A stretch of 32,000 nucleotides of DNA from the NCBI RefSeq assembly GCF_000020025.1, contig NC_010628.1, positions 5,850,001 through 5,882,000 of the forward strand. The letters run 5' to 3'. Numbering within the stretch: position 1 is the first letter of the stretch; the number at the start of each line of letters is the position of its first letter. Under the pieces are notes generated by a model. That model saw only the letters and a list, made by a program, of their open reading frames with translations. It did not search any database and was not told the DNA's origin. Origin of the DNA: Nostoc punctiforme PCC 73102. GTDB taxonomy: Bacteria > Cyanobacteriota > Cyanobacteriia > Cyanobacteriales > Nostocaceae. Position numbers and translations under genes: made by a program. This document shows positions 1 through 32,000 of this stretch, one piece after another.

Positions 1-471
1 GTCACGGGCATATTTTTCTAGGGAGTGATCGTTATTTTTCGGTTTAGAGGATTTTCCTAACCCTGGTAGATCCCAAACAATTACTCGGAAGCGATCGCTT
101 AATTGTCGTTTGGCATAATACCATATAGTACTGTTTGGCCCCCAACCATGTGACAAGATAATTGGTTGACCATCTTCAGGGCCAAAAAACTCAACTTGTA
201 ACACGCTCCCATCAGGGCGTGGCAACCGTTGCACGGTCTTACTACGCATAAACTTAGGTTCCTGATTTCCAGAACGACGCAGCAGTGGCAAGCTGATAAA
301 ACGGCCGCCAAAAGTCCACAGAACCATTACTAGTCCAGCTACTAAATAGGAAGTTCCTATAAGTTCTCGTTCGTACCACTCATAGAGAATGTAGATTCCC
401 CCACCAAGTATCCCAACGGATAGCAGTTGAAACAGCCATATAAGTAGAAAATTATGAGGCATGAATATCAT
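1..471 (-). CDS. alpha/beta-fold hydrolase, N-terminal part (gene runs off the window start)
   Basis: This ORF is absent from the ORF track because it is open at the window edge. Reverse-strand translation from ATG 471 (or ATG 462) gives M(IF)MPHNFLLIWLFQLLSVGILGGGIYILYEWYE, which looks like one TM helix. It continues VEFFGPEDGQPIILSHGWGPNSTIWYYAKRQLSDRFRVIVWDLPGLGKSSKP, the strand/HGxG oxyanion-hole region typical of alpha/beta hydrolases. There is no stop down to base 1. Confidence 0.7.
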   Translation of the reverse strand, partial: MIFMPHNFLLIWLFQLLSVGILGGGIYILYEWYERELIGTSYLVAGLVMVLWTFGGRFISLPLLRRSGNQEPKFMRSKTVQRLPRPDGSVLQVEFFGPEDGQPIILSHGWGPNSTIWYYAKRQLSDRFRVIVWDLPGLGKSSKPKNNDHSLEKYARD

Positions 472-608
472 GAGCCTAAACCTTGGGATACCTTTTTAAC
501 TGCATTGTCTTTTAGGTTCATACCATAGTTAGAATCATCCAACTTTCACTCTTAGGAATGATTTCTACAGTGTTGTCAGGATGATAAAAATACTGAATTA
601 ATAACTAT

Positions 609-1880
609 TTAAGAGAGTAATTGTAATCCTTTAGTCTGTAATTGCTGCTCAATATACTGCATTTGTGCGATAGTTTCTCCAGTAACGATCGCATAAAGTT
701 CAGTGTATATTTTTCCGTACTTAGCCTTCTCTAAAGCCGATAAAATAATCAAGTCTTTGCGGTCTAATTCTGGTTTCAAGGTTATAAGGATTGATTCTAA
801 TGTCCCCTCCATTCGGTAGCTACTGGAGTATTTAGCTACTTCTTTTCCCAGTCGCAGTAGAGTATGACGCTGCAAGCACAACGGAGTAGAACCATTAACT
901 CGGAAATTGGCATCGATCGCGTAAAATTGTCCGTCTTGGTTTTCCAGCACATCAAAGCCAATCACACCGAAATATCCCTGTTTGTGAGCATAATCACCAA
1001 CGTTGGCAATCATTTCAAAGAACTTGCTCATGTCAGTTTTGCCGTAGTCAATCACTCCTCCTAAATAGTTGCCTTCTGGAGTGACGAGTTGTCCAGTAGT
1101 GCCGATGAGAGTTATCTCCCCGGCTTTGTTGACATAGAACTGTACGCAGTAATTCTGTACTTCATTCTTGATGAACTCTGAGACAATAATCGTATCAAGC
1201 AACTTAATATCAAGATATTTGTTAATTTCTTCAAGGCAGTAGTTTAGATCGCTGGGATTTTTGATGATATAAGTGCCTTCTCCTGAGAGTCCGTGGGAGG
1301 TTTTAATTAAGTAGGGAAATTGTGGTAGCTGAATGTCTACGATATTGACTTGGTGCAGATTGTAGCTCTTATATTTTGGACATTGCACCCCTATTTCTTC
1401 TAGCGTTACTTTGCTGAGTAAACGGTAATGGGTGTCTGAAGTAACAGCGTGTTTTTCAGGTTTTAGGCAATCAAAAGGAAATAGAGTGATGAGTTTATCA
1501 AAGCGATCGCTGTGGCTGAGATCGTCTAGATAAGTCGAGCAATCCATCATCTCAATATTGGAGTGCTTGAATCCGAAATGCTCTTGCCAGTATTCAAGCA
1601 GGGGCTTTGGTGGCGGAATAATCACAATTCCGGGAATGCGATCGCCTAAGACAGCCAGATTTTTCCAAGGCTCTTTCTGACAAATCTTATCGAAGGAGGT
1701 TTTGCTGGCTTCACTACTGCCATCTTGAATAAAATATTTTTTCCGGTTGGGATAAGCAGCCCAACTCGCAGTTGCAGGATAATTTAAGATAAATCCATAA
1801 GATCCATCTGTGATATCTTGAGCAAACAAGTCAGAAAGAGAACTGCCTTGAAAGTATTGAAAGTTATATTTTGAGTTCAT
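609..1880 (-). CDS. ATP-grasp domain protein (orphan ligase, substrate unknown)
   Basis: 423-aa ORF. The C-terminal half has ATP-grasp hallmarks: YLIKTSHGLSGEGTYIIKN, and GYFGVIGFDVLENQDGQFYAIDANFRVNGSTP (the D-x-N-x-R Mg-ATP region). The N-terminal ~170 aa are not recognisable. A GGAGG sits 5 nt upstream of the ATG. Confidence 0.7.
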   Translation of the reverse strand: MNSKYNFQYFQGSSLSDLFAQDITDGSYGFILNYPATASWAAYPNRKKYFIQDGSSEASKTSFDKICQKEPWKNLAVLGDRIPGIVIIPPPKPLLEYWQEHFGFKHSNIEMMDCSTYLDDLSHSDRFDKLITLFPFDCLKPEKHAVTSDTHYRLLSKVTLEEIGVQCPKYKSYNLHQVNIVDIQLPQFPYLIKTSHGLSGEGTYIIKNPSDLNYCLEEINKYLDIKLLDTIIVSEFIKNEVQNYCVQFYVNKAGEITLIGTTGQLVTPEGNYLGGVIDYGKTDMSKFFEMIANVGDYAHKQGYFGVIGFDVLENQDGQFYAIDANFRVNGSTPLCLQRHTLLRLGKEVAKYSSSYRMEGTLESILITLKPELDRKDLIILSALEKAKYGKIYTELYAIVTGETIAQMQYIEQQLQTKGLQLLS

Positions 1881-2331
1881 TAATTCCTCCGATAAATTGC
1901 ATTCATTTGTGAATGCGGTTGTTTCTATAAAACAAGCCTATTGGATTGATAAATAACACCAATAAAAAGAAATCTGAGATTTTAGCAAATTCTGGTGTAA
2001 TTAATCTATCTGCTGCTTGAGATTCTTCCTAAAGCTGTTGTAGTTTTTTGTTCTGACTAGCTTTGATGCCCTGAATATTGGCATAAATCTTTTGCATAAA
2101 ACTAACAATTTATAGTTTGATTTTCAAATATGGATATCGCTTTTTATTTTGGTCTTTTTTAGTTTTGATTTAATCTATCAAGAGAAATAAGAAATTTAGC
2201 TAGATAATTCCATCAAAAGAAAGCTCCTCTAAAATGGTTCATAGACCAAAGATGATGCAGTAAACTAAATAGCCTTTACGATAAAAAACGTAATATTCGA
2301 TATTCTTCGTTTCACAAATAGGAAATAAACA

Positions 2332-3627
2332 GTGTTACCAAAAAAGACCACCGCTAGCAATCAAACTCAACGCTGGACATTTGCTCAACTTTTTGGACTG
2401 GTAAAACGTAATCCCCTGATGATTTCGCAGTGGGTGATACTCTGGGTAGCTGTAGGTACTGCTGGTGGTCTATTCGCTGCGTTTTACTGGAATGTTTTAG
2501 AATTTTTAACTCACTATCTGCAACGATTTGAAGGTTTTAGCCTCCTGATAGTGATGCCACTGGCTGGTTTAGTTATCGGGCTGGTGATTCATTTTCTAGG
2601 AAATCCCGGTGAAATCGCCGTAATTGTTGATAATATCCATTTTCGTGGCGGACGCTTAGATGTTCGCAAAAATCCTTCAATGATTCTTGCTTCTCTAATC
2701 AGCATATCGGCAGGCGGTAGTGCTGGGCCAGAAGCGCCACTAGTACAAGTAACAGGTTCTTTTGGTACTTGGGTTGCCGATCGCTTAAAACTCCAGGGTG
2801 AAGACCTTAGAACTTTGAGTTTAGCGGCGATGGCGGCTGGTTTTACAGCTTTGTTTGGCGCACCTCTTGGCGGTGCCATGTTCGCGTTGGAAATTTTGCA
2901 CCATGAGCATATTGTGGAATATTACGAAGCTTTGATGCCAGCCATTGTTTCAAGTTGCGCTAGTTATCTGGTATTTGCAGCAATTACACATTTGGGAATT
3001 GCACCCACCTGGCATTTTCCCCAGTACCACCTAGAAAAAATTGATGATTTTGCGATCGCGATCGTATTCGGAATCATTGGCGCGGTGGCGGGATGGATTT
3101 TTATGAGCATTTTTCGGGGCTGCGATTACTTGTTTGCTCGAATTCCGGGCCCCATTTATGTACGCACAACATTAGCAGGGTTTGGGCTTGGCACTTTAGC
3201 AGTTTTATTACCCCTAACCCGTTATTTTGGACATGAAGAATTAGAGCCAGTCCTCACTACTAGCTTTGGTGCTATTTTTCTCTTAACTCTTGCTCTTGGT
3301 AAAATGGCAGCCATTAGCATTACGGTAACAGGTGGGTGGCGCGGTGGATTTATCATCCCCCTGTTTTTCACTGGTGCTTGTATTGGTAAAGCAGTAGCAG
3401 TCTTAATTCCGGGGCTTAATCCCGCCCTGGCTATGATTTGTACAATGGCGGCTGTGAATGCAGCCATAACGCGCACACCTATAAGTACAACTCTGCTGCT
3501 GTCAAAACTGACTAACTTGAGTCCTTTTACACCAATCCTTTTTGCCAGTTTAATTGGATTTTTTCTCTCTCCCAAAGTTCCTCTGATTGCATCTCAACTG
3601 AAGTCCCGCAGAGAAGCTACTGAATGA
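2332..3627 (+). CDS. ClC-family voltage-gated chloride channel/transporter
   Basis: 431 aa with many hydrophobic segments. It has ClC-like motifs SAGGSAGPEAPLVQ (GxEGP gating-Glu region) and GGFIIPLFFTGACIG (GxFxP). The start is GTG. Confidence 0.85.
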   Translation: MLPKKTTASNQTQRWTFAQLFGLVKRNPLMISQWVILWVAVGTAGGLFAAFYWNVLEFLTHYLQRFEGFSLLIVMPLAGLVIGLVIHFLGNPGEIAVIVDNIHFRGGRLDVRKNPSMILASLISISAGGSAGPEAPLVQVTGSFGTWVADRLKLQGEDLRTLSLAAMAAGFTALFGAPLGGAMFALEILHHEHIVEYYEALMPAIVSSCASYLVFAAITHLGIAPTWHFPQYHLEKIDDFAIAIVFGIIGAVAGWIFMSIFRGCDYLFARIPGPIYVRTTLAGFGLGTLAVLLPLTRYFGHEELEPVLTTSFGAIFLLTLALGKMAAISITVTGGWRGGFIIPLFFTGACIGKAVAVLIPGLNPALAMICTMAAVNAAITRTPISTTLLLSKLTNLSPFTPILFASLIGFFLSPKVPLIASQLKSRREATE

Positions 3628-3795
3628 AAGGCTAGCTAGGGTACTGTGTTAATTTACGTACAATTCTGCAAAAGTGCGATCGCCTTTTCATTTTCCTCGT
3701 AAACGCCTGATTTTCAGGATGGCGATCGCTTCTTGTGTATAACTTTCACTCTTTTGTTTACCAAAACTGTATTACTGACCGAAGAGTAATTTCGC

Positions 3796-4248
3796 CTATG
3801 TACCTATTCCTCTTGCCATTATTGCTGCCAATAACGGAATTAAGGTAAAACCAACCAATTCAATTCTAATTAGCCAGATGAGACGATTTAGTTTTAGTAA
3901 TTCTAGCTTGGGTGCTTGTCCCTGTTGCAGACTTTTCAACCAACCAATGCAAGAAATAGTGGGATAGAGAGATAGCAAACCCACCACGATGAAAACCACA
4001 ACTTTGGCATAAAAAACTGGGTTACTCAAATAGTAATCCGTGCCTTTACCAAAGTAGATAACACGTAAAATGCCTGTGACAAGAACGACAGTTGCTGATA
4101 TACCATATACTGCATCAGCTATGACAATCTTCCAAGCTTCATTTAAACTCAATTCTTTTTTTAAATTCAATGCTTCTGATACCAGAGCGCCAAAACACAA
4201 CATAAAGCTTAAATAATGTAAGTACGCAACTATGGCACTTATCCGCAT
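3796..4248 (-). CDS. small integral membrane protein (DUF2214-like)
   Basis: 150 aa with four predicted TM helices. The N-terminus AYLHYLSFMLCFGALV resembles the cyanobacterial DUF2214 family as I remember it. Confidence 0.55.
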   Translation of the reverse strand: MRISAIVAYLHYLSFMLCFGALVSEALNLKKELSLNEAWKIVIADAVYGISATVVLVTGILRVIYFGKGTDYYLSNPVFYAKVVVFIVVGLLSLYPTISCIGWLKSLQQGQAPKLELLKLNRLIWLIRIELVGFTLIPLLAAIMARGIGT

Positions 4249-4498
4249 ATTATTTTTAATTTTTGCTAGTTTACTGTTTTGATATTGCTTTTGATGCGGA
4301 AACTTTCACCATCAAGCTCAAACTAGCACTAAGACAACTAGCTAAAAAGTGACCAATAATTCAGATTTTCATTGACTACGAATCCACAATCATTAACAGG
4401 GGTTGTTACTTCATTCCCTGGTGATTCCAGCTTCGAATTGCAAAAATTGGCTGGTATCGGCTTTGTTGTGGCCAACGTTAAAAAGTTTGATGGTGTAG

Positions 4499-4762
4499 AT
4501 GGATATAGGAATAATTGAGTCTTACAGCAACGGGTTTTTAGAAATTGTACCAGAGAGCGATTATTGGCAGATTGTAGCTATACACATCAATGGCCACGCC
4601 TACTGCCCTACTCCTCGGCTTTATCGTTCAGAAAAAGTGGCATTGGCAAAAGCTGCACAAATTTATGATTGGCTAGCCGATCGCGAAGGAGAAATTAGTG
4701 ATCGAGTTTACTACTGTTCTGAATTGAAACTCATCTTATGGCAGCAAACTAAACTATCTTAA
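4499..4762 (+). CDS. hypothetical protein
   Basis: 87-aa ORF with an in-frame stop immediately upstream of the ATG. I recognise no motif. It occupies an otherwise empty gap. Confidence 0.4.
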   Translation: MDIGIIESYSNGFLEIVPESDYWQIVAIHINGHAYCPTPRLYRSEKVALAKAAQIYDWLADREGEISDRVYYCSELKLILWQQTKLS

Positions 4763-4793
4763 TTATCCTTGCGATCCAGAATTTCACTTTAAA

Positions 4794-5732
4794 TTAGTCC
4801 GAGTGGCGATTTTCTCCAAAGTAGGGAGTACCTAAAGCTTTAGGAGGTGTAGATTTTCCCGCTAATCCTACTAATGCCAATAAAGCGATCGCATAAGGTA
4901 GCATGACTAAAAATTGGTAAGGGATATTTGCCCCTAATGCCTGAATTCGCAGTTGTAAAGCTTCTGTAGCCCCAAACAGCAAACAAGCCAAAGCACTACC
5001 TACAGGATGCCATCTGCCAAAAATTAATGCTGCGATCGCAATAAATCCTTTACCAGCACTCATCCCCTCGGCAAAAAATCTTACCTGTACCAGAGTTAGA
5101 TAAGCACCTCCTAAACTCGCAAGACAGCCACTAACTACCACTGCAATATAACGGACAAATGTTACTGAAATTCCAGCCGTGTCAGCAGCTTTCGGAGATT
5201 CTCCCACTCCTCGTAATGTCAATCCAAAGCTAGTTTTAAATAAAATGTATGTAGTGAAAATAACTAAGATAAATAATAAATATACTAAAAAATCCTGCTG
5301 AAATAGTAGCGGCCCGATCAGAGGAATATTGGCTAAACCAGGAATCATAATTGTCCCAATTCCAGGTAACTGCTGCGTACTACTGCCACTAAACACTAAC
5401 CGCGCCAAAAACGATGTTAAGCCAGCTGCGACGAGATTAATTGCTAGCCCAGATACCAATTGATCGACACGCAAAGTTACACATAAAAAAGCATGGAGTA
5501 ATCCGACTAATCCCCCTGCAATTAAGGACGCAAGGATACCAAGCCAGGGATTGCCTATGTAGAAAGTCGCAGCAGCACTAGTGAAAGCGCCTGTAAGCAA
5601 CATTCCTTCTAAAGCGATATTTAACACCCCAGATCGTTCCGAGTACAATCCTCCAAGGGCTGCAAATGCTAAGGGGACGGCTAGACGTAAAGTAGCTATT
5701 AAGTAATCAGAGAAGAAGTTTAGATTATTCAT
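4794..5732 (-). CDS. ABC transporter permease, BMP/ribose-type (YufQ/NupQ-like)
   Basis: Polytopic membrane protein and last gene of the bmp-type operon. I prefer ATG 5732 (MNNLNFFSDYLIATLRL). The ORF-track start at 5762 would translate the arm of a palindromic repeat. Confidence 0.85.
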   Translation of the reverse strand: MNNLNFFSDYLIATLRLAVPLAFAALGGLYSERSGVLNIALEGMLLTGAFTSAAATFYIGNPWLGILASLIAGGLVGLLHAFLCVTLRVDQLVSGLAINLVAAGLTSFLARLVFSGSSTQQLPGIGTIMIPGLANIPLIGPLLFQQDFLVYLLFILVIFTTYILFKTSFGLTLRGVGESPKAADTAGISVTFVRYIAVVVSGCLASLGGAYLTLVQVRFFAEGMSAGKGFIAIAALIFGRWHPVGSALACLLFGATEALQLRIQALGANIPYQFLVMLPYAIALLALVGLAGKSTPPKALGTPYFGENRHSD

Positions 5733-5744
5733 GGAGTTATTTTT

Positions 5745-5811
5745 TAACGCAGAGGAACGCATGAGGGAAGCGCAAAGTATCGCAGAGTTTTCTCCGTGTT
5801 CCTCTGCGTTA
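5745..5811. repeat. Nostoc-type palindromic intergenic element (hairpin)
   Basis: TAACGCAGAGGAACGC (5745-5760) pairs with GTGTTCCTCTGCGTTA (5796-5811) at 15/16 complementary positions. The element fills the junction between the two permease genes. Confidence 0.7.
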
Positions 5812-6861
5812 AACCTTTGCGCCCCTTTGCGTTTTTACTCTTATTTCTCTTTCGACTGCGAAACTGATAGCAATAAATAACACCATAAACCCCTGAATTA
5901 CGTAAACCACAGTTATCGGCACACCTGCACTACGCTGCATCACATTTGCACCACTGCGAAGCGCTGCGAAAAACAAAGAAGTTAAAACTACACCGACAAC
6001 ACTACCACGACTTAAAAAAGCGATCGCAATGGCATCAAATCCATAACCTGGTGAAACTTGTTCAAATAGCCGATATTTCAACCCCATCACCTCACAACTT
6101 CCAGCCAACCCAGCTAAACCACCCGCAGAAGCCATCACCAGCATAATGGTACGTTCAACAGATATATGGGCATAACGGGCGGCAATCGGGTTAAATCCCA
6201 CTGCCGTAATTTGATAACCTAGAGGCGATCGCACTAACAATACCCATAAAATAGCTGCGGCAATTAAAGCTAATAAAATCCCAGCATGGGCGAGGCTTTG
6301 CGGTAAGATAATCGGCAAACGCGATGTTTTAGCAATTAATGGTGAATAAGGACTAGGCGCACCTGTTGCCATTAATGGATTTTGGACGAGGTAGCTAACT
6401 AAATTCACTGCGATATAGTTGAGCAACAATGTAGTAATTACCTCATTCACTCCGCGTATAGCTTTGAGATAACCAGGAATCCAACCCCAAACTGCACCAA
6501 AGAAAAATCCTGCCAAAAGTGCTAAGGGGATATGAATCAGCGCAGGTAATCCTTGCACATATAACCCAATTAAAGTACTTCCCAACGCACCCAGATAAAT
6601 TTGTCCTTCACCACCGACATTAAATTGCCCAGCCCGCAACGCCACTAATACGCCTAAACTAGCGAACAATAGCGGTGTCATTTTGGTGAGGGTGTTACCA
6701 AATCCAAAGTAGGTAGAGAGAGATTCTTGAAATAAGATGCTATATGCGGTGATGGGATTTGCCCCAGCAATTAGCATGAGGATAGCACCGACGATGAGCG
6801 CGGAGGCGATCGCAATGAGCGGTGATAGTAGGGGTAGCAATCGATTAATTAGTGTCAGCAC
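5809..6861 (-). CDS. ABC transporter permease, BMP/ribose-type (YufP/NupP-like)
   Basis: 350-aa polytopic membrane protein with a GTG start. It is co-oriented with the other transporter genes. Confidence 0.85.
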   Translation of the reverse strand: MLTLINRLLPLLSPLIAIASALIVGAILMLIAGANPITAYSILFQESLSTYFGFGNTLTKMTPLLFASLGVLVALRAGQFNVGGEGQIYLGALGSTLIGLYVQGLPALIHIPLALLAGFFFGAVWGWIPGYLKAIRGVNEVITTLLLNYIAVNLVSYLVQNPLMATGAPSPYSPLIAKTSRLPIILPQSLAHAGILLALIAAAILWVLLVRSPLGYQITAVGFNPIAARYAHISVERTIMLVMASAGGLAGLAGSCEVMGLKYRLFEQVSPGYGFDAIAIAFLSRGSVVGVVLTSLFFAALRSGANVMQRSAGVPITVVYVIQGFMVLFIAISFAVEREIRVKTQRGAKV

Positions 6862-6869
6862 GAGTCTAA

Positions 6870-8202
6870 GGCATCATGTGGAAATAACTTGAACAATTTG
6901 CTGAATGGTAAGATGATCAGAATGTAACCGAATTAAAGGCTTATATGTCTGATAAGCAGGTAGTAGAAAGCATTCAAGACAAGTACGATTCGTTATCGCC
7001 TTATTTGAATGAGAAAACACGGCGTATTTGGGCAGCAATTGAAGCCCGAAGCCTGGGCTGGGGAGGCGTGAGTCAGGTTGCGCTCGCAACTGGACTATCC
7101 CGGACTACAATCCATGCTGGGATACGGTTATTGTTAGACGCTTCGGGGGAAAAAACCTCGAATGATGATAGTAATCGAATTCGTTCGTCAGGTGCTGGAC
7201 GTAAACTACTTGAAGAAAAAGACGCAATGCTGCTATCAGATTTAGAATCGCTGATTGAACCAGTGACACTGGGAGACCCAGAATCTCCTCTAAAATGGAC
7301 TTCTAAAAGTGTTGTGAAACTGGCTGCGGCATTAAACATTGGGGGACATAGGACTAGTCCTAAAAGTGTTTATAACTTACTTGAATCGCTTGGCTACAGC
7401 TTACAATCAAATCGTAAAACCCGTGATGGCTCATCTCATCCAGATAGAGATGATCAGTTTTTACATATTTCCAACCAAGTCTTGCACTTTCAATCCCAGA
7501 ACGAACCCGTAATTTCAGTTGATACAAAAAAAAAGAATTAATTGGAGATTTTAAAAATTCTGGAACCGAGTGGTGTGAAAAGGAACAGCCAATTGAGGTG
7601 AAAATGCATGATTTTGTTGACCCCAAGTTGGGCAAGGCAATTCCCTACGGAATTTATGACTTAACCTCAAATCAAGGATGGGTAAATGTTGGCATTGACC
7701 ACGATACCGCAGAGTTTGCAGTCGAGTCTATTCGTCATTGGTGGTACTCAATGGGTAAACAAGTTTATCCCAGCAGTGAGCATATAATGATTACGGCTGA
7801 TTGCGGTGGTAGCAATAGTTATCGCTCACGATTGTGGAAATTGAAGTTACAAGAATTAGCAACTGATACTGGTAAAACTATTCATGTGTGTCATTTTCCT
7901 CCAGGCACAAGTAAATGGAATAAGATTGAGCATCGCTTGTTTTGTCACATTACCCAAAACTGGCGAGGCAGACCATTAACTAGCTTGCAAGTTGTGATTA
8001 ATCTAATTCGCAATACTACCACCACACAAGGATTAGAAGTTGAAGCTAGATTAGATCCAAATCTCTACAAAACGGGAATCAAGGTTACAGACCAAGAGCT
8101 TGATACTATCGCAATCGAACGAAATTCTTTTCATGGTGAGTGGAACTATATTATCAAACCCAAAGTAGTCAGTTAATTGTTCAATTTATTTTTACATAAC
8201 TC
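6870..8202 (+). mobile_element. ISAzo13-family insertion sequence (~1.3 kb)
   Basis: The imperfect terminal inverted repeats are ATGTGGAAATAACTTGAACAATT (6876-6898) and the reverse complement of 8175-8197, ATGTAAAAATAAATTGAACAATT (20/23 match). A possible CTAA direct repeat lies at 6866-6869 and 8203-8206, so the exact ends are uncertain by a few bp. The element encodes the transposase listed next. Confidence 0.8.
6945..8176 (+). CDS. ISAzo13-family DDE transposase, two frames joined by a -1 frameshift at A AAA AAG (7529-7535)
   Basis: ORF A (6945-7541) reads YLNEKTRRIWAAIEARSLGWGGVSQVALATGLSRTTI. ORF B, open from 7535 in the -1 frame, reads ELIGDFKNSGTEW...HFPPGTSKWNKIEHRLFCHITQNWRGRPL. Together they match the ISAzo13 transposase family as I remember it. 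The nine-A run at 7526-7534 plus G is the junction. Confidence 0.8.
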
Positions 8203-8379
8203 CTAACCCAATAGAACGCTTGCACTGAGACATAACTGGGAACATAGAAAATCGCATTTTGAAACTTCCCTAAAGCGATCGCCTTCTCTGCATTTCTCAA
8301 TGTTATAAGTGTAAGTTCCGAAGTCAGGCAACTTAATCAAATATGGCTTGCCATCTCCTAAAATTAATTTAAGTCAACT

Positions 8380-9006
8380 TTATGTGGTAGTGTTTCCAGC
8401 TTGAAAAATCTGCTCGGCGGTTAAATTCAATTCCGGGAAAGTAGGTGAGATAATGCGATCACTCCCACGGAACTGTCTGACTTGGTATTCGCCCTCAACT
8501 AGTGAATAAATCGATATTGTAGGCTCTTTGGAATTGCCAATGAACGATTTGCCTGCCAGAGCTAGGTAATCTACAATCCAATACTCTAGAATACCAACTT
8601 CTTCATACACACCACGCTTAGTATAATAGTCAGTACGCCAATTGGTACTAACTACCTCAATCACCAGAGGAATTGATGCGGACTGAGTAACAGTAGATTC
8701 CTTTTTCCACAAAGGTTCATTTACGAGATTGGAGCGATTGATTATTAATACATCTGGAGAATAACCGGATTCATTTTCAGGTGGTTTTACGAGTGCTGTT
8801 TTTGGTATGAAGTAAGGAAGTTTAAGCCGGTCATATTCGATTGGAATTTTTGTAGCTAAAAATCCTGTGATCTCTTCATGATCGCCCAATGGTTGTGTCA
8901 TTTCTACAATTACTCCATCATGCAGTTCATATCGCCCCCCGTCAGGTTTCCACTGTACAAATTCTTCAAAGGTTACTAGCTTGGTTTTAGGTAAAGCTTG
9001 AGTCAT
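8380..9006 (-). CDS. Uma2-family (DUF820) putative PD-(D/E)xK endonuclease
   Basis: 208 aa. The sequence FEEFVQWKPDGGRYELHDGVIVEMTQPLGDHEEI...IEVVSTNWRTDY...YEEVGILEYWIVD is the typical Uma2 pattern, a family that is abundant in cyanobacteria. Confidence 0.8.
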   Translation of the reverse strand: MTQALPKTKLVTFEEFVQWKPDGGRYELHDGVIVEMTQPLGDHEEITGFLATKIPIEYDRLKLPYFIPKTALVKPPENESGYSPDVLIINRSNLVNEPLWKKESTVTQSASIPLVIEVVSTNWRTDYYTKRGVYEEVGILEYWIVDYLALAGKSFIGNSKEPTISIYSLVEGEYQVRQFRGSDRIISPTFPELNLTAEQIFQAGNTTT

Positions 9007-9053
9007 AGAGTCACCTTTATGAATTTTTTCTGTTTTTAGTGTTGTTGCTAATA

Positions 9054-9169
9054 TAACCTGAGTTCGGAATAAGCTGAAACCTTGATTCTGGCGTTAGTTT
9101 TGAAAGCCAGAAACCCTTATTATCTTGTCTAAGCCATTAAGATTAAGTCCTTAACCCGAACTGAGGTTA
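9054..9169. repeat. MITE-like nested inverted repeat
   Basis: The outer arms are TAACCTGAGTTCGG (9054-9067) and CCGAACTGAGGTTA (9156-9169), 13/14 complementary. The inner stem is a perfect 7 bp: TTCTGGC (9086-9092) with GCCAGAA (9106-9112). Confidence 0.55.
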
Positions 9170-9170
9170 A

Positions 9171-10643
9171 TTAATTAATTCCCCCAGCCATCAACAAACC
9201 AATTTCTTCCACCTTCGCCGTAGCTGCATCCAAAATAGCCACAAACTCACCTCTGTAGATTACGGCAATGCGATCGCTCATCGCCATCACTTCTTCTAAC
9301 TCAGTGGAAATATACAAAATTGCCGCACCGCGATCGCGTTCTGTTAAGATTCGAGACTGGACGGCTATTGTCGCCCCCACATCTAACCCCCTTGTGGGTT
9401 GCATAGCGATAATTAAAGCTGGTGTTAGCGCCAGTTCTCGCGCTAACACCACTTTTTGTTGATTTCCTCCCGAAAGCTGACTTACCAAGATATCTTTCCC
9501 ACTCGCCCGAATGTCAAACTCTTGCATTGCAGCTTGGGCACGATTAGCGATCGCTTCTTGTTGTAACAAAAAACGGCGACAAAATGGCAGATATTTAAAA
9601 GCTTTTAAAATCAAGTTTTGGGCGATACTAAATTGCAACACCAATCCCATTGTCTGCCTATCTTCTGGGATGTAGCCTACTGAGGAATGTTTAGGCGTAA
9701 ACTCAATTTTACCCTGCTTAATAGTCCGCACAAAAGCGATGGCATCAGCTAATTCTCGCTGTCCATTGCCATCGACACCAGCAATTCCTAAAATTTCTCC
9801 CGCCCGCAGTTCAAAAGATACATTATTCACAGCAAGAATATTTCTTTCATCAGCAACTTGCAAATTTTGCACCGATAAAATGATTTCTCCTGGTAATGTA
9901 GGACTTTTATTTAACTGTAAAGCTACTTCCCGTCCTACCATTAATGTTGCTAACTGCTGAGATGTCGCCGCTTCAGTTGATGTTGTTGCTACTACCTTTC
10001 CCTGGCGCAAAACTGTGACTGAATCACAGAGATTCATTACCTCTTCTAATTTATGACTGATAAAAATGATTGTATTGCCCGCAGAGGCCAATTGGCGCAA
10101 GATAGCAATTAATGATTCTACTTCTGGCGGTGTCAAAACTGCTGTAGGTTCATCAAGAATCAACAATTTTGCTTGACGGTAGAGAACTTTGAGAATTTCT
10201 ACCCGTTGTTGTGCCCCAACAGATAAATTTTCAACTTTGGCAGTAGGGTCAATTTCTAATCCATAAGCTTGGGATAAGGCGGCGATTTTTTGCTGTTTAT
10301 CTTCTAGATTTAGCCGCCAAGTTTTCTCTATCCCTAAGATGATATTTTCTGTGACAGTCAATTTCGGTATAAGCATGAAGTGTTGGTAAATCATGCCAAT
10401 GCCTAATTTTATTGCCTCATTTGGTGAAGTAATTTTGATGGGTTGTTCTTGGAGATAAATTTCACCAGCATCAGGTTGATAGAGTCCACTAATAATATTC
10501 ATTAAAGTACTCTTCCCTGCCCCATTTTCGCCTAGTATTGCATGAATGCTTCCAGATGCCACAGAGAGATTTATATTGTCGTTAGCAATAAAAGACCCAA
10601 AGCGTTTAGTAATATTGTTTAAGCGTAAATAGTTCATATTCAC
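9171..10643 (-). CDS. ABC transporter ATP-binding protein with duplicated NBD (YufO/NupO-like)
   Basis: 490 aa. It has Walker A GENGAGKST, signature LSVGAQQRVEI and Walker B LLILDEPT. The second half has LSGGNQQKVVL and a degenerate second NBD, as is typical of sugar/nucleoside importer ATPases. Confidence 0.9.
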   Translation of the reverse strand: MNMNYLRLNNITKRFGSFIANDNINLSVASGSIHAILGENGAGKSTLMNIISGLYQPDAGEIYLQEQPIKITSPNEAIKLGIGMIYQHFMLIPKLTVTENIILGIEKTWRLNLEDKQQKIAALSQAYGLEIDPTAKVENLSVGAQQRVEILKVLYRQAKLLILDEPTAVLTPPEVESLIAILRQLASAGNTIIFISHKLEEVMNLCDSVTVLRQGKVVATTSTEAATSQQLATLMVGREVALQLNKSPTLPGEIILSVQNLQVADERNILAVNNVSFELRAGEILGIAGVDGNGQRELADAIAFVRTIKQGKIEFTPKHSSVGYIPEDRQTMGLVLQFSIAQNLILKAFKYLPFCRRFLLQQEAIANRAQAAMQEFDIRASGKDILVSQLSGGNQQKVVLARELALTPALIIAMQPTRGLDVGATIAVQSRILTERDRGAAILYISTELEEVMAMSDRIAVIYRGEFVAILDAATAKVEEIGLLMAGGIN

Positions 10644-10682
10644 AAAACTGATAGCTTGTAGTGAAGATTTGCGTCAATTTTA

Positions 10683-10764
10683 CCCCACCCTAACCCTCCC
10701 CTTAGAAAGGGAAGGGAACAAGATTTCTTATTTCCCCCCTTTCTAAGGGGGGATTAAGGGGGGG
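10683..10764. repeat. long G/C-tract palindromic element between SBP and ATPase genes
   Basis: CCCCACCCTAACCCTCCCCTTAGAAAGGGAAGGGAA (10683-10717) is an imperfect complement of TTCCCCCCTTTCTAAGGGGGGATTAAGGGGGG (10732-10764). Confidence 0.65.
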
Positions 10765-10805
10765 AATTTGATTACGAAAGTTTTTAAGATATCTATATGC
10801 TCAAC

Positions 10806-11864
10806 CTATGTTGTTGCTTTCTTCACACAGCGGGTATCCTTACCAGCCTCTTTGCAGTCTTCAAAAACGATTTTTTTATTAACAATCTCTTGTTTTGCAT
10901 TCAATACCTTTTGCTTTACTGCTTCCGGTATGATTGCTCCGAATTTCCCTAAAAATAATATATCTGGTCTTTCTAAACCAATTGTATATATTTGCCCTTT
11001 GATTTGTTTTTGTTTGGCTAATTCTGCTATGTAAGCTATGGCTAAATCTAAGCGTTTGACAGCGCTGGTTAAGACAGCTTTTGGTGCAACATCTAATTGA
11101 TCTTTGGTATTACCAAAAGCATATACTCCTTTTTCACCTGCTGTTTGTAAGACTGCGGCTGAAGCATTATCTAACCATTGATAGATGACATCAGCACCGG
11201 AAGAAACTAAGGCAAGAGTTGCTTCCTTAGCTTTGGCAACATCATCCCAATCACCTGTAAAAGTAGAAGTAATTTTGATATTTGGTTTAACAGACTTTGC
11301 CCCTAATTCAAATCCCCGCAGTTCTCCCTCGGTAGCGGGAAACTTCTCTCCAGCAATATAAGCTAATTTATTAGATTTAGTGAGAGAAGCACCGATAACA
11401 CCACACAAATAACTAGCTTGTAGGTGATCTATTCGTAAAGAAGCAATATTCTCACCCTTGAGATTACCATTTACTCCCACAAAAAATGTGTTGGGGAACT
11501 GTGAAGCGACTTGTTCAATTGCGGCATCAAATTGTCCGCCATGCGCGAAGATCAGATTGTAGCCTTTACGAGCAAAATCTGTTAATACTTCTGTTTGATC
11601 TGCTTGTGCTACCTTTTCTACATAGGCGGTTTCTGCACCTAGCTTTTGTTTTGCTAGATTGATTCCTTCATAACCAGATTGATTCCAGCCTTTGTCGGTA
11701 ATCGTACCAGGGAGAGCGATCGCTATTTTAAACCCTTCAGTACCACCTGTTGTTGTCGCTGTTGGTGTCGTCGGCTTATTACTGCAAGCTTGTACCACTA
11801 AGCTGGTAGCAAACGCGGCTGAACTAAACAAGATAAATTCACGCCGACTAAAGTTTGTTGTCAT
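10806..11864 (-). CDS. BMP-family (Med/PnrA-like) ABC transporter substrate-binding lipoprotein
   Basis: 352 aa. It has a signal peptide with a lipobox-like LVVQAC. The sequence KIAIALPGTITDKGWNQSGYEG...FAHGGQFD is typical of basic-membrane-protein nucleoside-binding SBPs. It is the first gene of the operon. Confidence 0.9.
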   Translation of the reverse strand: MTTNFSRREFILFSSAAFATSLVVQACSNKPTTPTATTTGGTEGFKIAIALPGTITDKGWNQSGYEGINLAKQKLGAETAYVEKVAQADQTEVLTDFARKGYNLIFAHGGQFDAAIEQVASQFPNTFFVGVNGNLKGENIASLRIDHLQASYLCGVIGASLTKSNKLAYIAGEKFPATEGELRGFELGAKSVKPNIKITSTFTGDWDDVAKAKEATLALVSSGADVIYQWLDNASAAVLQTAGEKGVYAFGNTKDQLDVAPKAVLTSAVKRLDLAIAYIAELAKQKQIKGQIYTIGLERPDILFLGKFGAIIPEAVKQKVLNAKQEIVNKKIVFEDCKEAGKDTRCVKKATT

Positions 11865-12117
11865 ACCTCGCCTTCAGATAAATAGTTATTTGAGTTATTT
11901 CAACACTCTAAAGTCGTAAGTGGTATTTTGGAAGCAATTTCTCCCGAATTTCTAAATTCAGCAAAATTACAGCATTATCTTGACTGTTTAGAGACAGCAG
12001 TAATTTATACAATAAATTTCTATTTTCCTTGAGTACCAGTAATTCATACTGTAACTTTAAGAAGTCGTGATTATGATTCTGATTGATTGGCTGATAATTT
12101 ACTGTGGAAAATATTTT

Positions 12118-12723
12118 TTATAATTCACTATCCGTAAAGGAAACTATGGATGGTAAAAATCTTTGATGAGATGGAGAAAATTCTAATCTTGCTGCACAAT
12201 CATCTATTTGTGATACTTCTAATTCAATTGTTTGTTCATTTTCTTCATCAAAAACCAATTGAATTTGATAATTTGTCCAAAATTGTTCGCCTAGTTCATC
12301 TTCTAAAGCTAAAAGTAGTTCTTCTTCATCACCCCATATATTCGACCAAAGGACTATTCTATTAGCCCGAAAATGATTTTGACCTGTTGTATCTCCAATT
12401 ACAAAATATGCTTCGACCCTTAAATTAAATTCTAAATCATCGACCTCTGCATCTGTGATATTACAGTTAACTATTATTAAGCTATCTGGGTTAACGTTTA
12501 CTAACTCCTCTTGACGTTTTAATAATTCTTCAAATACGAAATTCGGCAATAACTGGGAACTCTCTTCAAGTACTTGCTTTTGAGTTTCTGGTGAATAACG
12601 AGTTTTTAATTCTTGGGTGATTAAATTTAAAATATCTTTACTTGCTACATTGGCAACTATCTTTTTATTTGCAGGGTTAAGGAAGCATCCTTGATTAAGC
12701 TCAATGCGCTTTTTTATTGTCAT
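12118..12723 (-). CDS. hypothetical strongly acidic protein (orphan)
   Basis: 201-aa ORF in AT-rich DNA. My hand count is 37 D+E versus 16 K+R. There is no TM segment and no motif I recognise. Confidence 0.55.
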   Translation of the reverse strand: MTIKKRIELNQGCFLNPANKKIVANVASKDILNLITQELKTRYSPETQKQVLEESSQLLPNFVFEELLKRQEELVNVNPDSLIIVNCNITDAEVDDLEFNLRVEAYFVIGDTTGQNHFRANRIVLWSNIWGDEEELLLALEDELGEQFWTNYQIQLVFDEENEQTIELEVSQIDDCAARLEFSPSHQRFLPSIVSFTDSEL

Positions 12724-12789
12724 AGTTCTCTAAAGTACTTTTACTGCGATCGTATCATCTATAAATCAAATTAAAATTTGGTCGCATCA

Positions 12790-13137
12790 TTTTAAGAAGT
12801 GCCGCAGCTTGTTTGATTAAAGCATTAGCATCAAAGCTATAGCCGACACAGGCATAAACCCCACCTTGTAGAACTTGTCTGATTGCTTCCTAAGTAAGTA
12901 AACCACTGGCGACATTTAGATCCAATACTAAGTAAGTGATAACATTGTAATTGAGCGAAAGTGAAAATGCGATCGCGCACAGATGCTAGTTATGTTGCGA
13001 TTTGGTATTTATAACGTTGGGTTGATGGTTACTAAAAGAATACTATGGTATTTTCCTGGTGCTATGGGAGCCAATACATAAACACGCATTAAACCGCCAT
13101 CTGTTGTTAACTCGACATTGCACTTAGTGATTTGCAC
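12790..13137 (-). pseudogene. decayed dienelactone-hydrolase-family gene remnant
   Basis: Reverse translation from GTG 13137 gives (M)QITKCNVELTTDGGLMRVYVLAPIAPGKYHSILLV, then a stop at 13009-13011. This resembles the DLH N-terminus (x-DG-x-M-x-AY-x-x-P-x-x-G-x-x-P-x-hydrophobic run). Downstream frames are broken by stops. The extent toward 12790 is approximate. Confidence 0.35.
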
Positions 13138-13320
13138 TTTTTTGACTCCGTGTTATGCTTGCTGTCATTAGAGCAGCCTACTGTCGCCAGGCATTTATCC
13201 GCATTTACAAAATACCCGAACTTTTTACAGCATCTGTTTACTTTCAATCCACAAATTGGTGTTTTTGTCCCATCAGTGCGATCGGTTAATATGCATAGTG
13301 AAAGTTTGTTACGATTATCT

Positions 13321-13350
13321 TAATATTTAATAAATAAGTATTAAATATTA
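13321..13350. promoter_or_regulatory. perfect 12-bp dyad (candidate operator) upstream of mcrB
   Basis: TAATATTTAATA (13321-13332), a 6-nt spacer AATAAG, then TATTAAATATTA (13339-13350), which is the exact reverse complement. The dyad ends 38 bp upstream of ATG 13388. AAATAAGTA also repeats directly at 13332-13340 and 13353-13361. Confidence 0.35.
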
Positions 13351-13387
13351 TAAAATAAGTAATTTGGCTATTTAGATCATCCATGAT

Positions 13388-14977
13388 ATGAATCAAAAAA
13401 ATATTCTTACTTGGGGTGATGTAGCTTACGCTTCCCGAATTGCGACTGGAGGCTCAAAGCAGGAATGGGAGGCTTTAGAACTGATTTGGCAAGCATGGGA
13501 AATAATAATCTACACCGGACTTGCAACTTATTCTAATAAACGTGAGCTTTTGCTAGTAGTTATAAGATTTTTTGCTATTGTAAGTTTTTACCTGGAATTT
13601 TTTAATGATTATTATTGGGAATACTATATTAATAATTACAGTAGAGAGTGGCTTAAAGGTATTCACATAATTCCCGATTACAATGAATATATAATCGACT
13701 GTGTAAATGGTTTATGCTGTCCTATACTGCCAAAATCCGAACCAAATAATCTACTTTTGTACTTTGTCGAGAATGCTTTACAGCAAGTAATGCAAGTACC
13801 GATGGATAGCCTAAATAGTGACTCAATGATATTTAAATCTGTATGGGAAATTAGTCACCAGCAGTTTCAATTAGATGGAGATATATATGAGTTGCAGAGA
13901 AGAGAAGCTGAACTAATTAGTGAGAGTATATTTTTGGATAAGATCATAAACTTAGCCGAAATACATGAGAATTATAATCAAAACAATGAATTTATTAGAG
14001 ATGAAGCTGCAATCATAGAAATATTTTTTGACGAAGATAATACAGACTTAGAATGGATGAAATGCACAAATCATATAGATTTTCAAAAATCTCAAGAAGT
14101 TATAGATGCTACTAATAAATTTATAGCTTTTTTTTCCTGTTATCAAATAAAGCCTAACTTTTCTCTGAAGCATTGTTCTGAAATAATTGGGTTTAATGAA
14201 ACAGATTTAAAACGGTGGATACGTACAATTAATCGCAAAAAACAAATAATTTTAAGCGGTTCACCTGGAACAGGAAAAACCTTTATTGCTAAACACCTTG
14301 CAGAACATTTAATAGGTGGTAGTGATGGCTTCTCAGAACTTCTGCAATTTCACCCCACATACTCTTATGAAGACTTTATTCAAGGTATACGTCCTCAAAG
14401 CCAAGATGGACAATTAACATACCCTTTGGTTCCAGGCCGTTTTCTAAAATTCTGCAAAGAAGCAGAGTACCATCAAGGAACTTGCGTTTTAATTATCGAT
14501 GAAATAAACCGTGCTAATCTCGCACAAGTTTTTGGCGAACTAATGTACTTACTTGAGTACCGAAATAGAGAAATTCCACTAGCTGGTGGTAACACCTTTC
14601 GCATTCCAGAAAATGTCCGCATTATTGGCACGATGAATACAGCAGATAGGTCTATTGCCAATATAGATCATGCGCTACGCCGCCGCTTTGCATTTATCGA
14701 ACTTCGTCCAAATTATGATGTCCTGCGACGTTATCACCAAAAAAGAGGTTTTGCAGTAGAAGGATTAATTAATATTTTACAGCAATTAAATCAGGCGATT
14801 GCAGATAAAAATTACGAAATTGGTATTTCATTCTTCTTAACAGACAACCTACGTGAAGATATGGATGATATATGGCCTATGGAAATTGAACCATATTTAG
14901 AAGAGTACTTTTTTAATCAGCTAGCAAAAGTAGATGAGTTTCGCTGGGATAAAATAAAAGATAAACTATGGATATAA
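13388..14977 (+). CDS. mcrB: McrB-like AAA+ GTPase subunit of a type IV (McrBC-type) restriction system, with an unrecognised N-terminal domain
   Basis: 529 aa. Walker A GSPGTGKT starts at aa 291 and Walker B is VLIIDEINRA. The McrB-type NxxD motif is GTMNTADRS. RRRF is present, as is HPTYSYEDFIQG, typical of McrB/GTPase-subunit homologues. Residues 1 to ~265 match nothing I know. Confidence 0.85.
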   Translation: MNQKNILTWGDVAYASRIATGGSKQEWEALELIWQAWEIIIYTGLATYSNKRELLLVVIRFFAIVSFYLEFFNDYYWEYYINNYSREWLKGIHIIPDYNEYIIDCVNGLCCPILPKSEPNNLLLYFVENALQQVMQVPMDSLNSDSMIFKSVWEISHQQFQLDGDIYELQRREAELISESIFLDKIINLAEIHENYNQNNEFIRDEAAIIEIFFDEDNTDLEWMKCTNHIDFQKSQEVIDATNKFIAFFSCYQIKPNFSLKHCSEIIGFNETDLKRWIRTINRKKQIILSGSPGTGKTFIAKHLAEHLIGGSDGFSELLQFHPTYSYEDFIQGIRPQSQDGQLTYPLVPGRFLKFCKEAEYHQGTCVLIIDEINRANLAQVFGELMYLLEYRNREIPLAGGNTFRIPENVRIIGTMNTADRSIANIDHALRRRFAFIELRPNYDVLRRYHQKRGFAVEGLINILQQLNQAIADKNYEIGISFFLTDNLREDMDDIWPMEIEPYLEEYFFNQLAKVDEFRWDKIKDKLWI

Positions 14978-15945
14978 ACCCAGCACAACCAAGAATTATT
15001 GAACTTACAGAATACGAAAATAAATCATTTCAACGTACCGAAATACCCGATTCAGCAGGAGTTGAGTTATATGAAAAATACAAAACCCAAGTAGATATAG
15101 AATTTCCTACCTATAAAACGAGAGAACATTGGAAACTCCAAGCAAAAGGATGGGTAGGTTACATTCCTGTAACTCATAAATTGCATATAAAAATAAATCC
15201 AAAAGTGCCGCTCCAAAACCTCTTCGGAATGCTGGAATATGCCTACAATTTTAAAGGTTTCCGCTTTCTCGAAGGTATGATGGATTGTAAATCCTTAGAG
15301 AATTTTTATAATAATCTGGCTCATATATTAGCCGATAAAGTTTTAGAGCGATGCCGCAAAGGATTATATCGTACTTACTTGCCCAAAACACAGCAGCTTT
15401 CTTTTGTACGGGGAAGGCTAGATGTGCAACAGCTAATTCAAAAGCCGTGGAATGTTAAACTTAAATGCGATTACGAAGAACATACGGCTGATATTAAAGA
15501 AAATCAAATCCTGGCATGGACACTTTATATCATTGGTCGTAGCAGCTTATGTTCAGAGAGAGTATCACCAACAGTACGAAAAGCCTATCATGCCCTACAA
15601 GGATTAGTAACGCTGCAACCTTGTAGCACAGAAGATTGTATTTTCAGACAGTATAATCGCCTTAATCCTGACTATGAACTATTACATAATTTATGTCGAT
15701 TCTTTTTAGAAAATAGTAGCCCCAGTCATGAGAGAGGAAATTACAAAACTCTACCTTTTCTCGTCGATATGGCACATTTATATGAACTTTTTGTTGCAGA
15801 ATGGCTTAATAAAAACATACCACAAGGCTATTTTATTAAACAGCAACATCCAATAGAAATTAGTCAGAATCGGCATTTCAGTATAGATATATTACTGTGT
15901 GATACCGATACTGGCAAAACAATAGCAGTTTTGGATACAAAGTAG
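14968..15945 (+). pseudogene. mcrC: McrC-like nuclease subunit, 5' part (325 codons), truncated by IS insertion
   Basis: The ATG overlaps the mcrB stop by 10 nt (ATGGATATAA). The McrC-like N-terminal region is WKLQAKGWVGYIPV...IKINPK. The fragment ends FSIDILLCDTDTGKTIAVLDTK, followed by a TAG supplied at the IS junction. Confidence 0.85.
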
Positions 15946-16946
15946 ACTTGTCGGGAAATAAGAGAGAATAGACAGCAGTGGTAGGGAAGAATGATGCTGA
16001 ATATTGAAGGTGCGCTGAAGCAAGACCGACTGTTGAGGGCATTAACTGGGTTGAACCGGAAAGCATTTGATGCCCTTTTGCCCACGTTTACCACGATGTA
16101 CCTAGATACTCAACAGGCCAAGCCTCGTCAACGTGGCCTGGGTGGAGGACGCAAAGCCCGCTTACTTACAGCCCAAGACAAATTGTTTTTCATCCTTTTC
16201 TATTTCAAATGTTATCCGACCTTCGATGTGGCGGGACTGCTCTTTGATATGCATCGCTCCCAGGCACATGAGTGGATGCATCGATTGCAGCCAATATTAG
16301 AAGCGGCTTTGGGACAGAAGATGGCGCTGCCGGAACGCCATCTCGAAAGCATTGAAGCATTTTTGTCACGCTTTCCAGGAGTGCAACGAGTGATGATTGA
16401 TGGGACAGAACGCCCAATTGCGCGACCTCAAGAAAGAGAACAACAACAACAGAATTACTCCGGTAAAAAGAAACGTCATACGCATAAACACTTGGCGGCA
16501 GTTGATGAAACCAAACGGGTCTTGATCTTAAGCAAAGCACGAGAAGGCAAACTGCATGACAAACGTTTTCATGACGAAGATGACATTGCAGGTAGTGTGC
16601 CTGATGAAATTCCGATTGAAGTAGACTCGGGCTTTCAGGGATTACAGAAGCAGTATGACAATCTCCATCTTCCTCACAAAAAGCCCAAAGGGGGCAAGTT
16701 AAGTGACCTTCAAAAAACGGAGAATCGTCAATTGAGTCAATCCCGTGTAGTTTGCGAAAATGCCTTTGCTGGTGTGAAGCGCTACAACGCCGCCAGTGTC
16801 ATTTATCGTAATCGGATTGAAAACTTTGATGACCATTTGATGCTGACCGCAGCAGGATTATGGAACTTCTACTTGATGGCTGCTTAAGAGAATCCCAATT
16901 ACAAGACCAGCATTGCCTCACTTATCTTTTATTTCCCGACAACTCT
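15944..16946 (+). mobile_element. IS5-family-like insertion sequence (DDE_Tnp_4/Harbinger-type), 1003 bp
   Basis: The left end is AGACTTGTCGGGAAATAAGAGAGAA. The reverse complement of the right end is AGAGTTGTCGGGAAATAAAAGATAA (22/25 match). AGT flanks both ends (15941-15943 and 16947-16949). Removing the IS plus one AGT copy restores an open mcrC frame. Confidence 0.85.
15991..16887 (+). CDS. IS5-like DDE transposase (N-terminal HTH plus DDE_Tnp_4-type core)
   Basis: 298 aa. The sequence MIDGTERPIARPQEREQQQQNYSGKKKRHTHK...SGFQGL...ENRQLSQSRVVCENAFAGVKRY is the pattern of the PIF/Harbinger-IS5 DDE superfamily. Confidence 0.8.
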   Translation: MMLNIEGALKQDRLLRALTGLNRKAFDALLPTFTTMYLDTQQAKPRQRGLGGGRKARLLTAQDKLFFILFYFKCYPTFDVAGLLFDMHRSQAHEWMHRLQPILEAALGQKMALPERHLESIEAFLSRFPGVQRVMIDGTERPIARPQEREQQQQNYSGKKKRHTHKHLAAVDETKRVLILSKAREGKLHDKRFHDEDDIAGSVPDEIPIEVDSGFQGLQKQYDNLHLPHKKPKGGKLSDLQKTENRQLSQSRVVCENAFAGVKRYNAASVIYRNRIENFDDHLMLTAAGLWNFYLMAA

Positions 16947-16948
16947 AG

Positions 16949-17176
16949 TATAAAGCTCCTGAACAGGCAGGAAATACAGATATTTATCAAATGATCAGCT
17001 ACGCCAACACAACAAAATGCGAACAAGCCTTTTTGATATACCCTAAAGACTTGACACACCCACTAAATATTAAAAGCGATCAAATCCGAGTCCGCAGCCT
17101 CACCTTTTCCCTAGATGATAATCTCGATCGCACAGGTCAAACCTTCTTAAAAAACCTTTTTCTCCTAATCCCTTAA
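16949..17176 (+). pseudogene. mcrC: McrC-like nuclease subunit, 3' part (75 codons) displaced by the IS
   Basis: This frame reads YKAPEQAGNTDIYQMISYANTTKCEQAFLIYPKD. It is the expected continuation of the PD-(D/E)xK core (DTK-YK ... YQ ... LIYP). It joins in frame to codon AAG 15940-15942. Confidence 0.8.
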
Positions 17177-17180
17177 AACT

Positions 17181-17352
17181 CACACCAATAAATTAGTAAA
17201 GGGGATAGATGACATTCGCTTGTGGCGAAGCACCCATCCCCGAATAGCTGCCCAGATCATAAACCTGGAATCTATAGTCCGGTATCTAATCATCCCAGTA
17301 TCGTTCGAGATATGTCGATTGTCACTGGGATAGATACTGATTTAGAACATAT
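17181..17352 (+). pseudogene. 3' remnant of a monomeric PheRS-like (PheS-family plus FDX-ACB) gene, frameshifted
   Basis: One frame reads HTNKLVKGIDDIRLWRSTHPRIAAQI, which resembles the PheS C-terminal DIRLF...RFLKQF. A second frame reads IYSPVSNHPSIVRDMSIVTGIDTDLEHIYEKI, which resembles the FDX-ACB start S-K-x-P-x-x-x-RD-hydrophobic-S/A. No N-terminal catalytic part is present. Confidence 0.4.
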
Positions 17353-18636
17353 CTACGAAAAGATAGTTACACAATTACTGTTTTTCACCCCTTCCATACC
17401 CAACAGCGCCGTTCCGTAAGCAGCTTCTGTATACACTGAAGCTACTACAGGAATCTGTAAATAACGCGCCCTAATCGCAGTCCAAGTATCATTAGCCGCG
17501 CCACCGCCAGCAGTATAAACACGACTTAACTTGTCTGCTCCCATTTGCTGTAATAATTCATACCCTCGTGCTTCTATGCGTGTAATACCTTCTAACAACC
17601 CATGCAAGAATTCCACTGGATTATCTGGGCGTGGTTCCAAACGTGGGGCTAAATTAGGATCGTTAATTGGAAAACGATCGCCTGCCTTCAACAACGGATA
17701 ATAATCTAACTCCCTGGCAATTGAAGCATCAATCTCCCGACTAAGGCTTTCTAACTCAGCGTTGGTGAAAAATTGCTTAAGTACTGCACCTCCAGTATTA
17801 GAAGCACCACCAGTCAGCCACAAATCACCTAGCCTATGGCTGTAAATTCCATATCTGGCATCTTCTACACGGGTACGACTTAATAACTTTAGTACCAATG
17901 TTGAACCAAGGGAAGTCACGGCTTCACCAGGTAATTTTGCACCACTGGCTAAAAAAGCCGCAATACTATCAGTTGTACCTGCACATACAAGACAATCACG
18001 GCTAAAACCAAACTTATCCATAATTTCAGGACGCAATTCGGCAATGGGAGTCCCAGGAGTTAAAACGTGGGGTAGCTGAATCGGTATTTGCAGTTTTTCT
18101 AGCCATTCTGGGTATTTCAACTCTTCCACGTCATAACCCAGCTTTAAAGCATTATGATAATCGCTAATTCCTAACTGTCCATGTAGGAGAAACCCCAGCC
18201 AATCTGCCTGATGCAGAAAATATCTCGCTTCACTAAAAGAGGGTAATTGCCTCATCCACAAAAGTTTGGCTAGGCTGGAGGTGGCACTTAACACGGTATG
18301 ATTAGGGGGTGCTATACTCCTCAAATGCTCTAGCAGCAATGATCCCCGCGCATCGTTATACATCAGTGGCGCGTCTGTTGGATTACCAGCAGCATCAACT
18401 AGTAAGACGGTGGAAGAAGTACCATTAATTGCGATCGCTTTAATTTTTCGCCGCAATTGGTCAGGTATTTGTTCCAGCAGTACAAACAAAGCCTCCTGCC
18501 AAATTTTTGGCGTAATGGTGGCTGTTGAGTCTTGGAAGGGATATCTCACCTCAGCCTGAATACAATAGGCTTCCTCGTCAATTACCACGCCGCGTGCGCC
18601 AGATGTACCGAAGTCGATACCCAAATACAAATTCAT
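17353..18636 (-). CDS. FGGY-family carbohydrate kinase (xylulokinase-like)
   Basis: 427 aa. The N-terminus MNLYLGIDFGTSGARGVVID is the FGGY/actin-fold phosphate-1 motif. GGASNTGGAVL and YTAGGGAANDTW appear in the C-terminal domain. Confidence 0.85.
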   Translation of the reverse strand: MNLYLGIDFGTSGARGVVIDEEAYCIQAEVRYPFQDSTATITPKIWQEALFVLLEQIPDQLRRKIKAIAINGTSSTVLLVDAAGNPTDAPLMYNDARGSLLLEHLRSIAPPNHTVLSATSSLAKLLWMRQLPSFSEARYFLHQADWLGFLLHGQLGISDYHNALKLGYDVEELKYPEWLEKLQIPIQLPHVLTPGTPIAELRPEIMDKFGFSRDCLVCAGTTDSIAAFLASGAKLPGEAVTSLGSTLVLKLLSRTRVEDARYGIYSHRLGDLWLTGGASNTGGAVLKQFFTNAELESLSREIDASIARELDYYPLLKAGDRFPINDPNLAPRLEPRPDNPVEFLHGLLEGITRIEARGYELLQQMGADKLSRVYTAGGGAANDTWTAIRARYLQIPVVASVYTEAAYGTALLGMEGVKNSNCVTIFS

Positions 18637-18794
18637 AATTTTTATAAATTTTTTTAATAGAGAATAAATAAGGACTACTGATTAATAACTGCTTTTGTTG
18701 CATCTTGTAACAAGATATTCCACAATTCTGGCAAAACAAGGAAAAGTAGTAAACGAACTGTTCAAAATCTATTCAGGTTAGGAGGTTTTCAGCC

Positions 18795-18926
18795 ATGCCT
18801 ATCTTAGATACTCTGTACATCGCTCAGATATCTTCCATCTCGGACACTCAAGTCTACATCGCTCTAGTTGTAGCGCTGATTCCAGGAGTTCTAGCTTGGC
18901 GATTAGCCACAGAACTTTACAAATAA
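18795..18926 (+). CDS. psaM: photosystem I reaction centre subunit XII (PsaM), 43 codons
   Basis: This gene is absent from the ORF track because it is under 60 aa. It translates as MPILDTLYIAQISSISDTQVYIALVVALIPGVLAWRLATELYK. The last 30 residues match canonical PsaM (xxSDTQ(V/I)YxALVxALxPxxLAxRLxTELYK). A GGAGG at 18781-18785 lies 9 nt upstream of the ATG. Confidence 0.8.
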   Translation: MPILDTLYIAQISSISDTQVYIALVVALIPGVLAWRLATELYK

Positions 18927-19179
18927 GGCTACGATGTGACACAGTTAAAAAGCTAATAATCCTGGCAGTACGGGGTGCAATTTCCTTTCTTCTTTTGGCT
19001 TTATGCCATCAGTAGCTAGGAAACTAGCACTTACGTAAGCCAGGTTATTTTTTAACTGGTGAGACACTTGTAGCTATTTCAAAAAAATGAAGTAATATGA
19101 CAGCTAAATCAAGCAGTAATTATCGCCAGAGGGCTTTTACAGTGCTTCCCTTCACTAAGCGAGGTTATCTTTTAGCATC

Positions 19180-19590
19180 ATGAACGCGATTCAACCCTCC
19201 AGACCACCGTCACAACCTATACAAAAACGCCGGGTCATTCCTCGACCAAAGCGGCATCTTCGTCAACGTTCTTACCAGGTGATGGCACTAGAAAGCACAG
19301 CCAAGATAGCGGTTAATCTTGTAGTTACAGCCGTTGCAGCATCTGCTTTAGCACAACTTTTGCCTCATCATTGGTTACAGCAAGAAAAGTTGCGAGAAAT
19401 TAATACTGAAGTCAAGTTGATGGAAGTACACGTCGATAGTTTACAGGTGGAATTTAGCCGTAACTTCGATCCTCAGCAAACTAAAAGAATTATGCAACAA
19501 CAAGGATTCAGATTTGCTCCCAATCAGCGTCGGGTCGTGTTGATGAATAAGGATCTTAGAGAAGATGAACAAACAGAGTCATCACCTTAA
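19180..19590 (+). CDS. hypothetical membrane-anchored coiled-coil protein
   Basis: 136 aa with a basic, proline-rich N-terminus. It has one TM helix (IAVNLVVTAVAASALAQLL) followed by a heptad-like segment. This topology recalls FtsB/DivIC-type proteins, but I see no diagnostic motif. Confidence 0.5.
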   Translation: MNAIQPSRPPSQPIQKRRVIPRPKRHLRQRSYQVMALESTAKIAVNLVVTAVAASALAQLLPHHWLQQEKLREINTEVKLMEVHVDSLQVEFSRNFDPQQTKRIMQQQGFRFAPNQRRVVLMNKDLREDEQTESSP

Positions 19591-19903
19591 GCTAAATGGC
19601 GTATTTAGGATTATTTAGGTTTATTGTGATTTTGGCTACGTAAAAACCGGGTGCTAATTTATATTATTGCTAATAAATAATGGTTAATAGCTGATGTTTG
19701 AATAGCTATGTAGTTATCATCTATTAGTAAAATCTATTCAAAATTTAATCAATTATTTTGAATTTTGAATTCCCAGTAAGTCGGCGTAAACAATCATCCT
19801 TGGGATCAGTTAGGGGACAAGGAGCAGTAAAAAAAGGGTTTGAGCCTTATTTACTTTTCTTCACGCAATTTGGTTTTATTGTGCCGACTTACTTAGAACT
19901 AAT

Positions 19904-20629
19904 CTACCAAATAGGATGCTCAGGAGATAACAAATCGTTTAGCCAATTTTCGATTTGTAAACGCAAGGCAGAACCAGTAAAGTCCCTAGTTGTTTCGAGA
20001 ACAGGCAATTGGGTAAGGGCACGACGATAATCAGCGATCGCACAATTCCAGTCACCCCAAAGATGGTAAGTTCTGCCGCGTTCAGCCCAGATATGACCTT
20101 CTAGTTGACCGAAAAGCTGTGCTAACTCAAAATTCTCAATTGCCTCCTCGTATCGCCCCAATTCACGCCAGGTAATGCCTCGGTTAATCCACGCCCGAAC
20201 ATAGCCAGGATTCAAATCAATGGCTCGATCGTAGTCGGCAAGTGCTGTTGCTAATTCTCCACAAGCTGCATAGTAATTTGCCCGGTTATTATAAGCACTA
20301 GCCAAATAGGGATTGAGTTTCAGGGCGGTGTTATAGTCGTAAAGCGCTTTTTGCCTTTCACCACTTTGGAAATAAATTAGCCCCCGATTGTTGTAATCAA
20401 TGGCATTGTACGGTTGGCGGTAAATTAGTTGACTTAAAAGTGCGATCGCCTCAGTATAGTTACCTTCTTGAGCCGACTTCAAAGCAAAAGAGCGTAGGTA
20501 GTTATTCCCTAAAGTAGATGCACTGCGATCGTTCCTCCTCTGCTCTCGGACTTTACTTGTATTATTTAAAACATATTTATATTGCTTGTTTTGCTGGTCA
20601 TCGTCAGCTAGAAATGAGTGAATATTCAT
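19904..20629 (-). CDS. tetratricopeptide (TPR) repeat protein
   Basis: 241 aa with at least four 34-residue repeats of the form A..YN.RG..Y...G....A..DY..A..L.P. Confidence 0.8.
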   Translation of the reverse strand: MNIHSFLADDDQQNKQYKYVLNNTSKVREQRRNDRSASTLGNNYLRSFALKSAQEGNYTEAIALLSQLIYRQPYNAIDYNNRGLIYFQSGERQKALYDYNTALKLNPYLASAYNNRANYYAACGELATALADYDRAIDLNPGYVRAWINRGITWRELGRYEEAIENFELAQLFGQLEGHIWAERGRTYHLWGDWNCAIADYRRALTQLPVLETTRDFTGSALRLQIENWLNDLLSPEHPIW

Positions 20630-20858
20630 CTTTCCCTGCCTGAAATCCCTGCTTTGTAAAATTAAATTTTAGTTTTTGGTCGGTAGTGGTTTTACCACTG
20701 TGTCTATTTTTAAAGTATTTAGGGTTACAAAAAAGCCATCTAAAGAGAGAACTTTACCTAGCCGCACCAGAAAAATATATGTCCTAAATAAACAATTGCT
20801 CCTCAAACCTAATGATGGATACTTGATCCCAAAGGTCAATTCCAGAAATAGAAACAGC

Positions 20859-21047
20859 ATTTAGGCAAAAAATAGCCCAAACCCTGATTCTCCGGTAGGA
20901 GCAATTCCAATACGATTCAGTTCTAGTTTTTAGCCTTAACCCAAGCGTATTGAGGGCAATTCATGTAGACGCATTCGCGGAGCATCTCGTAGAGAAGCGT
21001 CTTCTTACAGGGTATTGCCCCTACCGCGTGTAGTTTTGCGTAAGTCC
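20859..21047 (-). repeat. MITE-like element, family with GGACTTACGCAAAA termini (copy 1, inverted)
   Basis: The right terminus is TTTTGCGTAAGTCC (21034-21047). The left terminus is degenerate, ATTTAGGCAAAAAA (20859-20872). The interior shares blocks with 26851-27041: CACGCGGTAGGGGCAATACCCTG, CTTCTCTACGAGA and GCGAATGCGTCTACATGAATTGCCCT. Confidence 0.65.
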
Positions 21048-21170
21048 TAAGCAGATGTCAATCTCAAAGACTGGTCAAGTAGTGAGAGCGACAAATTGGT
21101 AGAATGCCAACAAGCCATTCTTTTAGAGATGAGAGAGGGTAGAGGGACAGAGAAAGATGAGGAAGCAGAA

Positions 21171-21308
21171 GAGGCAGAGGGGCAGAGGGGCATGGGGCAT
21201 AGAGAAGAGACAAGGGAGACAAGGAAGAAGGGGGAGACAAGGAAGAGGCTTGTTCAATAATTTCCCCTTATCCTCCTTGTCCCCCTCGTCCCCTAATCCT
21301 TTCCTGCT
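21171..21308 (+). repeat. purine/pyrimidine-skewed hairpin repeat, copy A
   Basis: The sequence runs GAGGCAGAGG...AGAGAAGAGACAAGGGAGACAAGGAAGAAGGGGGAGACAAGGAAGAGGCTTGTTCAATAATTTCCCCTTATCCTCCTTGTCCCCCTCGTCCCCTAATCCTTTCCTGCT. By eye it is about 90 percent identical to 23080-23209. The G-rich half is partly complementary to the C-rich half. Confidence 0.75.
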
Positions 21309-21394
21309 CCCCTGCTCCCTGCCCCCATTCTCCATTCCCCATTCCCAATGCCCCAGAATCTAGATTTAATTTTTAAGTTTTGAGAAATTTTCTG

Positions 21395-21859
21395 ATGACA
21401 ACTGCAATTTCCTATCCCAATGCCCCTGATTTAGCAACCGATGACTACATTGTTCTCGGCTTGGCAACCTGCTTCGTCAAAGAAGATGGAGAAGTTTATC
21501 AAATCGAAGTCATAGAACCTATTCCCTCTGCGGCTTTGGAAGCGCTTTTAAAGGGCATTCCTACCTCCTATAAGCTGGCTCATGCAACAACTTTGGGATC
21601 TGTTTTGGATGGCGATTCACAATTCTTGCCGGATGGTTTCCCAGAGTCGGCTCAGTTTGGAGAGGAATTTGTGCCGCGAGTATTTGCAGCAGCTCGTACA
21701 TACAAGCGCCGTGAATCTGCAAAATCCCTAATTCCATTAGGCACAAACTACAGTGAATTTAAGTATTCAATTGAGCGCAAACGGGTGCTAAATGCCGCTA
21801 GGGTTGTAACAAAAGAAGATAACGTTAAACAGCATTCTCACACTCACAAAGTTCTTTAA
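21395..21859 (+). CDS. conserved hypothetical protein
   Basis: The ORF-track entry starts at TTG 21380; I prefer ATG 21395 (MTTAISYPNAPDL). It is 154 aa and soluble, with no motif I can name. Confidence 0.55.
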   Translation: MTTAISYPNAPDLATDDYIVLGLATCFVKEDGEVYQIEVIEPIPSAALEALLKGIPTSYKLAHATTLGSVLDGDSQFLPDGFPESAQFGEEFVPRVFAAARTYKRRESAKSLIPLGTNYSEFKYSIERKRVLNAARVVTKEDNVKQHSHTHKVL

Positions 21860-21865
21860 GTAATT

Positions 21866-22423
21866 ATGCTCAAACTTTACGGTGGCGCTCGTAGTCGAGC
21901 CTCAATTGTTCAATGGTATTTAGAGGAAATACAAGTTCCTTACGAATTCGTCAAACTCGATATGCAGGCGGGTGAACACCTCAAGCCTGAATATTTGGCA
22001 ATTAACCCAGTTGGTAAAGTTCCAGCAATTATTGATGGGGATTTTCAGCTTTGGGAATCTGGAGCAATTTTGCTGTATCTTGCTGAGAAGTACGGTAAAA
22101 CCCCACCTTCACTAGAGGAACGTGCTGTATTTTCCCAATGGGTATTGTTTGCCAATGCTACCCTTGGACCAGGAATTTTTGTAGAAGCAAGTCGGGAGCG
22201 GGAAATGCCCCGCTTGTTGACTCCGTTAAATGAAATTTTCAGTAAGCAACCTTTTTTGCTTGGCGATGAGTTCACTGTTGCTGATGTAGCAGTGGGATCT
22301 ATTCTGAGTTACATTCCCGTCATGCTGAAGCTAGACCTCAGTTCTTACCCATCCGTGTTGAACTATATAAAGCAGTTATCTGAGCGTCCAGCATTTCAAA
22401 AAAGTATTGGCGGACGAGCTTAA
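21866..22423 (+). CDS. glutathione S-transferase
   Basis: 185 aa. The sequence KLYGGARSRASIVQWYLEEIQVPYEFV...INPVGKVPAIIDGDFQLWESGAILLYLAEKYG is the thioredoxin-fold GST N-domain with the cis-Pro and ES G-site motif. Confidence 0.85.
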   Translation: MLKLYGGARSRASIVQWYLEEIQVPYEFVKLDMQAGEHLKPEYLAINPVGKVPAIIDGDFQLWESGAILLYLAEKYGKTPPSLEERAVFSQWVLFANATLGPGIFVEASREREMPRLLTPLNEIFSKQPFLLGDEFTVADVAVGSILSYIPVMLKLDLSSYPSVLNYIKQLSERPAFQKSIGGRA

Positions 22424-22470
22424 AATAATTAGTAATGACGCTCCTGCGTCGCTAACGCTGCGCTAACGTA

Positions 22471-22512
22471 ATTCGTAATTCGTAATTGAATTTTTAACTA
22501 CGAATTACGAAT
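22471..22512. terminator. bidirectional hairpin between convergent GST and yajQ genes
   Basis: ATTCGTAATTCGTA (22471-22484) pairs perfectly with TACGAATTACGAAT (22499-22512) over 14 bp, with a 14-nt loop. T-rich sequence follows on the + strand. Confidence 0.55.
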
Positions 22513-22515
22513 CTT

Positions 22516-23007
22516 TTAACGATAATTTGTAAATTGCAAAGCAACTGGGTAGTCTTCTTGTTTTAGTCGCTGCATGACTACTTGTAAGTCATCTTTAGAT
22601 TTGGCAGAAACCCGCACAGCATCACCTTGGATTGAGGCTTGTACTTTTTTGAATTCGTCCCGAATCAATTTGGAAATTTGCTTGGCGATTTCTTGACTGA
22701 TGCCTTTTTTGAGTTTGATTTCTTGACGGACGCGATTACCGCTAGCTGATTCAACTTTGCCAAAATCAAAGATTTTCTGGGAGAGGTTACGCTTGGCGGC
22801 TTTTTCTCGCAGGATGGTATGTACAGAATCTAAGGTAAACTCGCTGTCAGTACTAACATTAATGCTTTCTTCGACCAACTCGACAGTAGTTTCAGTGTCT
22901 TTAAGGTCGTAACGACCTTTGATGTCTCGTATAACTTGATCGACGGCGTTAACTAACTCTTGTCGGTCAAAGTCGCTCACAATGTCAAAGGAAAATGTAG
23001 AAGCCAT
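22516..23007 (-). CDS. yajQ: YajQ-family (UPF0234) nucleotide / cyclic-di-GMP-binding protein
   Basis: 163 aa. [37 protein letters not shown]...LQFTNYR is the characteristic YajQ sequence pattern. Confidence 0.9.
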
Positions 23008-23079
23008 AAAACATTTTAGATTTTAGATTTTGGACTTCGACTTCGCTCAGTCGAACAATTTTAGATTGGGTATTGCAAA

Positions 23080-23209
23080 GAGGCAGACGGGCATTGGGCA
23101 TGGAGAAGAGACAAGGGAGACAAGGAAGAGGGGGGAGACAAGGAAGAGACTTATTCAATAATTTCCCTTTGTCCTCCTTGTCCCCCTCGTCCCCTAATCC
23201 TTTCCTGCT
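23080..23209 (+). repeat. purine/pyrimidine-skewed hairpin repeat, copy B
   Basis: It has the same orientation and core as 21171-21308. It is followed at 23222-23266 by a nested CTACGCCAACG-type Nostoc repeat that copy A lacks. Confidence 0.75.
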
Positions 23210-23289
23210 ACCCATTCCCCATACTTCTCTAACGAGAGGCTACGCCAACGACTGCGCTCAGTACAAGTTCCCCATTCCCCAGTCCCCAC

Positions 23290-23688
23290 TTAATTAGTAG
23301 CTTGGATGATGCTCAAGAAGATGAGAGTGGTAGAGCCAAGCATACCAATGGCAAACATGAGCGATCGCAAAGGGGGTATATTCAAAATATAAAAAATCGA
23401 GTATAGGAAACGAGCCACCACAAAGGCGATCGCAGCTACTTGGGCTGTAAAAGAATTTACACCACTTACATAAGCCATCAATGCTGCTGCGGCAAATACC
23501 ATAAAGGCTTCAAAGGTATTCTGATGTGCCCAGGTAGCTCGTTGAGCATAAGGCGGCAGTTTATCAAACATGGCGCGAGGAGTAGCAAGCATTTCCTTGC
23601 CAATACGCACACGGGCATAAGCTACTACCAAAAATGGCAGGTAAATTAGAACGACAGCAGCAGCGATCGAATACAAAAAAATTATCAT
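23290..23688 (-). CDS. MAPEG-family membrane protein
   Basis: 132 aa with 3-4 TM helices. RATWAHQNTFEAFMVFAAAAL resembles the MAPEG R-x-x-x-A-H-x-N-x-x-E motif. Confidence 0.7.
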   Translation of the reverse strand: MIIFLYSIAAAVVLIYLPFLVVAYARVRIGKEMLATPRAMFDKLPPYAQRATWAHQNTFEAFMVFAAAALMAYVSGVNSFTAQVAAIAFVVARFLYSIFYILNIPPLRSLMFAIGMLGSTTLIFLSIIQATN

Positions 23689-23700
23689 TACTTATTGTTG

Positions 23701-23780
23701 TTGGTTATTAGTCATTAGTCATCAGTCATTGGTCATGAGTCAAATACAAATGACAAAAGACAAATGACAAATGACTAATC
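23701..23780. repeat. STRR-type heptamer arrays in inverted orientation
   Basis: Array 1 (23701-23742) reads TTGGTTA TTAGTCA TTAGTCA TCAGTCA TTGGTCA TGAGTCA. Array 2 (23746-23780) reads ACAAATG ACAAAAG ACAAATG ACAAATG ACTAATC, whose TGACAAA units are approximately the complement of array 1. Confidence 0.75.
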
Positions 23781-24320
23781 AAAGTAGAAAAGCGTTACCA
23801 CTTTTCTTTGTTCTTCTGCATCTTGACAAGTTTGCAACAGGGTGCGGCTGTCGTGAAACGCAAAACAGATCAGTTGCTGGCAACGGGAGACAATCTCCTT
23901 GTTGCACAGGTAACTAGCTTCAGCAAGGGACAGATTATCATTACTGGGATTTTCCACTAAATGCATTACCTGTTCTAGTTGCTGGCGCGACTCCAAAGGC
24001 TGACGTTCCAGGCTTTGAGGTAAAATCACCGTCAACAAATTTGCATCAGCCCGCGTTGCTCCCTTGATGGCCGCTGAGTTTGTACCTGTAGCACCAGAAG
24101 TAATGATGCGATTACCCGATAAAACTAGGGCATAAGTCATCATTTCAATAAGATTCTGGTGCGTAATCGGAACGTGACGAGAACCCAACAAGGCGATTCT
24201 TTTAGAACCCGTTTGCTGGATGGTCGCCAGTTCTTGCGCTAATGTGTCTAGGTTAATAAGGTCTGTTGATTGGCTCAAAGATAGACATAATCCGATTAAA
24301 CGACCCAGATATTTTACCAA
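23775..24320 (-). CDS. DprA/Smf-like Rossmann-fold (SLOG) protein, short stand-alone form
   Basis: IALLGSRHVP...LSGNRIITSGATGTNSAAIKGA...LTVILPQSLERQP matches the DprA core (GSR...SGxAxGxDxxAxxGA...VL). There is no in-frame ATG near the 5' end, so the start is probably TTG 24320 or TTG 24278. Confidence 0.55.
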   Translation of the reverse strand: MVKYLGRLIGLCLSLSQSTDLINLDTLAQELATIQQTGSKRIALLGSRHVPITHQNLIEMMTYALVLSGNRIITSGATGTNSAAIKGATRADANLLTVILPQSLERQPLESRQQLEQVMHLVENPSNDNLSLAEASYLCNKEIVSRCQQLICFAFHDSRTLLQTCQDAEEQRKVVTLFYFD

Positions 24321-24359
24321 ACAGCGTGTAGATGCGAGGAAAACTTGAGTTAGACATTG

Positions 24360-24908
24360 CTACAATTTTTCGACTGTTTGGTTCAATAACTCCATTGCTT
24401 GATTACACCAGGCTAGCCAATTTGTTTCATAAGTAATGCCATTTAAGAGAGTCAAATACTGAAATTTGGCTGCTTCTGGTAATTCTTGCAAGTCATTAAA
24501 GTAATGCTGCTCTAAATCTCTGTACGTAGACAATTTTTCTAGATGGGCTTTTTGGTGATGTTCTAGCTCTGCCAAGATAATCTTGTTAGAAACAATATGA
24601 CCAGCAAAAATTTTTACCAGTAAATCATCTTTAATCGGTGTGGGTTCACAAGGTTGAGCAATCCACTCTTTGAGGTGCTGTTGTCCTAAGTCTGTAACGC
24701 TGTAGAGCCTTTTATCTGGCCGTCCTGCTTGGAGAATTGTCTCAGAACTGATCCATTCTTGATCTTCTAGCTTCGATAACTCCCGATAAATCTGCTGGTG
24801 ACTTGCCGACCAGAAAAAACCTACAGAGCCATCGAATCGTTTTGCTAAATCATACCCACTACAGGGTGCCTCAACCAGAGCCGCTAATATTGCGTGCGCT
24901 AATGCCAT
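24360..24908 (-). CDS. PadR-family transcriptional regulator with C-terminal dimerisation domain
   Basis: MALAHAILAALVEAPCSGYDLAKRFDGSVGFFWSASHQQIYRELSKLEDQEWI is a PadR winged helix. I prefer ATG 24908 over the ORF-track start at 24938. Confidence 0.85.
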   Translation of the reverse strand: MALAHAILAALVEAPCSGYDLAKRFDGSVGFFWSASHQQIYRELSKLEDQEWISSETILQAGRPDKRLYSVTDLGQQHLKEWIAQPCEPTPIKDDLLVKIFAGHIVSNKIILAELEHHQKAHLEKLSTYRDLEQHYFNDLQELPEAAKFQYLTLLNGITYETNWLAWCNQAMELLNQTVEKL

Positions 24909-24930
24909 AATTTTTAATTCCCTACTTGAC

Positions 24931-24978
24931 TTATGCAACTAATTGCATAATAATATCGTTATGCAATTAGTTGCATAA
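24931..24978. promoter_or_regulatory. two ATGC-N8-GCAT dyads (candidate PadR operators) in the divergent promoter region
   Basis: TTATGCAACTAATTGCATAA (24931-24950) and TTATGCAATTAGTTGCATAA (24959-24978) are reverse complements of each other. The first dyad fills the spacer after a TTGACT -35-like hexamer (24926-24931). Confidence 0.5.
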
Positions 24979-25003
24979 TAACTCAAGCAACAAGGAGCCA
25001 GAG

Positions 25004-25522
25004 ATGCCTCAAGTAAGACCGGGACGATTTACAGCCGAGATTGATGAACCCTTTATTGTGTTTCTGATTGGGATGCGAGTTAATAAATTATTCGCTTTTT
25101 CCAAATGGGTTCCCACGGCGAGGGCAATGTCGCCCATGCTACAAAGCCTTAATCAGAATCCTGAAAAAGGTTTTTTAGGAGGAGAAACTTTTGTTTACTG
25201 GCGAGGGGTAGGATTGATTCAGTATTGGCGATCGTTCGAAGATTTGGAGCGTTTTGCTAGAAATCCAGCCGATGCACATTTAAAAGCTTGGCAAAAGTTT
25301 AATCAAGCCATTGGTGCTGATGGCAGTGTTGGCATTTGGCACGAAACTTATTTAATAGAACCGGGAAGATATAAGGCCATTTACGGGAATATGCCTGTCT
25401 TTGGATTAGCTGCTGCAACTAAGCACGTCCCAGCTATGGGGCGGAAGGAAACAGCACGCCGTCCCCTGGGAGGTGACGGCGAACCAGCTGTACCCTCAGC
25501 AGTAATACAGCTGGCTAACTGA
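25004..25522 (+). CDS. DUF4188-domain protein (ABM/monooxygenase-like fold suspected)
   Basis: An AAGGAG SD at 24992-24997 precedes ATG 25004. MPQVRPGRFTAEIDEPFIVFLIGMRVNKLFAFSKW...VQYWRSFEDLERFAR...GIWHETY matches the DUF4188 family as I remember it. Confidence 0.6.
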   Translation: MPQVRPGRFTAEIDEPFIVFLIGMRVNKLFAFSKWVPTARAMSPMLQSLNQNPEKGFLGGETFVYWRGVGLIQYWRSFEDLERFARNPADAHLKAWQKFNQAIGADGSVGIWHETYLIEPGRYKAIYGNMPVFGLAAATKHVPAMGRKETARRPLGGDGEPAVPSAVIQLAN

Positions 25523-25563
25523 TAACTGAGCATTGGCGCTCTTAATTGTTCACGTTGATGAAT

Positions 25564-26658
25564 CTAAGACAATGCCGCTGCCGGAGTTAAACCAAGTTTA
25601 GATAACAAGCGGTCAATGTCAAAATGCTCAGACATTAACTGGCGAATGCACTGAACCTTAATCGGCTCATGGAGACGGACTTGCCCAAAAGTACGGTTAA
25701 CAATTTCTACAGTGGTGAGAGTGTCTAAGTCAACAGATAAAATGGGGATTTCTAGTTCTTCAGCACGACTGAGAATGAATGGCGGCGGTGGTAGTTGCCC
25801 GGTGAGAATTAAACATTGGGTAGAAGTTTCCAAAGCCGCTTGCTGAATTTCTACGCGATCGCCTCCTGTCACCACTGCCATATTTCGGCGTTTACGGAAA
25901 TACTTGACAGCAGAGTTGACATTCATTGCTCCAATTGCCAGACTTTCCACCAACAAATCCATGCGATCGTTGCGACAAAGAACATCAGCCTTTAACTGCT
26001 TCACGAGTTCGCCAACACTAATACTGCGGAGCAAATCGCTACTCGGCAGCATAGCTAGTACGGGAATCCCTTGCTGTTCCAAAAACGGACGTAAGAGAGT
26101 GTTAACCGCTTCTAGTTGGGTGACAGGGATATCATTGATCACAACTCCCATCAAGCGATCGCCCACACGCCCTTTAGCAGCCAATAGCGCCTCAACCGAA
26201 AGCAACGATTTATAGCGGCTTACCAACAGCACACCAGCATCCAGTACTTCAGCCATTTGCAGCAAAGACAAGTCAAACAAATTGCCTTCGGAAAAATCAC
26301 CAGGCCCCTCTAGTAACACCAAATCTCCTTGGGACTTATGCAAATATTGCTGTACTAGAGACTGCTGATAATCGGTTTTGTCTTCCCCTCGTAAGCGCTT
26401 TTGCACATTGAGTTCATCCAAAGCCAGCATTGTAGGTGCGACACGGTTTTCCGGCAAATTGAGGCTAAGAGCGATGAATTGGACATCTTCCTCAATTACG
26501 GTTCCACTAGACGAATTTAGACACGTACCAAGCGGTTTACCGTAGGTAATATCCAGTCCTTTTTGCTGTAGCTGATGAGACAAACCCAGAACAGTTGCAG
26601 ATTTACCGCTGTAAGTCTCGGTTGATCCAATCAGCAAATATTTAGGGGATTTTGGCAC
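25564..26658 (-). CDS. phosphotransacetylase-N-terminal-like protein (P-loop DRTGG family)
   Basis: 364 aa. The N-terminus LIGSTETYSGKSATVLGL is BioD/CobQ-like. VVTGGDRVEIQQAALE is the DRTGG-domain signature region. Confidence 0.7.
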   Translation of the reverse strand: MPKSPKYLLIGSTETYSGKSATVLGLSHQLQQKGLDITYGKPLGTCLNSSSGTVIEEDVQFIALSLNLPENRVAPTMLALDELNVQKRLRGEDKTDYQQSLVQQYLHKSQGDLVLLEGPGDFSEGNLFDLSLLQMAEVLDAGVLLVSRYKSLLSVEALLAAKGRVGDRLMGVVINDIPVTQLEAVNTLLRPFLEQQGIPVLAMLPSSDLLRSISVGELVKQLKADVLCRNDRMDLLVESLAIGAMNVNSAVKYFRKRRNMAVVTGGDRVEIQQAALETSTQCLILTGQLPPPPFILSRAEELEIPILSVDLDTLTTVEIVNRTFGQVRLHEPIKVQCIRQLMSEHFDIDRLLSKLGLTPAAALS

Positions 26659-26850
26659 ACATGCACTCCTAATTTCAAAATTCAGAAGAACCCAGCTAGG
26701 TGTTTCCTAATTCTAGTTCCTTCTGGCAAAAGCCTTTCGCTCTCACAAATTAAGGTTTCCCATAATTATCTTCTAAATAAGCAGGGTAAGCAGACTCGTT
26801 ATCACTGGACTATGGGCTTTTTGAGTCAGAATGAATTCTGTCTGTTTATA

Positions 26851-27041
26851 GGACTTACGCAAAATTACACGCGCGGTAGGGCCAATACCCTGCTGGTACT
26901 CTGGAGAATTCATAGGGTATCTGCTTCTCTACGAGACGCTGACGCTCCTAACGTCGCTACCGCTTCACTAATGCGAATGCGTCTATATGAATTGCCCTAA
27001 GAAAAAAATCTTTCTTTTTGGCTCAGATTTTGCGTAAGTTC
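26851..27041 (+). repeat. MITE-like element, GGACTTACGCAAAA family (copy 2)
   Basis: The terminal inverted repeats are GGACTTACGCAAAA (26851-26864) and TTTTGCGTAAGTTC (27028-27041). The interior shares blocks with 20859-21047. Confidence 0.7.
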
Positions 27042-27172
27042 GATGATAAATATATTTTTTAATTACTTTTCTCAGGAAATACTTCTAAGTGTAGATGGCT
27101 GGGTGATAGGGAAAGGGATAATGCTGAAAGAGTTGATTTTTTCTGACCAATTACTGACTAGGAGAATATTTG

Positions 27173-28153
27173 ATGAAAACTAGAAAACTAGGGAAACTTG
27201 GGTTAGAAGTTTCAGCTATTGGACTTGGTTGCATGGGAATGTCTGAGTTTTATAGTGGTCGTGATGAAAATGAGGCGATCGCTACAATTCATCGAGCATT
27301 GGAACTTGGAGTTAATTTTCTTGATACTGCTGATATGTACGGGCCTTTTACTAATGAGCAATTAGTAGGTAAAGCAATTAAAGATCGTCGAGATCGAGTA
27401 GTATTAGCAACCAAATTTGGCAATGTCCGCACTGAAGATGGTGGTTGGAAAGGAATTAGCGGCAAACCCGAATATGTCTATCAAGCTTGCGATGCCTCAC
27501 TCAAACGTCTGGGAGTGGAAGTGATTGACCTCTATTATCAACATCGGGTAGATACAACCGTACCCATTGAGGATACTGTCGGAGCAATGGCAGAGTTAGT
27601 AAAGCAAGGAAAAGTGCGTTATTTAGGGCTTTCAGAGGCTGCTCCGGCGACGATTCGGCGGGCTGTGGCAGTTCACCCCATTGCAGCACTCCAAACAGAA
27701 TACTCTCTTTGGAGTCGAGAGCCAGAGGATGAAATTTTACCTACCGTGCGGGAATTAGGAATTGGGTTTGTTGCCTATAGCCCATTAGGAAGAGGGTTTT
27801 TATCAGGTGCGATCGCTAGTCCTGACGATCTAGCACCTGATGACTATCGCAGAAATGCGCCTCGCTTTCAAGGTGAGAATTTTTATAAGAATCTACAATT
27901 AGTTGAGCAAGTGAAGGCAATTGCCACCGAAAAAGGAGTAACTGCTAGTCAGCTTGCACTAGCATGGCTATTGGCTCAAGGAGAAGATATTGTCCCAATT
28001 CCTGGTACAAAACGCCGTACCTACTTAGAGGAGAATGTTGCAGCTACCGAAATTACCCTGACTGAAGAAGAGTTGAATCGACTGGAAGCAGTTGTACCAA
28101 AAGGTATCGCAGCAGGTGAGCGCTACCCTGACATGAGTACCGTTAACCGTTGA
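27173..28153 (+). CDS. aldo/keto reductase (NADPH-dependent oxidoreductase)
   Basis: A GGAG lies 8 nt upstream of ATG 27173. [28 protein letters not shown]...FLDTADMYG...[10 protein letters not shown]...[11 protein letters not shown] is the classic AKR pattern. Confidence 0.9.
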
Positions 28154-28295
28154 TCCATTAACGAAGTGTAACCAGATTTGTGCCGATTGTTCCCAGTAGT
28201 GCGATGTCTACGACGGGCTACGCCTACGTAGGTGAAAAGCTATAGCAATCCGATTTAATTTCTAATCATTCTTTGATGATAAATACACCTGTGCT

Positions 28296-28323
28296 GTAGG
28301 GGCAATTCATGAATTACCCCTAC
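28296..28323. repeat. 28-bp near-perfect palindrome (Nostoc GGGGCAATTCATGAATT family)
   Basis: GTAGGGGCAATTCATGAATTACCCCTAC lies between the convergent AKR and response-regulator genes. Related half-sites occur in the MITEs at 20955-20975 and 26985-26997. Confidence 0.7.
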
Positions 28324-28401
28324 GACATATATGGTTTTCTAAATCATATACAATTGATATTTACTGTTAATTTTTCAGCTTTAAAAAAATCATAATTTTA
28401 C

Positions 28402-28779
28402 TTAAAATCCTAACACCTGCCTTGATTTTTCAAGTACTTCTTTGGGGCGAAATGGTTTAGTTAGATATAAATCTGCACCAACTTCAATCCCTTTTTGTTT
28501 ATCAAATTCCTGTCCTTTAGCTGTCAATATGATGATGTAGATGTCAGTCATTTCCAAGTCATGTTTAACAATGTGGCAGACTTGCAAACCGTTCATTTTA
28601 GGCATCATCACATCGAGAAAAACTAGATTTGGTTTTTCAGTTTTGATAGTTTCAAGAGCTTCTTCTCCATTTCTAGCAGTTAGAAGTTCTACGCCCTCAT
28701 CTTCTAATGCTTCTAAGGCTTGTTCCATCAAAATCAAGATATTGGGTTCATCGTCAACAATCAAAATTTTCTGGGTCAT
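28402..28779 (-). CDS. single-domain CheY-like response regulator
   Basis: MTQKILIVDDEPNILILM...NLVFLDVMMPKMNG...IIILTAKG...YLTKPF is a complete receiver domain. I prefer ATG 28779. The ORF-track start at 28806 translates an STRR heptamer tract. Confidence 0.85.
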   Translation of the reverse strand: MTQKILIVDDEPNILILMEQALEALEDEGVELLTARNGEEALETIKTEKPNLVFLDVMMPKMNGLQVCHIVKHDLEMTDIYIIILTAKGQEFDKQKGIEVGADLYLTKPFRPKEVLEKSRQVLGF

Positions 28780-28853
28780 AAGATTAGGGAGTGGGGAGTG
28801 AGGCATTGGGCATTGGGTTCAACTAATTTTTTCCCAGTACCCAATTCCAGCGA

Positions 28854-31800
28854 TTACTGATCGGACAGCATAATAAAGAATACATTTTCCAATTCTTTTT
28901 CAAAGCGTAGGGTTTTCACAAAATCGGCTTCTTGAGAAAAGATAGAATCAATGATGATCATGTCAGGTTTGGCTGACAGGGCTTTATTTATGCATTCTTG
29001 CGGATTGGAGGCTTCAATCACGCTGTATCCTTGAGCTTCTAATACATCTGATAGGGTTTTTAAGGCTGATGCATTTTTATCTACAACTAATACCTTTTTA
29101 CTAGAAGTGCCCTGGTAAAGCAGTGAGCCTATTTCGTTGAGGAGTTTCTCTGTGTTAATGGGCTTGGTGAGATAGCGATCAATGCCAATATGGTAGCCCC
29201 GTTCTTTGTTTTCAATAATTGACAGAATAATGATCGGAATGTCTGCGGTCTGGGGATCATTTTTGAGAACGGCTGCCACATCAAAGCCGTTGATTTGGGG
29301 CATCATTACGTCCAAAAGAATCAGATCGGGACGGGCTGTTTTGATTTGATGAATTGCATCCACGCCGTCTTTTCCTTCCCGAACGTTGTAGCCTTCGTTT
29401 TCCAGTTGTTGACGAAGCAGTTCCCGAATGTTAGCGTCATCATCCACAACTAAAATGGTTTTACGGTTTTGGTTCACCACTGGGTTTGTGGTGATGACGT
29501 GTTCTTTGAGTTGTTTGACTAGCGTATCCAAATTTAGATTAGCAGTGGTTTTTGGATCGCTGGCGTAGGTGGGAATGATGAACGAGAATACGCTGCCCTT
29601 ACCTGGTTCACTCTCAACCCAGATTCTACCGCCGTGATGATCGATGATTTGTTTGCAGATGGGTAGTCCTAACCCTGTGCCTTTGGGTTTGTCGGTGAGG
29701 GTGTCACCAACTTGGCGGAATTTCTCGAACACTTTCGGCTGATCTTCAGGTGCAATACCAATGCCTGTGTCGATGACGCTGATGCAAACACCGTCATGTC
29801 CTTGTTTAACGCGGCAGGTGACACAACCAGATTCAGTAAATTTAACGGCATTGGAAATCAGGTTGATTAAAACTTGCAGCAAACGATTGCGATCGCCTAC
29901 TATCTGAGGCAGTCCAGGTTCAATCTCGCTGACCAATTGCAAGCCATTGGTTTCAAATAACCCGGCGGTAGAATTGGTTGCCCAATCCAGTAATTCGCTG
30001 GGATCGAGCGGCTGCATCTGCCATTCCACCTTACCTGCTTCCATCTTGGCGATGTCTAAGACATCGTTAATTAAAGACGTGAGCCGTTCTGCTTCCGACA
30101 CAATAATGTTGAGATTATCCGCCACCCGCTTAATGGTTTTTTGAAGCTTGCGGTCTTCAGTAGAAATTATTGGAAACACATCGGTTTCTAGCTTTTCTTT
30201 AATAATTGATGCAAAACCGAGAACAGAAGTTAGTGGTGTTCGCAGTTCATGGGAAACCGTTGAGATAAAGTCGGTCTTCATCTTGTCAATCTCTTTTTCT
30301 GCTGTTATATCCCGAATCAGCAGCGCAGAACCGAAGCAGGCTAGGGGTTCTTGCTCTACCGTCTTTTTGAAAATAGCGGTCGCCACTGCCTGACCAATAC
30401 GTTCCTTCGTCAGTGCAACTTCAGCAGAAAATACCTCTTCGGGATGAGATTGAGTTCGGGCAACCAGTTCTGCTAAACCAGATATCGGCAGTTCTCGGTA
30501 GTGACCTTTGAGGGCGGTAGCTGTCAATCCATACATGGTTAAAAAGGCAGGATTGAAGTGGGTAATTTGTCCTGCGGTGTCTGCCACTAACAAACCATCT
30601 GCTAAGTTATCTAAAATGGCATTTAATCCCTGCGCTTCTGCTAGGGTATTTTGCAGGGCAGCTGTCCGCTCGACAACTCTGGCTTCCAGTTCTTGATTCA
30701 GTTGCCGTAGAGCGATTTCTGCTTGTTTGCGGGCAGTGATGTCGGTATTGATTTCCAGCACCGCGCAGGGCTGACCAGAGATGTCTCGTTGCAAAGTCCA
30801 TCGACTCTGGACGGTAATCAGTTTGCCAAAATGGGTGAGGTGTTGCACTTCTCCTTCCCAATTTCCTTGCTCTAATAACTCTGCGATGATTTCTTCTTTT
30901 GGTTTTGGAAAAGTTTTTTTGAGAAATGCTTGAATGCATTGGCCTTTTACTTCTTCACGCGTCCAACCGTAGAGTCTCTCGGCACCCTGATTCCAGTGAG
31001 AGATTTTGTCGCTCATATCACGGACGATGATGGCATCGCTGGAATGATTCAACATATCCAATAAACGTTGATTTTCAGCTTCTGCCAGCTTGCGATCGTG
31101 AATATCAGTACAGGTGCCAATCCATTCCCGAATACTGCCATCCTCTTCTAGGACGGGGGCACCACAGACAGAGAAGTAGCGGTATGTGCCATCCTTACCA
31201 CGCAGCCGATATTCGGTTTGGTAGATACCTCGGTTTGTCATAGCAGCATTCCAAACTTCTGTGGAGCGGGCACAGTCATCGGGGTGAATTGGATCGAGCC
31301 AGCCCCAAACCTCAACTTCAGCTTCGCTCTGCCCCGTATAGGCCATCCAGGTGAGCATTTCATTGCTTATTCCCAGTCCTTCCGGGGTAGCTGCCCAGAC
31401 TATCTGTGAAGTAGCAGTTACTAAGGAGCGATATCGTTCTTGAAGACGCTGATTTTCGGCTTCTGCCAGCTTGCGCTTGTGAATATCGGTGCAGGTGCCA
31501 ATCCACTCCCGGACGCTGCCATCTTCTTCTATAACGGGCGCACCCCAGACCCAAAAGTAGCGATAGTTGCCATCCTTGCCACGAATTCGGTATTCAATTT
31601 GATACATACTCAGGTTTGCTACGGCAGCACTCCAGACTTCTCCGGTGTAGGCGCGATCGTCAGGATGAACGGCATCAATCCAGCCCCCATTTTGCGCTTC
31701 AGCTAGACTTTGACCTGTATAGGCTATCCAGCTTGCCAGTTCAAAGCAAATTCCTTGTGGTGTGCTTACCCAGACAATTTGTGTATTAGCAGTTACAAGA

Positions 31801-32000
31801 GAACGGTATCGAGCTTCACTCTGTTTCAGGATTTGTTCAGTATGTTGGCGTTCCTGCTGAAAGCTTCGAAGGTCGCTGATATCCTCCACACTAGACCAGA
31901 TCAGTTGCTCCCCATCTTTCTCAATCATCAGTCCAGAGATCCTGACTGGAACCAGATGCCCCTCTTTGTGGATTAACTCCTTCTCATAGGGACCGTAGCG
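28854..32000 (-). CDS. multi-PAS hybrid sensor histidine kinase (5' end beyond the window)
   Basis: The frame stays open from 31928 up to base 32000 (RYGPYEKELIHKEGHLVPVRISGL upstream of the first Met). It contains at least four PAS modules, the H-box FISTVSHELRTPLTSV, and the HATPase blocks NLISNAVKFT, DTGIGI and GTGLGL. One full receiver follows (ILVVDDDANI...LILLDVMMP...LTKP), then a short degenerate second receiver. Confidence 0.9.
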   Translation of the reverse strand, partial: RYGPYEKELIHKEGHLVPVRISGLMIEKDGEQLIWSSVEDISDLRSFQQERQHTEQILKQSEARYRSLVTANTQIVWVSTPQGICFELASWIAYTGQSLAEAQNGGWIDAVHPDDRAYTGEVWSAAVANLSMYQIEYRIRGKDGNYRYFWVWGAPVIEEDGSVREWIGTCTDIHKRKLAEAENQRLQERYRSLVTATSQIVWAATPEGLGISNEMLTWMAYTGQSEAEVEVWGWLDPIHPDDCARSTEVWNAAMTNRGIYQTEYRLRGKDGTYRYFSVCGAPVLEEDGSIREWIGTCTDIHDRKLAEAENQRLLDMLNHSSDAIIVRDMSDKISHWNQGAERLYGWTREEVKGQCIQAFLKKTFPKPKEEIIAELLEQGNWEGEVQHLTHFGKLITVQSRWTLQRDISGQPCAVLEINTDITARKQAEIALRQLNQELEARVVERTAALQNTLAEAQGLNAILDNLADGLLVADTAGQITHFNPAFLTMYGLTATALKGHYRELPISGLAELVARTQSHPEEVFSAEVALTKERIGQAVATAIFKKTVEQEPLACFGSALLIRDITAEKEIDKMKTDFISTVSHELRTPLTSVLGFASIIKEKLETDVFPIISTEDRKLQKTIKRVADNLNIIVSEAERLTSLINDVLDIAKMEAGKVEWQMQPLDPSELLDWATNSTAGLFETNGLQLVSEIEPGLPQIVGDRNRLLQVLINLISNAVKFTESGCVTCRVKQGHDGVCISVIDTGIGIAPEDQPKVFEKFRQVGDTLTDKPKGTGLGLPICKQIIDHHGGRIWVESEPGKGSVFSFIIPTYASDPKTTANLNLDTLVKQLKEHVITTNPVVNQNRKTILVVDDDANIRELLRQQLENEGYNVREGKDGVDAIHQIKTARPDLILLDVMMPQINGFDVAAVLKNDPQTADIPIIILSIIENKERGYHIGIDRYLTKPINTEKLLNEIGSLLYQGTSSKKVLVVDKNASALKTLSDVLEAQGYSVIEASNPQECINKALSAKPDMIIIDSIFSQEADFVKTLRFEKELENVFFIMLSDQ

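Follow-up and report, generated by a model that had tools for sequence, protein, structure and literature searches.

The interval between positions 12118 and 17352 of the window (the whole 32,000-nucleotide stretch of Nostoc punctiforme PCC 73102 DNA that was analysed) is AT-rich, almost free of HIP1 octamers and bordered by gene stubs, and the question is whether it records a recent arrival of foreign DNA. The original prediction held that it does, i.e., that a McrBC-type defence module was acquired by replacement of resident genes. The McrBC assignment is confirmed by Pfam, NCBIfam and E. coli structure matches. What it belongs to is very probably an ordinary two-gene McrBC operon (type IV, motor-driven), long-standing in a variable Nostoc slot and disabled here by an insertion sequence (IS), not a recent island.

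The first gene, mcrB (13388-14977, plus strand), is intact and encodes 529 amino acids. Residues ~265-515 form the AAA+ GTPase domain (Pfam AAA_5; NCBIfam McrB model over 269-516), with the motifs GSPGTGKT (Walker A), LIIDEINR (Walker B) and MNTADRS, the last within GTMNTADRS, visible in the translation. This domain matched the E. coli McrB structures 6HZ4 and 6UT6 with an E-value of 1e-47; the McrB score was 162 bits, below the NCBIfam equivalog cut-off of 637. The mcrC gene follows on the same strand with a 10-nt overlap (14968-14977) and is split. Codons 1-325 (14968-15942, plus strand; Pfam PF10117 McrBC, E 7.8e-38) end at the lysine of the catalytic D-T-K motif. Codons 326-400 and the stop (16949-17176, plus strand) continue the reading frame of the 5' part when the IS is taken out, and the encoded segment has 85% identity with residues 326-405 of McrC from locus L071, where the gene is intact. 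Joined, the halves encode a protein of 400 aa; its residues 77-375 align with positions 4-330 of the 353 in the NCBIfam McrC model, at 115 bits (equivalog cut-off 338). It has the SID...LDTK motif, a PD-(D/E)xK nuclease and an N-terminal McrB-interacting domain.

The element between the halves is an IS5-family IS of 1006 bp including the duplicated target (15943-16948, plus strand; GC 46%). Its inverted repeats (15943-15968 and 16922-16947) are 26 nt long and 88% complementary, and its transposase (15991-16887) matches Pfam DDE_Tnp_4 and HTH_Tnp_4 and the NCBIfam IS5 family. Excision of 15943-16948 restores ...AVLDTKYKAPEQ..., as in intact orthologs. The target duplication would be 2-4 bp, as AG, TA, GTA and AGTA all fit. 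Independent assemblies of the same strain break off 28-30 nt inside the IS, and neither PLSDB nor the retrieved loci nor the rest of the window has a further copy.

From the solved McrBC complexes, McrB would be expected to hexamerise via its AAA+ GTPase domain, with the target chosen by the N-terminal module, while McrC would dock by its N-terminal domain, boost GTP hydrolysis and supply the PD-(D/E)xK nuclease that makes the cut. The IS sits directly behind the catalytic lysine codon of mcrC and cuts away the final 75 residues, and therefore the McrBC system of PCC 73102 is most likely nuclease-dead. With this insertion, PCC 73102 is expected to have lost the GTP-dependent cleavage of modified DNA. 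As mcrB and both halves of mcrC are otherwise intact, the IS probably inserted not long ago.

Some function could conceivably persist, with McrB acting as a sensor or translocase, either alone or together with truncated McrC. The mcrB gene is intact, and the McrC remnant (residues 1-325) retains the D-x-K residues, including D-T-K, and the McrB-binding domain, so that partial or altered activity may remain. The missing 75 residues fall, however, within the region aligned with the McrC model, and sister lineages have deleted the system outright, which suggests relaxed selection on McrBC in this clade. We consider a locus that still works in this way unlikely, and an IS-disabled operon the better description.

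What such a protein might sense would depend on residues 1 to ~262 of McrB, here called the type A module. This acidic segment (~260 aa, pI 4.5, 15-20% aromatic residues) is rare, with 20 matches among 1.84 billion representative proteins, always at the extreme N-terminus of a cyanobacterial McrB or free-standing. The stand-alone homologs lie in a mobile element and beside methyltransferases, which, like the unusual character of the module, would fit a role in sensing something besides modified DNA. The module also occurs on a distinct McrB AAA+ lineage, P0136. A Pfam search with it gave no match at E up to 1, and a PDB sequence search with McrB matched nothing outside the AAA+ domain. The AF2 model is all-helical, and a Foldseek search of PDB and BFVD with this model, which is confident for residues 1-110 only (pLDDT 82-90), gave no match below E 0.5. 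No known class of N-terminal modified-DNA reader (DUF3578/ADAM, EVE, YTH and others) was thus recognised in McrB. A speculative and rather improbable extension is that the module represents a novel sensor type for which modified DNA bases are not the ligand, e.g., one that binds a phage or mobile-element protein, or a decoy target. Recombination that places different sensors on a common motor and nuclease would then maintain a trans-species sensor polymorphism at this single locus in Nostoc.

The atypical composition on which the idea of a recent island was built is real. Excluding the IS, 11901-17176 has a GC content of 34.6%, lower than all 360 windows of equal length taken elsewhere in the window (minimum 39.6%, mean 42.2%), so the AT-richness exceeds chance. 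The five 60-nt counts given with the original prediction were also right (21.7, 38.3, 36.7, 40.0 and 45.0%). GC3 is 0.198 for a 201-aa ORF at the left, 0.258 for mcrB and 0.273 for mcrC, with 0.28-0.45 in other genes of the window. Perfect HIP1 copies (GCGATCGC) number 27 in the 32 kb, or 0.84/kb compared with 0.19 expected from shuffled sequences, and the copy at 12969-12976 is indeed the only one between 11716 and 18431, as had been noted by eye. Both GC and HIP1 statistics therefore differ from those of the flanks.

The HIP1 gap is weaker evidence than GC. The probability of zero sites in the fixed HIP1-less interval of 5455 bp is 0.01, whereas that of a longest gap of this size among 27 random sites is 0.17. 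The gap includes ~1.1 kb of the native FGGY gene and the 1.0-kb IS, and HIP1 is also absent from 13 of the 25 other genes of the window. Moreover, one-mismatch copies lie in the gap at 13278, 14795 and 17674, where the orthologous positions in relatives hold perfect HIP1. The decayed site in mcrB (14795-14802), GCGATTGC, is a perfect GCGATCGC in nine of ten aligned orthologs and was lost in PCC 73102 through a single C-to-T change; the one at 17674 in FGGY is perfect in 10/10 relatives. Taking HIP1 absence as a mark of foreign DNA is not supported, given this loss of an ancestral mcrB site by point mutation.

Nor does composition indicate when the cassette arrived. In all 26 genomes, cassette GC is 33-38% vs. 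41-43% in the flanks, and HIP1 density is 0.37/kb in the cassette vs. 0.78/kb outside. Low GC and HIP1 poverty are a lasting trait of the cassette in every Nostoc that bears it, not a sign of recent arrival; since every mcrBC ortholog is equally GC-poor, atypical composition cannot date the acquisition. The composition has not drifted to the genome average, which fits an ultimately foreign origin at an older date.

The history of the slot was examined in a census of 80 Nostoc species loci, anchored on the FGGY-family sugar kinase gene that forms the native right flank (17353-18636, minus strand; Pfam FGGY_N and FGGY_C) and is 87-97% identical across the 80 genomes. For cassette presence, 76 loci were informative. 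The mcrC-mcrB pair occurs at the same position in 25 of these 76 species (17 full-length, 8 degraded), and ~10 further loci of the 80 contain mcrC remnants; the gene arrangement of PCC 73102 is repeated in 25 other loci. The alternative cargo is type 1 McrBC, a DUF2357/PDDEXK_7 and TPR-McrB pair, a TIR-GTPase, a dCTP-deaminase-like gene, an HsdS-like gene, a RAYT, or nothing. With conserved anchors, varied defence cargo and empty states, the locus is a chromosomal defence hotspot, and the variable defence-rich character that had been proposed for it holds.

The cassette has also diverged at the pace of its surroundings. Pairs of genomes differ on average by 0.079 in mcrC and by 0.092 in FGGY, and the two distances are correlated (Mantel rho 0.62, p = 2e-4). 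L011, the closest relative with an intact cassette, shows 93.5% identity in the cassette and 94.4% in the flank. A recent import of a foreign AT-rich defence island that replaced resident dienelactone hydrolase (DLH) and PheRS-like genes would explain GC, GC3 and HIP1 density below flank values, the pseudogene fragments on either side, and the absence of mcrBC from the closest relatives (L007-L010 and L090). That absence, however, is a deletion that left mcrC 3' remnants behind. It corresponds to 12795-15933 of the window; L007 and L009 have a common junction, TTTTA|GATACAAAGTATAAAGC, and L008, L010 and L090 are eroded further. These nearest relatives thus lost McrBC in a different manner, by deletion and not by an IS. 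In 25 other species an orthologous cassette stands in synteny and has diverged to an equal degree, relatives' mcrB holds a conserved HIP1, and no tRNA, integrase or flanking repeats were found in the window or at the borders, where the only mobile element is the IS inside mcrC. Of the features expected of a recently acquired island, only atypical composition was found; 25 of the 76 species have the cassette at the same locus, mcrC co-diverges with FGGY, with incongruence in the 5' part of mcrB only, and border hallmarks of mobility are missing. The original prediction accepted that the same genes at this locus in most relatives, with native-like composition, would count against recency. They occur in a third to half of the relatives, which is not most, and their composition is not native-like. 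Recent acquisition nevertheless fails on the shared position, remnants, flank-like divergence and shared low GC, and is already largely refuted; we regard it as highly improbable.

The stubs give the same answer, as they predate the cassette or are unrelated to it. On the right, a frameshifted PheRS-like stub does lie beside the cassette. It is an ancient fragment of a PheS-related ligase (SrmL) gene (17193-17374, plus strand), of which one frame matches NCBIfam NF051887 at positions 218-244 (E 7e-6) and the adjacent frame continues the match at 244-278 (E 1.5e-4). Most of it (17177-17352) is present with 81-96% identity in 80/80 loci, whatever their cargo and including empty ones, and the frame offset is identical in 69 of the 80. 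The fragment is a fixed boundary of the slot on the FGGY side. Intact DLH and PheRS-like genes or other defence systems had been envisaged in this position elsewhere; the census shows McrBC, other defence cargo or an empty slot between FGGY and DLH, and an SrmL stub in all 80. The slot lies between the FGGY kinase gene, with the old PheS-like pseudogene fragment, and the DLH gene.

On the left, the supposed DLH stub at 12790-13137 consists of two fragments. The part at 13027-13137 (minus strand) is a DLH 5' remnant, residues 1-37, with 62% identity to the 246-aa DLH of L083 (tblastn, E 6e-9; family confirmed by Pfam PF01738), and DLH is the conserved far boundary of the slot in other Nostoc. 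The part at 12779-13019 (minus strand), to which the HIP1 at 12969 belongs, derives from a gene for a RarA/MgsA-like AAA ATPase of 738 residues; this pseudogene fragment covers residues 468-546 and has in-frame stops and one frameshift. It is 67-69% identical to the N. flagelliforme protein (tblastn, E 1.5e-21) and covers positions 490-544 of NCBIfam NF009881 (E 5e-9). In N. flagelliforme the gene for this 738-aa ATPase is followed by the homolog of the 201-aa gene (12118-12723, minus strand). The latter encodes an acidic (pI 4.3) conserved hypothetical protein with 136 homolog clusters in Nostoc and Nodularia (62-90% identity) and GC likewise low in other genomes (32-35%), and it was never found beside mcrBC in the other loci of the census. 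It is neither an orphan nor part of the island, as had been assumed. Further left, the native flanking gene for a Bmp/PnrA-like ABC substrate-binding protein (10806-11864, minus strand; Pfam PF02608, E 1.5e-60) adjoins the locus only in the clade of the window (L007, L009, L010 and L090). DNA homology to L012, L019 and L033 begins at 13034-13039. The DLH-mcrB intergenic DNA (13138-13325) is still there in empty-slot genomes and is therefore outside the variable cargo; in the empty loci L052, L064, L070, L076 and L035, homology picks up ~62 bp upstream of the mcrB start codon. The scar on the left formed when the hydrolase gene, at its 5' end, was joined to a block of the RarA-like ATPase gene, the 201-aa gene and the Bmp operon; the two pseudogene fragments remain from this event. 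With SrmL in every locus, and with DLH truncated through this rearrangement and not through the cassette, there is no support for a cassette that displaced resident genes.

Long residence of the operon does not imply that all of its parts share one history. The 5' ~1.2 kb of mcrB exists in at least three non-homologous versions on a backbone that is 86-96% identical. Types B and C are 40-55% identical to PCC 73102 over 13300-14200 and 74-80% over 14200-14500; from ~14500 onward identity is 86-96% in all N-terminal types. The types are spread irrespective of FGGY distance (0.088 for same-type and 0.094 for different-type pairs), and L036 is a mosaic within the type A module itself. This pattern points to sensor swapping via homologous recombination, presumably under phage pressure. 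The cassette, or at least its 5' sensor part, may accordingly move among Nostoc by homologous recombination in conserved flanks, and the PCC 73102 allele could be a fairly recent within-genus import at an old locus. The sharp boundary near 14200-14500, the type A module on the P0136 lineage and the patchy presence of the cassette agree with this. Over half of the species lack the cassette, so exchange within Nostoc, and not descent, may be how some lineages came by it. On the other hand, the incongruence with the flank is confined to the 5' part of mcrB; the 3' half of this gene diverges along with FGGY, as does mcrC. In L011, identity over the type A region is 88-97%, close to the flank value, so no recent import into PCC 73102 is visible. 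We treat such an import as a tentative possibility, more doubtful than long residence of an operon later disabled by the IS.

Compared with E. coli K-12 McrBC (EcoKMcrBC; 6HZ4, 6UT6, 7VSR), the Nostoc system has the same two overlapping genes, a McrB AAA+ GTPase with Walker motifs and the MNxxDRS/NxxD signature, and a McrC with a McrB-binding N-terminal domain and a PD-(D/E)xK nuclease. It differs in that the N-terminal reader is not DUF3578/ADAM but a rare acidic helical module without Pfam or fold match, in scores under the equivalog cut-offs, and in the IS-disrupted mcrC. Nostocales generally carry a DmtC-type m5C CGATCG methylase (PMC4390886). HIP1 sites of the host are therefore probably methylated, in which case an enzyme that reads RmC, as EcoKMcrBC does, would be toxic to its own cell. 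A census (PMC11090510) and structures (PMC7680126) describe McrB homologs whose N-terminal readers are of other kinds (YTH, EVE and others). Like these and Thermococcus gammatolerans McrBC, the Nostoc system joins a swappable specificity module to a conserved motor, the GTPase, and to McrC, and its AAA+ domain matched 6UT3 (E 7e-38). The Nostoc module, helical and not a beta-barrel, differs from the PUA-like and ADAM readers described so far. The disrupting element resembles other IS5-family ISs (DDE_Tnp_4) in its ~1 kb length, single transposase ORF, 26-nt imperfect terminal inverted repeats and AT-rich target with TA, the exact ends and target duplication being ambiguous from one copy. As for the locus, the enterobacterial Immigration Control Region shows cassette-like variation between the anchors yjiA and yjiN (Sibley and Raleigh 2004, reviewed in PMC12707154). 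In both, the anchors are fixed, certain genomes have an empty site, and the restriction cargo varies, with McrBC or its replacements among it. The Nostoc locus belongs to another phylum, is anchored by the FGGY kinase with the SrmL pseudogene fragment and by DLH, and also swaps the sensor module within one gene, not only whole systems.

The interval contains a Bmp/PnrA-like ABC binding-protein gene (10806-11864, minus strand), an ORF of 201 aa (12118-12723, minus), a non-coding stretch of 664 bp, mcrB (13388-14977, plus) and mcrC (plus), which is parted into two pieces (14968-15942 and 16949-17176) by an insertion sequence (IS) of 1006 bp (15943-16948). A 176-bp spacer lies between the end of mcrC and a convergent FGGY sugar-kinase gene (17353-18636, minus). 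No tRNA genes or Rfam families were found in the window, and its promoter-like and terminator-like sites were not enriched relative to shuffled sequences. Between ABC transporter genes in the Bmp operon lies a Uma2-family gene of 208 aa (8380-9006; PF05685, restriction-endonuclease-like fold), which is also found in L010, one of the comparison loci (L numbers).

The cassette is a canonical McrBC operon whose sensor module is uncharacterised; it is located in a Nostoc defence hotspot and is undergoing loss. McrB carries the motifs GSPGTGKT, LIIDEINR and MNTADRS and matches Pfam AAA_5, the NCBIfam McrB model and, over residues 265-515, E. coli McrB structures (E 1e-47). PADLOC recognized McrB by generic REase/AAA models only and gave no match with McrC or the 201-aa ORF. 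McrC matches PF10117 (E 7.8e-38). The IS encodes a DDE_Tnp_4/IS5 family transposase and has terminal inverted repeats of 26 nt that are 88% complementary. In silico excision of 15943-16948 gave a continuous 400-aa McrC with the sequence ...AVLDTKYKAPEQ..., identical there to intact orthologs and spanning positions 4-330 of the 353 in the NCBIfam McrC model. Because excision restores McrC as found in orthologs, the IS can be placed directly 3' of the Lys codon in the catalytic D-x-K motif, cutting off the last 75 residues. The insertion very probably abolishes McrBC cleavage in PCC 73102, and the defence system of this strain is probably dead. Since mcrB and both halves of mcrC are otherwise intact, the event seems to be young. 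Independent public assemblies of PCC 73102 all end 28-30 nt inside the IS, which is consistent with a repeated element that is truly present at the mcrC site; no other copies were found in PLSDB plasmids, the rest of the window or the fetched loci.

Loci from 80 Nostoc species were compared, using the FGGY kinase as anchor with 10-kb flanks and clustering the ORFs. The majority layout is FGGY, a variable slot, dienelactone hydrolase (DLH; 246 aa, PF01738) and then conserved genes including valyl-tRNA synthetase. The same mcrC-mcrB pair occupies the slot with both ORFs at full length in 17 loci and with split or truncated ORFs in eight. In three loci mcrC remnants adjoin other cargo, including a dCTP-deaminase-like gene (L057) and a TIR-GTPase (L025). 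Eight loci have another McrBC-like pair, in which DUF2357 + PDDEXK_7 is combined with a McrB of 704-713 aa that contains TPR repeats, and six have a RAYT transposase; five slots are empty, and the remaining loci have other cargo or none that is recognizable. Short 3' remnants of mcrC persist in about 10 loci without the cassette. The slot is thus a chromosomal defence hotspot, and the empty-slot genomes delimit the variable cargo proper to ~13326-17176 only.

The second, unrelated McrBC-like pair lies about +340 to +4100 after FGGY (L015, L034, L038, L046, L048, L060, L065 and L084) and consists of a 530-aa DUF2357 + PDDEXK_7 protein and the McrB-like ATPase, which has TPR repeats and a DUF2461-like N-terminal part; its GC content is 37%, with zero HIP1 in 27.6 kb summed. 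The TIR-domain GTPase with a small partner ORF (L025, 11954-14032) and the dCTP-deaminase-like protein with a C-terminal extension (L057, 11977-12981) each adjoin an mcrC 3' remnant, and L041 carries a type I HsdS-like specificity protein (4070-5227). The REP-associated tyrosine transposase (Y1_Tnp, ~240-255 aa) in L016, L030, L042, L044, L056 and L081 is often fragmented. ORFs of cluster c9 that overlap the FGGY 3' end were considered as an intact PheRS-like gene and rejected, full-length c9 being this RAYT (Y1_Tnp) transposase.

The original prediction, an AT-rich, HIP1-free island recently acquired by replacement of resident genes, was largely correct as an observation and failed on recent foreign acquisition and on gene replacement. 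All five of its 60-nt GC counts were reproduced on recomputing, and so was its HIP1 map: the window has 27 perfect copies, and the only one between 11716 and 18431 is at 12969. The AT-richness is real, with 34.6% GC in the interval without the IS against a minimum of 39.6% in 360 equal-length windows elsewhere in the window, and the three lowest GC3 values belonging to the 201-aa ORF, mcrB and mcrC. The HIP1 gap is less telling than the AT-richness. A gap in an interval fixed beforehand has P = 0.01, but a longest gap of this size among 27 randomly placed points has P = 0.17. HIP1 is also missing from half of the native genes, and FGGY (1.1 kb) and the IS (1 kb) make up part of the gap.

The comparison with relatives changes the meaning of this signature. 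In 26 out of 26 cassette-bearing genomes, the cassette has a GC content of 33-38%, compared to 41-43% in the rest of the locus, and over these genomes HIP1 is about half as dense in it as around it (0.37/kb vs 0.78/kb). Furthermore, nine of 10 aligned orthologs have a perfect HIP1 inside mcrB at the position equivalent to 14795, where the window reads GCGATTGC, and all 10 have one in FGGY at 17674, where it reads ACGATCGC. Two more decayed sites lie upstream of mcrB, at 13278 and 13311. Point mutations in PCC 73102 itself account for most of its long HIP1-free run. The low GC in all 26 genomes together with the ortholog HIP1 sites identifies the compositional signature as a stable trait of a long-resident cassette. 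The mcrB-proximal cargo edge (~13311) is a HIP1 site in relatives L012, L036, L022 and L037 that has decayed to ACGATTAT in the window, and in empty-slot genomes (L052 and others) a stretch of 40 nt at the junction contains two HIP1 copies.

Divergence also argues against recent acquisition, since the cassette is found at the same slot in 25 loci and has diverged in step with FGGY. The closest relative with an intact cassette, Nostoc sp. UCD121 (L011), is 93.5% identical in mcrB-mcrC and 94.4% in FGGY with the stub next to it. In pairwise comparisons of 18 genomes, nucleotide distances average 0.079 for mcrC and 0.092 for FGGY, and the matrices of the two genes correlate (Mantel rho 0.62, p = 2e-4).

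The same rearrangement of the left side is seen in the nearest relatives, L007-L010 and Nostoc sp. TCL240-02 (L090), in which the equivalent of 12795-15933 is missing. L007 and L009 have a deletion junction between TTTTA and GATACAAAGTATAAAGC, and the mcrC remnant is more eroded in L008, L010 and L090. The opposite polarity, with the relatives' arrangement ancestral and an insertion in the window, was rejected: both the ATPase fragment left of the cassette and mcrC run unbroken across the junction points in the window, which therefore represents the older state, the relatives having undergone a deletion. One branch thus deleted McrBC, and in the branch of PCC 73102 an IS insertion probably inactivated it. 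The deletion in L007 and L009 ends 9 bp upstream of the IS entry point (15933-15943), and both lesions lie in the codons for the catalytic LDTK motif. For two independent events, a distance within 10 bp in a 2.8-kb cassette would be a coincidence of roughly 1%; nothing was found that links the two mechanistically, and across the IS site the relatives' sequence is uninterrupted.

The two flanking stubs have different origins. The predicted frameshifted PheRS-like stub beside FGGY indeed exists: the spacer holds a fragment of a PheS-related ligase (SrmL), matching NCBIfam NF051887 in adjacent frames at 218-244 (E 7e-6) and 244-278 (E 1.5e-4), with no match by phmmer against PDB or in Pfam. However, replacement of a resident gene by the cassette is contradicted by the presence of this stretch in 80 of 80 loci with 81-96% identity, empty and other-cargo ones included. 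The frame offset is identical in 69 of the 80, and the fragment is older than the present cassette and not its product. In 10 loci, e.g., L012, L018, L019 and L036, the SrmL-like segments (17193-17374) are in one frame; the frameshift may postdate the diversification of the genus, or a second indel may have restored the frame.

On the left side, the proposed DLH stub (12790-13137) holds for 13027-13137 only, which encodes DLH residues 1-37. Assignment of 12790-13026 to the DLH C-terminus was rejected, since 12779-13019, which includes the HIP1 copy of 12969, derives from a RarA/MgsA-like AAA ATPase of 738 aa; it covers residues 468-546 and is interrupted by stops and a frameshift. In Nostoc flagelliforme this ATPase gene lies directly upstream of a homolog of the 201-aa ORF (L087, 5608-8603). 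Rather than an orphan belonging to an island, the 201-aa ORF is represented by more than 130 clusters of homologs across Nostoc and Nodularia (62-90% identity), similarly AT-rich (32-35% GC), and shows no linkage to mcrBC in any other locus. Its product is acidic (pI 4.3) and has no Pfam match at E up to 1, and no gene of the window has a lower GC3 (0.198). The DLH and ATPase fragments and the other contexts of the 201-aa gene indicate that the left side is a separate rearrangement scar joining an ATPase/201-aa-gene/Bmp block to the DLH 5' end.

Exchange at this locus extends to parts of genes. From ~14500 rightwards (mcrB 3' half, mcrC, stub and FGGY), sliding-window identity to the window is 86-96% in all genomes. 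In genomes with other McrB N-terminal types it falls to 74-80% at 14200-14500 and to 40-55%, i.e., non-homologous sequence, at 13300-14200. At least three N-terminal types can be distinguished (A, as in the window, B and C), none with a Pfam match at E up to 1, and their distribution is independent of FGGY distance. Type B loci L018, L022, L074 and L075 have two extra genes between mcrB and DLH, encoding a 158-aa ASCH/EVE-like (PUA-fold) protein and a GNAT-domain protein of 702 aa that gives a weak PIN-like match; these loci may represent a variant system of four genes.

Type A modules are rare, with 20 matches when a profile was run against 1.84 billion representative proteins, and five Nostoc fragments only in a word-indexed homolog search. 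Some matches stand at the very N-terminus of AAA_5 proteins resembling McrB; of these, the ones with a name come from cyanobacteria (an Aerosakkonemataceae strain and Nostoc sp. MS1), and one is of a second McrB lineage. Others are free-standing proteins of ~196 aa. Among the latter, the homolog in L092 (6001-6591) lies within a mobile element of a Planctomycetota MAG that has integrase, DnaB, HTH_17 and Xre genes, and the one in L093 (295-885) adjoins two DNA methyltransferase genes on a metagenomic contig. There are hints that the module is common to defence systems and mobile elements. In P0136 (811 aa, Aerosakkonemataceae), type A is fused via a DUF2461-like middle region to the McrB AAA+ lineage that is paired with DUF2357/PDDEXK_7, so the module has moved between two McrB families. 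AlphaFold2 gave an unusable model with five close sequences (pLDDT 38), and with a 24-sequence alignment a helical structure (pLDDT 62 overall, 82-90 for residues 1-110), for which Foldseek found nothing below E 0.5 in PDB and BFVD. The module has a pI of 4.5 and is 15-20% aromatic. On a further reading, of low probability, this acidic and helical module would be a sensor of a new type, one that recognizes no modifications on DNA.

By analogy with solved McrBC complexes (PMC7680126) and a family census (PMC11090510), on which the mechanism is based, McrB would act as a GTP-driven hexamer with target selection by the N-terminal modules, and McrC would bind the McrB ring, stimulate hydrolysis and cleave. 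As a defence, the restriction system itself is ordinary. The broader lesson is that in cyanobacteria low GC and HIP1 scarcity cannot be read as recent transfer, because this cassette kept its signature genus-wide while diverging in step with a housekeeping neighbor. For studies of type IV restriction specificity, the helical, uncharacterised sensor module offers a modest starting point. The m5C CGATCG methylase DmtC is general in Nostocales and its site lies within HIP1 (PMC4390886), so a reader with the RmC specificity of EcoKMcrBC would attack host DNA; the non-canonical type A module fits a specificity other than RmC. As a defence hotspot, the slot is comparable to the enterobacterial Immigration Control Region (PMC12707154), and it provides a clean natural example of a restriction hotspot outside enterobacteria, in which whole systems are exchanged, sensor modules are exchanged within one gene, and systems are lost by IS insertion and by deletion.

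Follow-up and report, generated by a model that had tools for sequence, protein, structure and literature searches.

A strongly acidic, predicted all-alpha domain heads an McrB GTPase homologue of Nostoc punctiforme PCC 73102

Organization of the mcrBC locus

The window, meaning the whole stretch of DNA analysed (32,000 nucleotides of contig NC_010628.1 of Nostoc punctiforme PCC 73102, positions 5,850,001 to 5,882,000 of the forward strand), contains a two-gene mcrBC operon of the classical NxxD branch, located at a chromosomal site that is conserved in a Nostoc clade. The usual N-terminal DNA reader of McrB is replaced here by a member of a rare, unannotated and strongly acidic domain family, predicted to be all-alpha. 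The features of the locus, numbered from the first nucleotide of the window, are as follows:

13039..13387, + strand: upstream non-coding region shared with other Nostoc loci, presumed promoter region and left edge of synteny (blastn against Nostoc loci)
13388..14977, + strand: mcrB homologue, 529 aa, N-terminal acidic all-alpha module and McrB-type AAA+ GTPase (ORF list)
13388..13975, + strand: core of the unclassified acidic helical domain, aa 1-196, pI 4.5, net charge -14 (exhaustive HMM search, HHalign, AF2)
13388..13612, + strand: constant sub-region, aa 1-75, helices 1-3 (identity among Nostoc orthologues, pLDDT 84-92)
13613..14212, + strand: hypervariable region, approximately aa 76-275, running from the domain's second half through the acidic linker into the first part of the GTPase lead-in (orthologue alignment)
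14128..14135, + strand: T8 homopolymer, codons F248-F249-S250, at the junction of N-terminal module and GTPase (sequence)
14144..14977, + strand: McrB GTPase module, aa 253-529 (motif positions, Pfam and NCBIfam matches)
14258-14281, + strand: Walker A, GSPGTGKT, aa 291-298 (motif scan)
14489-14515, + strand: Walker B, LIIDEINRA, aa 368-376 (motif scan)
14633-14650, + strand: MNxxDR signature MNTADR (NxxD, in place of sensor I), aa 416-421 (motif scan)
14678-14689, + strand: RRRF (Arg finger), aa 431-434 (motif scan)
14968..15945, + strand: 5' part of mcrC, 325 codons (Pfam PF10117; tblastn with NMS9 McrC)
15945..16946, + strand: insertion sequence (IS), about 1002 bp (Pfam, repeats, comparison with Nostoc loci)
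15948-15961 and 16929-16942: inverted repeats of the IS (repeat search)
15991-16887, + strand: transposase ORF, DDE_Tnp_4/HTH_Tnp_4 (Pfam)
16947..17209, + strand: displaced 3' part of mcrC, last 87 or so codons (tblastn)

An McrB GTPase had been recognized in the C-terminal half of the mcrB product in a preliminary description of this DNA, and all of its elements are in place: Walker A, Walker B with the DE pair, the MNxxDR signature and the Arg finger. Pfam AAA_5 covers aa 287-434 (E 4e-22), and the NCBIfam McrB model aligns to aa 269-516 (E 2e-47). Against the NCBIfam equivalog NF008457 the protein scores 161.8 bits, the cut-off being 637 and the GTPase part alone being aligned; it is therefore not an orthologue of E. 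coli McrB. The identity and anatomy of this acidic-headed GTPase, as given here, are held with high confidence.

The gene is adjoined by that of an McrC partner, as expected of the McrB family: the window encodes a PF10117 domain, and a partner is found in all 13 related loci. The 5' part of mcrC, whose first 10 nt are shared with the end of mcrB, matches Pfam McrBC PF10117 with 130.6 bits over profile positions 1-277 of 318. Its stop codon, a TAG that arose with the IS insertion, comes immediately after the D-T-K of the nuclease motif. In a tblastn search with the intact 412-aa McrC of Nostoc sp. NMS9, this part corresponds to aa 1-325, and aa 326-412 are found at 16949-17209 with 85% identity. 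The sequence AGTA is duplicated at both ends of the IS, whose GC content is 0.46 versus 0.36 in mcrC, and the Nostoc loci are contiguous across the insertion point (13/13).

The reading frame of mcrB hinges on the length of the T8 tract. Three otherwise identical assemblies of the same strain have T9, which splits the ORF into 256 aa and 183 aa, and T7 is read at this tract in Nostoc sp. NMS9. Uninterrupted mcrB and mcrC, as a functional McrBC requires, are thus lacking in this genome. The McrBC system is probably inactive in this strain, because the IS cuts mcrC and the frame of mcrB depends on a T8 that is read elsewhere as T9. Both the IS and the dependence of the frame on one T had been missed in the preliminary description.

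Comparison with the Nostoc loci places the left edge of synteny upstream of mcrB: blastn alignments start at 13033-13039 in 11 of 13 loci, while the contig of L012 (Nostoc sp. UCD121, whose intact protein has 529 aa) begins later and the alignment of L018 starts at 13386. The promoter role of 13039..13387 is presumed; a promoter consensus scan of this upstream region gave results no better than shuffled sequences. The locus is syntenic on the right side, and nothing apart from mcrB and mcrC is conserved within it.

The acidic N-terminal domain and its family

The N-terminal module had been described as ending at about 265 aa (nt 14180). The GTPase starts near residue 253 and the module therefore ends at about nt 14143, with a conserved core of approximately aa 1-196. 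The constant aa 1-75 carry the family-wide residues W9, W37, Y48, R60, F61 and E70; the column of aa 32 is a near-invariant Trp across the family and is occupied by Leu in the window protein. The acidic linker (aa 197-252), poorly conserved and nearly unconstrained, leads into the GTPase.

Several local features of the N-terminal region had been pointed out beforehand. The stretches FYLEFFNDYYWEYYINNY and LLLVVIRFFAIVSFYL lie at aa 67-84 and aa 54-69, respectively, and the acidic helical segment is found, as described, at aa 163-186 and 210-223. The cysteine cluster CVNGLCCP is present at aa 105-112; its cysteines vary even among the Nostoc orthologues, which rules out a conserved metal-binding site. 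The hydrophobic stretch also exists, as a conserved helix, but its hydrophobic character is no family-wide signal: hydrophobicity at aa 54-72 spans 0.8-2.2 across the family and the helix contains a conserved Arg and Glu, so that it is not a conserved membrane segment. An HEPN-like Rx4-6H motif following R60 is absent from the inspected alignments.

The claim that the region matches no described McrB N-terminal reader has held up in searches of Pfam, NCBIfam, PADLOC, PHROGs, PDB and Foldseek, none of which gave a confident match. Residues 1-265 have no match in Pfam, PADLOC or NCBIfam, and the N-terminal domain has none in PHROGs. The window protein and 16 diverse family members, compared with Pfam at E<=1, did not match DUF3578/MrcB_N, YTH, EVE, ASCH, SRA or B3. 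The domain thus falls outside the DUF3578/ADAM type by Pfam (E<=1; aa 1-265 and 16 family members). A profile search of PDB gave a best E of 0.5. The AF2 model of the domain comprises eight helices in an all-alpha arrangement with a pLDDT of 71.9; confidence is moderate overall, with pLDDT 84-92 over aa 1-75 and weak values past residue 140. It was built on a 16-sequence alignment, as four near-identical sequences gave an unusable model with pLDDT 38. Foldseek comparison of the pLDDT-72 model with PDB yielded a best E of about 1 and TM<=0.27, and with BFVD a best E of 0.28. Neither Pfam nor Foldseek against PDB relates the domain to the PUA-like readers (YTH, EVE, ASCH, SRA), and the model is all-alpha; the B3 domain of LlaJI.R1 was likewise not matched in Pfam, PDB sequences or Foldseek. 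The predicted all-alpha fold differs from the known readers, which are beta-rich.

Exhaustive HMM search showed the family to be rare: 1.84 billion representatives yielded 20 clusters at a library-wide E<=1e-3; hmmsearch library-wide E-values of the homologues range from 1e-25 (outside the domain's own cluster) to 9e-4. The McrB-fused and stand-alone subfamilies are related with an HHalign probability of 98.8% (E 4e-17). The window domain belongs to this family, as evidenced by a significant profile match of about 150-190 aa that takes in W9, W37, Y48, R60/F61, E70 and LFxSLW. The family core is about 190 aa long with a pI near 4.4, and 13 of 14 tabulated members have a pI of 4.0-4.7 and a net charge of -11 to -37. 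Its conserved columns include 14 acidic, 12 aromatic and 2 basic ones, W37 and Y48 being invariant among the aromatic columns.

McrB-fused forms occur in cyanobacteria, where the domain is found at the N terminus of two distinct McrB lineages, both accompanied by an McrC-type partner of their own. The long McrB forms carry a second, DUF2461-like domain between the acidic domain and the GTPase. One further fusion joins the acidic domain to a Zeta-toxin-like P-loop protein, with a gene for an HD_4 hydrolase downstream. Stand-alone copies adjoin genes for Type I R-M, GmrSD and DISARM-like helicase, and some are paired with Xre regulators; these defence-island contexts comprise about eight loci. 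Homologues extend to other cyanobacterial families and to other phyla, including Planctomycetota and many metagenomic lineages. Scans of viral contigs with the window domain and with P0023, which reach close relatives only, found none.

Conservation and selection among Nostoc orthologues

Of 13 other Nostoc species genomes, 10 carry the fused ORF intact, with a length of 527-548 aa, and the orthologues begin with the same MNQKNIL. Identity over aa 1-75 is 81-100% in nine of the ten intact orthologues and 64% in L018. Past aa 75 (aa 76-275) it drops to 14-50% in the four most divergent orthologues, L015-L018, while the GTPase module is 78-92% identical among the orthologues. The mean number of distinct residues per column is 2.6-3.3 in aa 76-275 versus 1.2-1.6 in the GTPase.

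The dN/dS ratio is 0.25-0.63 over the whole core (aa 1-196); the linker (aa 197-252) has values of 0.45-1.6. By these ratios the N-terminal domain evolves under purifying selection; the overall value stays under 1 and so does not demonstrate positive selection. For some orthologue pairs dS is higher in the N-terminal core than in the GTPase, which suggests exchange of alleles. The acidic linker has been expanded by repeats in L006 and L009.

In L010, L011 and L013 the ORF is frameshifted at T-tracts. The first homologues to be found were "stand-alone" proteins of 253-256 aa, and the N-terminal region was therefore considered as a separate upstream gene fused by error. These proteins are frameshifted copies broken at T-tracts, and the separate-gene idea is ruled out by the intact fusion in 10 of 13 species. 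Nor is the region a fused remnant of an unrelated gene, given the intact fusion, the purifying selection and the presence of the domain on two McrB lineages.

Possible role of the acidic domain and comparison with known systems

The near-absence of conserved basic residues and the many conserved acidic and aromatic ones underlie the proposal, offered tentatively, that the acidic domain receives its input by protein contact rather than by direct reading of DNA bases. The domain would then be the input module of the McrBC machine. The partner bound by its variable half would be fast-evolving and probably basic: a protein from a phage or one associated with DNA, or else a specificity factor encoded by a separate gene. 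Binding would license or direct the McrB hexamer, which is driven by GTP, together with the PD-(D/E)xK nuclease of McrC. Where the domain stands alone in defence islands or on other effectors, it would play the same role of sensor or adaptor. Three elements of this proposal can be named separately. The acidic charge, the few basic columns and the predicted all-alpha fold may make the domain unsuited to DNA binding; the fusions and the stand-alone copies beside defence genes could point to a portable input or adaptor module; and aa 76-275 may represent a fast-evolving target surface. The explanation as a whole, namely an acidic-headed mcrBC with protein-contact input that is inactive in this strain, has in our estimate a nearly even chance of being correct.

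A bolder version, which is doubtful, would make McrBC a protein-triggered nuclease instead of a reader of DNA modification. A phage-encoded protein, probably basic and associated with DNA, would be recognised by the hypervariable half, or this half would serve as a DNA-like decoy for such a protein, and in other phyla the sensor would be shared with effectors of the Type I R-M, GmrSD, DISARM-like and kinase/HD kinds. If true, such a head would define a new input-domain family for anti-phage systems.

A modified base could equally be bound in an aromatic cage built from the conserved W9, W37, Y48, W77 and W153 and the Trp of column 32. The acidic domain would then be a new fold for reading modified bases or DNA, with a Trp/Tyr pocket whose specificity is tuned by the hypervariable half in the manner of target-recognition domains, and the protein an ordinary Type IV enzyme with a new head. 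This explanation, unlikely but deserving serious weight, accords with the 12 conserved aromatic columns, including the invariant W37 and Y48, with the resemblance of a variable cassette between constant parts to a specificity module, and with the fact that every characterised McrB N-terminal domain binds DNA, comprising the DUF3578, YTH and B3 types (PMC7680126) and the EVE superfamily (PMC11090510). It is at odds with the strong acidity of a family that has only 2 conserved basic columns and with the predicted all-alpha structure, unlike that of known readers. A DNA reader is also less expected in a domain that occurs alone or on a kinase-like P-loop protein, and in the long McrB forms the DUF2461-like domain could be the DNA-binding part.

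Quite improbable is a regulatory, auto-inhibitory or assembly function, in which the acidic head and linker would serve as an intramolecular DNA mimic or lid, holding the McrB-McrC motor away from DNA until a signal arrives, and DNA would be contacted by the GTPase ring or McrC. Domain and linker are both strongly negative (net charge -22 over aa 1-252), the linker grows by repeats in L006 and L009, and stand-alone copies adjoin DNA-binding enzymes (Type I R-M, GmrSD). An auto-inhibitor, however, should co-evolve with the conserved GTPase, whereas hypervariability is seen, and none of 16 members matches ArdA or Ocr in Pfam.

Effector-associated domains occur in conflict systems of multicellular bacteria. 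By analogy with them, the copy on McrB might pair with another copy on a protein encoded elsewhere and so recruit an additional effector, an arrangement with a low probability. The same domain is indeed found alone as well as on NTPases and on the effector-like Zeta/P-loop protein; its predicted structure is all-alpha, and its McrB-fused forms occur in cyanobacteria. The Nostoc locus, however, contains no second copy, a genome scan with narrow patterns gave one locus per genome, and the family members scanned match no EAD family of Pfam. An upstream acidic ORF of 201 aa was rejected as the second copy (HHalign probability 0.3%). A literature search on DUF2461 or effector-associated domains tied to McrB returned nothing useful.

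Finally, the idea of a decaying, non-functional leftover joined to mcrB, prompted by the highest AT content in the window, as reported earlier (minimum GC over 756 nt of 0.294, from 13501), by the T-tract frameshifts in L010, L011, L013 and three assemblies of this strain, and by the IS in mcrC, is largely refuted by the ORF intact in 10 of 13 species, dN/dS of 0.25-0.6, conservation of aa 1-75 equal to that of the GTPase in all but L018, and homologues in other cyanobacterial families and other phyla.

To our knowledge, every McrBC system examined to date is directed by a DNA-binding module, either N-terminal or acting in trans; the acidic, all-alpha and hypervariable head suggests that some McrBC machines may be directed or switched in a way that does not involve reading bases directly. 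Because the same unannotated domain recurs beside unrelated defence systems, one biochemical characterisation could annotate the family throughout cyanobacteria, Planctomycetota and many metagenomic lineages. The gain is modest, as McrB N-terminal regions are known to be highly diverse and have been classified only in part, and the Nostoc copy described here is probably dead.

The McrBC of E. coli K-12 is a Type IV, modification-dependent restriction system. It shares with the Nostoc locus the two-gene operon with mcrB upstream of an overlapping mcrC, the AAA+ GTPase with Walker A/B, MNxxDR and Arg finger, and an McrC with a PF10117 domain and a D...DxK nuclease motif. Its DUF3578/ADAM methylcytosine reader, however, is absent in Nostoc, the acidic all-alpha domain being found instead. 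Like the acidic family, the DNA mimics ArdA and Ocr combine small to medium size with high acidity and occur around restriction systems; this likeness is one of composition only, acidity alone being common, and 16 family members have no Pfam match to them.

Exchangeable N-terminal modules on a conserved motor and nuclease, with divergent linkers, are known from Thermococcus gammatolerans McrB, which has a YTH reader of 6mA, and from Helicobacter pylori LlaJI.R1, which has a site-specific B3 domain (PMC7680126). Unlike these DNA-binding folds, the Nostoc head has a charge wrong for DNA binding and resembles them neither in sequence nor in Foldseek comparison. The CoCoNuT systems (CnuBC) also combine McrB-like GTPases with helical, non-EVE N-terminal regions and have a proposed non-DNA target; their GTPases carry an NxD signature and long coiled coils (PMC11090510), whereas Nostoc McrB has NxxD (NTAD in MNTADR), which sets it apart from CnuB, and a compact helical head instead of an extended coiled coil. 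In the three-gene McrBC relatives LlaI and BsuMI, a separate subunit docked on the AAA+ motor supplies the DNA specificity (bioRxiv 10.64898/2026.08.31.748284). Although the Nostoc locus has no R1-like gene and its additional module is fused and not a known DNA binder, these systems provide a precedent that fits the reading of the acidic domain as an adaptor.

Domain architecture of the McrB homologue

The window locus is an McrBC operon of the classical (NxxD) branch, and its McrB carries an N-terminal head from an unannotated acidic helical family. The head core (aa 1-196) is joined by a linker (aa 197-252) to the GTPase (aa 253-529), and the opposite strand under 13388-14180 contains no ORF that reaches 60 aa. 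All motifs and residue runs quoted in the preliminary description were located in the 529-aa ORF, including a long acidic helical stretch:

13388-14977, forward strand: mcrB homologue ORF, 529 aa
aa 54-69: hydrophobic run
aa 67-84: aromatic run
aa 105-112: cysteine cluster CVNGLCCP
aa 291-298: Walker A motif GSPGTGKT
aa 368-376: Walker B motif LIIDEINRA
aa 416-421: McrB signature MNTADR
aa 431-434: RRRF

The assignment of the C-terminal half to the McrB GTPases agrees with matches to Pfam AAA_5 (aa 287-434, E 4e-22) and to the NCBIfam McrB model (aa 269-516, E 2e-47, 162 bits). Because this score is far under the equivalog cut-off of 637 bits, the protein belongs to the McrB family and is not an orthologue of E. 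coli McrB. The N-terminal part had been described as encoded by the most AT-rich DNA in the window, and the lowest GC content (0.294) was indeed found at 13501-14256. Residues 1-265 have no match in Pfam, PADLOC or NCBIfam.

The closest homologues in the first search were "hypothetical proteins" of 218-256 aa ending exactly at the expected GTPase start, which raised the possibility that the head is a separate gene fused by error. This was rejected, since a scan of one genome per species yielded 13 Nostoc loci, and the fused ORF is intact in 10 of them (527-548 aa, with a shared MNQKNIL start). The three short forms are single-base slips in T-runs. In two loci (L010 and L013) a T7 to T6 change at nt 636 (window ~14024-14029), a run that is T7 in most orthologues, truncates McrB at about 218-220 aa; in Nostoc sp. 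NMS9, T8 became T7 at nt 740, and this copy carries further degradation. Such T-runs are sites of repeated independent inactivation of mcrB.

The dN/dS ratios, calculated by the Nei-Gojobori method, were 0.25-0.63 for the head core, 0.45-1.6 for the linker and 0.15-0.30 for the GTPase. These values mark the head as coding sequence under constraint that belongs to the same gene, and the fusion to the GTPase is the ancestral state in this clade of Nostoc. Both the intact orthologues and the ratios for the head core contradict the option, considered in the preliminary description, of a fused remnant of an unrelated gene.

State of the operon in strain PCC 73102

The mcrC gene (Pfam McrBC, 131 bits) begins at 14968, inside the 3' end of mcrB, and terminates at a TAG after 325 codons, immediately past the D-T-K of the nuclease motif. 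It is interrupted by an insertion sequence, with AGTA duplicated at either end:

15945-16946: insertion sequence in mcrC, 1002 bp
15948-61 and 16929-42: its 14-bp inverted repeats
15991-16887: its DDE_Tnp_4/HTH_Tnp_4 transposase ORF (Pfam)
16949-17209: stranded 3' part of mcrC, last 87 codons

All 13 related Nostoc loci have uninterrupted mcrC genes without this element. At the head/GTPase junction, the window reads an in-frame T8 (14128-14135). Three independent short-read assemblies, with zero mismatches to the window over 2837, 1202 and 976 nt, read T9, one of them reaching the same insertion sequence junction. T9 splits the gene exactly at the head/GTPase boundary into parts of 256 and 183 aa. 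Either there is an error in one of the assemblies, or the length of the tract differs within the population. The T8 and T9 readings, and T7 in Nostoc sp. NMS9, could reflect homopolymer slippage, possible population heterogeneity or an assembly error. Given the T-tract variation and the interrupted mcrC, the McrBC system of this strain is probably non-functional, and the window copy is probably dead.

On the right side, synteny with the other Nostoc genomes covers an FGGY kinase gene and the region beyond it, whereas on the left side it stops at ~13035. One further ORF lies to the left:

12118-12723, reverse strand: acidic ORF of 201 aa, divergent from mcrB, very AT-rich (GC 0.32)

Its product has no Pfam, NCBIfam or PADLOC match, and the ORF is missing from all 13 related loci. 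Kinship to the head domain was considered and rejected, the two being unrelated on comparison.

Family, fold and variation of the head domain

An exhaustive hmmsearch with the Nostoc N-terminal profile against 1.84 billion cluster representatives yielded 20 clusters at E<=1e-3, of which 9 reached E<=1e-10. Members with a named source come from Nostoc, a second cyanobacterial family and one Planctomycetota MAG, and the McrB forms are annotated as "McrB family protein", nothing more. The domain occurs in five architectures:

(a) head and McrB GTPase, 497-565 aa
(b) head, middle region with a weak DUF2461 match, and McrB GTPase, 777-818 aa
(c) as (b), with another AAA_5 lineage, 811 aa, Aerosakkonemataceae, followed by a DUF2357/PDDEXK_7 McrC-type gene
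(d) stand-alone, 184-202 aa, with C-terminal AFEWIxxGC
(e) Zeta-toxin-like P-loop protein with the domain C-terminal

HHalign linked the Nostoc heads to the stand-alone set with 98.8% probability (E 4e-17, 149 columns). In the longer McrB relatives (P0014, P0017, P0009, P0015 and P0016), the region between acidic head and GTPase spans aa ~245-480. Its first ~45 residues alone match Pfam DUF2461, weakly (E 5e-5 to 4e-3), and the region may be the nucleic-acid-binding part of these proteins.

The stand-alone genes were found in the following settings:

flanked by HsdMSR with HD_4 and by GmrSD
divergent from an HsdM-HsdS-Abi_C-Mrr-HsdR cluster
divergent from small Xre regulators, three times
with a 1695-aa DEAD/MZB helicase, then an SNF2 helicase, downstream, once
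inside an integrase and DnaB element

The divergent arrangement with a small Xre-type HTH gene recurs among loci L020, L021, L023 and L026, and would resemble a cassette under the control of a regulator or a pair of toxin-antitoxin type. A gene for an HD_4 (RelA/SpoT-type HD) hydrolase adjoins the domain in two unrelated settings (L004, 5359-6555; L024, 351-2048), before the stand-alone copy in one and after the Zeta-toxin-like fusion in the other, and may be a separate small system. Overall, the domain is a portable module of defence-type effectors, and the head represents a small defence-associated family and a previously unclassified input domain.

AlphaFold2 with 16 diverse sequences gave a model of eight helices, confident to about residue 140 (pLDDT 71.9, pTM 0.66). 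Foldseek comparison of this model, as proposed in the preliminary description, revealed nothing significant in PDB (best E about 1, TM<=0.27) or BFVD (best E 0.28). The head profile likewise had no significant match among PDB sequences (best E 0.5), nor did any of the 16 family members in Pfam or PHROGs. The central claim that the N-terminal domain matches no known reader fold is thus supported.

The tabulated members, in 13 of 14 cases, have a pI of 4.0-4.7 and a net charge of -11 to -37 (-22 for window aa 1-252). Conserved columns of the alignment comprise 14 acidic, 12 aromatic and two basic positions, the latter being R60 and an Arg replaced in the window by Leu131; W37 and Y48 are invariant. 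The hydrophobic stretch pointed out earlier corresponds to the third helix, conserved as VVIRFxALxxFYxEF, although its hydrophobicity varies across the family. This variation and the embedded Arg and Glu make a helix buried in the core the probable reading, and a membrane span was rejected. The cysteine cluster, also pointed out earlier, is present but is not conserved among orthologues.

Nine of the ten intact Nostoc orthologues share 81-100% identity with the window over aa 1-75, and L018 shares 64%. Over aa 76-252, identity falls to 14-50% in the four orthologues that diverge most (L015-L018), while that of the GTPase is still 78-92%. For some pairs (window versus L015-L017), synonymous divergence is about 0.53 in the head (13388-13975) versus about 0.31 in the GTPase (14144-14977); this excess for the same genome pairs suggests exchange of head alleles by recombination. 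In L006 and L009 the linker is lengthened by acidic repeat units (EDNTDFFYEDDTDFFYKDNTD), an expansion of 16-19 residues in (F)YEDNTD-like units aligned to window aa ~212-214. A constant anchor with a hypervariable cassette behind it is what one would expect of a module for specificity or sensing.

Possible function and known McrB heads

Direct reading of duplex DNA by the head appears unlikely, since the family is consistently very acidic and, bar two columns, lacks conserved basic residues. We favour the inferred alternative that the head works by protein contact, either sensing a fast-evolving partner or serving as an adaptor to it; the GTP-driven McrB hexamer and the McrC nuclease would be licensed in this way. 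In the main rival reading, the conserved aromatic residues would build a new base-reader pocket, which the acidic character of the family speaks against. An acidic head that resembles DNA and acts as an auto-inhibitor, and pairing of the domain as a homotypic adaptor, are both less likely. A functionless remnant is largely excluded by the constraint on the head core. Diversity among McrB heads as such is to be expected.

Known McrB heads include DUF3578/ADAM, YTH and B3, which serve m5C, 6mA and site-specific binding, respectively (PMC7680126), as well as EVE-superfamily domains (PMC11090510). In LlaI and BsuMI, R1 subunits give DNA binding in trans (bioRxiv 10.64898/2026.08.31.748284). No description of the acidic helical head domain was found, and the McrBC census, in which cyanobacteria and DUF2461 are unmentioned, deferred the classification of fused specificity domains (PMC11090510). 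Unlike the CoCoNuT GTPases, which have the NxD motif and long coiled coils (PMC11090510), the window McrB combines NxxD with a compact head.
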